Assembly (NCBI GenBank): GCA_958295485.1
Contig: OY282354.1
Span: 2,166,068-2,230,067, forward strand
Length of the DNA stretch: 64,000 bases
Reading direction: 5' to 3'
From: an uncultured Gammaproteobacteria bacterium
GTDB taxonomy: Bacteria; Pseudomonadota; Gammaproteobacteria; Eutrophobiales; Eutrophobiaceae
Shown: positions 1 to 64,000 of the stretch, one piece after another
Layout of the letters: every line of letters begins with the position of its first letter
Numbering within the stretch: position 1 is the first letter of the stretch
Made by a program: the position numbers and the translations under genes
The notes under the pieces: model-generated
What the model saw: only the letters and a program-made list of their open reading frames with translations
Databases searched by the model: none
Told to the model about the DNA's origin: nothing

Positions 1-436
1 TTGTTGAGTTCGAATGAGGGATTTTCAGTCGTGGCGCCAATAAACGTAATGACGCCATTTTCTACATGGGGCAGGAATGCGTCCTGTTGTGACTTGTTAA
101 ACCGGTGCGCCTCATCAACGAACAGCACAGTGTCTTTATCATAAACGTTGCGATACTGTTGCGCCTTGCCAATCGCCTCTCTTATTTCCTTGACGCCACT
201 CAGGACGGCAGACAAAGTCAAAAACTGCGCCTGGCATGATGCAGAGATGATTCGGGCCAAGGTGGTTTTGCCGGTCCCCGGCGCGCCCCAGAAAACCATG
301 GAGTGCAACTGACCGGTTTCGATGGCGACGCGCAATGGCTTGCCTTCTGCAATAAGGTGTTCCTGGCCGCTAAAATCAGCCAGGCGCAGGGGACGCATCC
401 GATCCGCCAATGGACGGTATTCGCTGTTTTCAGGCA
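1..436 (-). CDS. rarA: Replication-associated recombination protein A (RarA/MgsA), N-terminal part; the gene runs off the window start
   Basis: Minus-strand translation from the ATG at 436 reads [35 protein letters not shown]...[15 protein letters not shown]...[40 protein letters not shown]. This shows Walker A and the RarA signature. Order ftsK-lolA-rarA matches E. coli. Confidence 0.88.
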
Positions 437-1081
437 TTATCTTGCATCGATAATATCGATGCCAGGTTGTGGAGAAAACCGGAAGAGTTCCCTGTCCAGT
501 TGAGGATTCCTGCTTGTATTTGTAAAAGTAATCAGCGTCGCCTGGCCCAGGTTGTCGAATAGCATCATGCCTTTCAAGTCGTTGTCAAGGAAAGCCAGCC
601 GCAGTGACCGGTACTGCGATTCAGGGTCTTTTGGCGTCAACTCCAGCCATGCGACGTCATCGTCACTTTCCAGTTCAATAGCGACATAATGTTTGGCCAC
701 GATGAAATCACCGCTGAGTATCAAGGCAGGTGTATCTTCAATGGAAACCGCCGCGTCGTTTATGGTGACTTGATCCAGGTCCTCATCATAAATCCACAGG
801 GTTATGCCGTCACTGATAATTTTTTGTACATAAGGTTCGCGATATGACCAGAAAAACATGCCGGGACGGCGTAGTTGCACGGCGCCTTTGGTTGTTTCCA
901 ATATTTCGCCGGATTCACCGACCAGGCTTTGTTCAAAGTCAGCGGAAAAAGTGTCTAAATCTTCAAGAAAGCTGTCCAGCAGGTTTTTATCCAAAGCGCC
1001 GGTTGTAGCGGATGGGACTTGGAAAGCGATAAAAAATAATTGCCCGGCCAGCAGGTAAACGCTGATTTTTTTCAGGTGCAT
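437..1081 (-). CDS. lolA: Outer-membrane lipoprotein carrier protein LolA
   Basis: 214-aa ORF with an N-terminal signal peptide ([20 protein letters not shown]). Size and position between ftsK and rarA are typical. Its stop abuts the rarA start. Confidence 0.85.
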
Positions 1082-1112
1082 GATCGCTGCGCCGGAAAGA
1101 TGCGACCTGCCA

Positions 1113-3431
1113 CTATTCTACCGGGGGCGGAGGCCCTGCCAGTATTTCCCGATTGCCATTGGATTCCAGGGGGCCAACCAATCCACTGGTTTCCATTTCC
1201 TCTACGATCCTTGCCGCACGATTATAGCCTATCTTGAGCCGTCGCTGGATATAGGAAATAGATGCCTTGCGCGTCTCGGTCACAATGCGCACGGCTTCAT
1301 CATAGAGCGGGTCGGTCTCACCCTGGCTGGTCTCCAGCCCGGGGACCAGGTCAGCCCCACCCTCATCGGCGCCCCTGGTGATCTCATCCAGGTACTCCGG
1401 TTCTCCGCGACTTTTGATATTCTCGACTACCTTATGCACTTCATGATCGTCAACAAACGCGCCATGCACCCTTGTTGGTAAGCCGGTGCCCGGTGGCAGG
1501 AACAACATATCGCCGTGACCGAGCAAGTTCTCTGCGCCCATTTGATCCAATATGGTGCGGGAATCCACTTTTGAAGACACCTGAAATGCAATTCGACAGG
1601 GAATATTGGCTTTAATCAGGCCTGTGATTACGTCCACGGAAGGACGTTGCGTAGCGAGGATTAAATGAATGCCCGAAGCCCGGGCCTTTTGCGCCAGTCT
1701 GACGATTAATTCCTCCACCTTTTTCCCGACAGTCATCATCAGGTCCGCCAGTTCATCAATGATGACGATTATGAAAGGAAACACTTCTAATTCCGGCGCC
1801 TCATCCTCATCACTGACAGGTTTGTAAACAGGGTCTGACAGCGGGTGGCCAAGCGCGGCGGCGTCTTTGATCTTTTTGTTATAGCCGGCGATATTTCTTA
1901 CGCCCAATGCCGCCATCAGCTGATAACGACGCTCCATTTCAGCTATGCACCAGCGCAGCGCATTCGCCGCTTCTTTCATATCCGTCACAACCGGGGTCAA
2001 CAGATGGGGGATCCCCTCGTATACGGATAATTCCAGCATTTTCGGATCGATCAATATCAACCGGGTTTCACGGGCGGTTGCCTTGTACAGCAGACTCAAA
2101 ATCATGGCGTTAATGGCAACGGATTTCCCTGACCCGGTAGTGCCGGCAACCAACAGGTGGGGCATCTTGCTGAGATCCATGACGACAGGCTGGCCGCTGA
2201 TGTCTTTACCCAATCCCAATGCCATGTTCGAATCAAGGTTTTCATACTCCTTTGAGTTCAATATCTCACTCAACAAAACCAACTCACGGGCTTCGTTCGG
2301 TATTTCAAGTCCGATGACGGATTTTCCGGGAATCACATCAACGACACGGACGCTGACCACCGACAGGGAACGGGCCAGGTCTTTTGCCAGGTTGCTGATC
2401 TGGCTGCCTTTCACTCCCGGCGCGGGCTGAAGTTCAAATCGGGTAATCACCGGGCCGGGGTTTACTGCGACTACTTCCACTTCTATGTTGAAATCCATCA
2501 GCTTCAATTCCACTTGGCGGGACATGGCCTCCAGGGTTTCCCGCGAATAGCCCCCCGTAGACAGCCCGGGGGTATCCAGCAGGCTCAGCGGTGGCAATAC
2601 TGACTCTGCGGGCGGCGCGAATAAATGCTCCTGCTTTTCCGCTTCGGCCCGGTCGCTGCTCTCCAATTTACCAATGACGGGTTCTATTCGTGGTGGAGGT
2701 CTGTCGCCGGCTTTCCTGTGTTTCTGCCGGATAATGATTTCCCTTTCTTTTTTGATGAGCCTGCTGTAAGCGATTTGTCTGAGAGAATTAATATGATTTC
2801 TTGATTTCAATATGAATGACAAAGTTGCCCGCCCCGTGGTTTCCATTAACCATAACCATGACAACCCGGTATACAGGGTGACACCGATTAAAAACATCGC
2901 CAACATCAGCAGGGTGCTGCCCGGATAGCCAAAGGTATGCAATAGAAATGAACCAAAGGCCATCCCCAAAATCCCACCGGCGCCGCTGGCCTGCTCAGGC
3001 AAATGCGCAGGCAGGTGCGCGCCTGCCTTGAAATGCAGCCAAGCCAGCGCGCAGCTGCCCGAAAACAGCAAGACAAACCCGATAATCCTGAGCGCCAGCA
3101 AGAAACGATCGAGGGGTAGATCGCCCCGACGTGATTTAAAAATACGCCAACCGTCAAAGGCGAATACAGCAGGAAACAAATAACCGGAATAGCCGAAAAC
3201 GTAGAGCAGGATATTCGCAATATAAGCGCCGACAATACCGCCGCCGTTATGAATCTCATCGACAGAGATCGCTTGAGACCAACCTGGATCTGAAGGATGA
3301 TGGGTGAGTAAGGTCAGTGCGGTAAAAAGCGCGATAGCGGCTAAAATGATAACGACAATCTCCTTGATATTCCGCACCACTTTACCGCCGGAAATCCTGG
3401 TAGATCTCTTTTTCTTCGAGGCCTGCGCCAT
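1113..3431 (-). CDS. ftsK: DNA translocase FtsK
   Basis: 772 aa. N-terminal TM helices, Walker A GTTGSGKS, Walker [14 protein letters not shown], and a C-terminal gamma winged helix ([25 protein letters not shown]). Confidence 0.95.
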
Positions 3432-3674
3432 ACTTAAACCTGTTTCAATAAAAGCTAATCTATATTAATGTTTATTAAGAGAAAAGAAAAGGGGTGTATT
3501 AAAACAAATAAAACGAGAGTTTACCCACCGGATTCCAGTTTCCGTTCTCTAATTCGGGACACCCATTAATTATGCAGTAAAAATCGGAACCCTCCTCAAG
3601 AACAAATAAAACGAAGATTGCAGTATGAATTATGGTAGAATTAACAATCTGTTTTTCTTTCAATCGGGTTAGCC

Positions 3675-4010
3675 ATGTCAAAGAAACCGATATACAAAGT
3701 GATATTTTATAATCAGGGCAAGATTTATGAAATCTATGCCCGGAGCGTGCATCAAGGCGCCATGTTCGGCTTTATCGAAATGGAAAAATTAGTATTTGGA
3801 GAAAAAAACTCGGTTGTGGTGGACCCCTCGGAAGAAAATTTGAAATCCGAGTTCAGTCACGTGACCCGTACTTACATTCCCATGCATTCCATTGTCAGGA
3901 TCGATGAAGTGGACAAACAAGGCACTGCCAAGGTAACGGAATATGACGGCAAGGGGGAAAACATCATGGCCTTCCCGGTTTACACGAAGGGCGGGGAAGA
4001 AGCTAACTGA
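3675..4010 (+). CDS. DUF1820-family small protein
   Basis: 111-aa ORF MSKKPIYKVIFYNQGKIYEIYARSVHQG...RTYIPMHSIVRIDEV. It resembles the conserved gammaproteobacterial DUF1820 family as I recall it. Confidence 0.65.
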   Translation: MSKKPIYKVIFYNQGKIYEIYARSVHQGAMFGFIEMEKLVFGEKNSVVVDPSEENLKSEFSHVTRTYIPMHSIVRIDEVDKQGTAKVTEYDGKGENIMAFPVYTKGGEEAN

Positions 4011-4225
4011 AAAAGCGGGAGAGATACAAGCCCGCTCGCCGGCCCTGTCAATGCAAGATCATCGCATCCAGCCCAACCTGGCATGGCAACAAAGCGATAT
4101 AATCACTGTAACTCATTGGCAATAAAGAATTTTCCGCTAATGACAAGCGATCCTGAATTACAACCTTCCAGGGCTTTGCCCGTACCCGGTATGGGGGCGC
4201 GCCGGGCAAGCCATGCAGGTTAGCA

Positions 4226-5380
4226 ATGGAGATTGCCGTCAAACAAATAAGAAACCTCAATACGGTCAATCGAAAAGAATGGAACCAACTGAATATCAAC
4301 GGCAACCCGTTTTTACAATATGATTTTCTTAATGGCCTGGAACAATTCAAATGCCTTGAAGGACATGGATGGGAGCCTTGCCACCTGATAGCGACAAACG
4401 GAAAAAAACTGGTTGGGGCGCTGCCACTCTATATCAAGGACAACTCCTACGGAGAATTCGTGTTTGACTGGTCCTGGGCGGACGCTTATGAAAGGGCCGG
4501 CGGAAAATATTACCCCAAACTGGTGTCTGCCATCCCCTTCACGCCGGTATGCGGCCCCCGGATTCTAACCAATAATTCCCTGGCGGGCATCGACGATATA
4601 AAGGCATTAATTATCAAGGCGGCAATCGGGTTCGCTGACTACGCGCAAATATCGTCATTTCATTGCCTGTTTACCCAGCCGGATGACCGGGAGGCGTTGG
4701 CAAAGCACGGTATGTTATTGCGCAAGACCTGCCAGTTCCACTGGCGCAACCGTGATTACCGTGATTTTGATGATTTCCTGGAGAGCATGACTTCCAAACG
4801 GCGCAAGCAGATAAAGCGGGAACGCAAAAAAATAAAGGAAGACAACATTGAAATATTGAGGCTTCGGGGAGCGGAAATCACTGAAGAACAATGGACTGTT
4901 TTTTATGAATTTTATTGCGCCACCTTTTATAAAAGATGGGGAAATCCCCGCCTGTCACTGGATTTTTTTCTCAATTTAAGCGGCAACCTGCCCGACAACA
5001 CCTTGCTGATACTGGCAAAACAGGATAGCGAATACATCGCCGGCGCATTTGCCATGCTCAGTGACACCACCTTGTATGGCCGGCACTGGGGCTGCGGCAG
5101 ACATTTAACCAACCTGCATTTTGAATTATGTTACTACCAGACAATCGAATATTGCCTGGAAAACCGGTTGCGCTCGGTTGATGCAGGTGTCCAGGGTGAG
5201 CATAAAATCAATCGGGGTTTTGATCCGGTCTCTATGGTATCCGGTCACTGGATACGCCATCCCGGGTTTCGCACTGCCATTGATAAATACCTGCAACAGG
5301 AAACCGCTGAAATGAATTCGTATATTCGAACCCTGGAGGCGCATTCACCCTATAAGAATAAGGATGATTCACAAGCATGA
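4226..5380 (+). CDS. GNAT/FemAB-like acyltransferase-fold protein (PF04339, former DUF482 type)
   Basis: 384-aa ORF. The N-terminus (NGNPFLQYDFLNGLEQFKCLEGHGWEPCHL) is typical of that family. Its stop overlaps the aat start (ATGA). Confidence 0.7.
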   Translation: MEIAVKQIRNLNTVNRKEWNQLNINGNPFLQYDFLNGLEQFKCLEGHGWEPCHLIATNGKKLVGALPLYIKDNSYGEFVFDWSWADAYERAGGKYYPKLVSAIPFTPVCGPRILTNNSLAGIDDIKALIIKAAIGFADYAQISSFHCLFTQPDDREALAKHGMLLRKTCQFHWRNRDYRDFDDFLESMTSKRRKQIKRERKKIKEDNIEILRLRGAEITEEQWTVFYEFYCATFYKRWGNPRLSLDFFLNLSGNLPDNTLLILAKQDSEYIAGAFAMLSDTTLYGRHWGCGRHLTNLHFELCYYQTIEYCLENRLRSVDAGVQGEHKINRGFDPVSMVSGHWIRHPGFRTAIDKYLQQETAEMNSYIRTLEAHSPYKNKDDSQA

Positions 5381-6123
5381 CTCAACCGGGCAAAACTCAG
5401 TCAACCGACAGCCAACTGTACTGGGTGGCTGATAACGTCATAGCCACGGACTTCCCCGACGCCGCAACCGCCCTGCGCGACCCGGAAGGATTGCTGGCCA
5501 TCGGCGGGGACCTGGAGCCTGACCGCCTTCTCAATGCCTACCGTCGGGGTATTTTTCCATGGTACAGCCAGGGCCAGCCTGTTCTCTGGTGGTCCCCGAA
5601 CCCCCGTTGCGTCCTGGAACCGGATGCCGTCAAGATCAGCAAGAGCCTGGCAAAAACCCTGAAAAAGAAAAAATTCACGGTGACTTTCAACCAGGCGTTT
5701 GCCGACGTGGTTAAAGCCTGCGCCGCCCCCCGGGAGCCAACGGCGAGCACCTGGATTACAACTGACATGGCCATGGCTTATATCAAATTACATCACATGG
5801 GTTACGGCGTTTCAGTTGAGTGTTGGCATAACGATATTTTGGCGGGCGGACTTTATGGCGTAGTCATCGGCAAAGTATTTTTCGGGGAATCCATGTTCAG
5901 TCGCATAACCGATGCATCCAAAGTTGCCCTGGCGCACCTCGCGTATCAATTAAATGAGATGCGTTTTCGCATAATTGATTGCCAGGTTCATTCAAGCCAC
6001 TTGCAGAATCTCGGGGCAAAATCAATGCCGAGAGATTTGTTCACAGACATCCTGGAGCGCCACTGCTCACCGGATAAAAAACACGATTGGCCGGCCATCT
6101 CCGAACTATCATGCCTGGCGTGA
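5377..6123 (+). CDS. aat: Leucyl/phenylalanyl-tRNA--protein transferase
   Basis: 248 aa with the [13 protein letters not shown]...[10 protein letters not shown] motif. aat-infA neighbourhood as in E. coli. Confidence 0.9.
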
Positions 6124-6250
6124 CTTACGTGAAAAAGTCGGGTTTTTCAGAAACAGCAAGAAAACAGCGGGAACTCCCGGCAAGAAAAAGTTGGACTGGC
6201 GCAAGGACTATTTTTCAGGCACAATTTTGTTTTTAAACCATAGAGGAACC

Positions 6251-6469
6251 ATGTCGAAAGAAGATCAAATTGAAATGGAAGGGACGATAATCGAAACCCT
6301 GCCGAATACCATGTTCAGGGTCAAACTGGATAACGGACATGTCATTACTGCCCATATTTCCGGGAAGATGCGAAAAAACTACATACGGATCCTGACGGGA
6401 GACCGTGTAATTGTTGAAATGACCCCTTATGACCTGTCGAAAGGCAGAATCACATACCGTAATCGATAA
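6251..6469 (+). CDS. infA: Translation initiation factor IF-1
   Basis: The last 72 codons of ORF 5975..6469 read [75 protein letters not shown] at 6251. Confidence 0.97.
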
Positions 6470-6474
6470 GCGGG

Positions 6475-7230
6475 TTAATTGCCGTATAATTTGTTGGCAA
6501 GTTCAAGGTCTTCAGGCGCGTTGATTTCCAGCCCGGTTTTTTCCTTTGCTTGTTCGACGTGAATCTTGAAACCATGATACAACGCCCGGAGTTGCTCCAG
6601 CCTTTCCGTTCGCTCAAGCTCGCAAACAGGCAGCCCGGCATAGATTTTCAGGAATTCGCAGGTATACGCATAAATACCGATATGGCGGTATTGCCCGTGC
6701 GCAGCCTGGCCCGCGCCAGGCTCTTCCGGCTCTTTCCAGGGAATGGGTGAACGACTGAAAAAGAGCGCATAGCCTTGATGGTCAGCCACCACTTTTACCG
6801 TATTGGGATTATTCAACTCGGCCGTGGATTGAATGGGCATATACAAGCTCGCAATGGCAGCCGCTTTTTTGCCGGCCAGGTTATTTGCGACCTGGTTAAT
6901 CAATGCCGGTGGTAGATCGAGCTGGTCGCCCTGTACGTTGACGATGATGCAATCATCGGATAATCCCAACAGCGTCACGGCTTCGGCAATGCGGTCCGTC
7001 CCCGATTGATGCGCCTTGGCAGTCCTGACGACCTTATCTGCAAATTCTTTCGCCGCCGCTTCAATCCGTTTATCATCAGTGGCGATAATAACGTCTGTTG
7101 CATTACTTTTTACAGCAGCCTGATATACGTGCCACAGCAGTGGGCAGCCACCTATATCGAGCAACGGCTTTCCCGGCAGGCGCGCCGAATCGAACCTGGC
7201 GGGAATAACGACGAAAAAATCCTGCTTCAC
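6475..7230 (-). CDS. kdsB: 3-deoxy-manno-octulosonate cytidylyltransferase (CMP-KDO synthetase)
   Basis: 251 aa. N-terminal [17 protein letters not shown] motif. lpxK-ycaR-kdsB synteny. Confidence 0.93.
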
Positions 7231-7418
7231 TTCGAGTAGCGCTCTACTTCTTCCGGGGTCAGGGGGCGGGCCTCATTTTCCAGCATGATTGGAATGTCAT
7301 CCCGAATTGAATAGGCCAGCCTTCCTGCAACCGAAATCAGCTCCTGTTTTGATTTATCATAGATCAAGGGGCCTTTGGTCACCGGGCAGGCCAGGATGTC
7401 CAACAATTTTTTATCCAT
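7227..7418 (-). CDS. ycaR: Trm112/YcaR-family small protein (UPF0434)
   Basis: 63 aa, [14 protein letters not shown] motif. Overlaps lpxK and kdsB by a few nt as in the conserved operon. Confidence 0.85.
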
Positions 7419-8457
7419 GCATCACTTCCTCCAACAAGTTTTCGAGTTCGCGTTCAAAAGTTTCAGGCAGTTCTGCCTCTATGGGAATATACCATGCGTC
7501 TTTCAGGTCATAGCGCCGACATTTTACCGCATCTTTTTCAGTCATCAGCACGGCTGAATTGTCATCGAATTCAAGGTCGGACTGCTTGAATCCGTAATGA
7601 TCGGGAAATACGTGCTGTTTGATATTAACCCCATTCTGTCGCAACATGGAAAAAAACCGGCTGGGATTGCTGATAGCGGCAACTGCGTGGACGGTTTGGC
7701 CCCTGAAGCCGGATAATTCTTGTTCGCGTCCACCATACAATGACTTTGCCGGCAGGCTGATATATTCCATGAGGAACTCGCCGCTGCCGGCTTTGGCGTT
7801 GGCGACGACCAGGTCCACCGTATTCAGCCTGCCTACGGGCTCGCGCAGGGGACCTGCGGGAATACAGCATTGGTTGCCAAAACGCCTGTCTCCGTCAATC
7901 ACGACTATTTCAATGTCCCGGCGCAGGGCCGTATGTTGCAAGCCGTCATCACAAAGCAGGATATCGCAATCCGCGTGTTGTAAAATTTCCCTGGCCGCCC
8001 TTACCCGACTGGGCGACACTGCGACCGGACAGCGGGTGCGCTGCGCCAATAGCACGGGCTCATCGCCAACCAGCGCCGGATTGCTGGCCGGGTTGACTCG
8101 TTGCGCCCGCGTCCTCATCCCGGCGAAGCGGGCCCTGGCATGTTGTAATCCAGTGGCCGGAATCCGATCGAATAGCGCGCCACCGTAGCCCCTGCTGATA
8201 ATGCCGGGTTTATATCCATGGGACTTCAGATACCGGGCCAGCCAGATGACAAGCGGGGTTTTGCCGGTCCCTCCCACGGTCAGGTTCCCTACTACGATTA
8301 CTGGCGCCCCAACCCCATGTACAGGCAATATGCCGGTTGAATAGATCAATTTACGACACGCTACAACCAGGCGGTAAAGCCAGCTTAAAGGGAGCAGCAG
8401 CATGGACAGGGGATGCTTGCCGTACCAGACAGACTGTACCCAAGACTCAAACAGCAT
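7411..8457 (-). CDS. lpxK: Tetraacyldisaccharide 4'-kinase
   Basis: 348 aa. P-loop [20 protein letters not shown] and GDEPVLLA motifs. Confidence 0.93.
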
Positions 8458-8558
8458 TTTCTTCAGTTATATCCACAGGCAGGGCGGATTTTCACAGGTG
8501 AAAGACAAGCCCCTGATATTTTTTCATCTACGCTCATCAGCGCCACCTGCGGACTGAT

Positions 8559-8978
8559 TTATTCTTCTTCCAGGACCTCGGTTGCAAATGTGATTTTAAC
8601 GAGACCCAGCTGGCGGGCGACATCCATGATCCTGATGACTGATTGATGACTGGTTCCTGCGTCGGCGTTGATAACAACCGCCGGCTCATCAAGAACCTGC
8701 ATACTACTCCGTATCGCCTCGCGAATCGTCGTTAATCGAGAGTTTGCCAAGGGTCGATCATCGACATAAATGAGTTCGTTGGCATCAATCGTGACCGTGA
8801 CAACATCAGACTCTGTCTCCACCTGATCTTCCGAGGCCTTTGGCAGTGTTATTTTTATCTCCGAATGACGTTCGAATGTAGTAGAAACCATGAAGAAGAT
8901 CAGTAATAAAAATACGATATCAATAAGCGGGGTGATATTGACTTCAATTTCTTCTTTCCGTTGCGGGCGCAGGTTCAT
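8559..8978 (-). CDS. exbD: Biopolymer transport protein ExbD/TolR family
   Basis: 139 aa. Single N-terminal TM segment (INITPLIDIVFLLLIFFMV). Overlaps the upstream exbB-like gene. Confidence 0.85.
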   Translation of the reverse strand: MNLRPQRKEEIEVNITPLIDIVFLLLIFFMVSTTFERHSEIKITLPKASEDQVETESDVVTVTIDANELIYVDDRPLANSRLTTIREAIRSSMQVLDEPAVVINADAGTSHQSVIRIMDVARQLGLVKITFATEVLEEE

Positions 8979-9601
8979 TCTGTTTCCCCATCCGTGACTT
9001 CGACTATATGCATCACTTCAACCATTTTCAACGCTTCCTGTTCCATGGTCACTACTAATTCATCTACCCGTCCACGGAAATACCGATAAAACATCAATGA
9101 GGGTATGGCTACGGTCAACCCGGCCGCCGTGGTGATCAATGCTTCAGAAATCCCCTCGGCCAGGGTACCCGGGTCACCGATACCCTGTGCTGTAATGACG
9201 GCAAAAACCTTGATCATCCCGATGACCGTGCCCAATAATCCGAGTAACGGGGTAATTGAAGCGATCGTGCCGAGGGTATTCAAAAATCTCTCTAAATCAT
9301 GGGCCACGTGCCGGCCGACTTCCTCTATGTTTTCCTTCATCACTTCCCGGTCGCGGTTTCTGTTAACCAGCCCGGCTGCAAGGATCTTGCCTAGCGGAGA
9401 GCCTTCTTTTAATCTTTGTATGCGAATCGCATCTAAAATACCTGCTTCGTCCCATTGCCAGACCTGCGCGACCAGGTTCATGGGTATTATGCGTTTCGTT
9501 TGCAGGGACCAAAAACGTTCTGCAATAATTGCCAGCGAAATAATCGAACACAAAACCAGCGGCCACATCAGAAAACCGCCATCTCTAACTAATTCAAGCA
9601 C
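8975..9601 (-). CDS. exbB: MotA/TolQ/ExbB proton-channel family protein
   Basis: 208 aa, three TM segments, conserved LGLLGTVIGMI...ALITTAAGL core. Confidence 0.85.
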   Translation of the reverse strand: MLELVRDGGFLMWPLVLCSIISLAIIAERFWSLQTKRIIPMNLVAQVWQWDEAGILDAIRIQRLKEGSPLGKILAAGLVNRNRDREVMKENIEEVGRHVAHDLERFLNTLGTIASITPLLGLLGTVIGMIKVFAVITAQGIGDPGTLAEGISEALITTAAGLTVAIPSLMFYRYFRGRVDELVVTMEQEALKMVEVMHIVEVTDGETE

Positions 9602-9622
9602 TTGAATCTCCTTTTGTTCAGT

Positions 9623-11920
9623 TTAAGGGCTTGTAGTGTGCCAGAATCGGCGATTTTTTTTCCGGTGCTCCATCACTTCAATTTCTGTCCCCTTTATGGT
9701 TACCCGGATTGCCCCGCTCTTGGCCGTAGTCAGCATTTTTGCCTTGTGGCCCTTGTAGCGGGTGATTATATCCTGATTCGGTAATTTAAATCGATTTCTG
9801 TATCCCACCGGGAATATGACGATATCCGGAGAAACGGCTTCGATAAAGCCCCGGGTGGAAGATGTTCTGCTGCCGTGATGGGGGGCAATAAGAATATTGG
9901 ACTCTAACCGGTTATCATGCCGTTTTATCAGCCTCCGTTCGGCGCTCTTTTCGATATCCCCGGTCAGGAGCAGGGTGAGGTTCCGGGCGCTTATCCGCAA
10001 TACACAGGAGCGATTATTACCCGATAAACTCGTGTCAATCGCGGGGTGTAAAACGTCGAAACGCACACCATCCCATTGCCAGGATTGGCCATCGTGGCAA
10101 TCCCGGACCGGCCCGCGTGGTATTCGCTCCGGCACGCTGCTGATAACCCCCATAATCGGTATTTCATCGATGATCCCCTTTAATCCGCCGATATGATCAT
10201 TGTCCCCATGACTTTGAACAAGCAAATCGACGGAAGCAATGCCTGACGCTCTCAAAAAAGGCAATACCACTGCCTCGCCCGTATTAAATCCTGAGGCATA
10301 ACCCGGACCGACATCATAGAGCAGGTTATGGTTTTCTGTTTGAACTACGATAGAAAGCCCCTGCCCTACGTCTAATACAGTCATGGCGACATCACCAAAA
10401 GGTGGCTCTTGTTCAATGGGAAAGAACAATGGCATCAACCAGATTAACCCCAGCCACCGGGCCGTTATCCCCGCCGGGAGCAATAGTATCAAGACACCGA
10501 TGGCGGCCAGGGTCATGGTCATTATTTCGGGCTGGATTACCGGGATTAAATGGATTTGCCAGAGCATGAAAAAATCCAGGACCGACCAGAGGCCGTGCAA
10601 GGACAACAGTGAAAGCTCCAATAAAAGTTTCGCCAGCGCGGAATGGATGAATAACAGTCCGCAACCACTAAGGATAAGGGGTATCACGATAAAACTGACC
10701 CAGGGAACCGCCAGCATATTGGCAAATATGCTGAATACCGGGATCTGCTGGTAATAAAACGCCAGCGCCGGCAATAAACCCAGGCTGACGACGTATTGAA
10801 CCCGCCCCCACTGCCACCACCAATGGCGTTGATGATGGATTCTGTGGCTGACGCCGTAGATAATTACCGCCACTGCGGTAAAGGACAACCAGAAACTGGC
10901 TGACAAGGGAGCAAAAGGATCAATAATCAGAACGGCAATAATGGCTATGCCGAGCGCGTCACCCGGAATGATCCCCCGGCCATATAATTTCATGCTGAAA
11001 TACACGCACAACATGATCAGGGCGCGTTGCGTCGGCAATGAAAATCCCGCCAGCAGCGCATATATCAAGGCCGCGAACATTGCGCCCGCCGAAGCGATCC
11101 TGGAGGCCGGGACGTTGACGAACGGCCCAAGACTCCAGGTCCATATTTTCAGTACCAGCAGGTAGGCAAGACTTGCAATCAACCCTATATGCAGGCCGGA
11201 AATGGCAATCAGGTGATTGGTGCCCGTCGCGGTCAATACCCGCCATTGCGCATCACTGATGCCATTCCTGTCGCCTATGGCCAGGGCGGGGATAAAACCG
11301 GCCAATGAGTCGGCATCGATTATTTCCTGGATTTTATTTTTTATGACAAGTCGGATGGCGTTCAGGTTAAATCCATTGGCATCAGCTAATTTGACGTTAT
11401 CCCGGCTGTCTACAACATATCCCGTTGCCCTCAGCCTGTTTTGGAACAGCCAGGCCTCATAATCAAAGCCGCCGGGGTTCATAAAACCATGGGGCCGCTT
11501 CATCCTTATTTTCAGGCGCCATCTCTCGCCGGGTTTTACCGGTTGATGCCCCTGGTACCAGCTCAGCCTTACCTTGCCCGGATTTGATTCGGTTGCCTGT
11601 CCATTACGATAGAGGTTTTCAATGTTGAAGTTGAAGCGAGCGGACCTGTCATTCGTTTCCGGCAGTGATGCAACCAGGCCTTCCGCATACAGCGTTTTCC
11701 CTTCGTCCTGCGGCAATAATTCATGTTGCAGAAGCAGATGAGCGCTAAAAAGCGTCCAGAGAAACCCGCAAATCAGACAAGCGGGATAACAAAAATGACA
11801 GTATCTCCAACCCAGGCCGGCAACCAGGGGCAATGCAAGTGAAAAACAGAACGCGGGCAACAAAGGCAGGCGGGCGCAAATAACAACGCCGGATAAAAAC
11901 AGCAGTCCCTTCAACAGCAT
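9623..11920 (-). CDS. comEC: DNA internalization-related competence protein ComEC/Rec2
   Basis: 765 aa. Polytopic membrane core plus a C-terminal metallo-beta-lactamase domain (VQSHGDNDHIGG). Position next to the lol genes as in Pseudomonas. Confidence 0.9.
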   Translation of the reverse strand: MLLKGLLFLSGVVICARLPLLPAFCFSLALPLVAGLGWRYCHFCYPACLICGFLWTLFSAHLLLQHELLPQDEGKTLYAEGLVASLPETNDRSARFNFNIENLYRNGQATESNPGKVRLSWYQGHQPVKPGERWRLKIRMKRPHGFMNPGGFDYEAWLFQNRLRATGYVVDSRDNVKLADANGFNLNAIRLVIKNKIQEIIDADSLAGFIPALAIGDRNGISDAQWRVLTATGTNHLIAISGLHIGLIASLAYLLVLKIWTWSLGPFVNVPASRIASAGAMFAALIYALLAGFSLPTQRALIMLCVYFSMKLYGRGIIPGDALGIAIIAVLIIDPFAPLSASFWLSFTAVAVIIYGVSHRIHHQRHWWWQWGRVQYVVSLGLLPALAFYYQQIPVFSIFANMLAVPWVSFIVIPLILSGCGLLFIHSALAKLLLELSLLSLHGLWSVLDFFMLWQIHLIPVIQPEIMTMTLAAIGVLILLLPAGITARWLGLIWLMPLFFPIEQEPPFGDVAMTVLDVGQGLSIVVQTENHNLLYDVGPGYASGFNTGEAVVLPFLRASGIASVDLLVQSHGDNDHIGGLKGIIDEIPIMGVISSVPERIPRGPVRDCHDGQSWQWDGVRFDVLHPAIDTSLSGNNRSCVLRISARNLTLLLTGDIEKSAERRLIKRHDNRLESNILIAPHHGSRTSSTRGFIEAVSPDIVIFPVGYRNRFKLPNQDIITRYKGHKAKMLTTAKSGAIRVTIKGTEIEVMEHRKKNRRFWHTTSP

Positions 11921-12017
11921 GACTCGATTCCCTTCCTGTGTGACCTTTTTTATTCAGAAATTCCGTTTTATCCACTCCCGGCAGGGGTGTGTTATACCAT
12001 AAATACAAGGCGCTGTC

Positions 12018-12045
12018 AGTGAAGTTTGAAGTGTGAAGCTTTGAG
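12018..12045. repeat. Heptamer array, 4 units (agtgaag tttgaag tgtgaag ctttgag)
   Basis: Same NNTGAAG family. Intergenic, upstream of comEC. Confidence 0.8.
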
Positions 12046-12060
12046 AGGACCTGTTCCCAA

Positions 12061-12294
12061 TCAGGCAGGGTTGTGGGCGCGGCGTTCCCTGACATAATTC
12101 ATCCAGAAGTGATAACGCTGGGCGTAAGGGTCAACAACACGGGCGCGGCAGACCCGTTCTATTTTATCCGACAATGACCGATCTCCGAGGATTGCATGAC
12201 GCAGGTCGGCCCAATCCTGCCAACTACCCCGGGAGATCACGTCGTCGATAGCGGCAAGGGTGAAACGCTGATGATTAAGATGGCGGTGCAGCAT
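12061..12294 (-). CDS. Hypothetical small protein (77 aa)
   Basis: ORF only, with protein-like composition and no motif recognised. Sits alone between lolD and comEC. Confidence 0.35.
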   Translation of the reverse strand: MLHRHLNHQRFTLAAIDDVISRGSWQDWADLRHAILGDRSLSDKIERVCRARVVDPYAQRYHFWMNYVRERRAHNPA

Positions 12295-12435
12295 GGGGCC
12301 AACCCACTTTCACGATTTTCAATGAGCAGACCTTAACCGCTCCGGTAGAGCTTATCAAGTTTTTTCGCTTCCCTGGAACCTTTCCAGACTTGTCCGGCAG
12401 CCTCATTCCGCGGTTAAGGAAAATGGCTGGTTGTA

Positions 12436-13122
12436 TCATGAGCGGTTATGAAGTATCCCCTCGCTCAGTTCGTAAACCTGGTCCAGCCGGTTTGACAAGC
12501 TCATATTGTGCGTGACCATAATCAGGCTGACGCCATAGGTCTTATTCAATTCCATCATGACGGAAAAGACCCTGGCGGCGGTCTGTTCATCCAGGTTCCC
12601 GGTGGGTTCATCCGCCAGGATGCACTGAGGTTTAGTCACCAGGGCGCGGGCTATGGCAGCCCTTTGTCTCTCCCCCCCCGATAATTCTCCCGGCTTATGT
12701 CCCATGCGATCTTGCAAACCTGTTTCCGCAAGAATTTCAGCAGCCGCATCTTGGGCCGTTTTCGGCGCTTCTCCCCTTACCAGCAACGGCAATGCCACGT
12801 TTTCCAGGGCGGTAAATTCAGGCAGCAAATGATGGAATTGGTAGACAAAACCCAACTTCCGGTTGCGTAACCGACCAATCTCAAGCTCGGAAAGCGCTGA
12901 TAAATTACTTCCTGACACGGTGACTTCACCGGAAGTGGGTTTATCAAGACCACCCAACAAGTGCAGCAAGGTACTCTTGCCTGACCCGGATGAACCGACA
13001 ACTCCGATACAACTCCCTTTGTTTACCTCCAGGTCGACCCCCTTTAACACCTCGACGTGCAGGTCGCCTTCACTGAAAGTCTTCTTCAGTCGGGAGCAAG
13101 CCAGGGCAATTGAGTCACTCAT
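12436..13122 (-). CDS. lolD: Lipoprotein-releasing system ATP-binding protein LolD
   Basis: 228 aa. Walker [10 protein letters not shown], signature LSGGERQR, Walker [12 protein letters not shown]. Adjacent to the LolC/E permease genes. Confidence 0.92.
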
Positions 13123-13145
13123 GCTGAAACGCCTCCGTCTCTCCT

Positions 13146-13209
13146 CCCCTTGTCAGGGGGGAAAGCAGGCGTAGAGACGCCATTAATGGCGTCCCCCTGA
13201 TAAGGGGGA
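13146..13209. repeat. Three consecutive hairpins/palindromes in the lolE-lolD spacer
   Basis: cccc-ttgtca-gggg (13146..13160). Perfect 18-bp palindrome gacgccattaatggcgtc (13176..13193). tccccc-tgataa-ggggga (13192..13209). Confidence 0.8.
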
Positions 13210-13224
13210 CTCATGAGGTTTTTA

Positions 13225-14493
13225 TTATTCATATCTCAGCGCCTCGGCAGGTTGAATCTGCGCCGCCCGCCAGGCCGGATAGAGCGTCGCCATCACGGTA
13301 AATAAAAAGGCCACCATCGCTGTCACGACCACGTCCCTCCAGTGTAAATCGGAAGGTAGCTCACTGACGTAATATACTTCCGGCGACATGAACTTCACTT
13401 GAAGGAACCTCTCTATCGCAGACACGATGACGTCGATATTGCCGGCCAACCACACCCCGCCCGCCACCCCAAGGGTGATGCCGGCAATGCCTATTACCGC
13501 GCCCTGGATAATGAAAATCTTCATGATGCTGCCCGGGCTTGCGCCCAAAGTGCGCAGCACGGCGATATCGGCCTGTTTATCCGTCACCGCCATCATGAGG
13601 GTCGAGATGATGTTGAAAGTCGCTACGGCAACGATCAAAACCAATATGACGGACATCATTTTTTTTGTCATTTTTACTGACAGGAAATAATTCACGTGTC
13701 TTTGCGTCCAGTCGATGACGCCATAGCGTCCGGGGACAGTCCGCATTGCTTCCCTGCTGGCATGGGGCGCCTGCATCGCGTCAGTGGTTTTCAAACGTAA
13801 ACCGGTAGGACCGCCGGCCCGAAAAAACCTGTCGGCGTCATCCAGGTGAGTAAATACCATGGCGCTGTCAAATTCATACATGTCGGTGTCATAGACACCG
13901 ACAATAGTAAATCGTTTCAACCTGGGAATAATCCCGGCCGGAGTTACATTGGCGGTGGGAGAGACCAGGGTGACTTTGTCCCCCGTATTTGCATTTAACA
14001 GCTCCATCAAATCAGCGCCGATGATAATCCCGAATTGTCCTGCAACCAATGCCTCAAGGTTTCCATTGATCATTTTTTCCGCGATAAAAGACACCTTCGG
14101 CTCCGTTTCAGGCAAGATACCCCTCACGATTACGCCCTTTGCCTTTTCACCGGATGTCACCATGGCTTCTGACTGCAAGTAAGGGGCAACGCCTTTTATT
14201 TCAGGGTGCAACTGTATTTGATCCGCGACGATTTCCCAGTTATTCAATGAGTCGTCGTAGGCAATGACGGTTGCATCGGTCTCCATGCCAATCAGGTGCT
14301 CAGTCAGGCTGCTTTCAAAACCGTTAATCACCGATAATACGGTTGTTAAAACGATCACCCCCACGGAAATACTTAAAATCGAGATAAGCGAGATAAATGA
14401 AATAAAGCGGTTGCGACGCTTTGACATGACGTAACGCAAGCCGATAAAGACTTCATAGGGCTTGCGCATTTTTGTAATGAGATTGTTATTCAT
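13225..14493 (-). CDS. lolE: Lipoprotein-releasing system permease, LolC/LolE family (second paralog)
   Basis: 422 aa, FtsX-type permease. The start may instead be the ATG at 14469 (MRKPYEVFIGLRYV), which parallels the MYNPFEAFIGLRYV start of the paralog. The lolE versus lolC label is positional only. Confidence 0.85.
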   Translation of the reverse strand: MNNNLITKMRKPYEVFIGLRYVMSKRRNRFISFISLISILSISVGVIVLTTVLSVINGFESSLTEHLIGMETDATVIAYDDSLNNWEIVADQIQLHPEIKGVAPYLQSEAMVTSGEKAKGVIVRGILPETEPKVSFIAEKMINGNLEALVAGQFGIIIGADLMELLNANTGDKVTLVSPTANVTPAGIIPRLKRFTIVGVYDTDMYEFDSAMVFTHLDDADRFFRAGGPTGLRLKTTDAMQAPHASREAMRTVPGRYGVIDWTQRHVNYFLSVKMTKKMMSVILVLIVAVATFNIISTLMMAVTDKQADIAVLRTLGASPGSIMKIFIIQGAVIGIAGITLGVAGGVWLAGNIDVIVSAIERFLQVKFMSPEVYYVSELPSDLHWRDVVVTAMVAFLFTVMATLYPAWRAAQIQPAEALRYE

Positions 14494-15742
14494 GCCTGAG
14501 CGCCTCGGCAGGCTGGGTCTGCGCCGCCCGCCAGGCCGGGTAAATTGTCGCCAGCACGGTAAATAAAAAAGCCACTACCGCTGTCAGGGTCACGTCCCGC
14601 CAGTGTAAATCAGAAGGTAGCTCACTGATGTAATACACGTCAGGCGACATCAACTTCGCCTGAAAGAGGCTTTCTGCCGATGACACGATAGCATCGATAT
14701 TGCCGGCCAGCCACACCCCGCCAATTACCCCAAGGGTGGTTCCTGTAATGCCGATCACCATTCCCTGGATAATGAAAATCTTCATGATGCTGTTCGGGCT
14801 TGCGCCCAATGTACGCAGCACGGCGATATCCGCCTGCTTGTCCGTCACTACCATCACCAGGGTCGAGATGATGTTGAACGCCGCGACTGCGATGATTAAC
14901 GTCAAAATAATGAACATCACCATCTTCTCCGTTTTCAATGCCTTGAAAAGATTGACGTGTCTTTGCGTCCAGTCGATGACACCATAGCGTCCGGGGATCG
15001 CCTGCATCGCCTCCCTGCTGAGCCGGGGCGCCTGCATGACGTCACTGGTCTTTAACCTTAACCCGGAAGGTTTGTCTTTTTTAAAGAGCTTTAATGCATC
15101 GTCCAGGTGAACCAGGGCCAAACCGCTATCAAACTCGCGCATGCCCGCTTCGAAAATGCCGACAATCGTGAAGCGTTTTAACCGGGGCAGGATACCGGCA
15201 ATCGTCCCGCCAGAGGTCCCGCCAGCTTGGGGCGCAATCAGCGTAATCATGTCACCGACGGACACTCTCAGGTTCCGCGCTGACTCGGAGCCGATGATCA
15301 TTCCAAATCCACCGGACTTCAGTTCGGTGAACTGACCGGATTGCATCTTCTCCCCTATCAAGGAAACTTTTTTTTCATACTCGGGCAATATGCCCCGCAT
15401 GACAACGCCATGCACTCTTTTTTCACGGACAAGCATCCCTTCAGTCCGAAAATAAGGCGCCGCGCCAACAATCCCATCCTGCCGGCCGAGGGTCGCGGCG
15501 ATTGTTTGCCAATCACTGACGGAATTGTCATTTTCAACGACGGTCGCATGAGACGCCATTCCCAGGATGCGAGAGGTCAACTCTTTTTCAAACCCGTTCA
15601 TAACGGACAAGACCGTGATTAATGCTAATATGCCTATGGCAATACCCAGCATCGATATCAGGGAGATAAATGAAATGAAATGGCTGCGACGTCTGGCTTT
15701 GACGTAACGCAGGCCGATAAACGCTTCAAACGGGTTATACAT
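14486..15742 (-). CDS. lolC: Lipoprotein-releasing system permease, LolC/LolE family (first paralog)
   Basis: 418 aa, FtsX-type permease. The C-terminal ~240 aa are near-identical to the downstream paralog. Confidence 0.88.
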   Translation of the reverse strand: MYNPFEAFIGLRYVKARRRSHFISFISLISMLGIAIGILALITVLSVMNGFEKELTSRILGMASHATVVENDNSVSDWQTIAATLGRQDGIVGAAPYFRTEGMLVREKRVHGVVMRGILPEYEKKVSLIGEKMQSGQFTELKSGGFGMIIGSESARNLRVSVGDMITLIAPQAGGTSGGTIAGILPRLKRFTIVGIFEAGMREFDSGLALVHLDDALKLFKKDKPSGLRLKTSDVMQAPRLSREAMQAIPGRYGVIDWTQRHVNLFKALKTEKMVMFIILTLIIAVAAFNIISTLVMVVTDKQADIAVLRTLGASPNSIMKIFIIQGMVIGITGTTLGVIGGVWLAGNIDAIVSSAESLFQAKLMSPDVYYISELPSDLHWRDVTLTAVVAFLFTVLATIYPAWRAAQTQPAEALRHE

Positions 15743-15784
15743 ATTTCCATTTTATCCAATAATTACAAGTAAATATAACTGACT

Positions 15785-16447
15785 GTGAAAATATTGGCGC
15801 TTGATGCTTCAACCGAGGCCTGCTCTGTCGCATTATTGACAGACGGCGGTATCCATGACAGGCAGGAAATAGCTCCCCGCCGGCATGCTGAATTGATCCT
15901 GTCGATGGTTGACGCCGTTTTAATGGAATCCAATCACAAGTTGAAAGATCTCGATGCGCTCGCTTTTGGCCGGGGACCAGGCGCTTTTACCGGCGTCAGA
16001 ATCGCTGCCGGCGTCATCCAGGGCTTGGCCCTGGGCGCGGATTTACCAGTCATTCCTGTTTCCTCACTGGCGACGCTGGCGCAAGGCGCAGTCGATAAAT
16101 CCACAACCCTGTTTGCCGCGATAGATGCAAGAATGGGAGAAATCTACTGGGCCGTGTATGAATCGGCGGAAGACGGCGTGGCGCGACTCCTGTCGGGGGA
16201 GCAGGTATCAGACCCTGACGCGGTTGACATCGCTACCGATGCGCCGTTCTTCGGCGTGGGTACCGGCTGGGGAACTTACCGGGCCAACCTCGGGAAGCTA
16301 TTCGATAAACAAATCACCGGCATTGCCCCGGAACGCTATCCGCTTGCCAGGGACATGTTGCCCCTGGCCGTGAAGCAATGGAAAAACGGCGACTTCGTCT
16401 CCGCGGAACGAGCGCTGCCTGTTTATCTAAGGGATAAGGTAGTATAA
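15785..16447 (+). CDS. tsaB: tRNA threonylcarbamoyladenosine biosynthesis protein TsaB (YeaZ)
   Basis: 220 aa, GTG start, MKILALDASTEACSVAL...FGRGPGAFTGVRI motif. Confidence 0.9.
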   Translation: MKILALDASTEACSVALLTDGGIHDRQEIAPRRHAELILSMVDAVLMESNHKLKDLDALAFGRGPGAFTGVRIAAGVIQGLALGADLPVIPVSSLATLAQGAVDKSTTLFAAIDARMGEIYWAVYESAEDGVARLLSGEQVSDPDAVDIATDAPFFGVGTGWGTYRANLGKLFDKQITGIAPERYPLARDMLPLAVKQWKNGDFVSAERALPVYLRDKVV

Positions 16448-16531
16448 AACCGAAGTCGCCCTGCGTTTCGGGTTGTTTCAGCGCGTCCTGTTGCATCATG
16501 CCGGTCTCCTCCGGCGCAATCCGCTTGTCGA

Positions 16532-16909
16532 TTACAGGTCTTTAATAAACTCCTGGTAGGCATCCTCGTCCATGAATTGATCCAATTCGTTGGCGTCATC
16601 CGGGAGCAATTTGAAGAGCCAGCCACTGCCGGCGGGATCGAAATTGACTGATTCTGGTTCGTCTTCCAGGGACTCGTTTACGGCAATGACTTCACCCCCG
16701 ATGGCCGCTTTAATCTCACTGGCGGCTTTTACAGACTCGATAATCGCCGCTTCGCTCCCCGCAGTCAGGAGGTCGCCGATATTCGGCAATTCAACATAGA
16801 CGACGTCGCCAAGTTGTTCTTGCGCATACTCGGTGATCCCGATGGTTACCGCTCCATCATCCTCCAGCCGCAACCACTCATGTTCTTCAGTAAATTTAAG
16901 TCTGCTCAT
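16532..16909 (-). CDS. gcvH: Glycine cleavage system H protein (lipoyl carrier)
   Basis: 125 aa. Lipoyl-lysine motif IIESVKAASEI. No gcvT or gcvP adjacent. Confidence 0.92.
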   Translation of the reverse strand: MSRLKFTEEHEWLRLEDDGAVTIGITEYAQEQLGDVVYVELPNIGDLLTAGSEAAIIESVKAASEIKAAIGGEVIAVNESLEDEPESVNFDPAGSGWLFKLLPDDANELDQFMDEDAYQEFIKDL

Positions 16910-17053
16910 TCAAGACGTACTCCCGCTTCAGGGTTTCAGGGATACCCTGAAAATTCTATATTGATGGACCACCTGTAATTCCATACCTGTTTTAGCGTAT
17001 TTTCTTTTGGTATAACCCATGACAACAGGACGATTTCGTACCGGGCCTGTTGC

Positions 17054-17073
17054 CTGAAACTTCAAACTTCACC
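17054..17073. repeat. Heptamer array, inverted orientation (reverse complement ggtgaag tttgaag tttcag)
   Basis: Same family. Lies between gcvH and cpdA. Confidence 0.7.
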
Positions 17074-17079
17074 ATTATC

Positions 17080-17865
17080 TCAACATCCCTGATAATAAAT
17101 ACGGGTTTGAATCTTGCCGTTTTTATTTAATGACAGGGCCCTGTAGGCAGGGGGGCTCGCGTCGAGTTGGAATTCCTCTGACCTTGGCGCGAACTGTATG
17201 CAGGTTGAGGGGGAACCAAGCAACAGGATATTGTTTCTTGTTGCGGTGAATTCCTGGTGGATGTGCCCCCAGATGACGCCTTTTACATTGACATGCCGGT
17301 CCAGGGTCTGGAAAAAGGCTTCACTGTTTTTCAGCCTCATCGCATCCATCCAGGAGCTGTGGATGCTGACCGGGTGATGGTGCAAACATATCAGCGCGTG
17401 CTTGTCCGCCGAGCGTTCCAGGGCCTCGTCAAGACGGGATAATTCGGCTTCGGACAGGTAGCCGCCCTCCTTGCCGGGCTGGTGGGTATTCAGCAATATG
17501 ATCGCCCAGGAACCGCTGGCAAGAAAGTTGGCTGTGCTGATATTGCCGGTATTCAGCAGCCGGCGCATCAGCAGTGGGTCGTCATGATTCCCGGGCAGGC
17601 AAAAGACCGGCGGTTCAAGCCGCGTTAATAATTCCGCCAGTTTTTCATAGCCATCCACAGAGGGAGTATGAACCAAGTCGCCGGTCATCAATACGACGTC
17701 GATATTTTCATGTCGATTTACTGCGGCAATCACAGCCGATAATGTATCGGTCGTATCGACTCCGGCAAATAATTCATTTTTATCGGCTGATATATGAGAA
17801 TCAGTTAGTTGTATAATGCTGATTTCCCCTGAATGCTGATGTTGAAATTCAATATGCTGTAACAT
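17080..17865 (-). CDS. cpdA: 3',5'-cyclic-nucleotide phosphodiesterase CpdA (metallophosphoesterase)
   Basis: Motifs QLTDSH, TGDLV, GNHD, HHHP, GHIH. I chose the ATG at 17865 (MLQHIEF...) by comparison with E. coli CpdA. The ORF extends to 17892. Confidence 0.85.
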   Translation of the reverse strand: MLQHIEFQHQHSGEISIIQLTDSHISADKNELFAGVDTTDTLSAVIAAVNRHENIDVVLMTGDLVHTPSVDGYEKLAELLTRLEPPVFCLPGNHDDPLLMRRLLNTGNISTANFLASGSWAIILLNTHQPGKEGGYLSEAELSRLDEALERSADKHALICLHHHPVSIHSSWMDAMRLKNSEAFFQTLDRHVNVKGVIWGHIHQEFTATRNNILLLGSPSTCIQFAPRSEEFQLDASPPAYRALSLNKNGKIQTRIYYQGC

Positions 17866-17893
17866 GCCGATATTAAACGTCCGGGTAATCACA

Positions 17894-18556
17894 ATGTCCA
17901 GAATTTCCGTAAATTTAACCTCCCAAGTCTATGAATATATCCACTCTGTCACGTTGCGGGAAGATGAAATCATGCAACGCTGTCGGGAAGAAACAGCCGA
18001 ACACAGGTGGGCGGTGATGCAGGTTTCACCTGAACAAGGCCAGTTTATGGCCTTCCTGGTAAAGATGTTGAACGCAAAAAAGATCGTGGAGCTGGGGGTT
18101 TTTACCGGTTATAGCAGCCTGTGCATGGCAAAGGCCTTGCCCGCTGATGGGAAAATTATCGCCTGTGACGTGAACGAAGAATATACGTCCAAGGCAAAAG
18201 AATACTGGCAGGCGGCTGGCGTGGCAGGGAAAATCGAGTTGCGCCTGGCCCCTGCCCTCGACACCTTGGCTGAGCTGGTCGAGTCCGGCGCGTCGAACAG
18301 TTTTGATTTTATTTTCGTCGATGCGGTAAAAGAGGAATATTCGGCCTATTATCCCTTGAACTACCGGTTATTGCGTAGCGGCGGCCTGATGGCCGTAGAT
18401 AACGTGCTCTGGGGCGGTGACGTAGCGAACCCTGAGGACCAGACCGATGAAACCATCGCTATCCGTGAGTTCAACAGCATGGTTCATGCCGATGAGAAAG
18501 TGGACATGTGCATGATCCCCATCGGCGATGGCCTGACTTTAATCAGGAAACGATGA
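17894..18556 (+). CDS. Class I SAM-dependent O-methyltransferase (caffeoyl-CoA OMT-like)
   Basis: 220 aa from the ATG at 17894. Contains VELGVFTGYSSL (SAM motif I) and FDFIFVDA. Confidence 0.85.
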   Translation: MSRISVNLTSQVYEYIHSVTLREDEIMQRCREETAEHRWAVMQVSPEQGQFMAFLVKMLNAKKIVELGVFTGYSSLCMAKALPADGKIIACDVNEEYTSKAKEYWQAAGVAGKIELRLAPALDTLAELVESGASNSFDFIFVDAVKEEYSAYYPLNYRLLRSGGLMAVDNVLWGGDVANPEDQTDETIAIREFNSMVHADEKVDMCMIPIGDGLTLIRKR

Positions 18557-18557
18557 T

Positions 18558-19943
18558 GTGAAACAGCCCAAGACGGTTAAATCCCTCCTGAATGCCGATT
18601 GCCCCATTCAAAACCTGACCTTGTCCGGTTGGGTCAGGACAAAACGGGATGCAAGGGAATTTTCGTTTATCGAGGTGAATGACGGTTCCTGCCTGGCCAA
18701 TATCCAGGTTATCGCCGCGGTCGGCATTGACAATTACGCTACAGTCAGACACATCACGACCGGCGCGGCCGTTACAGTACAGGGGGACTTGATTGAATCA
18801 CCCGGCAAGGGCCAGAAATGGGAAATCCAGGCGGCTTCCATTGAAATCATCGGCGCCGCGCCTGAAGATTATCCCCTGCAAAAGAAACGGCACTCCGATG
18901 AGTTCCTCCGCGCCATTGCGCACTTGCGCCCCCGCACGAACAAGTATGGCGCGGTTTTTCGCATCCGTTCCAGGTTATCCCATGCCATCCATACATTTTT
19001 TCAAACCCGGGGCTTTAACTGGATCCACACACCCATTATCACCGGCGCCGATTGCGAAGGCGCTGGTGAGATGTTCCGGGTCACGACGCTGGATTTGAAT
19101 AATGTGCCTGAGAAAAACGGTTCTGTTGATTTTGAACAGGACTTTTTCGGTAAAGAGGCGAATTTGACCGTTTCGGGACAGCTGTCCCTGGAGACCTGCT
19201 GTTTAAGCCTTGGCAAGGTTTACAGCTTCGGCCCCACGTTCCGCTCGGAAAACTCCAACACTTCCCGGCACGTCGCCGAGTTCTGGATGATAGAACCGGA
19301 AATGGCCTTTGCCGATTTGGATGACAATATGGATCTGGGAGAAGAATTGATTCGCTACCTGGTCAACTTCGCCAGGGATGAATGCGATGACGACCTTCGG
19401 TTATTTGCAAAATTCGTCGATAAATCCCTGCCGGCCACCCTGGATAACATCGCCGACAATGATTTTATCCGTCTTCCGTATACGGAGGCCATCGGGATTT
19501 TGCAGAAATCAGGACAGAACTTCGAATTCAAACCGGAATGGGGCGGGGATTTGCAGTCTGAGCACGAGCGATTTCTGACGGAGCGGCATTTCCGGCAGCC
19601 TGTCATCGTGTTTGATTACCCGAAAGACATCAAGGCCTTCTATATGCGCCAAAACGACGATGGCAGAACCGTCGCCGCCATGGACGTGCTGGTACCCTCA
19701 GTCGGGGAAATCATCGGCGGCAGCCAGCGCGAAGAACGTTATAACCAACTGAAACAGCGGATCGGGGAATTGGGGTTTGATGAAGCTGATTACTGGTGGT
19801 ACCTGGATACGCGTAAATACGGTTCCGTTCCCCATTGCGGTTTTGGATTGGGTTTTGAACGCTTGTTGATGCTGTTGACCGGCGTCAGCAATATCCGCGA
19901 CGTTATTCCTTTTCCACGCACCCCCAATCATCTCGAATTCTGA
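18558..19943 (+). CDS. asnS: Asparagine--tRNA ligase
   Basis: 461 aa, GTG start. Class II motif FGPTFRSENSNTSRHVAEFWMIEPEMAF and a C-terminal GFGLGFERL. Confidence 0.95.
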   Translation: MKQPKTVKSLLNADCPIQNLTLSGWVRTKRDAREFSFIEVNDGSCLANIQVIAAVGIDNYATVRHITTGAAVTVQGDLIESPGKGQKWEIQAASIEIIGAAPEDYPLQKKRHSDEFLRAIAHLRPRTNKYGAVFRIRSRLSHAIHTFFQTRGFNWIHTPIITGADCEGAGEMFRVTTLDLNNVPEKNGSVDFEQDFFGKEANLTVSGQLSLETCCLSLGKVYSFGPTFRSENSNTSRHVAEFWMIEPEMAFADLDDNMDLGEELIRYLVNFARDECDDDLRLFAKFVDKSLPATLDNIADNDFIRLPYTEAIGILQKSGQNFEFKPEWGGDLQSEHERFLTERHFRQPVIVFDYPKDIKAFYMRQNDDGRTVAAMDVLVPSVGEIIGGSQREERYNQLKQRIGELGFDEADYWWYLDTRKYGSVPHCGFGLGFERLLMLLTGVSNIRDVIPFPRTPNHLEF

Positions 19944-19955
19944 TCGACCTTGTTT

Positions 19956-21872
19956 TTATCTTTCGTGTTGGAGAAAAAAATTCTCTACCGCCGTCAACTC
20001 CGTGGTATGTCGCATTTCCGGCAGGCTGTTCAAAAAGACTTTTCCGTAGGACCTGGTTCTTAACCTGGGGTCGCAGACCATCAACACGCCATAATCATTC
20101 TTGTCCCTGAGCAATCGGCCGATGCCCTGTTTCAGGTTGATGACGGCCTCCGGCAGCTGGTATTCCAGGAAGGGGTTTCGGCCCTGCTCCTCCATTTGTT
20201 TCAACCTTGCTCTCAGTACCGGATCATCCGGCGCGGCGAAAGGCAGTTTATCGATGATGACGCAGGATAAGGCCTGTCCCTTGACATCGACGCCTTCCCA
20301 GAAACTGCTGGTGCCCAGTAACACCGCGTGGGCGGTGCGCCTGAACGTTTCCAGCAATTCGGTGCGCGGCGCATCTCCCTGGACCAATATGGGATAATCA
20401 ACTGCATCCTTGATTAGACCGGCCGCCTGGCGTAACGCGCGATGGCTGGTGAACAGGAAAAAGGCGCGCCCCCTGGTCAACTCCAATACCGGGACCGATT
20501 TTTCGACGACGCTCCTGGTAAAATCACGGGTTCCCGGGTCGGGCAAGCCCAGCGGCAAATACAGCAGGGACTGCGTACTGAAATTAAACGGGCTGTCCCA
20601 ACCGTGGGCCTTGACCTCCCCCAGCCCCAGCTGCGATGAGAAATGGTCAAATTGCCGGTTCACGCTCAGGGTTGCCGATGTAAATATGCTCAGGCATTCA
20701 TATTCAGCCATACGCGTTTGAAAGACCTCGGCTATGTCCAACGGCGTCTGGTGCAAGAAAAAACTGTGGCCGCGGATTTCCAGCCATTGAACATATTCAC
20801 CTTCCACCCTTTCATTAAACCGCTCCAGCATTGTCAATGCCGCCGCCATTCGTTTATAACAATTCTCCAGCGACTTGCCCCGGTCGGCAAAGGCATCGAG
20901 AACCCGGCAGATGGCATCGGCCTCACCCAGCAATGCCTTAAGCGCAGAGGAAACAGTTTGATCTTCTTTCAGGTCAGACCAGGCAACGCGCTTATCCTCC
21001 CCGGAAAAACTCAAACGCAGGTCACGCACTGCTTTTTCATAGCGGTCAAGCATACCGGGAAAATCCGGCAGGTCCGCCGCTTCCTCAAAATAAGCCGCCT
21101 TTGCATCGGCAGCCAGTTCCAGTAATTGCCTGCCGCTTAATGTTTCACTGAAAAACCGGGAGGCCAGCTCCGGCAGTTGGTGAGCTTCATCGAACACAAC
21201 CACCTCTGCCGCGGGCAGCAACTCGCCATAGCCGCTTTCCTTCAATACCATATCCGCCAGGAACAAATGGTGATTGACCACGGCGAGGTCCGCCTGGGCG
21301 GCATGGCGGCGTGCGCGAAACACGAAACAATCATCGTAAAAATCACATTCCTGGCCGAGACAGTTATCGGTATTCGAGGTACAGGCCGGCCTGACCGGAG
21401 AATCTTCCGGTATGTGAGACAGCTCGGCCAGGTCGCCGGAATCGGTCTGCTGAGACCAGGCGCGGATGTCAATTAAAAAGCTCTTTGTCTGGTCAGCCAG
21501 GTGGCGTTGGTCGGTTTCCGCCTGTCCCAGGCGGTGCAGGCATAAATAATTGGCTCGCCCCTTCAGTAACGCAACGTTGAGGGACCGGCCGATGGCCTTT
21601 TGCGCCAGTGGCAAATCCCGGGAGAATAGTTGATCCTGTAAATGCCTGGTCCCGGTGGAAATGATCACCTTGTAGCCGGACATGATCGCCGGCACAAGAT
21701 AGGCAAAGGTTTTCCCCGTACCGGTGCCGGCTTCACAGATGAGCGATTCCTGGTTATCTATCGCCGCCTGAATGGTCTCTGCCATCTCGATTTGCTGCGG
21801 CCTGATCGAGTAATCGCGGACCAAGCCCGACAAAGCGCCGCGCTCATCAAGAATATCTGTCGGAGTTTGCAT
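19956..21872 (-). CDS. yoaA: ATP-dependent DNA helicase, DinG family (YoaA-like)
   Basis: 638 aa. EAGTGTGKTFAYL, the Fe-S cluster region CLGQECDFYDDCF, and DEAH (VVFDEAHQL). Collinear with my recollection of E. coli YoaA. Confidence 0.88.
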   Translation of the reverse strand: MQTPTDILDERGALSGLVRDYSIRPQQIEMAETIQAAIDNQESLICEAGTGTGKTFAYLVPAIMSGYKVIISTGTRHLQDQLFSRDLPLAQKAIGRSLNVALLKGRANYLCLHRLGQAETDQRHLADQTKSFLIDIRAWSQQTDSGDLAELSHIPEDSPVRPACTSNTDNCLGQECDFYDDCFVFRARRHAAQADLAVVNHHLFLADMVLKESGYGELLPAAEVVVFDEAHQLPELASRFFSETLSGRQLLELAADAKAAYFEEAADLPDFPGMLDRYEKAVRDLRLSFSGEDKRVAWSDLKEDQTVSSALKALLGEADAICRVLDAFADRGKSLENCYKRMAAALTMLERFNERVEGEYVQWLEIRGHSFFLHQTPLDIAEVFQTRMAEYECLSIFTSATLSVNRQFDHFSSQLGLGEVKAHGWDSPFNFSTQSLLYLPLGLPDPGTRDFTRSVVEKSVPVLELTRGRAFFLFTSHRALRQAAGLIKDAVDYPILVQGDAPRTELLETFRRTAHAVLLGTSSFWEGVDVKGQALSCVIIDKLPFAAPDDPVLRARLKQMEEQGRNPFLEYQLPEAVINLKQGIGRLLRDKNDYGVLMVCDPRLRTRSYGKVFLNSLPEMRHTTELTAVENFFLQHER

Positions 21873-21966
21873 TGGAACAGTATAATGGGATTATGTCCTT
21901 TTAACGCCTCATTCACACCCGTTGAATTCTACCATGAAACCGGTCCGGGATGCGTCCAAACCGGGT

Positions 21967-22926
21967 TCAAGGCCTGACTTTATTGATTGAGCTTGCCCTG
22001 GTTAACGCCATGAGCAGTCTATCCAGACCCAGGGCGACGCCGGCGCAATCCGGCAGGCCGTGCTCAAGCGCCCCTAACAAGGTTTCATCAATTGGCATTT
22101 CAGTCAAACCCCGCGCCTGCCTGAGCCGGTTTTCCCGCTTGAAGCGGTCTCTTTGCTCATCCGCATCCGTCAACTCATAAAAACCGTTGGCGATTTCCAT
22201 GCCGGATATGAACAACTCGAACCGTTCCGCGACGGGATAGCCCTCATCCCCTTCACGAACCCGCGCCAGCGCGGCCTGGCACGCCGGGTAATCATACACA
22301 AACACCGGATTATACACGCCCAGGTTCGGCGCAACGCTGTGATTGAAAAGGAAATCCAGCAACGTGGATTCATCCGCCGGCCCGCCGGCAAAACCCAGAT
22401 CTTCAGCCTTGGCCGATAATCGACCGGGTTCCGCGGCATGTGGGTTGAAGCCAAGGTATTCCTCGAAACCAGACCGGTAACTGCGCCTTTCCGTCTCCGG
22501 CCATTGCAGGCGGCGCAACAAGACGGCTATTTCATCCATCAATTCATGCTGGCCGAAGCCGGTGCGATACCATTCCAGCATACTGAATTCGAAGTGATGA
22601 AGATTGCCGAATTCCTCACTTCGAAACACCTTGCAGATTTGATAAATCGAGCCGCTGCCGTTGGCTAACAACCGCTTCATGGCAAATTCAGGCGAAGTAT
22701 GCAAATACAGGGATAGTTTGTCATTGGCGCCAGGCAGCCGCAACGAGGCCGTGACGCTTTCAATATGCGGGTCGGTATTGGCGTATGGACTCAACGCGGG
22801 CGTATCCACTTCCATAACGCCGTTTCCGGCCATGAACGCCCTGATTTGTCCGAACAGGTCAGCCCGGGCCTTGAGCGTCTCGTTTGTGCAACTAGGTCGC
22901 CAGTTTTCTTTCATGGGGAGCGGCAA
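21967..22926 (-). CDS. epmA: Elongation factor P--(R)-beta-lysine ligase
   Basis: 319 aa, truncated LysRS-like class II core (LHTSPEFAMKRLLA...KVFRSEE...EFSMLEWY). Directly downstream of efp. Confidence 0.9.
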   Translation of the reverse strand: MPLPMKENWRPSCTNETLKARADLFGQIRAFMAGNGVMEVDTPALSPYANTDPHIESVTASLRLPGANDKLSLYLHTSPEFAMKRLLANGSGSIYQICKVFRSEEFGNLHHFEFSMLEWYRTGFGQHELMDEIAVLLRRLQWPETERRSYRSGFEEYLGFNPHAAEPGRLSAKAEDLGFAGGPADESTLLDFLFNHSVAPNLGVYNPVFVYDYPACQAALARVREGDEGYPVAERFELFISGMEIANGFYELTDADEQRDRFKRENRLRQARGLTEMPIDETLLGALEHGLPDCAGVALGLDRLLMALTRASSINKVRP

Positions 22927-22931
22927 TCCCC

Positions 22932-22947
22932 TCCCCCTCGAGGGGGA
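22932..22947. repeat. 16-bp palindrome tccccctcgaggggga between efp and epmA
   Basis: Read directly from the sequence. A GC-rich stem sits in the 68-nt efp-epmA spacer. Confidence 0.6.
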
Positions 22948-22994
22948 AGGTCAGGGTGGGGGCAGGCATGGGAGCATTTCTCTACAGCGTTGCC

Positions 22995-23564
22995 TCAGTC
23001 TTTCACGCGACTCACATATTGCGCCGTGCGGGTATCCACTTTTATTATCTCATCCTGCTCGACAAACAAGGGGACTTTGACTATGACGCCGGTCTCCAGG
23101 GTGGCCGGCTTGGCGCCGCCGGTCGCTGTGTCTCCCTTCAAACCAGGATCGGTTTCAGTGATTTTCAGTTCAACAAAATTGGGAGGCAGAACGCTCAGGG
23201 GCACGCCATTCCACAGGGTCACTTCGCAGACCTCCTCGCCCGTCAACCATTGACCGGCATCGTCCATCGTCGTCTTATCGGCCACAACCTGTTCATAACT
23301 GCTTGTATCCATGAAATACCACATCTCTCCATCGTTATAGAGATATTGCAACTCTATCCCCACGACATCGGCTGCCTCCACGCTTTCACCCGATTTATAG
23401 GTCTTCTCCAACACCCTGCCCGTTTTCAGGTTGCGTATTTTTACCCGGTTAAAGGCCTGACCTTTGCCCGGTTTGACAAATTCGTTGTCAATGATGGAAC
23501 AGGGGTCGCCGTCGAGCATCAGTTTCAAGCCGTTCCTGAATTCATTGGTGCTGTATGTGGTCAT
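22995..23564 (-). CDS. efp: Elongation factor P
   Basis: 189 aa. The KPGKGQAF loop carries the modifiable Lys. Confidence 0.96.
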
Positions 23565-23641
23565 GGGTTATCTGTCAATCGTATTCTTTATCAGCGCCGG
23601 TCATATTCGACAATCGCCGGGTTAACCCGTCGGTTAAATCA

Positions 23642-25900
23642 TCATGATCTCTTTTTGGGTTTAATCGCCGATACCTGACGATAGCCCCGCGGCAGCATAT
23701 TACCACGCCGCCCCCGCTCGCCGTAATAGCGGTTCAAGTCCGCCGGTTTCAGTGTCAGGTGGCGTTTGCCGGACTCCAGTACCAGCGCGTCGCCTTCGCT
23801 GAAAATGGCGACCCCGATAAGATATTCTTCCCGCGTCTTCAAGCTGGCCGGCGAAATTTGCATCACTTTTATCCCTTTTCCTTTAGCCAGTTGCGGAAAT
23901 TCGGACAAATTCGTTACCAATAATCGACCAGCGGAGCTGACGGCGGCCACAAAATCCTGCTCATGCTCGAACACCAGGGCGGGCGGCAATACGACGGCGT
24001 CCCTGGGCACATTTAATACAGCCTTGCCACTCTTTGTCTTGACGTGCAGGTCTGCCAGTTTTGCCACAAACCCATAACCGGCATCGCTGGCAAGAAAATA
24101 CCGATCGTCGTTTTCGCCTGACATGACACCGATAAAAGTGGCGCCATCCGGCGGCGTAACCCAACTCGATACCGGCTCCCCATGACTGCGGGCAGACGGC
24201 AGACCGTGGGTTGGTATGGAATAGCATCGCCCGGTTGAATCAAGAAACACGGCGGATTGATTGCTTCGCCCCATTGCCGCATGCTTGAAACTGTCACCGG
24301 CGCGATAATTCAGGACTTCCGCATCGATATCATGTCCTTTTGCGGTCCTGACCCAACCTTTCTCCGACAGGATGACCGTTACCGGCTCTGTGGGAAGCAA
24401 TTGGGTTTCATCCATGGCCCTGGCCTCTGCACGTTCTTCCAATGGTGAACGCCGCTCATCACCGAACTTTTCCGCAGCCGCTTTAATCTCTTTTTTAACC
24501 TGGTTTTTCAGACGGGAACTTGAAGCCAGCACCTGCTGTAAAGACTTTCTTTCTTTCTCTAACTCGTCCAATTCGCCCTTGATCCTGATTTCTTCCAACT
24601 TGGCCAATTTACGCAACTTGAGCTCGAGGATGGCCTCCGCCTGGGTATCGGACAAGTTGAAACGCTTTTTCAATTCCTGTTTTGGCTCGTCCGCTTCACG
24701 CACGATTTTAATGACTTCATCGATGTTCAGGTAAGCCACCATGAGACCTTCCAGGACGTGTATTCTATTCTCTACCTGGTCGAGACGGTGTTGCAGGCGC
24801 CGGCGCACCGTTTCGGTACGGTATTTCAGCCATTCCTGCAGGATAGTCTTTAGATCCTTGACCCGGGGACGGCCATTGACTCCAATCATGTTCAGGTTGA
24901 CGCGGTAATTGCGTTCCAGGTCCGTGGTGGCAAACAGGTGCGACATTAAATCAGCCGGGTTTACCCTGTTGGAACGGGGGATGAGCACGATCCTGGTCGG
25001 GTTTTCATGATCGGATTCATCCCGCAGGTCTTCCAGCATCGGTAATTTTTTTGCCTGCATTTGCCCCGCTATTTGCTCCAGGATCCTATTGCCGGAAGTC
25101 TGGTGGGGCAGCGCAGTCACGACGATGTTGCCATCCTCTTTTTCCCACTTGGCCCGCATTTTCACCGAACCGGTACCGGTTCTATACATCTCCAGGAGGT
25201 CTTGTCGCGGCGTGATGATCTCCGCGTCAGTGGGGAAGTCCGGGCCTTTGACGTGTTCGAATAAATCCTCAACCGTACTCTTCGGCGCTTCCAGCAATCG
25301 AATACACGCAGCAGCCACCTCCCCCAGGTTATGGGGCGGAATGTCCGTGGCCATGCCGACGGCGATACCCGTGGCGCCGTTCAACAACACGTTGGGTAGT
25401 CGCGCCGGCAACAATTTCGGCTCTTTCAAGGTTCCGTCAAAATTAGGTGTCCAATCGACGGTCCCCTGCCCTAACTCCGACAACAGCGCCTGTGCATAGG
25501 GTTTCAGCTTGGCTTCCGTGTAGCGCATAGCCGCAAAAGACTTGGGATCATCCATCGACCCCCAGTTGCCCTGGCCATCAACTATGGGATAACGATAACT
25601 GAATTGCTGCGCCATGAGCACCATGGCCTCATAACAGGCGGAGTCCCCATGGGGGTGGAACTTGCCGATGACGTCCCCTACGGTGCGGGCTGACTTCTTG
25701 AACTTGGATGCGGCGCTCAAACCCAATTCAGACATGGCGTAGATAATCCGCCTCTGGACAGGCTTCAAGCCATCGCCGACATGAGGCAAGGCCCGGTCCA
25801 GGATAACGTACATGGAATAATCCAGGTACGCCTGCTCCGTGAATTCATGCAACGGACGGGCTTCGCTTCGTTCAAAATCCAGGGTTAAATTCTCCGACAT
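23642..25900 (-). CDS. parC: DNA topoisomerase IV subunit A
   Basis: 752 aa from the ATG at 25900 ([51 protein letters not shown]), which matches the E. coli ParC N-terminus. The longer ORF to 26023 starts at TTG and reads through repeats. Confidence 0.93.
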
Positions 25901-25901
25901 G

Positions 25902-25964
25902 GGCGAAGGGTGAAGTGTGAAGCGCGAAGTATAAAGTGTGAAGGGTGAAGTGTGAAGCGTGAAG
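25902..25964. repeat. Tandem heptanucleotide array, 9 x NNTGAAG (ggcgaag ggtgaag tgtgaag cgcgaag tataaag tgtgaag ggtgaag tgtgaag cgtgaag)
   Basis: Read directly from the sequence. The period is exactly 7 nt. The array starts 1 nt upstream of the parC ATG (25900) and abuts the MITE-like element. Confidence 0.95.
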
Positions 25965-26095
25965 TTCCCGCTAATCTCGTCGGAAGTGGGTTTGGGGGGC
26001 GTTTTGGAGTGACGTAAGGCCAAGGATGAGCGCGGGACAGGCCAGGGATGGCTCTTGGAACGGAAAAACAGCTCCCAAACCTGCTGTTAGCGGGG
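25964..26095 (-). repeat. MITE-like element, copy 1 (132 bp; termini gttcccgctaat... / ...ctgttagcgggg)
   Basis: Its reverse complement aligns along its length with 37244..37352 (shared ccgttcca-gagccatccctggc-tgtccc-cgctcatc core) and shares imperfect CCCGCT-containing inverted termini. Confidence 0.75.
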
Positions 26096-26220
26096 TCTGC
26101 TGCCAGATGTTGACCCTGTTTGGATTAAAGTGGAAAAACTGCTATACCGAACTTCCCTTATAGTGTACTATCTGATTGCAACAGCTGAGTTGTTGCAGCT
26201 ATATTTCAACTAAAACAATT

Positions 26221-26841
26221 ATGGAGAAAACAAGGATGAGATTTATAATGAATGAGTTTTTCTATTACTTCAGCCTCAAGGGTAGCGGTGGCGGACTTTA
26301 TTCCATGGATTGCAAATTCAAGCCGATCCCCACCGGGAATGAAGACATTGAGGACATGAAGTCAGCGACCCGCCGGCTCATGCAAACCCACACGGACATA
26401 CTGGATCGTCTCTATGATGACGTCATCTCGGGAAAGAAAGAGCCAATCCTGGTCGACAACCCGGGACGCATCAGCACCGGTTACGAGTACAGTGGTCGTT
26501 TGAAAATGGGCAAGGCCCGCGCGCTCGACAGACGTCTGCGGGAATTGTTCGGCGAAGAACCGGTCGGCCCGACCGGGGAGATTTCCTCTTTCGAGGATCT
26601 ACGGGTCAAGGTCGAATGCTCGTTCACCAGGAGAAGCGACACCCTGGATGACGTAGCCGTGGTGGTGAAGCATGAGATGAGTCACGTTCTGAACGTGTGC
26701 TTTTTCCGGTTTATCAAACGATTGGAAGGAATCGAAATAGGACAGGAACCCCGCAAGGACATGGATAACCTGGAACGGATGCTGGAGACCACGACCGAAC
26801 GGAAGGGCCTGGACTACTTCGAGATGGTGACGAAACAGTAG
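26221..26841 (+). CDS. Hypothetical protein with a single HExxH motif (KHEMSHV)
   Basis: ORF 26176..26841. First ATG is at 26221 and the start is uncertain (26236 and 26248 are also possible). No family recognised. Confidence 0.5.
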   Translation: MEKTRMRFIMNEFFYYFSLKGSGGGLYSMDCKFKPIPTGNEDIEDMKSATRRLMQTHTDILDRLYDDVISGKKEPILVDNPGRISTGYEYSGRLKMGKARALDRRLRELFGEEPVGPTGEISSFEDLRVKVECSFTRRSDTLDDVAVVVKHEMSHVLNVCFFRFIKRLEGIEIGQEPRKDMDNLERMLETTTERKGLDYFEMVTKQ

Positions 26842-26856
26842 TCATTCGACACCGAA

Positions 26857-27852
26857 ATGACTTATGCCGGCTGCTTTTCCACTAACAAACCCGGCTGCCC
26901 GCCGAGAAAAATGTCAGCCCGACTCCGTCATTTCCATGGCTTCATACTGACTGCCTGCGTTTTCATTTCATCCAGTCAAATCGCTGCTTGCAGCTGGCAA
27001 GGCCAAGCCGAACCGTTTGATATGGCGGCGCATTCGGTGACGTTGACGGTCAATGATCTCCGCTTCCCCGTCACCGTCTATGGCGAAGGCCCGGCGGTGG
27101 TGTTCTTGCACGGTTTTCCTGACTCCCGCGAGGTCTGGCGGTACCAGGCGCAAGCGATTGCCGATGCGGGGTTCAAGGTCGTCGTTCCGGACCAGCGGGG
27201 GTTCGGCGGGGCTGATCGGCCGGAAGGCGTAGATCATTACCAGATTCAGAAACTTGCCGCAGACATCATCGGTATCATGGACCAGTTATCCATTGATAAT
27301 GCCCGGCTGGTCGGCCATGACTTCGGCGCCGGCCTGGCCTGGTTCATGGCCGCGCGCTTGCCGGGGCGTTTCAGCCAATTAGTCGTCATGTCGGTGGGGT
27401 CGTCGGGCAATCCCGGCTGGGATACTATCGAACAGCGCGAGGCCTCATGGTATTTTGATTTTTTCAACAAGGCAGGCGTGGCAGAGGAAGCGCTTACTGC
27501 TAATAACTGGGACTTTTTCAGGCGACTCACCCGCAACAGTGGTGACCAGGCGCATTTTATCAGGGACTTGGCCCGGCCCGGCGCGTTGACAGCGGCATTG
27601 AACTGGTATCGCGCCAATACGCGAGGCTGGGGCAGCCTGCATGACAAGCTCGACTATCCTGCGATAGACCTGCCCGTAATGGGGATGTGGAGTACGGATG
27701 ATCCTTTTTTGCTGGAAGCGCAAATGCAGCAATCGAAGGTCAATGTAACGGGTCCTTGGCGCTATGAACGGGTCGAGGACGCGGGACACTGGTTCATGCT
27801 GGAAAAACCCGAGGTGGTAAACAAGTTGTTGCTGGATTTTTTAAGAAAGTAA
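26857..27852 (+). CDS. Alpha/beta hydrolase, epoxide-hydrolase/dehalogenase-like, probably exported
   Basis: 331 aa. HGFPDS oxyanion motif and a VGHDFGA nucleophile elbow with Asp. Hydrophobic N-terminus ending in a possible lipobox (IAAC). Confidence 0.85.
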   Translation: MTYAGCFSTNKPGCPPRKMSARLRHFHGFILTACVFISSSQIAACSWQGQAEPFDMAAHSVTLTVNDLRFPVTVYGEGPAVVFLHGFPDSREVWRYQAQAIADAGFKVVVPDQRGFGGADRPEGVDHYQIQKLAADIIGIMDQLSIDNARLVGHDFGAGLAWFMAARLPGRFSQLVVMSVGSSGNPGWDTIEQREASWYFDFFNKAGVAEEALTANNWDFFRRLTRNSGDQAHFIRDLARPGALTAALNWYRANTRGWGSLHDKLDYPAIDLPVMGMWSTDDPFLLEAQMQQSKVNVTGPWRYERVEDAGHWFMLEKPEVVNKLLLDFLRK

Positions 27853-27958
27853 ATTTCCAGTCCACCCGGGAACCAGCGGCGCAGGAGGAGCAATCCTCCC
27901 TGCGGAGGTGTCGCAAAAGCCCCTTGGGGGAAGTATAATGCCTTGCGGACAAGGGCGC

Positions 27959-30957
<2,999 letters not shown>

Positions 30958-30970
30958 CTATGGGTATCCT

Positions 30971-30995
30971 CTCACCCTTTAAACTTCAAACTTCG
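30971..30995. repeat. Heptamer array, inverted orientation (reverse complement cgaag tttgaag tttaaag ggtgag)
   Basis: Same family. Lies between DUF3501 and parE and overlaps the parE Shine-Dalgarno region. Confidence 0.7.
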
Positions 30996-31573
30996 ATATC
31001 TTTGACAAGCGACTGTCGGATCTCCGCCGGTATGGGCGCCACCAGGTAATTGTATTCCCGGTGGTTGATGCCGGCAAAAATTTCCGCTCCCTGTTCCAAG
31101 GCGGCAATATCCTCCGCTGACAATTCGAACCGCATGAAGTGGACCGACGAGGTTTTTGCTTCGGTCGCGCGCTCCAGGTCTTCGTCATAGATGGGAGTGA
31201 TGATTTCGCCATTCCCGACGCGCATCCATACGGAGGATTCTATGCCGACAAGTTTCTCCAACTGTATCTTCCTCTCGTCCGGGTCGTCATATTCAAGCAT
31301 GAAAGTGGCCTTCCAGTTGTGTCCGTCCGGGATCATCGGGTTATAGGTGGCCAGTTCTTCTTCAATACCGCCAGCTTCAAAAATCTTCTCGACACGCAGC
31401 ATTTCCTGGATTTGATAGTGGATAGTGAGACGATCTTCAAAATACAAATTTGCATCAGGGCCAATTGCCAGGCGTCGCGACTTCTTGTGAGCCATGACCT
31501 TGGCGCGAAAATCGTCCCGGATCTCAGCATACTTCTCCAGTGTATATAATTCTTCTCTATTCAATTTATTCAT
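30986..31573 (-). CDS. DUF3501-family protein
   Basis: 195 aa from the ATG at 31573 (MNKLNREELYTLEKYAEIRDDFRAKVM...). Follows the Fe-S protein gene by 8 nt. Confidence 0.7.
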   Translation of the reverse strand: MNKLNREELYTLEKYAEIRDDFRAKVMAHKKSRRLAIGPDANLYFEDRLTIHYQIQEMLRVEKIFEAGGIEEELATYNPMIPDGHNWKATFMLEYDDPDERKIQLEKLVGIESSVWMRVGNGEIITPIYDEDLERATEAKTSSVHFMRFELSAEDIAALEQGAEIFAGINHREYNYLVAPIPAEIRQSLVKDIEV

Positions 31574-31581
31574 CGCTTGTC

Positions 31582-33012
31582 TCACAAACCGTACGCAAAT
31601 CTCAACAGGGAAAACGGCGATTCGGCAGCCGCGGCATCTCCCATTCCATTCTGGATATGGGCGCCTGCCATCGGGCAATCACTGATATAATGATCAACTT
31701 CAGCCTGTTTGATTTTATTGACGACAGGCCGGCATATTTTTGTCGAAATATCGTGGGATTCGGCCTTGACCGCGTAGGTGCCGTCATGTCCCGAACAACG
31801 CTCGACTACTTCAATTGTCGTGCCCGGCACCAAAGCAAGCATGTCGCGTGTTTTCATCCCGATGTTCTGGACCCGCTGATGACAGGGCGCGTGCCAGGCA
31901 ACTTTGCCGAGCGAATTTTTAAACTCCGTCTTCAGATTTCCCTCTCTGTGTCTGAGCATCAGGTATTCGAAAGGATCATAAAACGCCTGCCGGACTTTCC
32001 TGACGCTTTCATCGTCGGGAAACAACAAGGGCAGCTCCTGTTTGAACATGAGCACACAGGACGGAATAGGCGCTATAAGGTCCCAACCTTGTTCGACGAG
32101 GGCCATCAATTGAGGGATATTGACGTTCCTCGCCCGCTCAACCGATTCAAGATCGCCTAATTCCAATTTGGGCATACCGCAACAGGCCTCTTTATCGGCA
32201 AGGGTGATCGGTATGCCATTATGCTCAAAGATACTGATCAAGTCCTCTGCTACCTGTGGTGCATTCCGATTGCAGTAGCAAGTGACAAACAAGGCTACTT
32301 TCCCGGTTGTCCGATCGGATTTTCCCGTGCTTGTCCCTGGGTCAGAACCGGCGCGGGGGCCTGCCTCCCGATTCAAGCCTGGGGCAGGTTCTGCGCGCCC
32401 GACAATAGCCGCGTCAGACCTTTTGCCTTTTACGCGTTTGCGTAAAGGATTGGAATGAAACTCCGGCAAAACAGCATCCGCATGGATACCCACGGTCTTT
32501 TCCAACAATTTACGCGCCAGGCGTGATTTATTTGTTGCATTAACGACCTGCGCGACTACCGGGATACCGGCAAGATTTCCGACGGCCTGGGTTGAAGTAA
32601 GTATTCGGTCGCGTAACTTCGCGCCGGTTTTCTTGAAATTTACAGCTTTGGCGCGCAGCATGAGGTGAGGAAAATCGACATTCCATTCATGGGGGGGCAC
32701 GTAAGGGCATTTTGTCATGTAACACAGGTCACAAAGATAACAATGCTCTACCACTTTGGCGTAATCCGCTTTTTCCACGCCATCTACCTCCAGGGTAGCT
32801 GATTCATCAATCAGGTCGAATAACGTGGGAAACGCGTTGCACAAGCTGACACAACGGCGGCAGCCATGACATATATCATATACGCGTTCTAATTCTGTGA
32901 ATAAGCTTTCTTCACTGTAGTATTCTGAATTTTTCCATTCGATGGCATGTCTCACGGGAGCTTCCAGGCTGCCTTCGCGAATTTCTGTTTCAGTCATGTG
33001 CGCTGTGTCCAA
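31582..33012 (-). CDS. Heterodisulfide-reductase-related (HdrD/GlpC-like) iron-sulfur protein with CCG domains
   Basis: 476 aa. Two ferredoxin-type clusters (CHGCRRCVSLC, CYLCDLCYMTKCP) and C-terminal Cys-rich CCG-type motifs (FVTCYCN, EACCGMP, HAPCH). Confidence 0.85.
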   Translation of the reverse strand: MDTAHMTETEIREGSLEAPVRHAIEWKNSEYYSEESLFTELERVYDICHGCRRCVSLCNAFPTLFDLIDESATLEVDGVEKADYAKVVEHCYLCDLCYMTKCPYVPPHEWNVDFPHLMLRAKAVNFKKTGAKLRDRILTSTQAVGNLAGIPVVAQVVNATNKSRLARKLLEKTVGIHADAVLPEFHSNPLRKRVKGKRSDAAIVGRAEPAPGLNREAGPRAGSDPGTSTGKSDRTTGKVALFVTCYCNRNAPQVAEDLISIFEHNGIPITLADKEACCGMPKLELGDLESVERARNVNIPQLMALVEQGWDLIAPIPSCVLMFKQELPLLFPDDESVRKVRQAFYDPFEYLMLRHREGNLKTEFKNSLGKVAWHAPCHQRVQNIGMKTRDMLALVPGTTIEVVERCSGHDGTYAVKAESHDISTKICRPVVNKIKQAEVDHYISDCPMAGAHIQNGMGDAAAAESPFSLLRFAYGL

Positions 33013-33113
33013 AAATATCAGATTCCTCTCACCCTGACCCTCACCTCAGAGGGGGGACGCAAAACCTCCTTATAAATCCCCCTTTTCGGGGAGGAGGACG
33101 CTCAATGCCGTCA

Positions 33114-33206
33114 CTGGCGCTGACCCGCAGAAGCCTGCTTCTGTGGTTGCCATGACCTTGCTACGCGCCGGCATTGACCAGGGCAGGCACGGAGGCCTGC
33201 CCCTGT
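33114..33206 (+). repeat. GC-rich dispersed repeat, copy 1 (~90 bp)
   Basis: ctggcgctgaccc-N-ctgtgg-N-gctacgcgccg-N-ccagggca-N-ggcctgcccctg is shared with 45894..45983. Alignment by eye is roughly three-quarters identical. Confidence 0.65.
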
Positions 33207-33232
33207 GTTCAGGGTATCCCGGTTGAATAAAG

Positions 33233-33652
33233 TCAGGCGTCGAGACTGTCCAATGCCTTTTGAAAGCGATTGGCATGAGAACGCTCTGCCTTGGCGAGTG
33301 TCTCGAACCAGTCCGCGATCTCGTCAAGACCCTCATCGCGGGCAGTCTTCGCCATGCCCGGATACATGTCGGTGTACTCATACGTTTCACCGGCAATCGC
33401 TGCTTTCAAATTGTTTTCGGTTGAGCCAATCGGTTCACCCGTTGCCGGGTCGCCTACCTCTTCCAGGTATTCCAGGTGCCCATGGGCGTGCCCGGTTTCA
33501 CCTTCTGCCGTTGAACGAAAAACCGCAGAAACATCATTGAAACCTTCTACGTCCGCCTTTTGAGCGAAGTATAAATAACGGCGGTTGGCCTGTGATTCAC
33601 CTGAAAATGCCTCCTTCAAATTCTCTTCGGTTCTCGTATCTTTCAAACTCAT
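33233..33652 (-). CDS. Rubrerythrin-family diiron protein (short form)
   Basis: 139 aa with two ExxH diiron motifs ([22 protein letters not shown]). Confidence 0.88.
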
Positions 33653-33840
33653 GGTATTCTTCTCCTAACTATTTGATTCATATTAGTTTAGCTGTTATTA
33701 AATCGGGGAAATACGGGTCTGACTGTAACCGACCTGATTATCAGTGTCAACTTGATAAGATGGGTAAACTTATTGTATTTTCTTATTATGAATATAGCTT
33801 TTTTCTATCTGTCCCGATGAAAAAATACCATCATCCGTCA

Positions 33841-33882
33841 GGGGAAGTTTGAAGGGAAAAGTTTGAAGTGTGAAGGGAGAGT
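33841..33882. repeat. Heptamer array, 5-6 units (ggggaag tttgaag ggaaaag tttgaag tgtgaag ggagagt)
   Basis: Same family. Lies in the rubrerythrin/xseB divergent intergenic region. Confidence 0.8.
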
Positions 33883-34046
33883 TTCGGGTGGCAGGGTCGA
33901 TATGAAAAAGACTGGTGAGGACGCAGCCTGTAACAGTAATAAAGTGATATAATTATGGTGATTTATTGACGGCAAGGAATTTTGCGCTGATAACAAGCGG
34001 ATTGGTGAGATATGCGGGATAGTCGGTACCTGTGGGAGATTAGTTT

Positions 34047-34319
34047 GTGTCCGAAGAAAAAACTGAGTTTGATTTTGAAAAATCACTGGCAGAGCTGGAA
34101 CAACTTGTTGAAACGATGGAACAAGGTGAGCTTACCCTGGAAGAATCCTTGAAACAGTTTGAACGAGGAGTCGCCTTGACCCGAGCCTGTCAAAAGGCCT
34201 TGTCGGAAGCTGAGCAGAAGGTGCAAATTTTAACCCGGAATAGTAAATCCGGTGAACCGGGTGAACTAACTGCTTTTGAAGCAGGGCCTGACCAAACGGA
34301 TAACCATGCCATTCGCTGA
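34047..34319 (+). CDS. xseB: Exodeoxyribonuclease VII small subunit
   Basis: 90 aa, GTG start. [39 protein letters not shown]. xseB-ispA synteny. Confidence 0.93.
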
Positions 34320-35196
34320 GCGCCTCGCCGGCTACCAGTCCAGGATAGAAGCTGTTCTGGATCGATGGTTGCCGCCCGCCGATACCGAGCCAAATCATTT
34401 GCATGGAGCTATCCGCTATTCCGTCCTGGGAAACGGCAAACGGATCAGACCCTTATTGGTCTACGCCAGCGGCGAGGTCTTCAAGGCTGGAGCGGATACC
34501 CTGGATGGGTGTGCCTGTGCAGTAGAAATGATCCATGCCTACTCACTCATACATGACGACCTGCCGGCTATGGATGATGATGATTTACGTCGCGGCCGGC
34601 CGACTTGTCACAAGGCCTATGGTGAAGCTACGGCAATCCTGGCAGGGGACGCTCTTCAGGCCCTGGCCTTCCAGGTACTGGCGGAAGATCCGGATATTTC
34701 CGTGCCCGCAGAACAGCGGGTACGAATGATCAATACCCTGGCGGTAGCGAGTGGCTCCCGTGGCATGGCCGGGGGACAGGCCATTGACCTGGACGCGGTA
34801 GGCAAGACCCTCAGTTTAGAGCAGCTTCAAACCATGCATACTTATAAAACCGGCAGGTTGATCCGCGCGAGCGTCGAGTTAGGCGCTTTGTGCTCTGACA
34901 AAGTGGACGAGGAGCGACTTCATAAAATTTCTCGATACGCGGATTGTATCGGCTTGGCCTTTCAAATCCATGATGACGTTCTCAACATTGAAAGTGATAC
35001 GGAAATATTGGGGAAACCTCAAGGGTCTGACCTGGCGATGAACAAGCCAACCTACCCAAACCTGTTAGGTCTTGAGGAAACGAAAATGGCTGCGAGGGAT
35101 TTACTGGATGAGGCCCTGGGACACTTGTCTGATTTTGATGAAAATGCAGAGGCGCTACGCTGGATAGCGACCTATATCGTCGAAAGAGACAAGTAG
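34306..35196 (+). CDS. ispA: (2E,6E)-farnesyl diphosphate synthase
   Basis: 296 aa from the ATG at 34306. First Asp-rich motif [16 protein letters not shown], second FQIHDDVLN. Confidence 0.93.
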
Positions 35197-35220
35197 CAGA
35201 CTTCAAAACAATCTCTGTTT

Positions 35221-35249
35221 TTGATAGAATAAGCTATCTCTACTATCAA
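35221..35249. promoter_or_regulatory. Nested inverted repeats upstream of folE2 (TTGATAG-N15-CTATCAA; GATAG-N6-CTATC)
   Basis: ttgatagaataagctatctctactatcaa lies 31-59 nt upstream of the folE2 ATG in an AT-rich spacer. It is a candidate operator with no known regulator. Confidence 0.3.
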
Positions 35250-35279
35250 TTCCGAATATAAGGCTATATACTTGACCCC

Positions 35280-36113
35280 ATGAATCATCCGGCAGAAATT
35301 ATTATAAATGAAATACCGGACATCCAGGCCTCGCCCGATACCCGGTCCATTTCCATCGATAAAGTAGGGATCAAAGACATTCGTCATCCGGTTATTGTGC
35401 GGGATCGCTCCGGACGGGAGCAACACACGGTCGCCATGTTCAACATGTACGTCAACTTGCCGCACAATTTCAAGGGCACCCATATGTCCCGGTTTGTTGA
35501 AATCCTGAATCAAAATGAATTTGAGATATCGATTGAATCGTTCAAGCATATGATCGAAGACATGACCAAGATCATGAAAGCCAAATCAGGACATATAGAG
35601 ATGACGTTTCCGTACTTCATCAATAAAAAGGCGCCCATATCCGGCGTGGAAAGCCTGATGGATTACGAAGTATCATTCATCGGCCAGATAAACCGGAATA
35701 AATCCGGCGTATCGGTGAAAGTCGTCGTCCCTGTAACGTCACTTTGCCCTTGCTCTAAAAACATATCCGATTATGGCGCGCACAACCAACGTTCCCACGT
35801 GACGATTTTAGTGCACACCCAGGATTTCATCTGGGTTGAAGAATTAATCGACACTGTAGAAAAAATTGCTTCTTGTGAACTCTACGGAATATTAAAGAGA
35901 CCCGACGAAAAACACGTGACCGAGCGGGCCTATGATAATCCCAAGTTTGTCGAAGACCTCGTTCGCGACGTAGCTGTCGAGTTTAATAAAGACCGGCGAA
36001 TCAAGGCTTATACGGTTGAATCGGAAAACTTTGAATCGATTCATAACCATTCCGCCTACGCCATGCTCAGCCGGGACAAACGCAGGGATAAAAGTGATAT
36101 ACTGCCCCTATGA
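35280..36113 (+). CDS. folE2: GTP cyclohydrolase FolE2 (type IB)
   Basis: 277 aa. [14 protein letters not shown]...[14 protein letters not shown]...SLCPCSK motifs, typical of the FolE2/MptA family. Confidence 0.9.
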
Positions 36114-36316
36114 GCGCCATTGACCTGTACCAGGTACTGAAGAAAATTCCCGCGGTCACTGACGACGAAGCGAAGCAGGCCGCGGCCGCGGTCGACCTGA
36201 CCGATCGGATGCACCAGATCGAGACCAAGCTGGCAGAGGTCCAAATCACCTTGCGTATTGTTCTGGGCCTACTGCTCACCATCCTGGCAATCCTGCTGGC
36301 CCCGCTGTTCCAGTAA
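36110..36316 (+). CDS. Small C-terminally membrane-anchored protein (DUF1640-like coiled coil?)
   Basis: 68-aa ORF whose ATG overlaps the folE2 stop (ATGA). Has a C-terminal TM helix [20 protein letters not shown]. Family assignment is tentative. Confidence 0.45.
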
Positions 36317-36405
36317 GCTTTTCGCGCTGGTCGGATCCCACGCTTGGCCCCAGCTTGCATGAAACCAGGCTCACCAGGGAAAGGTTGGCAAAGTCAAGCC
36401 TTGCT

Positions 36406-37203
36406 TTAACAGGTTTTCTTTTTAGCCTGCTCCCACAACTCTTCCATTTCATCTAAGGTCGCGGATGTCATATCCCGTCCTTGAGACTTGAGCGATTCTT
36501 CAATAAACCGGAAGCGTTGCTGAAATTTTCGGTTAGTCTCTCTCAAGGCAGCTTCGGGGTTGATATCCAAATGCCTGGCGAGGTTGATGACCGCAAAGAA
36601 TAAATCACCTAATTCACCCTGCAACCGGGAATGATAGTGGTGGTGGTGAGATTCATCCATCGCCTGTTTTATTTCATTGACTTCCTCTTCGATTTTACCC
36701 ATGACCGGGGCGGGTTCATCCCAATCAAAACCAACCATGGCCGCGCGTTTTTGCAACTTCACCGCCCTCAACATTGCCGGCAGGGCCTCGCCTATATTAT
36801 CGAGATGGCTGTGGTCTTGGCGATTTTTTGTCATGCGCTCTGCGCGTTTGATTTCCTCCCAGGCTGACCTCAGTTCCTCGCTTGTGTTTATCTGCCGGTC
36901 TGCGAAGACATGGGGATGCCGCCGCTTCAGTTTCTCACATACAGCAGCAACCACGTCCTCAAAATCAAAATAACCGGCTTCTGACGCCATTTGTGAGTAA
37001 AAGACAATATGGAACAACAAATCCCCCAGTTCATCTTTAATCTCTTCCGGGCTATTACGCTCTATGGCATCGACCAATTCATACACCTCCTCCAGTGAGT
37101 GCGGAATGATGGATGCCATCGTCTGTTTCTTATCCCAGGGGCAACCCGTGTCCGGGTCGCGTAATGCTTTCATTATATCCAGTAGCTCTTGCATGATCTT
37201 CAT
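36406..37203 (-). CDS. mazG: Nucleoside triphosphate pyrophosphohydrolase MazG
   Basis: 265 aa from the ATG at 37203 (MKIMQELLDIMKALRDPDTGCPWDKKQT). Tandem MazG domains with EExxE motifs. The ORF extension to 37293 reads through a repeat element. Confidence 0.92.
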   Translation of the reverse strand: MKIMQELLDIMKALRDPDTGCPWDKKQTMASIIPHSLEEVYELVDAIERNSPEEIKDELGDLLFHIVFYSQMASEAGYFDFEDVVAAVCEKLKRRHPHVFADRQINTSEELRSAWEEIKRAERMTKNRQDHSHLDNIGEALPAMLRAVKLQKRAAMVGFDWDEPAPVMGKIEEEVNEIKQAMDESHHHHYHSRLQGELGDLFFAVINLARHLDINPEAALRETNRKFQQRFRFIEESLKSQGRDMTSATLDEMEELWEQAKKKTC

Positions 37204-37243
37204 GCCAAATCCCCAGTAAAAAATAGTTTTCAATAGCCCGGCA

Positions 37244-37352
37244 ATTCCCGCTAACAGCGGGTTTGGTGGCTGTCTTTCCGTTCCATGGGCCATCCCTGGC
37301 TCGTCCCACGCTCATCTCTGGCGTTAGTCACTCTTTCGACGAACAGCGGGAG
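37244..37352 (+). repeat. MITE-like element, copy 2 (109 bp)
   Basis: attcccgctaacagcgggtttggtgg...ctttcgacgaacagcgggag. Intergenic between mazG and the HNH gene. Its left end folds as CCCGCT-aac-AGCGGG. Confidence 0.75.
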
Positions 37353-37470
37353 CGCCTGTCAATAACTTGACTTTCTGTTAATTTTCGGGTAAACCTGTAC
37401 AGGCTTGCAAGCAGCCGGCCGGATTCGCCCTGATTGTATCAGCCCGGTTGCCTGAATATGAGATTAAAAC

Positions 37471-38043
37471 ATGACACCACTTATCTTGCGACTTGACATA
37501 TCCGGGACACCGGTGACCTGGCTCCCCTGGCAGAATGCGGTAAGCCTGTACTGCCGCAACATGGTAGGCTGGACTGCCGGTGATGAGACATTTACCCTGC
37601 GCGGGGGGACCAATAGAAAAAGTGGTTTCCGTTCAATCGTCGCGATCAATTCTATTATCGCCGTCAAACGGTCCGGCAATTATAAACATACCTATCGAAC
37701 GATTCCACCACTGACAAATCGTGAATTATTTCTGCGTGACGCCCACATGTGCATGTACTGTGGCTCGCGCCATAAAGAAGGCGCATTAACCAGGGACCAC
37801 GTACTGCCGATTTCTCGCGGCGGAATTGATCGCTGGTCAAACGTTGTCGCCGCCTGCCGGTCGTGCAATACTCATAAGGGCAACAGGACCCCTGAAGAAG
37901 CCCGGATGTCGTTATTAGCGATACCCTATGTGCCGAACTGGGCTGAATACCTTGCCCTGTCGAACAGAAAGATACTTGCCGACCAGATGGGATTCCTGAA
38001 ATCGCAATTTTCCGGTCGGCCGATGCCGTTTCACAATCAATAA
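37471..38043 (+). CDS. HNH endonuclease family protein
   Basis: 190 aa. CMYCG...RDHVLPISRGG...NVVAACRSCNTHKGNRTPEEA (HNH/Cys4 motif). Confidence 0.85.
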   Translation: MTPLILRLDISGTPVTWLPWQNAVSLYCRNMVGWTAGDETFTLRGGTNRKSGFRSIVAINSIIAVKRSGNYKHTYRTIPPLTNRELFLRDAHMCMYCGSRHKEGALTRDHVLPISRGGIDRWSNVVAACRSCNTHKGNRTPEEARMSLLAIPYVPNWAEYLALSNRKILADQMGFLKSQFSGRPMPFHNQ

Positions 38044-38273
38044 CCAGCAAGTTTTTCTCTGTGGTTTTGTTATTCAGGCGCCCCTGAACGAGTCCCATTC
38101 CAATATCAAGGCTGCCCCAGGTTCGAGCCGGAGGCAGACCTGTATCGCAGGAACCGCTGACTTGACCGGGGGTTCCTTAACCCGCGGGTTACAGGGTGCA
38201 CGATTATATGACTTTTCCAGTCATCCTGTTGAACCATGGGGGCTAGGCCACTCGCTACCCAATTTGCCGACAG

Positions 38274-39452
38274 ATGCAAAATGATTACCTGACAAAGATC
38301 AGTCGGAGGATGCAGTCTGTTCAATCTCCCATTGTTCCAACGGTGGCTGATTTAATCAAGGCAACCCCGGATACGATATCTCTGGGTCAAGGGATAGTCT
38401 ATTACGGCCCTCCGGCTGCGGCATTGAAAAATGCGCTTAGACATGAAAAGGATTTAAATCAAGTCTATGGGCCGGTAGAAGGGAAACCTGAGCTTATCGA
38501 TAAAATCAAGGGTAAGCTGGTCGCGGAAAACAACCTCTCAGTCAACGATGATCGCTGCATAATTGTCACGGCCGGCGCAAACATGGGCTTCTTGAACGCC
38601 ATGTTCGCCATTGCCGATCCGGGTGATGAAATTATTTTGCCCGCGCCTTATTACTTTAATCACGAAATGGCAGTCAGGATGCTGAATTGCAAACCGGTCC
38701 GCGTTGCGACCGACAAAAATTTCCAAATCGATCTCGATGAAATCGCCGGCGCAATTACCAACCGCACGGTGGCAGTTGTGACAATCTCGCCAAACAATCC
38801 CAGCGGCGCCATGTATTCGGAAAAATCGCTGCGGGAAGTAAACAGGCTTTGCCGGGAGCATGGGATTTATCATATAAGCGATGAGGCCTATGAATATTTT
38901 GTATTCGATGAGCGCCGACATTTCTCCCCTGCCGGTCTTGAGGATTCAAACCGCCATACCATTTCGTTATTCTCTTTGTCCAAAGCCTATGGTTTTTCGT
39001 CCTGGAGGATTGGTTATATGCTGGCGCCCTCACACCTGCGGGAAACCATGAAAAAGATACAGGATACGAACCTGATCTGCCCGCCGGCGGCGTCACAATA
39101 CGCGGCCATCGGCGCCCTTGAAGCCGGACGAGCTTACTGTGACGAGAAAATCAAATTGATTGCCGATAACAGAAAGCTTGTCCTCAACGAATTAAAAAAG
39201 TTAGACTGCTACGTTAACGGGATCAATTCCAATGGCGCTTTTTATGTGTTTCTGCACCTGGATACGGGACGCGCTGATATGGAAGTTGTCGAACAACTCA
39301 TCTGTGACTTTAAAATAGCAGTCATGCCTGGAAGCGCTTTCGGCATGGTCGATGCCTGTTATATACGGGTTGCTTACGGCGCATTAGATAAATCAACGAT
39401 TGAAGATGGGATGCAACGCTTGATTAACGGATTGAATTCAATAATACGATAA
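38274..39452 (+). CDS. Pyridoxal-phosphate-dependent aminotransferase (class I/II)
   Basis: 392 aa. PLP-lysine motif SLSKAYGFSSWRIGY. Confidence 0.88.
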   Translation: MQNDYLTKISRRMQSVQSPIVPTVADLIKATPDTISLGQGIVYYGPPAAALKNALRHEKDLNQVYGPVEGKPELIDKIKGKLVAENNLSVNDDRCIIVTAGANMGFLNAMFAIADPGDEIILPAPYYFNHEMAVRMLNCKPVRVATDKNFQIDLDEIAGAITNRTVAVVTISPNNPSGAMYSEKSLREVNRLCREHGIYHISDEAYEYFVFDERRHFSPAGLEDSNRHTISLFSLSKAYGFSSWRIGYMLAPSHLRETMKKIQDTNLICPPAASQYAAIGALEAGRAYCDEKIKLIADNRKLVLNELKKLDCYVNGINSNGAFYVFLHLDTGRADMEVVEQLICDFKIAVMPGSAFGMVDACYIRVAYGALDKSTIEDGMQRLINGLNSIIR

Positions 39453-39476
39453 CCACCAGCGGGGTTGGAAATACCG

Positions 39477-39848
39477 ATGAAAATCATAACTGCCGTATTA
39501 ATTATATACCTGTCCATGCAGGGCCATACTCATGCTGCCGACAAATCAGGCAACTATGCCATTTGGGGGAAAGGCAACAAATCCTGTTTCAATTACTTGA
39601 AAGACCGGGGTGCGGGAAAAGACAATACTTATAAAAATTACGTCATGGGATATTTAACTGCGTACAACACCCTGGCGCCGGAAACCTATAATATCTCAGG
39701 AAGCATGAGGTTGGACGATATTATGGCATGGCTGGATGATTATTGTGATGCAAAGCAGGTTCATGGCCTGGAGCACTCCTTAATCGAGTTCATTGGCAAA
39801 CATCATGAAAAGCGACTTCGAACCCCACCGGGCAGAATCGGTCGTTGA
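39477..39848 (+). CDS. Hypothetical secreted protein
   Basis: 123 aa from the ATG at 39477. Signal peptide MKIITAVLIIYLSMQGHTHA. No family recognised. Confidence 0.55.
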   Translation: MKIITAVLIIYLSMQGHTHAADKSGNYAIWGKGNKSCFNYLKDRGAGKDNTYKNYVMGYLTAYNTLAPETYNISGSMRLDDIMAWLDDYCDAKQVHGLEHSLIEFIGKHHEKRLRTPPGRIGR

Positions 39849-40017
39849 GCATTTTTTTAGTTGTTGGTTTATAGTTGTCGGACAAAAGGACAAGCTGTAT
39901 TAACCGGAACCTTGAAACTAAAAAACATACGCCTTGATCATATTCGTAAAATGCGTCATTATTAGCGGGCTTGGACTGAAAAAACACTACGAGGTCAGGT
40001 AAATGGGAGAACTAATT

Positions 40018-40320
40018 ATGAAAAGAACTTTAATCAAAGCTGCAATCCTTGCATTCGTGTTTGCGACCATGGGTGGTTGTGTAACAACCGAACAACTTGC
40101 CCAGGTAAGAGCAATTGCAGAAAGCGCCCAATCCACAGCGGATAACGCGGCGGCAACCGCGGACAACGCATCGGCAACTGCAGATAATGCGTTGACGACG
40201 GCTAACCAAGCAGCAGATGCCGCTCGTTCAGCTCAATCTGCGGCTGACGCCGCTGCGGCGTGCTGTGGGGAAAACTCGAGCAAGCTGGATCGCATGTTTG
40301 AAAAAGCGATGCAGAAATAA
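40018..40320 (+). CDS. Lpp/OprI-like alanine-zipper outer-membrane lipoprotein
   Basis: 100 aa. Signal peptide with lipobox (ATMGGC). Degenerate 21-nt/7-aa repeats TADNAAA-TADNASA-TADNALT-TANQAAD at 40135..40218. C-terminal Lys (AMQK) as in Lpp and OprI. Confidence 0.75.
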   Translation: MKRTLIKAAILAFVFATMGGCVTTEQLAQVRAIAESAQSTADNAAATADNASATADNALTTANQAADAARSAQSAADAAAACCGENSSKLDRMFEKAMQK

Positions 40321-40333
40321 TTACTTTGCATGC

Positions 40334-40367
40334 TGATAACCCCATGCCTTTCAGCATGGGGTTATCA
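40334..40367. terminator. Perfect 14-bp-stem hairpin between the convergent lpp-like and L,D-transpeptidase genes
   Basis: tgataaccccatgc-ctttca-gcatggggttatca. There is no clear U-tract on either strand, so it may be a bidirectional terminator or an RNA stabiliser. Confidence 0.55.
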
Positions 40368-40385
40368 TGACGATGTCATCTCTGA

Positions 40386-41399
40386 TCAAAAAGAGTCAGC
40401 TTGTTTTTCAGAAGTTGTCTCAATCGACGCTGGCCCTTCTGCTTTCTTGATCCGGCCGATTTCAACCGGGATACCGTTTCTTTCCGTTATCATTGATTTT
40501 GCCAAATCCCAGTCGACTTCATAAGTCAACTCCCTGGTCATTTCCACCAACATCTCGACAATACTGGTCAAATTCTCTTCAAACTGTTCTGCATCCTCAG
40601 TTAAATACGGGTGGGCTTCCAGGTAGATTTTGTCTTTATACCGCCCTACTTTAAAAGGCTGATTCAGGATATGGACGGGTGTTCCCAATTTGACCTGCTT
40701 AAACAAACTCTTTATATCTTCAGGATAAAGCCGGATACATCCGTGACTTACACGCATGCCAATCCCGAACGGTTTATTCGTACCGTGAATCAAGTACTCC
40801 GGCAGTCCCAACCTGAGCGCATAGTTGCCTAAGGGATTATCCGGCCCCGGCCTGACTATTTTCGGCAAGGGATCGCCTTGTTCAGCATGTTCCAGGCGGA
40901 TCGATTCCGGCGGATACCAATTGGGCCTGATCCTTTTCTGAATGATTTCAGTATCGATATAGGGCGTTGACCAGCCTTCGCGACCGATCCCCAGGGGATG
41001 GGTAATCACTTCATATCGCTCTTTGGCTGCATCTTTTTTCGGAAAATAGTAAAGCCGCATTTCCGGGATATTCAGCACGATCCCGTTTTTCGGGGCGACC
41101 GGTAAAACAAACATGGTCGGCAATACAATTTCTTTTCCTTCACCCGGCAACCAGGTATCCACGTCAGGATTAGCCAGCTTGATGCCCTGGTAGCCCAATC
41201 CGTTCAGCCTGGCTATGTCCAACAGGGTATCTTCATGTTCAGCTTGAACTTTTCTTATCTCGCCTATCAATGAATCATCAAGGGTATCCAATGTATAGGA
41301 AACGGCTGACACAGCTGGGGGAAAGAAAAACACGCAAACCAGTATCAGGTTCGTCACTGACATGGACAAAGGCATGGATGCGAATGGTCGGATTTTCAT
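40386..41399 (-). CDS. L,D-transpeptidase (YkuD/ErfK family)
   Basis: 337 aa. Signal peptide and catalytic motif LIHGTNKPFGIGMRVSHGCIRL. Confidence 0.9.
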   Translation of the reverse strand: MKIRPFASMPLSMSVTNLILVCVFFFPPAVSAVSYTLDTLDDSLIGEIRKVQAEHEDTLLDIARLNGLGYQGIKLANPDVDTWLPGEGKEIVLPTMFVLPVAPKNGIVLNIPEMRLYYFPKKDAAKERYEVITHPLGIGREGWSTPYIDTEIIQKRIRPNWYPPESIRLEHAEQGDPLPKIVRPGPDNPLGNYALRLGLPEYLIHGTNKPFGIGMRVSHGCIRLYPEDIKSLFKQVKLGTPVHILNQPFKVGRYKDKIYLEAHPYLTEDAEQFEENLTSIVEMLVEMTRELTYEVDWDLAKSMITERNGIPVEIGRIKKAEGPASIETTSEKQADSF

Positions 41400-41486
41400 T
41401 CTGTCTTATAACTTGAGCATGATACAGCAATCTTAACACATTACTGTAGAAACTGTATGTATCTATAAGAAATTAAAAATTATTAT

Positions 41487-42005
41487 TCATGTTTCATTCA
41501 GCCTGGGCATCAATTCGACTAAATTGCACGGCCTGGTTCGATAATCGAGTTGCTGTGAGATGATTTTATCCCAGGCAGTGGCGCAGGCCCCTGCTGAGCC
41601 CGGCAAGCAAAAAATGTAGGCGCCGCCGGCCACTCCGGCAAGGGCGCGTGATTGCAGCGATGACGTGCCGATCTCTTCATAGGACAAAAACCGAAACAGT
41701 TCGCCGAAACCTTCAATTTCCTTATCAAACAAAACCGATACCGCCTCCGGCGTGCCATCCCGGCCCGTGACGCCGGTCCCACCCGTGGTCAGGATTGCAT
41801 CCACGTTCGCATCGGCGCACCAACCGGCAACTGCGCTGCGGATTTGATATATCTCATCCGCAACGATACTTTTTTCATGGAGTTTATGGCCAGCCGCTTC
41901 AAGCCTCTGCGTTAGCAGTTTCCCGGATTTATCGGTTTTCTCCGTCCTCGAGTCCGAAACGACCAGGACGGCGATATTCAGCGGCTTTAACTCCCTGTCA
42001 GACAT
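41487..42005 (-). CDS. moaB: Molybdenum cofactor biosynthesis protein B (MoaB/Mog family)
   Basis: 172 aa. VLVVSDSR...ILTTGGTGVTGRDGTPEA motif. Confidence 0.88.
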   Translation of the reverse strand: MSDRELKPLNIAVLVVSDSRTEKTDKSGKLLTQRLEAAGHKLHEKSIVADEIYQIRSAVAGWCADANVDAILTTGGTGVTGRDGTPEAVSVLFDKEIEGFGELFRFLSYEEIGTSSLQSRALAGVAGGAYIFCLPGSAGACATAWDKIISQQLDYRTRPCNLVELMPRLNET

Positions 42006-42627
42006 TTTCCGCTCCTGTCGATTCCGTCATCCATGAATTATTCCATTTACCGGAAAAAAAATGATCGCCGACAGGATTGCGATGTCTTGGGGCAAATTCC
42101 TTTGCGTGTAATTCTTCCGGCATCTCTCGTTGAAGCAATTGGTATCCAATGGCAATCATGGCCATGGGAGTATGCTCTTCCGGCACGGAAAAAACTTCCC
42201 TGGCCTTGCCGGCATCAAACCCACCCATCTGGTGGGCCATGAGACCAAGATCAGTTGCCTGCAAACACAGACTGATACTGGCGGCGCCGGTATCGTGTTG
42301 CGCCCACCTGTTCGGTTGACCATTGTGTTTAAAATTTTCTGACGCGACTGACAAGATGAGAACCGGCGCATTCTGCGCCCAGGCGCGATTGCCCTCGACC
42401 AGGCAGTCAAGGGCGGCATCCCATGCCGCCTGGTCCCGGGCCCGGTCGCAAACAACATATTGCCAGGGTTGGGCGCCGAAACAGGACAGCGACCACCTGG
42501 CCGCTTCCATGCAAGCCAGTAGTTTTTCCGGTTCAACCGGCCGGCCGGGATCATAGGCCCGGCCACTCCAGCGGCGCGCCATCACGTCGTTAATGGGAAC
42601 TTCTGTTGTCGCTTTCTTTTCAAGCAT
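41998..42627 (-). CDS. Nitroreductase-family protein
   Basis: 209 aa. RRWSGRAY N-terminal motif and typical nitroreductase length. Overlaps the moaB start by 8 nt. Confidence 0.8.
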   Translation of the reverse strand: MLEKKATTEVPINDVMARRWSGRAYDPGRPVEPEKLLACMEAARWSLSCFGAQPWQYVVCDRARDQAAWDAALDCLVEGNRAWAQNAPVLILSVASENFKHNGQPNRWAQHDTGAASISLCLQATDLGLMAHQMGGFDAGKAREVFSVPEEHTPMAMIAIGYQLLQREMPEELHAKEFAPRHRNPVGDHFFSGKWNNSWMTESTGAENV

Positions 42628-42708
42628 GGCATTTTTCCAGAATGATACTCAGTGAATTAATCCTCGCTATTATAGTGAAAAAAACGGCGTCAAAAAAGCA
42701 AAGGCGGA

Positions 42709-42739
42709 GTTCCCTCTAATCTCGGTGAAAGTGGGTTTG
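42709..42739 (+). repeat. Solo end of the MITE-like element
   Basis: gttccctctaatctcggtgaaagtgggtttg matches the 25964..25996 end (gttcccgctaatctcgtcggaagtgggtttg). Confidence 0.55.
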
Positions 42740-42746
42740 TTATCCA

Positions 42747-43919
42747 TCAATCCTGGCGCAGCCTGTCGGAGGTCGCGATAGGTGTCCGGTAGCTCAGCAC
42801 GACGATGCAGGATGAGATTAAAAAAGTGAGCAAGGTCGCCAGTTGGATCAGGTACGAGGTGTTTTGTTGAATAAATCGCGCCTCCACCGCCACTATCGCG
42901 ACTAAAAAGGAAAACTCGCTCATCTGTCCCAGCCGGTAGCCTACTTCCCGGGAAATAGCGCGTTTTTCCCCGGCATTGACGAAAAGTTTCTCGAAGATCA
43001 ACGGTTTGATCACCAGGGCGCAGGTAGCTAACAAGACGGCCGGGAACAGGATGTCTGCAATAACATCCAGGTTGAATGACGCCCCCAGTGAGAAAAAGAA
43101 GATGATCAAAAAGAAATCCCGTAGCGGCTTTAATTTTTCAGTGATAAAGAGAGCAATGGGGCTGGACGCCAAGGTGACGCCGGCGATGAACGCGCCGATC
43201 TCATGGGACAGGCCCAAGCGAACGGCAACCTCTGCGATTGCCAAACACCACGCTATTGCCAACAAAAAGATATATTCATGTATCTGATCAAAGCGGGCAA
43301 TCAATTTGACGATGACGTAACGCTCGAAAATCCAGGAAATGAATATCAAAACCGGCAACGCGAGCAATTGCCTGCCGATATCGACCAGCAGGTTATCGCC
43401 TTTCCCGTATCCCTGTAGCAGCAATAAAACGATGATCGCGATTAAATCCTGGAGCAGCAGCACGCTGATTATGATCTGCCCCGTGTGGCGATGGTGCAAC
43501 GCCGTGGTGGGCAGCAATTTTACTCCGATGATCGTGCTCGAAAAAATCAAAATCGAGCCTGTCAAGACGGATTCGAGCAACGGGTAGCCGAAGCCATAAG
43601 CGACGCAAAAACCAATGACAAAAAATACAATCGAGCTCAGCATGGTCGCCCACAGCGCCTTGCCCAGCATTTTCCATAGTTGTTGGGGGAACAAATCCAG
43701 CCCCAGCAGGTAAAGCAGGAAGATAATGCCTATACTGGAAATATCGGTAATCAACTGGGCGTCATCAACCAGGGCCATCCCCCAGGGTCCCAGGATGACG
43801 CCAAGTACGATATAGGCGACGATCATGGCTTGACGGGCGTACAACGCCAACGTAGCCAGGATCGCTGCGCCGGTGAAGATCAAAAAAATTGAAAATTCGA
43901 AGCCCGAATGTTCCATCAT
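42747..43919 (-). CDS. Cation:proton antiporter (CPA2/Kef-type membrane domain, no KTN domain)
   Basis: 390 aa, about 11-12 TM helices, Na+/H+ exchanger-family pattern. Confidence 0.85.
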   Translation of the reverse strand: MMEHSGFEFSIFLIFTGAAILATLALYARQAMIVAYIVLGVILGPWGMALVDDAQLITDISSIGIIFLLYLLGLDLFPQQLWKMLGKALWATMLSSIVFFVIGFCVAYGFGYPLLESVLTGSILIFSSTIIGVKLLPTTALHHRHTGQIIISVLLLQDLIAIIVLLLLQGYGKGDNLLVDIGRQLLALPVLIFISWIFERYVIVKLIARFDQIHEYIFLLAIAWCLAIAEVAVRLGLSHEIGAFIAGVTLASSPIALFITEKLKPLRDFFLIIFFFSLGASFNLDVIADILFPAVLLATCALVIKPLIFEKLFVNAGEKRAISREVGYRLGQMSEFSFLVAIVAVEARFIQQNTSYLIQLATLLTFLISSCIVVLSYRTPIATSDRLRQD

Positions 43920-44248
43920 AAATCACCAAGTATACTGTCTTCCGCCTTTTGCCCCTTGTCTTCCGCCTCGCTGTGGCCAAGATGCTTTTCCGGGGCTATT
44001 TTATCTCTTACAAGCTGTTTGAGTTCTTTTGCCTCCGGAAACCTGCCTGCTGATTTTTTTGAATAGATCATCTCACCATCGACCCTGATATCAAAGATCC
44101 CTCCTGTTCCCGGGATTAAGACCACCTCTCCAACATCTTCACCAAAAGTCATCAATAATTCCTGCGCCAACCAGGCGGCCCTCAAGACAAATCGGCATCG
44201 AGCGCAGTAAATAACTTCAATTCTTGGGGAACGCATGTCAGCCCGCAT
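43916..44248 (-). CDS. SelT/SelW/SelH (Rdx) family thioredoxin-like protein
   Basis: 110 aa. IEVIYCARCRF...WLAQELL, i.e. a CxxC Rdx motif with both Cys encoded by TGC. Its stop overlaps the antiporter start (ATGA). The start may be the ATG at 44236. Confidence 0.8.
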   Translation of the reverse strand: MRADMRSPRIEVIYCARCRFVLRAAWLAQELLMTFGEDVGEVVLIPGTGGIFDIRVDGEMIYSKKSAGRFPEAKELKQLVRDKIAPEKHLGHSEAEDKGQKAEDSILGDL

Positions 44249-44328
44249 ATCTCGCCAAACCGCTGGTCATCAATGGAAAGTTTTCTGTTACCAATCAGTT
44301 ATTGAGAGTTTATCACATGGATTGACGG

Positions 44329-45690
44329 TCATTGCTTAACCGCAAAAAGCGCCCTGTCCCTTCTCATTAAATAAACGATTAACAATACTGCCGGCGCCCC
44401 CAATAATCCGGCATATAAAAAGAACCAGGCATAGCCGACCGCTTCAACCACGACGCCTGAGAAACCACCGATAATTTTCGCCGGCAAGGTCATCAAAGAA
44501 GAAAACAAAGCGTATTGAGTGGCGGTATAGGCGGTATTGGTCAGGCCGGACAGGTAAGCGATAAATACCGATGACGCAAAACCGCCACTCAGGTTGTCAA
44601 CGCTGATAACGGTCGCAAGGCTGACGAGATTTGGCTCGCTGACGGCCAACCAGACGAAGAATAAATTGGTTATGGGCACTAATATGGAACCCAGCAGCAA
44701 GGGTTTGTATATCCCGTAACGCAAGACAAATATCCCGCCTGCTCCTGCGCCGATAATTGTCATGAAAAATCCGTAAATCTTGGTGATATTTGCAATTTCC
44801 GTCTTGCTGAACCCTGAATCCAGGTAAAAAGGATTGGCCATTACCCCCATGGTTATATCGCTGATCCTGAACGTTCCGATGAGCAGCAGTATGAGCAACG
44901 CCAATAACCCGTTTCTTTTGAAGAATTCGACAAAAGGGCTGACTACGGCGCTTACGAACCAGGAGGCTGTCCGGCCAACAAGGTATTTATTTTTTCCCAA
45001 TCCGACCTGCCGGCCTAATTCATGTTCCAGTCGCTCGGTATCCGTAGAAACCGGATGCTCAGGTTCATCGATGAGCAGGGTCGTTATTATCCCTATTCCC
45101 ATCAAACAAGCCATGGTGAAATACGCATATTGCCAAGTCTGGGCCGCAGCAATATAAAAAGCGCCGGCGCCGGCGACCAGCAAGGCCACCCGGTACCCGA
45201 ACACGTAGCTGGCCGCCATCGCTCCTTGCAATAATTTATCTGCCGCTTCAATACGGTAAGCATCGATAGTAATATCCTGCGTCGCTGAGCCAAACGCAAC
45301 GATCAGCGCAAAAATTGCGATTTGCTGCAACTGCGCCTGGGGGTCGCACATTGCCATGCCCAGCAAACCAAGCGCAATCAAGAGTTGAGCTGACAACATC
45401 CATGAGCGTCTTTTACCCATTCGTTTGGTCAGGATGAAAATGGGCGCCCGGTCTACGACAGGCGCCCAGAACACCTTGATCGAGTAGGTAATGCCAATCC
45501 AACTGACAAACCCGATTGTCGATAAAGCCAACCCTTCGTCACGCAGCCAGGCCGATAAAGTCGAAAAAACCAGGAGAAAAGGCAGTCCCGCGGAAAACCC
45601 GAGAAAACTCATTGCAACGACGCGGGGTCTCCCGTATACCGTTATGGCCTCACGCCAGCTCCTGCCTGTTTTACCTGTCAAATCTGTCAC
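44329..45690 (-). CDS. ampG: AmpG-family muropeptide MFS permease
   Basis: 453 aa. N-terminus (YGRPRVVAMSFLGFSAGLPFLLVFSTLSAWLRDEG) is typical of AmpG. Confidence 0.88.
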   Translation of the reverse strand: MTDLTGKTGRSWREAITVYGRPRVVAMSFLGFSAGLPFLLVFSTLSAWLRDEGLALSTIGFVSWIGITYSIKVFWAPVVDRAPIFILTKRMGKRRSWMLSAQLLIALGLLGMAMCDPQAQLQQIAIFALIVAFGSATQDITIDAYRIEAADKLLQGAMAASYVFGYRVALLVAGAGAFYIAAAQTWQYAYFTMACLMGIGIITTLLIDEPEHPVSTDTERLEHELGRQVGLGKNKYLVGRTASWFVSAVVSPFVEFFKRNGLLALLILLLIGTFRISDITMGVMANPFYLDSGFSKTEIANITKIYGFFMTIIGAGAGGIFVLRYGIYKPLLLGSILVPITNLFFVWLAVSEPNLVSLATVISVDNLSGGFASSVFIAYLSGLTNTAYTATQYALFSSLMTLPAKIIGGFSGVVVEAVGYAWFFLYAGLLGAPAVLLIVYLMRRDRALFAVKQ

Positions 45691-45893
45691 CTTATTTCAA
45701 TTTTTCCCGCGCTCCCTGCGGTTTGATGATATTGCGCTCATTCTTAACGTCAAGTCAGTATCGCAGACATGGGCACGGAAATAGAGATGGGCGATCTCGA
45801 TGCCGGCTTCGCGAAACCGGCCTGGCTGGGTAAAGACGTATCCAATGAACCCAGGTATTACAACGTTTACTTGATAGAGCAGCCTTACAGCCG

Positions 45894-45983
45894 CTGGCGC
45901 TGACCCACAAGGGCAATCCCTGTGGTACCCTGCCCTCGCTACGCGCCGACGCTGCCCAGGGCAAGCGCGGGCCTGCCCCTGCA
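45894..45983 (+). repeat. GC-rich dispersed repeat, copy 2
   Basis: See copy 1. Intergenic between ampG and the MFS gene. Confidence 0.65.
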
Positions 45984-46024
45984 ATGGAGAAGCAGGGACG
46001 GTTCATCTTTCCGCGACGCGGCTC

Positions 46025-47734
46025 TCATCCCGCGTTTTTTAATTCTTCCTCCGACATGTGGTGTCTTGCATCCACCGGGCGCATGAAAGCATTGCTTACC
46101 AATGCTATCGCCAATAACAACGCCATGAGATACATGGTGGTGTTATACAGGTTGGTGGTTGGGTCGACGCTGCCGGCCGGCGCGATCTCCATCAATTTGG
46201 CGATGGTCACGGTTTTTGCCTGCACCAGCGCCGACAGTTGATCAACGCCGGCGCCAAACGTCGCCTTGAAAACAGCAGGGTCTGTTTTCGCCACCAAATC
46301 ATCGATGGCCCTGGTTACGGCGCTTTCCCGCAGGGAAGTAATCGCCCAGGGGCCTAATACGCCGGCGGTGCTCCAGGCGGTCAACAACCGGCCATGGATG
46401 CCCCCGACGTATTTCGTGCCGAAGATGTCAGCCAGGTATGCCGGGATAGTGGCAAAGCCGCCGCCGTACATGGTGAAGATAATCATGGTTGCCGCATAAA
46501 AATACACCAACCAGACTACGGCGGGGTTGACGCTGACCTGTTGCGCGGTATAGGGGATGGAGCAATAGAGTAAAATACCCAACGCAAAGAAGATCCAGTA
46601 GGTGTTGCGCCGGCCCATGTAATCCGATGCGCTGGCCCAGATAAAACGGCCTACCATGTTAAACACGCTGATCATGATTACGTAGGTGGCGGCAAAGGCC
46701 CCATCGACGATACCCGGCAAGGTCGTGCCGAATATCTCGGTCATCATGGTCTTGGCCACGCCAAGTACGCCGATGCCGGCGGTGACGTTGAAACAGAGCA
46801 CGATCCATAATTGGTAAAACTGGCGCGTTTTCAGGGCCTGGTCGATGTCCACGTGGTTCTGCGTCATCATTTTCTTTTGCGCATGGGTTTCATCCGGTGG
46901 AGTCCAACCGGCCGGTCGCCATCCTTCCGCCGGGAGGCGATAAGAAAATGCGGCGATCATCATGATGACGAAGTAAATAACGCCCATGGTGAAAAAGGTC
47001 TGCGCAACGCCTACTGAGCCGGTACTGACCAGGTAGACGCCTTCCGGACCGGGCACCACCATTTTTGCTATTTCATTGGCGCCGACCACTACCACCTCCT
47101 GTAATTCGCCACCAACTTCCACAAAGCGTCGGCCTGCTTTTGTAATCAGTTCGACGTCGGCGACCATGCCGAGATACTCAGGGGCCTGGTAATAAAATTT
47201 AATGAAAAATTCCTTTAACGGCGCGCCGATCATGGCGCCGCCGCCGAAACCCATGATCGCCATGCCCGTGGCCATGCCGCGCCTGTCAGGGAACCATCGG
47301 ATGAGCGTGCCAACGGGGGAAACGTAACCCAGTCCCAAGCCACAGCCGCCCAGTACGCCATAACCCAAATACAACAGCCATAACTGGTGGCTGATAATCC
47401 CCACGCCGCCTAATATGAACCCTCCGCCCCAGCAACACGCTGATACTACCCCTACCTTGCGCGGGCCCACTTGTTCCAGCCACCTGCCGCCGATGGCGGC
47501 CGCCAAACCCAAAAAAACGATTGCCACGGTAAATATCCATACAACGCTTTTCAGGCTCCAGTCATCAGCTGCGCCGCTAACTACCCCGATGTGTTTTATC
47601 AGGGCGGGATTAAAGATACTCCAGGCATAAACCGAACCGATACAAAGGTGAATCCCAAGAGCCGCCGGCACGATTAACCAGCGATTGAATCCGGGTTTGG
47701 CAATGATTTGCTGCTTAGATAAAAGACCCGACAT
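46025..47734 (-). CDS. MFS transporter, oxalate/formate antiporter (OFA) family
   Basis: 569 aa from the ATG at 47734 (MSGLLSKQQIIAKPGFNRWLIVPAALGIHLCIGSVYAWSIF). Twelve or more TM segments with a large central loop. Confidence 0.85.
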   Translation of the reverse strand: MSGLLSKQQIIAKPGFNRWLIVPAALGIHLCIGSVYAWSIFNPALIKHIGVVSGAADDWSLKSVVWIFTVAIVFLGLAAAIGGRWLEQVGPRKVGVVSACCWGGGFILGGVGIISHQLWLLYLGYGVLGGCGLGLGYVSPVGTLIRWFPDRRGMATGMAIMGFGGGAMIGAPLKEFFIKFYYQAPEYLGMVADVELITKAGRRFVEVGGELQEVVVVGANEIAKMVVPGPEGVYLVSTGSVGVAQTFFTMGVIYFVIMMIAAFSYRLPAEGWRPAGWTPPDETHAQKKMMTQNHVDIDQALKTRQFYQLWIVLCFNVTAGIGVLGVAKTMMTEIFGTTLPGIVDGAFAATYVIMISVFNMVGRFIWASASDYMGRRNTYWIFFALGILLYCSIPYTAQQVSVNPAVVWLVYFYAATMIIFTMYGGGFATIPAYLADIFGTKYVGGIHGRLLTAWSTAGVLGPWAITSLRESAVTRAIDDLVAKTDPAVFKATFGAGVDQLSALVQAKTVTIAKLMEIAPAGSVDPTTNLYNTTMYLMALLLAIALVSNAFMRPVDARHHMSEEELKNAG

Positions 47735-47830
47735 ACTTCCCCCTTTTTTATTTATTTCAGGCGCCCACTCCGGCTGCGCCGACGCCCTCCGCCAGGCGCC
47801 AGAACAACAAACGCGCATAAACAGGCCAAG

Positions 47831-48061
47831 TCAAGATTCGACCCCTTTACACCAGCGCATATTCAGCTTTCTTTTGTGCGCCGCGCAGTCACGCAAGTAA
47901 AGATTAATAAGAGTTTGATAAGGAATGCCCGATTCTTCTGAAAGGGCTTTAAAATACTCGACAGAATCCCTGTCTAACCGCATGGTAACGGGTTGCTTCA
48001 GAAATTTCACATAAGGGTTTTTTTTGCCCTCCATTTTTGAAAATTCATAGTGTTTTCTCAT
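47831..48061 (-). CDS. BrnA/CopG-like antitoxin-family small protein (orphan; no toxin gene seen)
   Basis: 76 aa from the ATG at 48061. VTMRLDRDSVEYFKALSEESGIPYQTLINLYLRDC matches the motif I recall for that antitoxin family. Lies 31 nt downstream of the DUF1998-type gene on the same strand. Confidence 0.6.
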   Translation of the reverse strand: MRKHYEFSKMEGKKNPYVKFLKQPVTMRLDRDSVEYFKALSEESGIPYQTLINLYLRDCAAHKRKLNMRWCKGVES

Positions 48062-48092
48062 TTTCTGTAACTCCAACAGGTCTGTTCTATTG

Positions 48093-49913
48093 TTACAGAT
48101 ACTCCCTGATTTTCCTATCCAGGAATGAATTAAACCCCTCACAGGCATTTTCAGCGATTAATACACATGAATAACACGCCGCCAAATTCATTTCGCCAAC
48201 ACCCTGTCCCTTAGAATGGTAACAAATTGGATCAGACGCACAGTCTTTGGCTCGCTCTAAAGCGCAATCCAAAAGGTCGGCAAATTTATCAGGTTGAGCC
48301 TGAGATACCAAACCACCATAACTTCCTTCCATGCCACCCACCGTATAAATCAACGCTCCTTGCATATTCTTATTATCAACGAACAATCGCTCGCTCAACG
48401 AAACCGTTGGATAGCCACAAAAAAATTCCAACTCTTTCATCAAAAAATGACAAAGAGTATGGACAAAAATATATCGTCCCAAATGCTGATAACCGGAAAA
48501 ACGATCATGAAACAAAGGAGACTTACCAACTTTCTTATAAATCCCTTCTAATAAGCTCCTGGTTTTTTCTATGTATTTTTGAATTACATCTGAGCTAATT
48601 GTGAAAAATATCCCTTCACCATAATTTTCTGCTCCCAATAAATATTCAGTATTTTTTGCTTGTGATGAGGTATATCGAGGTTTGATTTGATCGGAGTCAC
48701 CTCCCAAAAACAAATCAATGTCAATCGGTTGCTGGCGAGTATAGCCGGTTTGCACGGTAGTTATTTTAAGCCGGGAAACTGCTACCAGCTTCTCAATTCC
48801 TGATAAGCTTAACGGCGGCTGGTGTTTAAATATAAATTCATTATGTATCGACCGCTCTTTTTGTAACAGATACTCATATTCTTGTTTGCGGAATTCCGCC
48901 TCTCTCTCAAAAGGTGTCTTTGCATTGCTACTGTTTATGTACTGTTTAATATCCTCTTTGCTATATTTGCCCTCCAATTCATCAAACATGTGGTCTATGG
49001 TTTTTCCCCTTTCTCCCCAACGATCTATTTTTCTTTGGTCCGCATCTGAAATATTACTCTCATGTGGTAAATACAGACTGCGAACCAGAAGGGGGTAATA
49101 GACGCTGTTACTTGAACGAACGACTGTCTTATACCTGTGCTTGCTGTCTCCTGATGAAAAAGTTAAACCAAATAAGCCAGAAAGAGTTGCACGTTTCCAA
49201 CAAGATGCACAGCGAATACTAATGCCTGCTAAATCCTCAAAATCACCTTGCCTATAGTTCAAATCGGGATTGCCACAACATCGGTTCCAATTGGCTAAAT
49301 CAATGGCGCCATCCTGCTCGTCTCTGGATTGCTCTTTAAAGGTAATCCAACGGTCCCAAGGCACATCCCTGATTTTTCCATCAGAGCTAATCATAATGAA
49401 GCGGACCTGTGTTAATTCATAATATTTTTTCCTTTTTTTATCTTGGGATGCTTTGGAATAACAGTGATAACATTTGGGTGGTATAAATAGCCCGCGCGCG
49501 CTATTGGCTTTCCCGGGCCCATATTGGGCAATAGCATCTTTCCAACCTTTTAACCATTGCTGCATCTTTTTGAAGCTGTGGCAATTACTACAAAACATCC
49601 ACTCAGGAAAATACTGGGCGCTTGCAACTGCCTCTGGGTCGGCAGGTTTGGAGTTGTAGCCGAAATCGTTAGCGGTGTTGACTGGCGCACTAACCAACAT
49701 TTTTAATTTCGGAAATCCCTTTTCACTACGCAATCGTTTAATCAAACGATTGTCTGAAATTTGGTATTTTTCATCATCTTTCTTCTTTTCAATATAACGC
49801 CACCTTTCAAGGTTGTTTATTTTTACTACTCCGTCAACACCTTCAACCAACGCCCCCACGCCGGCAAATGCCCCCACCATTTTTCGGCTGGGTATTTCCA
49901 ACCATTTACTCAT
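48093..49913 (-). CDS. DUF1998-type zinc-binding protein, DrmB-like
   Basis: 606 aa. N-terminal PSRKMVGAFAGVGALVEG motif. CxxC...CxxC ribbon (C108/C111/C148/C151; nt 49461..49592). C-terminal cluster C-x5-C-x15-C-x2-C-x7-C (nt 48141..48242). Its ATG overlaps the helicase stop (ATGA). Confidence 0.75.
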   Translation of the reverse strand: MSKWLEIPSRKMVGAFAGVGALVEGVDGVVKINNLERWRYIEKKKDDEKYQISDNRLIKRLRSEKGFPKLKMLVSAPVNTANDFGYNSKPADPEAVASAQYFPEWMFCSNCHSFKKMQQWLKGWKDAIAQYGPGKANSARGLFIPPKCYHCYSKASQDKKRKKYYELTQVRFIMISSDGKIRDVPWDRWITFKEQSRDEQDGAIDLANWNRCCGNPDLNYRQGDFEDLAGISIRCASCWKRATLSGLFGLTFSSGDSKHRYKTVVRSSNSVYYPLLVRSLYLPHESNISDADQRKIDRWGERGKTIDHMFDELEGKYSKEDIKQYINSSNAKTPFEREAEFRKQEYEYLLQKERSIHNEFIFKHQPPLSLSGIEKLVAVSRLKITTVQTGYTRQQPIDIDLFLGGDSDQIKPRYTSSQAKNTEYLLGAENYGEGIFFTISSDVIQKYIEKTRSLLEGIYKKVGKSPLFHDRFSGYQHLGRYIFVHTLCHFLMKELEFFCGYPTVSLSERLFVDNKNMQGALIYTVGGMEGSYGGLVSQAQPDKFADLLDCALERAKDCASDPICYHSKGQGVGEMNLAACYSCVLIAENACEGFNSFLDRKIREYL

Positions 49914-52900
49914 TGTTCACTGCACCCGTCTTGGGCATTCGGTATCTGGACTTGAATAAAACTACTACTGTCTATATCCCGCATGGACTGCATCACTTTC
50001 CATTTCTTGTCTTCCTCGGATACTTGAGACGTCGGCTTCTTCAGCAATGCGCTCGTCTTCCCATCATAGGTTTCATAAGGATTTTCTTTGCTAATTTTTC
50101 CATGCCAATCTTGCGCCAATTCATCCAACTTTTTACAACAATATTCAAATATTTCAGGCTGATTAAATCGGCCTCTAATCACTTGTTTTAAATTCAGCCC
50201 ATGCTTGCGCTTATCGAAATCTTTTATACTCTCATTTTTGTAAAGCCCTTCCTTGTGTCGCACATAAGTGATAAACATACTGGCGATCATCTTATCAATA
50301 GTATTGGCAGTGAAAGGGGTCAAACTGAGCGGCTCAACCTGCTTGTACAGTGATTGATGGAATGATATAAAATGCTCAAAACAAGATTTGTCACGAGCTC
50401 GATTTGAGTCAAAAAAACTAATCACCAATCCTTTATCCTTCCTGCCTATTCGCGAGGAAGCCTGGATATACTCAGCGGTGTTACGCGGCATTCCGTTAAC
50501 CAGCATGATATTAAGACGAGAAATGTCAATGCCTACTGACAGCATATTGGTTGCCAAAACCAAATCAACCACACCCTTTGCTGTGTATTTATAGCTTTCT
50601 GGATGAGTTTCTAAACTAAAAGCTTTTTCCAATTTGCTCAAAGATTGTTTTATTTTGCTGCTTTCAATTCGTGAAGTTAGTTCCTCCGTTCTATTTTTCA
50701 GGCCATAAAAATTAAACCGGTGTTCGCTTAACCCCAGACTTGCCTGTTTTTGTCTAACAGTAGTCATAATTTCATCACCCACCTTGTTCGACATCCTGCC
50801 AACATCTCTAAGGCTGTTGTAATAGGAAACCAATGTCCAATACGGGGATGTTTTATCCTCATTCTCTCCACATTCCAGATGTGTTCGCAGACGAGCAATA
50901 AAAAGAGCAGATAATAATTGCACTTGGCTATCTATGCCCGTTTTCCCCGTTGGCATAAACCCTAAATAGCAGCGATTACTTTCTTCACCTTGTTTGGCAA
51001 AAAAACTGTCCTCATAACTTAATCCAGGTGGTGGGAAAACATAAGATTGCCTGTTGCTGTAGAGGTTTTTGATTTGTTGGTCAGTATTGCGAGTAGTTGC
51101 CGTGGATGCAATAATTTTTGGTTTCTTGCCTTCTTTACTACAAAGGTCCTCAACCACTGTTTCAAAGAGGCCCGAAATAGAGCCTAATGGCCCTGACAAA
51201 AGATGAAGCTCATCCTGAATGACTAAATCGGGCGGTAGCCCCCCTTCTTGCAAACTATTAAAAAATCTGTGACCCTTCTCCCTCCAGCCCAGCATGGCAA
51301 ACTTGTCGACTGTTGCAAACAATAATGAGGGGGGATAGTTGTATAAAGCATCATCAACAACGGATATTGGCAAGCCTGCTCCATTATGAAAATGACATTT
51401 TTCATTCAGGCATTTGATGACCATTCTTTTCTGTCCGTCCCTGACATCAAAGGCATGAGTATAATTGCCTGATTTGTTGCCAATTAGCGGGCTATTACAC
51501 CAGGGACATTTATCAATTTGAAATCGAGTTGCCCGTTCCCCGTTTTCTCTAATTTTTTCAGTTATTTTTTTTGCATCTTCTAATGTGTTGGGCGTGGAAG
51601 ATTGTCCGATCCACAAACCGGCCGAAATCGGATCTTTCTTTAATTCACCAACAAAATTCAACCTTAAATATTCCAATACCGTAATAAGTCTGCTTGTTCT
51701 TTCAAACTGCTGGGCCGTCAGCAACCTGAGGGTATATCGCATGATGACTGAAACACCTTGATAGTTGTCATTATTCATCCTGCGCCACAATATGGTTAGC
51801 GTCGCAACAGCCAAATATGCTTCTGTCTTACCCCCACCAGTGGGAAACCAGATTAAGTCCACCCCTTCATTACGATACTCTGATTCAGGATTGATAACAC
51901 TCTCAAGACTTAGCAACAAGAACGCCAATTGAAATGGACGATAATGATATTTCTTTAATTGAGCTTCGGGAATCGGACAGCTATCCGTTAAATTCGTATT
52001 TTTTTGTATCAGCGAATAACCATTTTCCTCATTCAAGGCAAACTGTAGCAGCATTGCCGTGTTGGTGAACTGAAATGCCCTAAACAGATCTCTATTTGTT
52101 TTTATTAATTCCACGCCTTCATTTAATCGCGTGAGGGTGGTATCCAACTGATCAAAAATTTGTTTTGCTTCTTTTCCCCCAGCGTCACTGGACTTTTTCT
52201 GCTCAGCTATCCAGTCAGCATACTTCCCGACAAATTGTTCAATTCGACAGACAGTTTCTGCTTGAGAATCCCCCCATATAGACAAGTCGGAAAGAGCGAT
52301 ATTTTCTCCTTTCGTGGTAAGCCCTTTTAGCTCGTATATGGGCAGGTAACTTGTTTTTATCCAGCCTGGATGCCCATTATTTTCATCCCAGACCGCGCTA
52401 CAATTATGCCCGATGGCAAAATGCTTTTGCCCTCTATATAAAAACTCCAATTGTTTTTGTTCATCATCACCTTGAAATGAGCGATTGCGCTTATAATTCT
52501 GTAACTTCCCGGATTGAATGGCAATTTCTGATTGAAACAGGCAGGAGCGATTAATCTCTTCGTTCGTCGAAGAAAACCCTCTCTCTTTGAGGGTGCTGAA
52601 ACAGTTGACCAACTGTAATTTTATATATTGCTTCCCATCTTCCTGGAATTTTTTGATCGTATAACCGGCATTTTCGAATTTTGAAAATCTCCTGGGATTG
52701 ATAATCTCTTGCCCATCAACAGCTACTTGCTCAACGATTTTATAAAATTTCCGCTTCCATATTGGCCTAATTAGTTTTCTGAAAACATCTCCGGCTCGTT
52801 TTGGCTCTTTAGCATCCTTCGGCAACTTTTTAACCCAGTCATCAAAATCCTTATATGCTCTGGATTTCACCTTTGTTTCTTTCAGTTCCCGGGTTAGAGA

Positions 52901-53473
52901 AAGGTAACCATGATTATCTTCAGTCGGTTCAAATTTCAACAAATCTTTCAGCGGAAATCCGTATTTGTCATCACAGAGAGTTAGATAGGTAGATTTCGTC
53001 GTTTTCAGGCGTATATCATCTGCGTTGAATTTGTCGCTATAACAAGCAAATGAGAAAGTAGCGTTTATGTATTTTTCCGATTTATCCACACAAAAACTGA
53101 TACCCATATCAGAGGGATAGAAGTGGGAAGTAGTATCCGTATAAAAATCTTCTTTTAACTGCTCTGTTGGCTTTTCCTCACTTTCAATATCCTGCCCCCC
53201 AGAGAGATCATCGCTTTCTTCATCGTCCAATTCAGGAACCTTATTTTCACTGTCATCTATCGCTGATTCACTATCATCCCTATCCCTGGCGCCATGGTTT
53301 TCATCTTTTTTCCTGGGATAAAGCACACCAGTGTAATAACGCTTCAGTGGAAAACCAGATATAAGCTCCTCAGCAATATTTTCATCATCAAAAATATCTG
53401 AGCCCGGACCCAGCAACAACTCGCGAATGGTCTTCTCAAAAATTTTAATAGCTGGCTGTGCCATCTTCTTCAT
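49910..53473 (-). CDS. Large SF2 (DExH) helicase, DrmA-like
   Basis: 1187 aa. Motif I FPTGGGKTEAY (nt 51821..51844), motif II DELH (51203..51214), motif VI QASSRIGR (50441..50464). Non-helicase N-terminus of ~540 aa with an acidic tract. Cys4 insertion between motifs I and II. Confidence 0.8.
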   Translation of the reverse strand: MKKMAQPAIKIFEKTIRELLLGPGSDIFDDENIAEELISGFPLKRYYTGVLYPRKKDENHGARDRDDSESAIDDSENKVPELDDEESDDLSGGQDIESEEKPTEQLKEDFYTDTTSHFYPSDMGISFCVDKSEKYINATFSFACYSDKFNADDIRLKTTKSTYLTLCDDKYGFPLKDLLKFEPTEDNHGYLSLTRELKETKVKSRAYKDFDDWVKKLPKDAKEPKRAGDVFRKLIRPIWKRKFYKIVEQVAVDGQEIINPRRFSKFENAGYTIKKFQEDGKQYIKLQLVNCFSTLKERGFSSTNEEINRSCLFQSEIAIQSGKLQNYKRNRSFQGDDEQKQLEFLYRGQKHFAIGHNCSAVWDENNGHPGWIKTSYLPIYELKGLTTKGENIALSDLSIWGDSQAETVCRIEQFVGKYADWIAEQKKSSDAGGKEAKQIFDQLDTTLTRLNEGVELIKTNRDLFRAFQFTNTAMLLQFALNEENGYSLIQKNTNLTDSCPIPEAQLKKYHYRPFQLAFLLLSLESVINPESEYRNEGVDLIWFPTGGGKTEAYLAVATLTILWRRMNNDNYQGVSVIMRYTLRLLTAQQFERTSRLITVLEYLRLNFVGELKKDPISAGLWIGQSSTPNTLEDAKKITEKIRENGERATRFQIDKCPWCNSPLIGNKSGNYTHAFDVRDGQKRMVIKCLNEKCHFHNGAGLPISVVDDALYNYPPSLLFATVDKFAMLGWREKGHRFFNSLQEGGLPPDLVIQDELHLLSGPLGSISGLFETVVEDLCSKEGKKPKIIASTATTRNTDQQIKNLYSNRQSYVFPPPGLSYEDSFFAKQGEESNRCYLGFMPTGKTGIDSQVQLLSALFIARLRTHLECGENEDKTSPYWTLVSYYNSLRDVGRMSNKVGDEIMTTVRQKQASLGLSEHRFNFYGLKNRTEELTSRIESSKIKQSLSKLEKAFSLETHPESYKYTAKGVVDLVLATNMLSVGIDISRLNIMLVNGMPRNTAEYIQASSRIGRKDKGLVISFFDSNRARDKSCFEHFISFHQSLYKQVEPLSLTPFTANTIDKMIASMFITYVRHKEGLYKNESIKDFDKRKHGLNLKQVIRGRFNQPEIFEYCCKKLDELAQDWHGKISKENPYETYDGKTSALLKKPTSQVSEEDKKWKVMQSMRDIDSSSFIQVQIPNAQDGCSEQ

Positions 53474-53532
53474 TCTTTGCAGTTGTAATTTAATCTATTA
53501 AAAGAAAGGAAGGCAGATTTATCGAAATATTC

Positions 53533-55923
53533 TCATACGGTTGTAATACTTTGAATTTCTCGGCATGGCATATTGCTATCAGATATAATTTCCACTGTTT
53601 CATCATCAAACTTTTCCAGGATCGGGCCTTTTACTTCGTTTAGCACATAGTCGGTAATTTCATCGCTCAGGTCTCTTCCCAGCGCAACCATAATACTGTT
53701 GTAGTTTCTTTTACTCTTAATCACTTGATTGCATTGATCAGGATCATCCTTGAAAAGAAATCTGAACACCTCGTCATTCCTTGGGAATTTTGTAGAATCT
53801 GTTTCTTCCCATTTCAATACGGTACTGTTCCTTACCCCGAAATGCTCATGCTGTTCATCAATCTTTCTCTGAAGTAACTCTCTACGTGCTATCACAGGAT
53901 GATCATAGAGGAGTGATAGCAGGGGGTCGTCATCAGAAACTTCAGTATTCAAATATATGGTTAGGGCTTCCTTCCATTGTCTTGAACATGTTTGAATCTG
54001 ATTAAACGCACCACTATCATTCGCTTCACTCGCAACCTGAAACAACAGGCCTTCATGTTGGTTCTCATAAATTCTTATTCGGTCACCTGTTGTTAAATCC
54101 CCCACTTTGTACTTTTTTAAACCTTCTCCATCTGATACCAAAAGTACTGATTTACTCGAGGGTAAAACATTCTCACTTGCATCTGTAAAGACAATCTTTT
54201 TTTCGATACTATCTTGCCATTCAGGAGCATATCCACCAGGAGTTTCACTCTCCCCTGTTTCTCCAAAGATACGTATAATTACCTCACCAGGCGTTTCCGC
54301 AGGCTCTCCGTCGATTGGAAAATCTACACTTGTCAGACTTTTTCTGTCAGAAGACCCAAGCTCTTTTATCAGGTCATTCTCAAACTTTGCTTTATCATGG
54401 TCAAATTGCTTACATTCATCGGTATATAGCAACCATTTGAAAGGATGAGGCTGATGGCTAAATGCCTCGAATTGTTTGTCTCTTATCTCCATGACTGTTA
54501 TCTCTGACCCTTGCTTTAGCTCCTTTATACCAGCTTCCGTTATGGCCTGCACCCTATCCAGGTTCAGACCCCTTATATCCTCCTCCCAGATGTATTTGGT
54601 CTGGTGTTTCGGTATGAGCAAATAGGTATCTCTGAGTGTGCGAAGGGCATGGGATTTTTTATTATTCATATACCTTATTTGCCCAATCATCTCATTAAAT
54701 GCCTCAACTATTTGTTCATTCGCCGTTGTCGGGTCACCACCAAAATCTGAAAAGGCTTCTTCCAGGATAGTTTTTGCTGCTTTTCTAAACTTCTCCTGTA
54801 AATCATCAGCACTGTTCACTAATCGACTGTTTTCTGAAGGAGGAACAAGCGCATAGCAATATCTGATATAGGGTAGTAGTCTTCGCTGAATGCTTATTCC
54901 ATTTTGTTCTTCGACGGATTTTAATAAATCAATAAACTTGGTTTGAGCATCCTGCAAATCTTCATGTTCAATTTCTTGACATGTCTGCTCACTCGGTTTG
55001 TCATTCCTCAAGTGTTGTAGCTCAAGTGGCATCCATTGCCATCTCAACACCGAATCAACCTTTGGTTTTTCCCGTCCAACCGAGATTACACGCTTAACCT
55101 GACCCCTATTGATGTCATCCTGGATTTGTTCATCGACTGCTTTATTAAGAAACACCACGGTATCCAACTTGATACCTTCATCAAAGACATACTGTTTAAT
55201 ATCCTCATAAGAGGGCGCTAAATAAAACAAGTTGTCATCTGTCTCCAAATTTCGAGAAAAGTCACCGTTTCTGTCTATATAGATGTAGGGATAGGCCCTC
55301 CTATCGGTCTTGTTAAAACAGCCCTCGAAAGTATGCTTGGTAGCCACAATGGCATATTTACCTGGGAAAAAAGAAATATTTACCTTACGCCCAATTACTT
55401 CTTTCAAAAAGGCCAGCATATACTGAAATGTATTCCGGTTAGTTACATTGGCATCGGCATACAGCTGGGTATATTCTTTGTTTAAATCTTCGAGAACCAC
55501 GTAGCGTGATGAACCAGCATTTTTACGACTGAGACATTCAAGTTTTATAAATTCCCCGCCGTATTCAGGCATATCATGGTGGGGGTCAATGACCTTATAT
55601 GTTTCCCTGCCTTTTTTGTATTTATCCCCCTCTTGAGGATATTGCTCACTGCTCAGACGGTAATTAAACTCCAAAAAATGAATTGCCAGCGCAAAAACGA
55701 TAGGTTCATAGAGACATTCCACAATTGATTGATCAACACTAATCCAGAGATTCTTATCATCCTGATCGTCTCCCAGTACTTTCAAAACCAAAAAGCCATT
55801 CAATGCCTCAAATTTATCAAATCGTTTTTTTACTATAGGTTGATTCTGCTCTTCTTCCGTAAAAGCAAGAAAAAAACGTTTAAGATATTCGACTACTGGC
55901 TGTTTTATATCTTCGTTGGCCAT
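53533..55923 (-). CDS. Hypothetical 796-aa protein, first gene of the helicase/DUF1998 cluster
   Basis: Long uninterrupted ORF in AT-rich DNA, 59 nt upstream of the helicase gene on the same strand. No P-loop, nuclease or methyltransferase motif recognised. Its position and size resemble DrmE of class 2 DISARM (positional inference only). Confidence 0.8.
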   Translation of the reverse strand: MANEDIKQPVVEYLKRFFLAFTEEEQNQPIVKKRFDKFEALNGFLVLKVLGDDQDDKNLWISVDQSIVECLYEPIVFALAIHFLEFNYRLSSEQYPQEGDKYKKGRETYKVIDPHHDMPEYGGEFIKLECLSRKNAGSSRYVVLEDLNKEYTQLYADANVTNRNTFQYMLAFLKEVIGRKVNISFFPGKYAIVATKHTFEGCFNKTDRRAYPYIYIDRNGDFSRNLETDDNLFYLAPSYEDIKQYVFDEGIKLDTVVFLNKAVDEQIQDDINRGQVKRVISVGREKPKVDSVLRWQWMPLELQHLRNDKPSEQTCQEIEHEDLQDAQTKFIDLLKSVEEQNGISIQRRLLPYIRYCYALVPPSENSRLVNSADDLQEKFRKAAKTILEEAFSDFGGDPTTANEQIVEAFNEMIGQIRYMNNKKSHALRTLRDTYLLIPKHQTKYIWEEDIRGLNLDRVQAITEAGIKELKQGSEITVMEIRDKQFEAFSHQPHPFKWLLYTDECKQFDHDKAKFENDLIKELGSSDRKSLTSVDFPIDGEPAETPGEVIIRIFGETGESETPGGYAPEWQDSIEKKIVFTDASENVLPSSKSVLLVSDGEGLKKYKVGDLTTGDRIRIYENQHEGLLFQVASEANDSGAFNQIQTCSRQWKEALTIYLNTEVSDDDPLLSLLYDHPVIARRELLQRKIDEQHEHFGVRNSTVLKWEETDSTKFPRNDEVFRFLFKDDPDQCNQVIKSKRNYNSIMVALGRDLSDEITDYVLNEVKGPILEKFDDETVEIISDSNMPCREIQSITTV

Positions 55924-56333
55924 TGTCAGTTTGGTAAATAGTCAAAGTCGGAATAGGCGGCAGGGGTTATCGATGATCTGATCAGACCACTCCAGCCCGA
56001 TTAACGCCCGGGGATGAGAATATAATACCTTTAGAAAAGTTATCGCAGATTTCACGGTGTCTGATCTTGAGGTCAACAAAGATAATTGTTCTCATTATAT
56101 TCCAGACTGGGAACTAGTCAAAATGTTGTGAAAATTCAAATAGATGCAGATGAAGGATGTGTGGACATGCAAAGACTGTCTGAAAGCAATGCATGAAATG
56201 ATCCCTTAAGTATGTGTCAGCCACAAATAGCCTACAAGGTTTTGACCTTGGCATGATTATTGAGTAGAATTAATGTATCGAATGACAGGGGCCATCCCCC
56301 CCGTAAGCGGTTGAGAGACCTGGTTGAAAAATC

Positions 56334-57341
56334 ATGCAAGCAGCAGGGCAGAACAGCGCATTAGTCGATAATTTCGGACGGACGGTGAACTATGTTCGCA
56401 TCTCGGTGACAGACCGTTGTGATTTTCGTTGTGTGTATTGCATGGACGAGGAGATGCAATTCGTCCCCAGGGCCAAGTTGCTGTCCCTGGAAGAAATTTC
56501 GACCATTGTCCGGGCCTTTGCCGATTTGGGGGTCGTCAAGGTACGAATAACCGGCGGTGAGCCATTAATCAGGCGAAACATCATCAAGCTGTTCCGTGAC
56601 ATTGGCCGGTTGGAAGCGTTGAATGAACTTACCCTTACCACCAACGGTTCCCAGTTGCCGAAACTGGCCGGTGAGTTGAAGGACGCCGGCGTAAAACGCA
56701 TTAATATCAGCCTGGACTCCCTTGACCCGGTTAAATTCAAACGGCTGACCCGCGTCGGGGACTTGAGCAAGGTACTTGCCGGTATTGATGCAGCCCTGGC
56801 AACGGGGTTTGAAAAGATTAAAATCAACTCCGTCATCCTGAAAAATCGCAACGATGATGAAATCCTGGATTTAGTCAGGTTTGCCGGGGAGCGGGGAATG
56901 GATATCAGTTTCATTGAAGAAATGCCCCTTGGCGTTATCGGTGACCATGATCGCCTTGAGGCATATTATCCAAGTGACGCGATCAAATCCGACCTGGAAG
57001 AGCGATACACGCTGATACCAACAACTGAATCAACGGGCGGCCCCTCCCGGTATTTCAAAATCGTCGAGACGAATACCCGGGTGGGTTTCATCTCCCCGCA
57101 CAGTCATAATTTTTGTGACAACTGCAACCGGGTCAGGTTGACCTGCGAAGGCCGCTTGCTTCTTTGCCTCGGCCAGGAACACTCCGTGGATTTGCGTCGG
57201 GTCGTCAGGACTTATCCCGGCGACATGGATAAACTGAAACAGGCCATCCGCGCGTCCATGTCTATCAAGCCTAAAGGGCACGAATTCGATCTCTCAGCCA
57301 AGCCAGTCATTTTTCGTCATATGAATATGACCGGGGGGTAA
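56334..57341 (+). CDS. moaA: GTP 3',8-cyclase MoaA (radical SAM)
   Basis: 335 aa. Radical-SAM CDFRCVYC motif, C-terminal CDNCNRVRLTCEG cluster and GG tail. Confidence 0.95.
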   Translation: MQAAGQNSALVDNFGRTVNYVRISVTDRCDFRCVYCMDEEMQFVPRAKLLSLEEISTIVRAFADLGVVKVRITGGEPLIRRNIIKLFRDIGRLEALNELTLTTNGSQLPKLAGELKDAGVKRINISLDSLDPVKFKRLTRVGDLSKVLAGIDAALATGFEKIKINSVILKNRNDDEILDLVRFAGERGMDISFIEEMPLGVIGDHDRLEAYYPSDAIKSDLEERYTLIPTTESTGGPSRYFKIVETNTRVGFISPHSHNFCDNCNRVRLTCEGRLLLCLGQEHSVDLRRVVRTYPGDMDKLKQAIRASMSIKPKGHEFDLSAKPVIFRHMNMTGG

Positions 57342-57342
57342 C

Positions 57343-58221
57343 ATGCCCTCAACATCCTGCCGGCCGGTAATGACGGATGCCGGCATCAAACCCACTATCG
57401 CCGTGGAAGCTACTGATGAGTTTCAAAACGTCCGGGAAATGCATATCGCCGATGAACGGCCCTTGACTCTCTATGTTGACAGCTACGAAATCGTAACCTT
57501 GATGACCCTGGGTAAAACCCCCGAACTACTGGCGCTGGGTTATCTTAAAAATCAGGGCATCATCGAAGACATCAACGAAATCCAATCTGTCCAGGTTGAC
57601 TGGGACGTGAATGCCGCGGCGGTGACGACGTACTCGGAAAGAGATGATTGGAAAGAGCGGCTTGGCCCGAGGATTGTGACAACGGGATGCGGCCAGGGAA
57701 CGGTGTACGGCAATATAGTAGAGCAGCTCAGCCGGATAGAACTTCAGGCGTCCCGGCTCAAGCAGTCGGATATCTATTCTTTGTTGAAAAACCTGGGCAG
57801 ATACAATGACGTCTACAAAAGCGCCGGCGCCGTCCATGGTTGCGCCCTGTGCTCGGGAACTCAAGTGACCGCTTTTATAGAAGACGTGGGCAGGCACAAT
57901 GCCGTTGACGCCATTGCCGGGCAGATGTGGCTGGAAAACACTTCCGGCCATGACAAGCTGTTTTATACCACTGGCCGGCTTACCTCGGAAATGGTTATGA
58001 AGGTAGCGCAAATGGGTATTCCTGCCTTGTTATCCCGCTCAGGAATCACGCAAATGGGACTCAAGCTGGCAAAGGATTTCGGCGTCATCTTGTTTTCCAG
58101 GGCGGCCGGCAAGCATTTCCTCATCTATAACGGCGTCGAACACATTGAATTCGATGTTTCATTGCCCCCAAAGCATGATGTTGCAAACCTGAAAACGAGG
58201 CAGCAAAAATCAAAGATCTGA
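57343..58221 (+). CDS. fdhD: Formate dehydrogenase accessory sulfurtransferase FdhD
   Basis: 292 aa. Typical GCGQGT..., SAGAVHGCAL, EDVGRHNAVD motifs. Confidence 0.9.
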   Translation: MPSTSCRPVMTDAGIKPTIAVEATDEFQNVREMHIADERPLTLYVDSYEIVTLMTLGKTPELLALGYLKNQGIIEDINEIQSVQVDWDVNAAAVTTYSERDDWKERLGPRIVTTGCGQGTVYGNIVEQLSRIELQASRLKQSDIYSLLKNLGRYNDVYKSAGAVHGCALCSGTQVTAFIEDVGRHNAVDAIAGQMWLENTSGHDKLFYTTGRLTSEMVMKVAQMGIPALLSRSGITQMGLKLAKDFGVILFSRAAGKHFLIYNGVEHIEFDVSLPPKHDVANLKTRQQKSKI

Positions 58222-58274
58222 CCCCATGCGCTGGAGTAACCGGCGTTATTCTTGCCGGAGGCGAGGCAAGACGC

Positions 58275-58850
58275 ATGGGGGGCAGTGACAAGGGCCTGGT
58301 GACGCTGGCGGGCAAACCCCTGGTCGAGTACGTTGTGGAAGCCCTGTCGCCCCAGGTTGATTCCATTATCATCAATGCAAACCGGAACCAGGCCAGGTAT
58401 GCCTCCTACGGCTGCCCCGTTATAGCGGACAGCAGACAGGGATACCAGGGGCCTTTGGCGGGCATGATGGGCTGCATGGAGGAAATAGATACGGAGTTCA
58501 TGGTTTCCACGCCGTGCGACTCCCCCCTTATACCAGGTGACCTGGTGTCCAGGTTATTCAGGCAGCTGGTGGATGAGGATGCGGAAATAAGCGTTGCCCA
58601 TAATGGGGAGAGGATGCAACCGGTGTTTACACTCATGAAGGTATCCTTAACCGATTCAATACGCGCTTTTCTTGACGGCGGCGAGCGCAAGATAGACAAA
58701 TGGTTCAAACAGCATAAACTGGCAGTGACCGATTTTTCCGATAAGCCGATGTCCTTCAGCAACATAAATAATCCGGCTGAGTTGAAACAGATGGAAACGG
58801 AACTGAATATTTTACTGGATTCCCGCTTGCGCGGGAGTGGCGGAGGGTGA
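58275..58850 (+). CDS. mobA: Molybdenum cofactor guanylyltransferase MobA (start problematic)
   Basis: Coordinates are from the first in-frame ATG. The conserved N-terminal motif VTGVILAGGEARRMGGSDKGL begins in the same frame at 58236, upstream of that ATG, with no ATG, GTG or TTG between the stop at 58176 and 58275. Confidence 0.8.
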   Translation: MGGSDKGLVTLAGKPLVEYVVEALSPQVDSIIINANRNQARYASYGCPVIADSRQGYQGPLAGMMGCMEEIDTEFMVSTPCDSPLIPGDLVSRLFRQLVDEDAEISVAHNGERMQPVFTLMKVSLTDSIRAFLDGGERKIDKWFKQHKLAVTDFSDKPMSFSNINNPAELKQMETELNILLDSRLRGSGGG

Positions 58851-58990
58851 ACCGGGTGCGTGAAGCCGTGCAATCCGTTGGTGTGCCGTTGGGCGGCTTC
58901 GCTGCCTGTAGCGGGAGTGGTGGAGGGTAAACCGGGTGCGTGAAGCCGTGCAATCCGTTGGCGTGCCGTTGGTCGGCTTCGCCGCCTACA
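58831..58990 (+). repeat. Tandem direct duplication, 2 x 80 bp, spanning the mobA 3' end and mobB 5' end
   Basis: 58831..58910 versus 58911..58990 differ at about 7 positions by hand count. Copy 1 carries the mobA stop TGA (58848..58850); copy 2 has TAA at the equivalent site. Confidence 0.95.
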
Positions 58991-59487
58991 GCGGCACCGG
59001 CAAGACGACGTTGCTGGTGAACCTGCTGGGGATTTTTATTTCCAAGAACCTGCGCGTCGGCGTCGTAAAACACGCGCATCACAGTTTTGAAATTGATTAC
59101 CCGGGCAAGGACAGCTTTGAGCTCAGGAAGGCCGGCGCCAGCCAGGTATTAATCGGTTCAAAAAAGCGTTGGGCGCTGCTGGTCGAAAACAGGGATAGTC
59201 ACGACAAGCCCCTGGAATTTCATATCGGGAACCTTGACCTGGAAAACCTGGATCTCATATTGGTCGAGGGCTTCAAACCCGAGGCTATCCCGAAAATAGA
59301 GCTTCATCGCCCAAGTTTAGGCCATGATTTTTTGTGCCTGAATGATGATAGCATCATAGCTATCGCCACCGATGCCGAGTTATCAATCGAGACGGAATTA
59401 CCGGTCCTGGATTTGAATAATCCGGGGCAAATTGCACGATTTATTATTGACCGTTACTCCCTGAACAAGCAAACTGGACGGAATTGA
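58936..59487 (+). CDS. mobB: Molybdopterin-guanine dinucleotide biosynthesis adapter protein MobB
   Basis: 183 aa from the GTG at 58936 (alternative GTG at 58963). P-loop GFAAYSGTGKTTL, VVKHAHH motif. Confidence 0.88.
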   Translation: MREAVQSVGVPLVGFAAYSGTGKTTLLVNLLGIFISKNLRVGVVKHAHHSFEIDYPGKDSFELRKAGASQVLIGSKKRWALLVENRDSHDKPLEFHIGNLDLENLDLILVEGFKPEAIPKIELHRPSLGHDFLCLNDDSIIAIATDAELSIETELPVLDLNNPGQIARFIIDRYSLNKQTGRN

Positions 59488-59498
59488 CCCACAAAAGA

Positions 59499-60767
59499 AT
59501 GAACGCCCCGGTTATTCAAAAAGATATTAGTTGCATGGATGACTTTGATCCGAAGTCACTTTCGCCCGATATCGCCCTGAAAAAGATAAAATCTGAAATC
59601 ACCCCGGTCAAAGGCGTTGAAAAAATCGCTATTCGGTCTGCGCTCAACCGGGTCCTGGCCGAAGATATTTATTCCGGAATAAATGTGCCTTCCGGCACAA
59701 ATTCAGCCATGGACGGTTATGCAGTCAATAGCAAGGATATTCCGACTGGCGTTGTCGCCGGGTTGAGAGTCATGGGCACGTCGTGGGCGGGCAAACCCTT
59801 CAGGGGTGGTTTATCCACCGGCAGTTGCGTCAGGATCATGACCGGGGCGCTCATGCCGGAGGGTACCGATACCGTCATTATCCAGGAAGACGTTGAACGC
59901 GCCGGCGATAATATAAAAATTGATGGGAAAACCAAAAAGGGTGATAACGTTCGGCAGGCCGGCGAGGACATTGCTGTCGGTGACTTGATATTAAATCGAG
60001 GACGACGGTTGAATCCTGCGGATATCGGCCTGATTGCCTCCCTGGGCATTGCCGAGGTAAGCGTGACGCGCCGGGTTCGCGTTGCGTTTTTTTCAACAGG
60101 AGATGAATTACGCTCAATCGGGGAAGAATTAACCGATGGCGACATTTATGACAGCAACAGGTATACGTTGCATGGCATGTTGAGCAGGATGGGCGCCCAT
60201 ATTATTGATATGGGTGTAATAACAGATGACAAGGATACCCTGGAAGAAGCGTTTGCCATTGCCTCCAACAATGCTGATGTCTTGATCACATCAGGCGGCG
60301 TATCCGTCGGAGAAGCGGATTATGTCAAGGAAATCATGGCAAAGCTGGGGCGGGTGGAATTTTGGAAAGTCGCCATAAAACCAGGCCGCCCACTCGCATT
60401 TGGCCGCGTGGATAATGCGGTCTTTTTCGGACTGCCGGGCAATCCCGTTTCCGTCATGGTGACATTCTACGAATTTGTACAACCTGCATTAAGAAAAATG
60501 TCAGGTGAGAAGGATTCAGAGATTTTGACATTAAAAGCGCGCTGTGACTCAAAACTGAAGAAACGACCGGGAAGAGTCGAATACCAGAGAGGCATCTTGC
60601 AAAAAGATGAGAATGGCGAGCTGGCGGTGTTCAAGACCGGCGCCCAGGGTTCCGGTATTTTGAGTTCAATGTCCCAGGCGAATTGTTTTATCATCCTGCC
60701 CATGGAGTCGGGCGGGGTGGAGCCGGGAACCGTTGTTGATATACAGCCTTTCTCCAGCTTGATTTAA
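59499..60767 (+). CDS. moeA: Molybdopterin molybdotransferase MoeA
   Basis: 422 aa from the ATG at 59499 (the ORF opens at TTG 59484). NSAMDGYAV, TGALMPEGTDTVI, ITSGGVSVGEADY, PGNPVS motifs. Confidence 0.92.
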   Translation: MNAPVIQKDISCMDDFDPKSLSPDIALKKIKSEITPVKGVEKIAIRSALNRVLAEDIYSGINVPSGTNSAMDGYAVNSKDIPTGVVAGLRVMGTSWAGKPFRGGLSTGSCVRIMTGALMPEGTDTVIIQEDVERAGDNIKIDGKTKKGDNVRQAGEDIAVGDLILNRGRRLNPADIGLIASLGIAEVSVTRRVRVAFFSTGDELRSIGEELTDGDIYDSNRYTLHGMLSRMGAHIIDMGVITDDKDTLEEAFAIASNNADVLITSGGVSVGEADYVKEIMAKLGRVEFWKVAIKPGRPLAFGRVDNAVFFGLPGNPVSVMVTFYEFVQPALRKMSGEKDSEILTLKARCDSKLKKRPGRVEYQRGILQKDENGELAVFKTGAQGSGILSSMSQANCFIILPMESGGVEPGTVVDIQPFSSLI

Positions 60768-60791
60768 GCCGTTCCAACAAGGGGTCGCATC

Positions 60792-60878
60792 CCTGGGGGC
60801 AGCCCCGCGCCGGCCCAAATGAAACGTCGCAATCACCTGATGCAGGACAACCACAGGGAGTTGCCCCTGCGAAGCCAA
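60792..60878 (-). repeat. GC-rich dispersed repeat, probable copy 3 (inverted, more diverged)
   Basis: accacagggagttgcccctgcg and ccctgggggcagc match the reverse complement of copy 2 (accacagggattgcccttgtgg, ccctgggcagc). Intergenic between moeA and pqqB. Confidence 0.45.
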
Positions 60879-60957
60879 TGTCTCCAATCCAGGGCGCCCG
60901 GCAGCCGAATATCGGCAATCCCGGCTGGCGTGACGGCCGGCATGGTGATATTTTTCG

Positions 60958-61887
60958 CTATAACTCGATTTCCATGCCGTCATGGGATACTTCCCAGCCG
61001 GCATCTTCAATTAGCTTTCGTTCTTCGCTGTTTTGCAACAGTATCGGGTTGGTCGTATTGATGTGGATGAAGATTTTTCTTTTTATGCCCAGGTTTTTCA
61101 GCGCGGCCAGGGCGCCGTCTTCTCCCGAAACACTCAGGTGTCCCATGCGTCGACCTGTTTTTACCCCGACGCCGTCGCGGATCATTTCATCATCCACCCA
61201 CAAGGTGCCATCGAAGAAAATCAACTCGGCCCCCGCGATCCTTGCAGATAGTTCAGTCGTCATCTTCGCGCAAGCCGGCATATAATAAAAAGACTTCCCA
61301 TTGCTGGTGTCTTCAACGTGCAGGGCGATGGTGTCTTCATCCACTGAGCCGAAATTGTCCCCCTTGCTCTCATCTTCAAGCCACAAAGCCACCTTGCCCG
61401 GCACGGCAAAAGGGGTGATCCGTATGTTCATGGGGTCGCCGTCCGGTTTCAGCAACTCCAGGGGTTTATCCAGGTGCATGGGTTCCCTGCTGACAAAGGC
61501 CGGGTTGAGCACGTTGAAAATCGAATTGGCCGCCAGCACGTCCAACACCCTTTGGGTGGCATGAATGCGCAGGGGTTGTGATTCGCGTAAATTCAGCAGC
61601 CCCGCCACGTGGTCTACGTCGGCATTGGTTAATACCACCCCCATGATCGGGCTGTGCCGGAGGCCTTTTTCCGGATGCAGGATGTCGTTATCATTGATTT
61701 GCTGGCGTAAATCCGGGGAGGCGTTAAACAGGCACCAATCTTTTCCAGAGGCGCTGACGGCAATGGATGATTGCGTTCGCGGCGGGGCCGCGGGGTCGCT
61801 TTGCCTGGCCCGCCTGCTGTTGGGATGGTTACAATTCCACTGCGGATAGCCCCCGCCTGCCGCCGCGCCTAAAACCCTGATGCGCAT
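60958..61887 (-). CDS. pqqB: Pyrroloquinoline quinone biosynthesis protein PqqB (metallo-beta-lactamase fold)
   Basis: 309 aa. MRIRVLGAAAGGGYPQWNCN...PRTQSSIAVS...NASPD...FDGTLWVDDEM...HINTTNPIL is collinear with PqqB sequences as I recall them. Confidence 0.85.
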   Translation of the reverse strand: MRIRVLGAAAGGGYPQWNCNHPNSRRARQSDPAAPPRTQSSIAVSASGKDWCLFNASPDLRQQINDNDILHPEKGLRHSPIMGVVLTNADVDHVAGLLNLRESQPLRIHATQRVLDVLAANSIFNVLNPAFVSREPMHLDKPLELLKPDGDPMNIRITPFAVPGKVALWLEDESKGDNFGSVDEDTIALHVEDTSNGKSFYYMPACAKMTTELSARIAGAELIFFDGTLWVDDEMIRDGVGVKTGRRMGHLSVSGEDGALAALKNLGIKRKIFIHINTTNPILLQNSEERKLIEDAGWEVSHDGMEIEL

Positions 61888-61905
61888 TGTGTCAATTCTC
61901 CTGTA

Positions 61906-62379
61906 TCAGTTCTTGTTTTTGTCGGGCGGCGCCGGTCGAGTCGAATAACCCGAGGTGTTTTTCTCAACCCATCGCTCCCCGTTTTTGACCGTTTCCTTTT
62001 TCCAGAACGGCGCCTTATGTTTCAAGTCTTCGATAATAAACCGGGTCGCATCCATTGCATCGCCCCGGTGCGCCGACCAGGCCGCGATTAAAACTATATC
62101 ATCGCTTATTTCAATTCTGCCCACGCGGTGCAAGACTAAAATATCAAGCGCCCGCCATTGTCCTTTTGCCTGCCGGCAGATCTCGTCCAGGTGTTTTTCA
62201 GTCATGCCGGGATAATGTTCCAGGGTCATGTCCCGAATTTCTTCGCCTTCGTTGAAATCCCGCATCTTGCCGATAAACACGCAGGTCGCGCCGAATTTCC
62301 CCGCCGCGCCCAGTGACTCCTGGTAACGCTTTACTTCCGCCAGGGCATCAAAAGGCGCCGGTCTCAATTCCACGGGCAT
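61906..62379 (-). CDS. moaE: Molybdopterin synthase catalytic subunit MoaE
   Basis: 157 aa. GATCVFIGKMRDFNEG...APFWKKE motifs. Follows moaD. Confidence 0.9.
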   Translation of the reverse strand: MPVELRPAPFDALAEVKRYQESLGAAGKFGATCVFIGKMRDFNEGEEIRDMTLEHYPGMTEKHLDEICRQAKGQWRALDILVLHRVGRIEISDDIVLIAAWSAHRGDAMDATRFIIEDLKHKAPFWKKETVKNGERWVEKNTSGYSTRPAPPDKNKN

Positions 62380-62388
62380 GACCTGGAT

Positions 62389-62637
62389 TCACCCCCCGGT
62401 AACGGGCGGAAAAAAGGCGACCTCATCGCCGTCTTTCAATTCAGGGTCGCCCTTGACGTGCTCCATATTGATTGCCACCAGGAGCGAGTCCGGCATTTCC
62501 CTGCCGCCGGACATTTCCCGCCAAACGTCGGACACCTTCAGGCCTGCGGCGTGTTCCATTGCGTCCTCCGCGCGCCCCAATTCCTCTCGCATACGGGCAA
62601 AAAACTTTACTTTTATCGACATTACGTTCAACTCCAA
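62389..62637 (-). CDS. moaD: Molybdopterin synthase sulfur-carrier subunit MoaD
   Basis: 82 aa, ubiquitin-like, C-terminal FFPPVTGG. Confidence 0.9.
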   Translation of the reverse strand: MELNVMSIKVKFFARMREELGRAEDAMEHAAGLKVSDVWREMSGGREMPDSLLVAINMEHVKGDPELKDGDEVAFFPPVTGG

Positions 62638-62648
62638 CGGTATATCAG

Positions 62649-62871
62649 GGCAAACGCATACTTTGAAAAGCCCCCTGATAAAGGGATAAACTTACCAGCC
62701 CCCTGACAAGAAACCATGAAGAGGGGAACAAGCCTTCGGTGATAGCCCCTTATCAGGTCATAACTTGAACAGCAGTTCCCGCTAACAACGGGTTTGGGGG
62801 GTAAAACAGCCCCCAAATCCACTTTCGACGAACAGCGGGAAAACTCCTGTAATTTGAAGTATGCGTTTGCC
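62649..62871. repeat. Composite repeat region bracketed by a 15-bp perfect inverted repeat (ggcaaacgcatactt / aagtatgcgtttgcc)
   Basis: IR arms at 62649..62663 and 62857..62871. Inside are three CCCC(C)TGAYAAG-type motifs plus the short MITE copy. It fills the moaD/moaC divergent promoter region. Confidence 0.7.
62775..62841 (+). repeat. MITE-like element, copy 3 (67-bp short form lacking the internal core)
   Basis: gttcccgctaacaacgggtttgggggg-taaaaca-gcccccaaatccactttcgacgaacagcgggaa. Both ends match copies 1 and 2. Confidence 0.7.
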
Positions 62872-62916
62872 TTGAAAGGCATGTGGCGTATTATAAACAT
62901 TTTTTGCATGAATGAT

Positions 62917-63414
62917 ATGTCGAAACTGACGCATTTCAACAAGACCGGAGAGGCGCGCATGGTTGACGTCGCGGGCAAGGACATGACCCACCGCATCGCC
63001 GTGGCTGAAGGGGTAATCAAGATGCAGGGCGGTACCCTCGCCCTCATCATGGAGGGCAGTCATAAAAAAGGCGACGTATTAGGGATAGCCAGGGTCGCCG
63101 GCATCATGGCGGCGAAAAAAACCTCGGAGCTGATACCTCTTTGCCATCCCTTGACAATCAGCCATATCGAAATCGAGCTTGAACCCAGGCCGGATAATGC
63201 CTGTGTTTATTGTCGGGCGCAGGTCGAAACCATCGCTCAAACCGGTATTGAAATGGAGGCGCTGAATGCAGTCCAGGTCACCCTGTTGACAATCTATGAC
63301 ATGTGCAAGGCCGTTGACCGGGGCATGAGCATCGAATTCGTCAGACTCCTGAAAAAATCAGGGGGGAAATCCGGTGACTGGACGAACAGGGAACAGGCAG
63401 CGGGCAACGGGTAA
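62917..63414 (+). CDS. moaC: Cyclic pyranopterin monophosphate synthase MoaC
   Basis: 165 aa from the ATG at 62917 ([18 protein letters not shown]; an alternative ATG is at 62908). [29 protein letters not shown] motif. Confidence 0.93.
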
Positions 63415-63433
63415 CAGCCGGTTCCCGCATCAA

Positions 63434-63478
63434 GGCAGGCGCCGGGGCCTGCCCCCTGCAGCATGGGTGGACAGGGGG
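63434..63478. terminator. Two GC-rich hairpins between convergent moaC and the PCD gene
   Basis: ggcagg-N8-cctgcc (63434..63453) and ccccctg-N13-caggggg (63452..63478). The sequence resembles the 3' module of the GC-rich dispersed repeat. Confidence 0.35.
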
Positions 63479-63487
63479 CGCAGGCTG

Positions 63488-63877
63488 TCAGCCGTACTTG
63501 ATATATTTGAATCTTTGATCGTCCGGCGTGCCGTCCAGGGCGCTGTCTTCATCCACCCCCGGTTGCCACATTACGACTTCTTCAATTTTTTTGGCTAATT
63601 CGAAATCCTTGTCAGTCACCCCTTTGGCGGCATGGTTCATTAATTTAACGATCACGAAAGCATAACTCGCCGTAAGGTCGGGATGATGCCAGGCCGCCTC
63701 GGCCAGGTGGCCGACTGTATTGATCACCATCAACGTCCCTTTCCAGCCACTGGTTTTGTACCTGCGACGGATCCAGCCGTCTTCGTAATACCAGCCCGGC
63801 AATTCATCTGCAAGCCGTTGTTCGATCTCTGCTGCTTCATAAGTAGCGTCTACTTTGTCTTTGCGCCATTTTGCCAT
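63488..63877 (-). CDS. 4a-hydroxytetrahydrobiopterin dehydratase (PCD/DCoH family)
   Basis: 129 aa. Core motif VGHLAEAAWHHPDL...V.V.L..H. Confidence 0.8.
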   Translation of the reverse strand: MAKWRKDKVDATYEAAEIEQRLADELPGWYYEDGWIRRRYKTSGWKGTLMVINTVGHLAEAAWHHPDLTASYAFVIVKLMNHAAKGVTDKDFELAKKIEEVVMWQPGVDEDSALDGTPDDQRFKYIKYG

Positions 63878-64000
63878 GGTGTGCCTCCTCGATGTGATGA
63901 CTTGATTATCGGCCCTGTCGATACAGGGATTAATTTCCTGATTTCAGCGACTTTCGCGCCGTCAACCTGCATGTTGCGCTTGCATTCTTTACATAATGCC

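What the first reader, a model, noticed from the sequence alone, without database searches (positions are those of the whole stretch)
47831..55923. AT-rich ~8-kb island encoding a DISARM-like core (unknown 796-aa protein, DrmA-like helicase, DrmB-like DUF1998 protein) with no methyltransferase and no PLD nuclease
Seen in the sequence: four co-oriented minus-strand genes (53533..55923, 49910..53473, 48093..49913, 47831..48061) are separated by a 59-nt gap, a 4-nt ATGA overlap and a 31-nt gap. The segment is visibly far more AT-rich than either flank; by eye it is around 40% GC against the low-to-mid 50s, and this was not computed. Both flanks are core genes (an OFA-type MFS transporter and moaA), so the island is complete inside the window. 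I see no integrase, tRNA or bounding direct repeat. The 1187-aa protein has SF2 motifs I (FPTGGGKTEAY), II (DELHLL) and VI (QASSRIGR). The 606-aa protein has the N-terminal VGAFAGVGALV motif, a CxxC...CxxC ribbon and the C-terminal multi-Cys cluster characteristic of DUF1998. Established knowledge: a helicase plus DUF1998 pair is the DrmA/DrmB core of DISARM (Ofir et al. 2018). There it occurs with the PLD nuclease DrmC and a DNA methyltransferase (DrmMI or DrmMII), plus DrmD or DrmE. Fused helicase-DUF1998 proteins also occur in Druantia (DruE) and in the Bacillus repair helicase MrfA. Inference: a helicase/DUF1998 trio with an uncharacterised first gene and no modification or nuclease module is one of two things. 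It may be a minimal DISARM derivative that tells self from non-self by another principle. Or it may be an undescribed helicase/DUF1998 defence (or repair) system.
Basis: partly seen in the sequence, partly recalled or inferred. Interest (0 to 1): 0.88.

Follow-up and report, generated by a model that had tools for sequence, protein, structure and literature searches.

The report
Methylase-free minimal DISARM defence island
An 8.5-kb AT-rich insertion between two housekeeping genes carries only the three genes known to be essential for class 2 DISARM phage defence (drmE, drmA, drmB), with no DNA methylase or nuclease, and the same trio recurs in more than 25 unrelated genomes, which suggests that this form of DISARM tells foreign DNA from self without methylation.

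Summary
Four co-oriented minus-strand genes sit in a 40.4% GC island, against 51.8% for the rest of the window. A related species has moaA and the MFS gene directly adjacent, so the island is an insertion.

The 1187-aa and 606-aa proteins are DrmA and DrmB. The "unknown" 796-aa protein is a very divergent DrmE. Full-length homologues pass NCBI's DrmE_fam cutoff, and one is named "DrmE family protein". The family profile aligns collinearly with the protein in the DrmE position of a methylase-linked locus.

A confident AlphaFold model (pLDDT 87) shows an SF2-helicase-like fold, but the family lacks ATPase motifs. I read it as a dead helicase.

The drmE-drmA-drmB trio keeps the same order in about 30 loci from several phyla, including two plasmids. 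It is AT-rich almost everywhere and its neighbours vary. No linked DISARM methylase or PLD gene was found.

It is therefore a recurrent, methylase-free and nuclease-free class-2-type DISARM core. I call it a new variant of a known system, not a new system. The likely mechanism, inferred only, is DrmAB sensing of DNA ends with DrmE as a non-catalytic partner.

Conspecific strains have lost most of drmE and its promoter region. The small fourth gene is an orphan BrnA/CopG-like protein found only in this lineage.

The parts
47749..56303 (.). Inserted AT-rich island, 8,555 nt at most (the empty site in the relative has 160 nt of intergenic DNA here)
   Evidence: BLASTN against the related species L038 aligns up to window 47748 on one side and from 56304 on the other, with 160 nt between the genes in L038. 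GC is 0.407 against 0.518 for the rest of the window.
53533..55923 (-). drmE-like gene (796 aa): a divergent DrmE-family protein with a predicted ATPase-dead SF2-helicase-like fold
   Evidence: It has no direct Pfam, PADLOC or NCBIfam hit. An exhaustive profile search found 117 cluster representatives, and 19 of 53 full-length members hit NCBIfam DrmE_fam. P0011 and P0017 pass the cutoff (94.6 and 98.3 bits against 80) over their full length. The window protein aligns with P0011 at 26% identity, full length, E 1e-61. P0017 is WP_298547648.1, named 'DrmE family protein'. hhalign against the DrmE-position protein of a C5-methylase-linked locus gives 94.5% probability. The AF2 model has pLDDT 86.9. 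Foldseek matches RIG-I, MDA5, Hef, XPF, XPB and Snf2. The family has no Walker A motif.
49910..53473 (-). drmA (1187 aa): SF2 helicase of the short, class-2-like DrmA type
   Evidence: PADLOC DrmA 2.9e-192. NCBIfam DISARM_DrmAS scores 817.6 bits, below the equivalog cutoff of 950. PDB 7S9V_A 1.3e-135. Motifs I, II and VI are intact.
53132..53317 (-). [quoted passage not shown]
   Evidence: The alignment to 7S9V_A is weak here but anchored on both sides: RYYTGVLYPR with RYLVGKLAPR, and YPSDMGISFCVD with VPSSLGMTFCVD. Composition. Trigger-loop coordinates from PMC9142583. That the loop works as a trigger loop is inferred.
48093..49913 (-). drmB (606 aa): DUF1998/MZB zinc-binding partner of DrmA
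   Evidence: NCBIfam DrmB_fam scores 284.3 bits (cutoff 240) over the full length. Pfam MZB. PADLOC DrmB 9.6e-52. PDB 7S9V_B 2.6e-31. It overlaps drmA by 4 nt (ATGA).
47831..48061 (-). Orphan BrnA/CopG-like ribbon-helix-helix gene (76 aa). It is part of the island but not of the conserved trio.
   Evidence: Pfam BrnA_antitoxin 6.4e-9 and CopG_antitoxin 8e-6. A GGAG lies 9 nt upstream of the ATG at 48061. It is present in the conspecific strains L036 and L037 and absent from all other trio loci by tblastn. No BrnT-like partner ORF was found.
56094..56121 (-). Best promoter-like site upstream of drmE (TTGACT-16-TATAAT, 11 of 12 matches)
   Evidence: This is a consensus match only, and the number of such sites in the region is not above chance. 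It lies inside the stretch deleted in the conspecific strains.

Best explanation
The island is a horizontally acquired, self-contained drmE-drmA-drmB operon. It is the class-2-type DISARM core without its C5 methyltransferase (drmMII) and without the PLD protein (drmC). An unrelated orphan BrnA/CopG-like gene sits next to it.

Shown here:
- The identity of the three proteins.
- The insertion itself.
- The recurrence of exactly this trio, in this order, across phyla.
- The absence of a linked methylase or PLD gene.
- The helicase-like but motif-less predicted fold of DrmE.

Inferred mechanism:
- DrmA and DrmB form the ATP-driven translocase solved for Serratia.
- An acidic loop keeps the complex shut, and it opens when it loads on free 5'-overhang or single-stranded ends. 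Such ends occur on injected phage genomes, rolling-circle intermediates and conjugating DNA.
- DrmE, a catalytically dead helicase-like protein and the fastest-evolving of the three, acts as the obligatory DNA-binding or licensing partner.
- Self is spared because chromosomal DNA lacks such ends, not because it is methylated.
- Interference comes from blocking replication or from borrowing a host nuclease.

The confidence of 0.6 is for the whole statement. Taken separately, I put the identity and architecture part at about 0.9 and the methylation-independent mechanism at about 0.45.
For: Identity of the proteins.

Insertion and composition:
- A related species has an empty site.
- GC is 0.404 in the island and 0.518 in the rest of the window.

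Recurrence:
- drmE-drmA-drmB appear in the same order in every locus that holds enough DNA (about 26; a few short contigs show only part of it). The loci examined are 24 species-level genome loci, 2 plasmids and 6 metagenome contigs. They come from Gammaproteobacteria, Bacteroidota, Calditrichota, Cloacimonadota, Deltaproteobacteria and one archaeon, whose short contig holds only drmE.
- The trio has lower GC than its flanks in 15 of 16 loci.

No conserved fourth gene:
- Among 130 neighbouring ORFs from 18 loci, no Pfam or PADLOC family occurs more than 3 times, and no methylase or PLD family is in the lists.
- tblastn with DrmC, DrmMI, DrmD and C5-methylase seeds is negative in all trio loci, while the control loci score.
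- Only 3 loci have an ordinary type I or type III restriction-modification system within 10 kb.

Selection: dN/dS for drmA and drmB is about 0.19-0.23 between the window and L001.

DrmA features: ATPase motifs are intact and an acidic loop sits at the trigger-loop position.

Literature:
- In class 2 DISARM, drmA, drmB and drmE are each essential and drmC is dispensable.
- In class 1, removing the methylases causes no autoimmunity, and DrmAB is autoinhibited by a trigger loop that 5'-overhang DNA releases (PMC9142583; bioRxiv 10.1101/2021.12.28.474362).

DrmE:
- It diverges faster than DrmA or DrmB in every pair, for example 49%, 72% and 74% identity against L001.
Against: - No function was tested, so defence activity is assumed from homology and context.
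- In the one class 2 system studied, loss of drmMII was reported as deleterious (cited). A methylase-free class-2-type core should then be autotoxic unless something else differs.
- Only 64 kb of this genome could be inspected, so an unlinked methylase or PLD gene cannot be excluded.
- The window DrmA scores below NCBI's equivalog cutoff (817.6 against 950 bits).
- The window DrmE is not recognised directly by any DrmE model.
- Two conspecific strains have deleted most of drmE and the promoter-like region. dN/dS between them and the window is raised to 0.42-0.45. The cassette may therefore be dispensable or decaying in this population.
- The trigger-loop correspondence rests on a weak alignment.
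- The DrmE fold matches have low TM-scores (0.2-0.34), as expected for a multi-domain comparison.
Confidence: 0.6

Rival explanations
1. This is canonical class 2 DISARM with a split locus. The trio still relies on methylation marking, supplied by an unlinked orphan methyltransferase elsewhere in the chromosome or by a neighbouring restriction-modification system. A host PLD nuclease may also take part.
For: - Loss of drmMII was deleterious in the studied class 2 system.
- Bravo et al. propose that DrmAB can borrow host PLD nucleases.
- Three trio loci sit beside type I or type III restriction-modification systems.
- Only 64 kb of this genome was visible.
Against: - About 15 of roughly 20 well-flanked trio loci have no DNA methylase within 6-10 kb, and no methylase family recurs among the neighbours.
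- The cassette moves as a three-gene unit into unrelated contexts and onto plasmids. Dependence on a resident methylase would make each transfer risky.
- The residue reported as the methyl sensor in Serratia DrmA (V1296) is Ile in 26 of 30 trio loci, but Val in all four control loci outside the trio family, three of which carry a linked methylase. This hints at altered sensing, though it could simply be a clade marker.
Confidence: 0.2
2. This is a decaying remnant. A former complete class 2 DISARM lost drmMII and drmC, and the remaining genes are non-functional or on the way out in this lineage.
For: - Conspecific strains L036 and L037 have deleted about 2.3 kb covering most of drmE and the best promoter-like site.
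- dN/dS between the window and these strains is 0.42-0.45, against 0.03-0.09 for the flanking genes.
- L001 carries an extra truncated drmE copy.
Against: - In the window all three ORFs are intact and keep their catalytic and zinc-binding motifs.
- The same three-gene unit is intact in about 30 loci across phyla, with long-term dN/dS near 0.2.
- No fragment of a methylase or PLD gene is present in the island. The gaps between its genes are only 59, -4 and 31 nt.
- drmA and drmB stay intact even in the strains that lack drmE. Between those two strains dN/dS is 0.16 and 0.07, though on few substitutions.
Confidence: 0.1
3. This is a housekeeping or damage-repair helicase module, similar to MrfA/YprA, rather than an immune system.
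For: - YprA-family helicases with DUF1998 include the repair helicase MrfA.
- The island encodes no nuclease or modification gene.
Against: - The island is absent from a related species at the same junction.
- Its composition is foreign.
- It is carried on plasmids and sits next to restriction-modification, RhuM, SIR2, toxin-antitoxin and integrase genes elsewhere.
- DrmA and DrmB are split as in DISARM rather than fused as in MrfA. Their best matches are DISARM models and the DISARM structure.
- There is no MrfB-like exonuclease.
Confidence: 0.05

Closest known systems
Class 2 DISARM (drmE-drmA-drmB-drmC-drmMII; Bacillus paralicheniformis, Ofir et al. 2018)
   Same: - DrmA is of the short type, and DrmB is a separate DUF1998 protein.
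- A DrmE-family gene lies immediately upstream, in the same order and tightly packed.
- These are the three genes reported as individually essential for class 2 defence.
   Different: - There is no C5 methyltransferase and no PLD protein in the island, in the 64-kb window, or next to the trio in most of the roughly 30 related loci.
- DrmE is too divergent for the DrmE models to detect directly.
- DrmA falls below the equivalog cutoff.
- Ile replaces the Val reported as a methyl sensor.
Class 1 DISARM of Serratia sp. SCBI (DrmAB structures 7S9V and 7S9W)
   Same: - DrmA and DrmB are clear homologues (E 1.3e-135 and 2.6e-31).
- An acidic loop sits at the trigger-loop position.
- In that system the methylases are not needed to avoid autoimmunity, and drmC is dispensable.
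   Different: - Class 1 has the active SNF2 helicase DrmD and the N6 methylase DrmMI.
- Here the accessory partner is an ATPase-dead helicase-like DrmE, and there is no methylase.
ARMADA, BRIGADE, TALON and Druantia (YprA-family systems; Bell et al. 2025, PMC12458937)
   Same: They are built around a YprA-type SF2 helicase with a DUF1998 module. That paper notes 'many uncharacterized DISARM-like classes' in the DISARM clade.
   Different: - ARMADA needs a BrxHII-like helicase and a PglX-like methylase.
- Druantia has a fused DruE plus DruH or other partners.
- None of these partner genes is present here, and the helicase and DUF1998 parts are split as in DISARM.
MrfAB (YprAB) DNA repair module
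   Same: It has an SF2 helicase with an MZB/DUF1998 zinc domain.
   Different: - MrfA is a single fused protein paired with the exonuclease MrfB and is a chromosomal housekeeping gene.
- Here the proteins are split, mobile, of foreign composition and lack an exonuclease.

Membership tests
DISARM class 2 (PADLOC type II: DrmA, DrmB, DrmC, DrmE, DrmMII) | DrmA helicase | tested here: met
   PADLOC DrmA 2.9e-192. 7S9V_A 1.3e-135. NCBIfam DISARM_DrmAS is the best hit, but at 817.6 bits it is below the equivalog cutoff of 950.
DISARM class 2 | DrmB, a separate DUF1998/MZB protein directly downstream of DrmA | tested here: met
   NCBIfam DrmB_fam scores 284.3 bits against a cutoff of 240, full length. 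Pfam MZB. It overlaps drmA by 4 nt.
DISARM class 2 | DrmE directly upstream of DrmA | tested here: met
   No DrmE model hits it directly, so membership rests on remote homology. Full-length homologues P0011 and P0017 pass the DrmE_fam cutoff. BLASTP of the window protein against P0011 gives 1e-61. P0017 is named 'DrmE family protein' by NCBI. hhalign to the DrmE-position protein of a methylase-linked locus gives 94.5% probability.
DISARM class 2 | DrmMII, a C5 cytosine methyltransferase in the operon | tested here: not met
   There is no room for one in the island. The other 53 window ORFs give no methylase hit in PADLOC, none has PCQ+ENV or DPPY-type motifs, and tblastn with two C5 seeds is negative while the controls are positive. 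The rest of the genome could not be searched.
DISARM class 2 | DrmC, a PLD-family protein | tested here: not met
   tblastn with two DrmC seeds is negative in the window and in all trio loci. PADLOC finds no DrmC or PLD hit in the window. The literature reports drmC as dispensable and often missing.
DISARM class 2 | Host motif methylation marks self, and the system gives anti-phage protection | not testable with these tools
   This needs a methylome and phage assays.
DISARM class 1 | DrmD SNF2 helicase and DrmMI N6 methylase upstream of drmA | tested here: not met
   tblastn with DrmD and DrmMI seeds from L006 and L007 is negative. The upstream gene is DrmE-like, with no ATPase motifs.
ARMADA (Bell et al. 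2025) | YprA-like helicase with a BrxHII/RapA-like helicase and a PglX-like methylase | tested here: not met
   Definition. No PglX or BrxHII gene is present, and DrmA gives only a weak BrxH hit at 1.2e-6 over 60 residues.
Druantia | Large fused DruE (helicase plus DUF1998) with DruH or DruA-D partners | tested here: not met
   The helicase and DUF1998 are separate genes. The DruE models hit only the Helicase_C region at 2e-6 or weaker.
MrfAB/YprAB repair module | Fused MrfA helicase-MZB protein with the MrfB exonuclease, in a conserved chromosomal location | tested here: not met
   The genes are split and there is no exonuclease. The island is absent from a related species and has foreign composition.

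The most novel reading that the evidence does not exclude
drmE-drmA-drmB is a stand-alone immune system that needs neither modification nor its own nuclease. The autoinhibited DrmAB translocase recognises invader DNA by its structure (free 5'-overhang or single-stranded ends). The fast-evolving, ATPase-dead helicase-like DrmE supplies the licensing or target-recognition step that methylation sensing provides in canonical DISARM. If so, the methylase and PLD genes of 'classical' DISARM are add-ons to this ancestral or minimal core.
Probability: 0.4. Interest if true: 0.75.

Novelty: new variant of a known kind. Interest (0 to 1): 0.62.

Why it matters
DISARM is defined and detected by its link to DNA methylation. 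[quoted passage not shown] How DISARM avoids attacking the host is still debated.

A three-gene form that lacks both the methylase and the nuclease, yet recurs, moves horizontally and is conserved across phyla, is a natural minimal version. It could show directly whether DrmAB plus DrmE is enough for defence and for self/non-self discrimination.

It would also mean that current annotation rules miss a whole branch of DISARM-type systems.

The prediction that DrmE is an inactivated SF2 helicase gives the least understood DISARM component a concrete hypothesis that can be tested. It also suggests a parallel with the active SNF2 helicase DrmD of class 1.

Tried and rejected
- Direct family scans of the 796-aa protein (Pfam, PADLOC even at E<=10, NCBIfam) gave nothing useful. 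The only hit was a sub-threshold DUF7639 match.
- The word-indexed homologue search found only one relative. The exhaustive profile search was needed to find the family.
- BLASTP against the DrmE-position protein of a Lactiplantibacillus plantarum class-2-like plasmid locus was negative. Only the profile comparison detected it.
- AF2 with a 2-sequence alignment failed, with pLDDT 36. The run with 53 sequences succeeded.
- A profile search of PDB sequences for DrmE found nothing.
It was rerun with 12 sequences, so it is limited to one peptide pattern and undercounts loci.
- The window is not E. coli.
- Two look-ups of window proteins, meant to obtain Pfam annotation for the rest of the window, found no record.
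- DPPY-type motif hits next to other trios were checked. Most were chance: an aminotransferase, a gluconolactonase and a permease.
- No bounding direct or inverted repeats, tRNA or integrase were found for the island.
- The promoter and terminator scans were at chance level overall.
- Ofir et al. 2018 is not held in the library, so its results are cited through later papers.
- No paper or supplement was found that describes a methylase-free DrmE-DrmA-DrmB class.
- ARMADA, Druantia, Dpd and MrfAB were considered and rejected on gene content.
Full report
**1. The observation**

The gaps are 59 nt, a 4-nt ATGA overlap and 31 nt.

The mechanical ORF for the small gene extends to 48148 and overlaps drmB. 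The ATG at 48061 has a GGAG 9 nt upstream, so it is the likelier start.

The island is 40.4% GC and the rest of the window 51.8%. GC3 is 0.375-0.44 in the island genes and 0.55-0.67 in the flanking genes.

The flanks are an OFA/lactate-type MFS transporter and moaA. The MFS gene probably starts at 47734 rather than 47818.

**2. Identity of the helicase pair**

The 1187-aa protein is DrmA:
- PADLOC DrmA, 2.9e-192.
- The solved Serratia DrmA 7S9V_A, 1.3e-135.
- Its best NCBIfam model is the short DrmA, DISARM_DrmAS. The score of 817.6 bits is below the equivalog cutoff of 950.

The 606-aa protein is DrmB:
- NCBIfam DrmB_fam, 284.3 bits against a cutoff of 240, over the full length.
- Pfam MZB/DUF1998.
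- 7S9V_B, 2.6e-31.

**3. The "unknown" first gene is a divergent DrmE**

Direct scans found nothing. The word-indexed search found a single 46%-identical relative.

An exhaustive HMMER search with that pair found 117 cluster representatives among 1.84 billion proteins. The link to DrmE rests on these results:
- Of 53 full-length members, 19 hit NCBIfam DrmE_fam, the best at 3.9e-45.
- P0011 and P0017 pass its curated cutoff (94.6 and 98.3 bits against 80) over their whole length.
- P0011 aligns with the window protein end to end at 26% identity, E 1e-61.
- P0017 is WP_298547648.1, which NCBI names "DrmE family protein". It carries a weak Pfam DrmE_C hit.
- The family profile aligns collinearly over 623 columns (94.5% probability, E 8e-8) with the protein that lies between a C5 methylase and DrmA-DrmB on a Lactiplantibacillus plantarum plasmid.

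The operon is therefore drmE-drmA-drmB.

**4. What DrmE looks like**

With the 53-sequence alignment, AlphaFold2 gives a confident model (pLDDT 86.9, pTM 0.76). Foldseek places it among SF2 helicases:
- RIG-I, MDA5 and LGP2.
- The Hef helicase domain, XPF and XPB.
- CSB, Chd1 and Snf2.

These matches have E 3e-7 to 1e-3 and probability near 1. Viral Snf2 and SF2 helicases match as well. TM-scores are low (0.2-0.34), as expected when multi-domain proteins are compared whole.

The family has no Walker A motif. The single match among 53 members is at a non-homologous site, and the columns where motifs I and II should lie are not conserved as G-K-T or DExx.

I infer an ATPase-dead helicase-like protein with these parts:
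- two RecA-like domains;
- a helical insertion;
- a small beta-barrel;
- a conserved helical C-terminal domain.

No solved structure matches it by sequence. I found no paper in the library that describes its fold.

**5. The trio recurs, moves, and has no linked methylase or PLD**

Loci came from three sources:
- Two plasmids, Haliscomenobacter hydrossis pHALHY02 and Hymenobacter sp. DG25B.
- 24 species-level genome loci.
- Several metagenome contigs.

Every locus that holds enough DNA shows drmE-drmA-drmB in the same order and tightly packed. The hosts span sponge-associated and other Gammaproteobacteria, many Bacteroidota, Calditrichota, Cloacimonadota, a deltaproteobacterium and an Aenigmatarchaeota MAG (whose short contig holds only drmE).

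tblastn with DrmC, DrmD, DrmMI and C5-methylase seeds scores in the class 1 and class 2 control loci. It scores nowhere in the trio loci.

Among 130 neighbouring ORFs from 18 loci, no Pfam or PADLOC family occurs more than three times. None of the listed families is a DNA methylase or PLD. The commonest are housekeeping enzymes, with scattered defence and mobility genes: ResIII, RhuM, PDC-S05/S23, integrase and IstB.

Motif-flagged candidates were checked. Only three loci have an ordinary restriction-modification system within 10 kb: type I in L004 and L017, and type III in L012.

The trio is poorer in GC than its flanks in 15 of 16 loci. In the window itself, none of the other 53 ORFs hits a methylase or PLD model or carries the catalytic motifs.

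**6. History at this locus**

A related species (MFS protein 89% identical; GCA_965243115.1) has moaA and the MFS gene 160 nt apart with no island. This bounds the insert to window 47749-56303.

Two conspecific contigs, with flanks about 98% identical, carry the island. They have lost window 54831-56157, 54208-54709 and 53636-54150. That removes most of drmE and the best promoter-like site (TTGACT-16-TATAAT, 56121..56094). drmA, drmB and the small gene stay intact at 95.7% nucleotide identity.

| Comparison (drmA / drmB) | dN/dS |
|---|---|
| Window vs the island in another genome (L001) | 0.19-0.23 |
| Window vs the drmE-less strains | 0.42-0.45 |
| Between the two drmE-less strains (few changes) | 0.16 / 0.07 |
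| Flanking genes (MFS, moaA) | 0.03-0.09 |

DrmE always diverges faster than DrmA or DrmB. Against L001 the identities are 49%, 72% and 74%, and against L003 they are 32%, 48% and 46%. L001 also carries a truncated extra drmE copy. drmE is thus the volatile part of the cassette.

**7. Mechanism (inferred)**

Published work gives four anchors:
- DrmAB is the core DISARM motor.
- It is autoinhibited by a 55-residue trigger loop (DrmA residues 176-232), which single-stranded DNA with a 5' overhang dislodges.
- drmC is dispensable and often absent.
- In class 1, deleting the methylases causes no autoimmunity. In class 2, drmA, drmB and drmE are each essential, and loss of drmMII was deleterious.

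These points come from PMC9142583 and bioRxiv 10.1101/2021.12.28.474362.

The window DrmA has intact ATPase motifs. At the position of the trigger loop it has a 62-residue acidic loop (24 D/E, 8 K/R), flanked by conserved anchors.

I propose that the trio works as a DNA-end-sensing translocase complex. DrmE would be an obligatory non-catalytic DNA-binding or licensing subunit. Self/non-self discrimination would rest on DNA structure, not methylation. Interference would come from blocking replication or from borrowing a host nuclease.

One extra hint concerns the residue Bravo et al. proposed as a methyl sensor (V1296). It is Ile in the window (I1167) and in 26 of 30 trio loci. It is Val in the four control loci outside the trio family, three of which carry a linked methylase, and in four trio loci. 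Two of those four lie near type I methylases. This may be a clade marker, so I do not lean on it.

**8. Rivals**

- A trans-acting methylase elsewhere in the genome cannot be excluded from 64 kb. The class 2 toxicity result favours it. The repeated transfer of the bare trio into unrelated contexts argues against it.
- Local decay is suggested by the drmE deletions in sister strains. The window copy is intact, however, and the family is under purifying selection.
- A repair role is unlikely given the empty site, the foreign composition, plasmid carriage and the defence-island neighbours.

**9. Comparison with known systems**

By content and homology this is the class 2 DISARM core. It fails two of the five parts that PADLOC's type II rule requires, DrmC and DrmMII.

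It is not one of the following:
- Class 1 DISARM, because DrmD and DrmMI are absent.
- ARMADA, because there is no BrxHII-like or PglX-like gene.
- Druantia, Dpd or MrfAB.

Bell et al. 2025 mention "many uncharacterized DISARM-like classes" in the DISARM clade. I found no description of this class.

I rate it a new variant of a known kind. The interest lies in three things: a natural methylase-free, nuclease-free DISARM core, a structural hypothesis for DrmE, and a ready-made minimal system for testing how DISARM recognises self.

**10. The fourth gene**

The 76-aa protein matches BrnA and CopG antitoxin families. It is conserved in the conspecific islands and absent from every other trio locus. 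It has no BrnT-like partner.

It is best read as an orphan ribbon-helix-helix regulator or a toxin-antitoxin remnant that travels with this particular island. It is not a system component.

Noticed in passing
L036:3693-4249 and L037:3689-4243 (counterparts of window 53636-56157): Two conspecific strains carry the same island but have three deletions. These remove most of drmE and the promoter-like site, while drmA, drmB and the BrnA-like gene stay intact. The island is 95.7% identical to the window, against about 98% for the flanks.
   Followed up: partly
L001:7873-9060: A 395-aa ORF upstream of the trio is 40% identical to residues 5-310 of the window DrmE. It is a truncated second drmE copy, which suggests cassette turnover or replacement at that locus.
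   Followed up: no
window 49973-49975 (DrmA I1167) and the same position in 30 trio loci: The residue proposed as the methylation sensor in Serratia DrmA (V1296) is Ile in 26 of 30 methylase-less trio loci. It is Val in all four control loci outside the trio family (three with a linked methylase) and in L004, L017, L030 and L035. L004 and L017 are the trio loci with a type I methylase nearby.
   Followed up: partly
L039:6830-9988 and L039:18108-19187: In the Aquimarina locus whose DrmE is named by NCBI, a 1052-aa SIR2_2 protein ends 12 nt before drmE and a DUF3800 protein follows drmB. This may be a variant in which the trio is coupled to an NAD-depleting effector.
   Followed up: no
window 1-47700 (the individual ORFs were not identified): The PADLOC scan of the other 53 window ORFs gave hits to type IV DinG-like helicase (5.9e-146), SspH (2.1e-59), mad8 (two ORFs, 1.2e-46), mad3 and mad2. 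The pVip hits are most likely moaA. These may be housekeeping homologues or other defence genes.
   Followed up: no
window 58831-58994: An 80-nt unit is repeated twice in tandem (91% match). It overlaps the last 20 nt of the 191-aa ORF (58275..58850) and the first 59 nt of the 183-aa ORF's GTG-start call (58936..59487), downstream of moaA. Repeat number or arrangement appears to differ in the conspecific strains.
   Followed up: no
window 45701-45976: An intergenic stretch of about 80 nt appears to be present in several tandem copies in L037, and the adjoining region is rearranged in both conspecific strains. A 156-aa CYTH-domain gene is called there in those strains.
   Followed up: no
window 47734-47818: The 597-aa MFS ORF begins with 28 residues not found in its homologues (567-570 aa). 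The real start is probably the ATG at 47734, which is preceded by a purine-rich stretch.
   Followed up: partly
L002:737-952 and L009:5902-6138: Toxin-antitoxin genes lie near other trios: a HicA toxin in L002 and an Unstab_antitox gene in L009. This parallels the orphan BrnA-like gene in the window island.
   Followed up: no

Follow-up and report, generated by a model that had tools for sequence, protein, structure and literature searches.

The window, a stretch of 64,000 nucleotides, contains a low-GC insertion of 8.56 kb (47746..56304) that holds the whole drmE–drmA–drmB cassette described here. The G+C content of the insertion is 0.40, compared with approximately 0.51 for its surroundings, and it is bordered by a gene for an MFS transporter on one side and by moaA on the other. 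In two genomes of the same genus, only 160 to 190 bp lie between these two flanks, and 22 genomes of this genus have no DrmE. Base composition and the comparison of the flanks show that this 8.6-kb island was acquired horizontally. The ends of the island lack direct repeats of at least 8 nt, and the island contains no Rfam family, integrase, or tRNA.

The lead gene of the cassette (53533..55923, reverse strand) is a drmE-like gene encoding a protein of 796 residues, referred to as P0001. It is followed on the same strand by drmA (49910..53473), encoding a DrmA of the short, class 2 type (P0002, 1187 residues), and by drmB (48093..49913), encoding its DUF1998/MZB zinc-binding partner (P0003, 606 residues); the start of drmB and the end of drmA overlap by 4 nt. 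P0002 matches the PADLOC model for DrmA (E = 2.9e-192) and the Pfam families Helicase_C and DEAD, and it scores 817.6 bits against NCBIfam DISARM_DrmAS, which is below the cut-off of 950. Judging from the motifs GGGKT and DELH, both of which are kept, P0002 looks like an active SF2 helicase. P0003 scores 284.3 bits against NCBIfam DrmB_fam (cut-off 240) and also matches PADLOC DrmB (E = 9.6e-52) and Pfam MZB. The original prediction had placed DrmA/DrmB-like genes beside the 796-residue ORF, and the PADLOC match for DrmA and the above-cut-off score for DrmB bear this out. At the 3′ end of the island, a small gene of the BrnA/CopG ribbon–helix–helix type (47831..48061, reverse strand; Pfam BrnA_antitoxin, E = 6.4e-9) has no match among the PADLOC models and is not conserved beside other drmEAB cassettes, where the fourth genes differ. 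The best sigma-70-like promoter match (TTGACT-16-TATAAT, 11/12; 56094..56121, reverse strand) is situated approximately 170 nt upstream of the drmE ATG, within the island; this is a consensus match only, and such sites are, in total, no more numerous in the region than in shuffled sequences.

According to the ORF listing, the boundaries of drmE are exactly 53533..55923, with an ATG start and 796 codons. At the G+C content of this stretch (39.9%), stop codons are expected at a frequency of 0.071 per codon, and the probability of 796 codons without a stop is therefore approximately 1e-25.5. The longest open run in the remaining five frames is 125 residues, and the longest ORF in 500 shuffles of the stretch is 133 residues. 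This chance probability, together with the 117 homologous clusters described later, upholds the earlier claim that the ORF is a real gene.

The 796 residues had also been said to contain no catalytic motif. A regular-expression scan of P0001 for Walker A/GK[ST], HxK(x)4D, HNH, and (D/N/S)PP(Y/F/W) gave no match, and a single DEQH (residue 689) and two loose PD..(D/E)xK matches are all at unconserved positions. Searches against Pfam (best E = 0.005, nothing above threshold), NCBIfam (no match at E ≤ 1), and the PADLOC models (no match) agree with the motif scans, as do searches of the PDB sequences with P0001 alone and then with a 91-sequence profile, which returned nothing meaningful. No profile match between P0001 and a characterized enzyme family, which had been named beforehand as one possible refutation, was found in these searches.

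A word-indexed homolog search yielded one relative only, giving the misleading impression of an orphan, whereas an exhaustive HMMER search with P0001 yielded 117 related clusters, mainly of approximately 800 residues. NCBIfam DrmE_fam (NF038316) is matched by 19 of 53 full-length homologs (best E = 3.9e-45), and Pfam DrmE_C (PF24957) by 27 of the 53. Two relatives score above the curated DrmE_fam cut-off of 80 bits, namely P0016 (94.6 bits) and P0020 (87.8 bits), and BLASTP aligns P0001 end to end with both (E = 1e-59 with 26% identity over 794 residues, and E = 1e-49, respectively). When the clade of P0001 (A6) was compared by hhalign with a DrmE-annotated clade (A7), to which the "DrmE family protein [Maribacter luteus]" of NCBI belongs, the two alignments matched over 744 columns with a probability of 100% and an E-value of 3e-112.

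P0001 and its proteobacterial clade (P0007, P0009–P0012) score under every current DrmE model. The close relatives P0009 and P0012 have no match to DrmE_fam, DrmE_C has no direct match in P0001, P0007, P0009, or P0012, and the identity of P0001 to annotated DrmE proteins is 23 to 27%. Since P0001 matches no DrmE model, its membership rests on transitive and profile–profile homology. DrmE_C spans residues 566–739 of P0144 and 576–746 of P0016, and both regions align to residues ~577–760 of P0001. Judged by these alignments, P0001 belongs to the DrmE family as a full-length protein that has diverged strongly. The original prediction had assigned the gene to the drmE position of a class 2-type operon by analogy; the BLASTP and hhalign results go further, in that the analogy of position is one of true homology along the full length. 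Like DrmE of class 2 DISARM (NF038316, PF24957, PADLOC PDLC02636), P0001 is approximately 800 residues long, is encoded directly upstream of drmA–drmB, and has no known catalytic motif; it differs in that its operon is without DrmC and DrmMII. The DrmE family reaches well past detection by Pfam, NCBIfam, and PADLOC, and cassettes like the one in the window are left unannotated or called incomplete DISARM. A practical gain of the present alignments is a profile able to reannotate drmE–drmA–drmB systems.

Class 2 DISARM has the gene order drmE–drmA–drmB–drmC–drmMII (PADLOC type II, PMC9252829). The cassette shares drmE, the short-type drmA, and drmB with this system, in the same order and on one strand, whereas the PLD nuclease and the C5 methyltransferase are missing from the island: in Pfam and PADLOC searches, no island gene matched PLD (DrmC) or a C5 methyltransferase (DrmMII). 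Matches to PF13091 in the genome are at 0.19, 0.53, 0.81, and 3.39 Mb, with the island at 2.21–2.22 Mb, and matches to PF00145, the family of the C5 enzymes, occur on the contig of the island, at 0.10 and 0.72 Mb, as well as on contig 4. The closest genes of the PLD and C5 methyltransferase families are at least 1.2 Mb from the island. Hence, of the proposed class 2 DISARM-type operon, the position and order of drmE, drmA, and drmB stand, and a complete class 2 system does not, because DrmC and DrmMII are absent; the five-gene class 2 rule of PADLOC would not call the drmEAB cassette.

ARMADA (Bell et al. 2025, bioRxiv 10.1101/2025.09.15.676423) is a DISARM-related defense system built on a YprA-family helicase, with a fused YprA helicase and Vsr nuclease, a BrxHII-like helicase, and a PglX-like methylase; DrmE is not mentioned in that paper. 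Neither of the ARMADA partners is present in the cassette, where searches of Pfam, PADLOC, and NCBIfam for BrxHII and PglX gave nothing beyond weak helicase-core matches. ARMADA, Druantia, and Dpd were considered as identities for the cassette and rejected: as in DISARM, the helicase is separate from the DUF1998 module, and by far the best matches of the helicase are DrmA models.

The gene order of the window was compared with that of 24 related loci. In all 24 loci, as in the window, drmA comes directly after drmE, and drmB is next wherever the contig extends far enough; in the related loci, drmE and drmA usually overlap by 11 to 29 nt. A homolog without a DrmA neighbor, which had been named beforehand as counterevidence to the proposed system, was sought in the 24 related loci, with zero exceptions to the rule. 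The PADLOC tally of 88 flanking ORFs was dominated by PDC-S05 models; the presence of DrmC and DrmMII in the flanks was judged by clustering, motif scans, and Pfam scans of adjacent ORFs. Flanking matches to HxK and DPPY motifs are really an Obg GTPase, a TPR histidine kinase, an aminotransferase, and the Mod subunit of a separate type III restriction–modification (R-M) system. No linked methyltransferase or PLD gene was found in the relatives examined. The three genes thus form, by gene order across the loci, a co-inherited drmE–drmA–drmB cassette without a linked methyltransferase or PLD nuclease.

One could argue that a full class 2 DISARM system has lost drmC and drmMII, that the cassette is its decaying remnant, and that the 796-residue gene is functionless. 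The absence of DrmC and DrmMII and the scores of P0001 and P0002 below curated DISARM cut-offs fit this idea. However, three of three ORFs are intact, DrmA has kept GGGKT and DELH, and approximately 20 distinct loci, spread over several phyla, have these three genes in the same layout with full-length ORFs and with neither methylase nor PLD. Decay is, accordingly, a very improbable explanation.

The structure of P0001 was predicted with AF2 from a 91-sequence alignment, which gave a confident model (pLDDT 90.6, pTM 0.81); prediction from a two-sequence alignment was useless (pLDDT 36). In a Foldseek search of this model against the PDB, 40 of 40 matches at E ≤ 1e-3 are SF2 helicases. The leading matches are LGP2, RIG-I, and MDA5 (E = 7e-7 to 1e-4, probability ~1.0), followed by Dicer, XPB, Hef, CSB, and Chd1/SNF2h, and a Foldseek search of BFVD gave the same picture. 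Global TM-scores are low (0.19–0.26 on the query and at most 0.36 on the target), which means that the likeness is one of domain folds and their order, not of rigid-body superposition.

Regarding the SF2 hallmarks, two RecA-like lobes are seen in the predicted structure only, and Walker A and DExx are lacking. Two sporadic GK[ST] matches occur among the 117 family members and none in P0001, the family alignment has no conserved DExx, and hhalign detected no sequence relation between the DrmE profile and the DrmA alignment (probability 0.6%). The combination of a predicted SF2 fold and a family without Walker A or B entails that DrmE is a predicted pseudohelicase, for which canonical ATP hydrolysis would not be possible. 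Such a fold would also explain why no catalytic motif had been recognized in this protein. With a confident model of an SF2 helicase without ATPase motifs, there is a concrete, testable idea of what DrmE might do.

The predicted architecture consists of an N-terminal domain, two RecA-like lobes with a helical insertion between them, and DrmE_C; the coordinates that follow are all on the reverse strand. Residues 1–185 (55369..55923) comprise a helical region followed by a small β-domain, which contains a conserved GDKYxK (residues 99–104); the β-part (residues 96–160) is among the most variable segments of the protein. The first RecA-like lobe (residues 186–320, approximate limits; 54964..55368) reads YAIVATKHTF at the position of motif I, with no P-loop, and VVFLNKA at the position of motif II, with no DExx, and its conserved residues are K189, P212, W295, W297, and E301. 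The insertion (residues 321–430; 54634..54963) is all-helical and fast-evolving, and the domain order and top Foldseek matches suggest that it may occupy the place that Hel2i has in RIG-I-like helicases and Hef. The second RecA-like lobe (residues 431–522, approximate limits; 54358..54633) has a long helix at its end. The C-terminal domain (residues 573–796; 53536..54207), a predicted small β-barrel plus helical bundle, probably corresponds to Pfam DrmE_C, by alignment to P0144 and P0016, and is the best-conserved part of DrmE, with GDxIRIYEN (613–621), W650, KFP (712–714), and YNSIMxALGRDLSDE (741–755).

The predicted layout of DrmE, in which two RecA-like lobes are accompanied by a helical insertion and a further C-terminal domain, resembles that of RIG-I-like receptors (RLRs), the helicase domain of Dicer, and Hef/FANCM, and the RLRs are sensors of nucleic-acid patterns. 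DrmE differs from these helicases in that it lacks Walker A and B and, on the model, would have no ATPase activity. Sequence identities are 6 to 13% and TM-scores are low. The likeness may reflect homology or convergence, and the ligand of RLRs is RNA, whereas that of DrmE is presumably DNA. Within DISARM, a parallel is DrmD of class 1 systems, an accessory protein whose gene also adjoins drmAB and which has an SF2 fold, as is predicted for DrmE; SNF2 remodelers are among the Foldseek matches of DrmE. However, DrmD, compared here by its description in bioRxiv 10.1101/2021.12.28.474362, is an active SNF2 ATPase (pfam00176), whereas DrmE is without ATPase motifs.

Since the cassette lacks a linked PLD or other nuclease gene, DrmE might be the missing effector enzyme, for example a nuclease with an unrecognized active site. 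No recognizable nuclease is encoded in the cassette, and a few polar residues are conserved across the family (K189, E301, D614, N621, S753, and E755). However, neither the sequence nor the predicted fold of DrmE matches a nuclease or another enzyme family, and aromatic or structural residues make up most of the invariant positions (W295, W297, Y619, W650, F713, P714, and G749). Moreover, DrmAB may work through translocation and blocking or may draw on a nuclease of the host (PMC9142583), and some relatives have a separate HNH gene downstream. We therefore consider an effector role for DrmE quite improbable.

DrmE has been genetically essential yet functionally blank since the description of DISARM in 2018. 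Structural work has indicated that DrmAB is autoinhibited and activated by DNA with a 5′ overhang, and left the role of DrmE open (PMC9142583). In the literature, we found no report of DNA binding, DrmAB contact, or defense activity for any DrmE protein as such. Taking the evidence together, we think it fairly probable that P0001, a diverged DrmE and predicted SF2 pseudohelicase, is a noncatalytic sensing or licensing partner of DrmAB in a methylase-less drmEAB cassette. A role in sensing or specificity, which the original prediction had put forward as a possibility, is suggested by the fold and by the rate at which DrmE evolves, the fastest of the three proteins: 45 of 45 locus pairs show lower conservation for DrmE than for DrmA and DrmB (34% versus 52% and 50%), and its divergence correlates with that of these partners (r = 0.96 and 0.92). 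Faster evolution could also simply reflect weaker constraint.

In the mechanism that we propose, DrmE would be a noncatalytic, nucleic-acid-binding pseudohelicase that attaches to the DrmAB motor by way of its conserved parts, the C-terminal and the RecA1-like. The faster-evolving N-terminal β-domain and helical insertion would recognize either a phage factor or some feature of the DNA that invades the cell. The autoinhibited DrmAB would thereby be recruited or licensed, and would then load on the foreign DNA and block its replication.

Alternatively, DrmE could be a structural or regulatory subunit of DrmAB only, i.e., a scaffold, a stabilizer, or a brake on autoimmunity, that does not sense foreign DNA. 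The RecA1-like lobe and the C-terminal domain are the best-conserved parts, as would fit a subunit of a constitutive complex, and tight co-inheritance and gene overlap with drmA point the same way; a methylase-less system also needs another safeguard against self-attack. However, a pure brake is not expected to be essential, and deletion of drmE abolishes defense by class 2 DISARM (Ofir 2018, as cited in bioRxiv 10.1101/2021.12.28.474362). The predicted retention of both SF2 lobes suggests that a nucleic-acid-binding surface is still in use, and the fast-evolving surface segments suggest an outward-facing role. A subunit role without sensing thus seems unlikely to us, and the sensing or licensing role is preferred.

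The absence of a methylase raises the issue of self-protection. In the Bacillus class 2 system that was tested, loss of the methylase was deleterious, as described in bioRxiv 10.1101/2021.12.28.474362, which entails that a methylase-less drmEAB system must either control itself differently or rely on a methylase gene outside the cassette; C5 methylase genes do occur at 0.10 and 0.72 Mb of the contig that carries the island. The occurrence of drmEAB without methylase or PLD across phyla suggests that the core of a class 2-type system can tell self from nonself without its own epigenetic mark, and this recurrence amounts to a natural experiment on self/nonself discrimination. Because there is no dedicated methylase, discrimination would rest on DNA structure and not on an epigenetic mark, for instance on free 5′ single-stranded ends, as shown for DrmAB from Serratia. 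A bolder reading, possible but in our view doubtful, is that drmE–drmA–drmB is a self-sufficient, methylation-independent immune system of three proteins, widespread in Pseudomonadota and Bacteroidota and overlooked by the annotation rules now in use, with DrmE as a dead RIG-I/Hef-like pattern-recognition subunit that reads DNA structure and licenses DrmAB. If true, prokaryotes would have, in a pseudoenzyme, their own counterpart of RLR-type sensing. The neighbors of drmEAB loci are other defense systems, namely type III and type I R-M, CBASS, GmrSD, and HNH.

The drmE-like gene lies on the minus strand at window 53533–55923, where its ATG start, 796 codons, and exact coordinates were reproduced. 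This stretch has a G+C content of 39.9%; at this base composition a stop is expected about once per 14 codons, giving a chance of about 1e-25.5 for 796 open codons. The longest open run in the remaining five frames is 125 aa, and shuffling the stretch (n = 500) never produced an open run of more than 133 aa. These figures, and the 117 homologous clusters described below, bear out the original prediction that the ORF is a real gene. The same prediction saw no recognizable catalytic motif in the 796 residues, and a motif scan of the protein (P0001) agrees, with Walker A, GK[ST], HxK(x)4D, HNH, and (D/N/S)PP(Y/F/W) all absent. The sole DExx-like string (DEQH, aa 689) and both of two loose PD..(D/E)xK matches fall at unconserved positions. 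There was likewise no profile match to a characterized enzyme family: no Pfam family scored above threshold, and NCBIfam, PADLOC, and PDB sequences gave no match.

A word-indexed search of 5.8 billion proteins returned one relative of P0001, P0007, which is 46% identical and occurs on two contigs, both with the X–DrmA–DrmB arrangement seen in the window. Exhaustive HMMER searching of 1.84 billion cluster representatives with a two-sequence profile yielded 117 clusters, 43 of them at E ≤ 1e-30, with most members being approximately 780 to 830 aa long. Pfam PF24957 (DrmE_C, equivalent to approximately residues 577–760 of P0001) matches 27 of the 53 full-length members, NCBIfam NF038316 (DrmE_fam, best E 3.9e-45) matches 19, and the PADLOC DrmE model gives just one, weak match. 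Two homologs, P0016 and P0020, score above the curated DrmE_fam cut-off with nearly the whole model covered, and their alignments to P0001 run from residue ~35 through the C terminus at 24 to 26% identity (E 1e-59 and 1e-49, respectively). The relatives of P0016 include the NCBI entry “DrmE family protein [Maribacter luteus]” and one UniRef-named DrmE-domain protein. When an alignment of the proteobacterial P0001 clade (A6) was compared with one of the annotated clade (A7), the two profiles matched over 744 columns with a probability of 100% and E 3e-112. This match settles the assignment of P0001 as a genuine, strongly diverged DrmE; the proposed correspondence to the DrmE position of class 2 DISARM operons thus goes beyond positional analogy to true full-length homology. 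P0001, P0007, and the other members of their clade (P0009–P0012) are below the detection limit of the Pfam, NCBIfam, and PADLOC models, and P0001 is placed in the DrmE family by homology and position, despite failing current HMM thresholds.

With each species represented by a single genome, a scan for related loci identified 14, distributed over Gammaproteobacteria MAGs (Ca. Spongiihabitans among them), Bacteroidota, and MAGs of Cloacimonadota, Melioribacteraceae, and Deltaproteobacteria. DrmA directly follows DrmE in 13 of these and is itself followed by DrmB (two contigs stop inside drmB); the fourteenth contig stops 143 nt past drmE. The order drmE–drmA(–drmB) is also found in L001/L002, in seven further loci reached via annotated DrmE proteins, and in L048, and the short contig L047 stops inside the N terminus of a DrmA homolog. 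Over all 24 related loci, ~20 of them distinct, the drmA-neighbor pattern holds without exception, and no homolog without a helicase neighbor was encountered. The drmE and drmA genes usually overlap by 11 to 29 nt in related loci; in the window they are separated by a 59-nt gap. The possibility that the cassette is a decaying remnant is the weakest of the alternative readings, because the intact three-gene layout recurs across phyla.

Of the three proteins, DrmE is the least conserved in all 45 pairwise comparisons of ten cassettes, with a mean identity of 34% versus 52% and 50% for DrmA and DrmB, respectively. Its divergence correlates tightly with that of DrmA and DrmB (r = 0.96 and 0.92), which indicates that drmE, drmA, and drmB travel as one unit. 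Clustering, motif scans, Pfam scans of 20 adjacent ORFs, and precomputed Pfam tables revealed no conserved fourth gene in the flanks of the related loci and no operon methyltransferase or PLD enzyme. The neighbors are housekeeping genes or other defense systems. In a Mariniphaga MAG, drmEAB is immediately preceded by a CBASS pair (L015:7655–9648, plus strand) made up of an oligonucleotide cyclase (PADLOC 1e-157) and a TIR-STING effector; its upstream neighbor is a type III R-M pair in L005 and two GmrSD genes in L047. Thus, drmEAB resides in defense islands. Other flanks carry a type I S subunit (L048), an HNH gene (L018), a conjugative coupling protein (L017), and Fic and HicA genes.

The structure of DrmE was predicted with confidence using AlphaFold2 with a 91-sequence alignment (pLDDT 90.6, pTM 0.81), and only aa 556–568 are disordered. 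A Foldseek search of the PDB gave 40 matches at E ≤ 1e-3, all 40 being SF2 helicases, led by LGP2, RIG-I, and MDA5 (E 7e-7 to 1e-4, probability ~1.0) and followed by an ancestral Dicer helicase, XPB, Hef, CSB, Chd1, and SNF2h; BFVD again returned SF2 and SNF2 helicases. Global TM-scores are low (0.19–0.26; up to 0.36 normalized on Hef) as expected for multi-domain proteins with free lobe orientation, and our claim therefore covers domain folds and their order, not close superposition. The predicted, approximate architecture, as read from the secondary structure, comprises an N-terminal helical region and small β domain (aa 1–185), a first RecA-like lobe (aa 186–320), an all-helical insertion (aa 321–430), a second RecA-like lobe (aa 431–522) followed by the disordered linker, and a C-terminal β-barrel and helical domain (aa 573–796). 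Conservation within DrmE is highest in the RecA1-like lobe and C-terminal domain and lowest in the N-terminal β domain and helical insertion.

In P0001, motif I would be expected after the first strand, where the sequence reads YAIVATKHTF, and motif II at the end of a strand, where it reads VVFLNKA; a conserved P-loop or DExx is absent throughout the DrmE family. Residues invariant across the family are predominantly aromatic or structural (W295, W297, Y619, W650, F713, P714, and G749), with a few polar ones (K189, E301, N621, S753, and E755). Read on the predicted model, this pattern is the signature of a pseudo-enzyme, which would explain the lack of a catalytic motif in P0001; a rival reading is that DrmE is a cryptic effector enzyme. 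ATPase-dead SF2 scaffolds keep the nucleic-acid backbone-holding surface of helicases, and for this reason we favor DrmE as a DNA-binding, noncatalytic partner of the DrmAB motor. DrmE would dock on DrmAB via its conserved parts, and would recruit or license the motor by recognizing invading DNA or a phage factor with its variable parts. Alternatively, DrmE could be a pure scaffold or brake. Class 2 DISARM defense is described as lost upon deletion of drmE, drmA, or drmB, with drmC being dispensable (Ofir 2018, as cited in bioRxiv 10.1101/2021.12.28.474362). In Serratia DrmAB, a loop occupying the DNA channel imposes autoinhibition, which 5'-overhang single-stranded DNA relieves; the role of DrmE was left open in that study (PMC9142583).

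Three genes follow drmE on the same strand in the window: drmA, drmB, and a small BrnA/CopG-like gene. DrmA (1187 aa, minus strand) is a helicase with intact GGGKT and DELH motifs that matches PADLOC DrmA at 2.9e-192 and scores 817.6 bits on the NCBIfam short-type DISARM DrmA model, below its equivalog cut-off of 950. DrmB (606 aa, minus strand) is a DUF1998/MZB protein that passes the NCBIfam DrmB_fam cut-off (284 versus 240 bits). There is no methyltransferase or PLD enzyme among the island genes; elsewhere, this genome encodes C5 methylases at 0.10 and 0.72 Mb, plus a fragment on a separate contig, and PLD-family proteins at 0.19–0.81 and 3.39 Mb, the island being at 2.21–2.22 Mb. Since no methylase is linked here or in any relative examined, self/non-self discrimination probably depends on DNA structure (ends, single strands), not on a dedicated epigenetic mark. 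The predicted pseudo-helicase fold and the naturally methylase-free cassette make the question of DrmE function directly testable.

PADLOC requires DrmA, B, C, E, and MII for class 2 DISARM (PMC9252829), and the window system does not have all five; this assignment was rejected, as DrmC and DrmMII are absent. ARMADA, BRIGADE, TALON, Druantia, and Dpd were also rejected, as the window cassette has separate helicase and DUF1998 modules and lacks all partner genes of those systems. Such a split is described as the hallmark of the DISARM branch (Bell et al. 2025, bioRxiv 10.1101/2025.09.15.676423), and DrmE is not mentioned in that census. Our literature search, which covered few subscription journals, found nothing on a DrmE fold or a drmE–drmA–drmB-only system. 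We conclude that P0001 adds a very diverged new member to a known, uncharacterized family and is encoded in an operon variant of drmEAB only that current rules miss.

The drmE gene lies within an ~8-kb block of 0.40 G+C (genome ~0.51) and is absent from all 22 same-genus genomes. An MFS-transporter gene and moaA are 160 to 190 bp apart in the two closest genomes examined, and 8.56 kb apart in the window (47746–56304). A third same-genus genome, of another species (G019), holds a different 3.7-kb cargo here, a TonB-dependent receptor and a 291-aa protein (L046:2544–6294), making the site a recurrent insertion point that is not defense-specific. We detected neither flanking direct repeats nor an integrase, tRNA, or Rfam element. 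The top promoter-like site (11 of 12 consensus matches) is inside the island, ~170 nt ahead of the drmE start codon.

Several minor features were also observed. DrmA has a strongly acidic low-complexity tract of ~50 residues near its N terminus (aa 57–109; window 53147–53305, minus strand), which could correspond to the trigger loop that occludes the DNA channel in Serratia DrmA. The BrnA/CopG-like ribbon-helix-helix gene at the 3' end of the island (47831–48061, minus strand; Pfam 6.4e-9) lacks a partner toxin, and nothing equivalent adjoins other drmEAB cassettes; it could be a regulator or a toxin–antitoxin leftover. Unannotated same-strand genes follow drmB in two Bacteroidota loci (L019:18389–19387 and L021:18296–19309; 332–337 aa) and in the closest relative (L001:18258–18914; 218 aa); they have no Pfam or PADLOC match and may be lineage-specific fourth components or effectors. 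The latter locus also has a truncated 395-aa drmE paralog (L001:7873–9060, plus strand) ~940 nt upstream of the full-length drmE. It keeps the N terminus and first RecA-like lobe (aa ~1–310; 48% identical to P0007) and a 30-aa piece of region aa 510–540, and could be what is left of a drmE 5' half that was replaced or recombined. Finally, the called start of the MFS transporter ORF is the ATG at 47818 (minus strand), and the same-genus homologs all start at an internal Met (MSGLLSKQ, ~47737); the extended N terminus (window 47737–47818, minus strand) is probably an artifact of the island abutting the gene.
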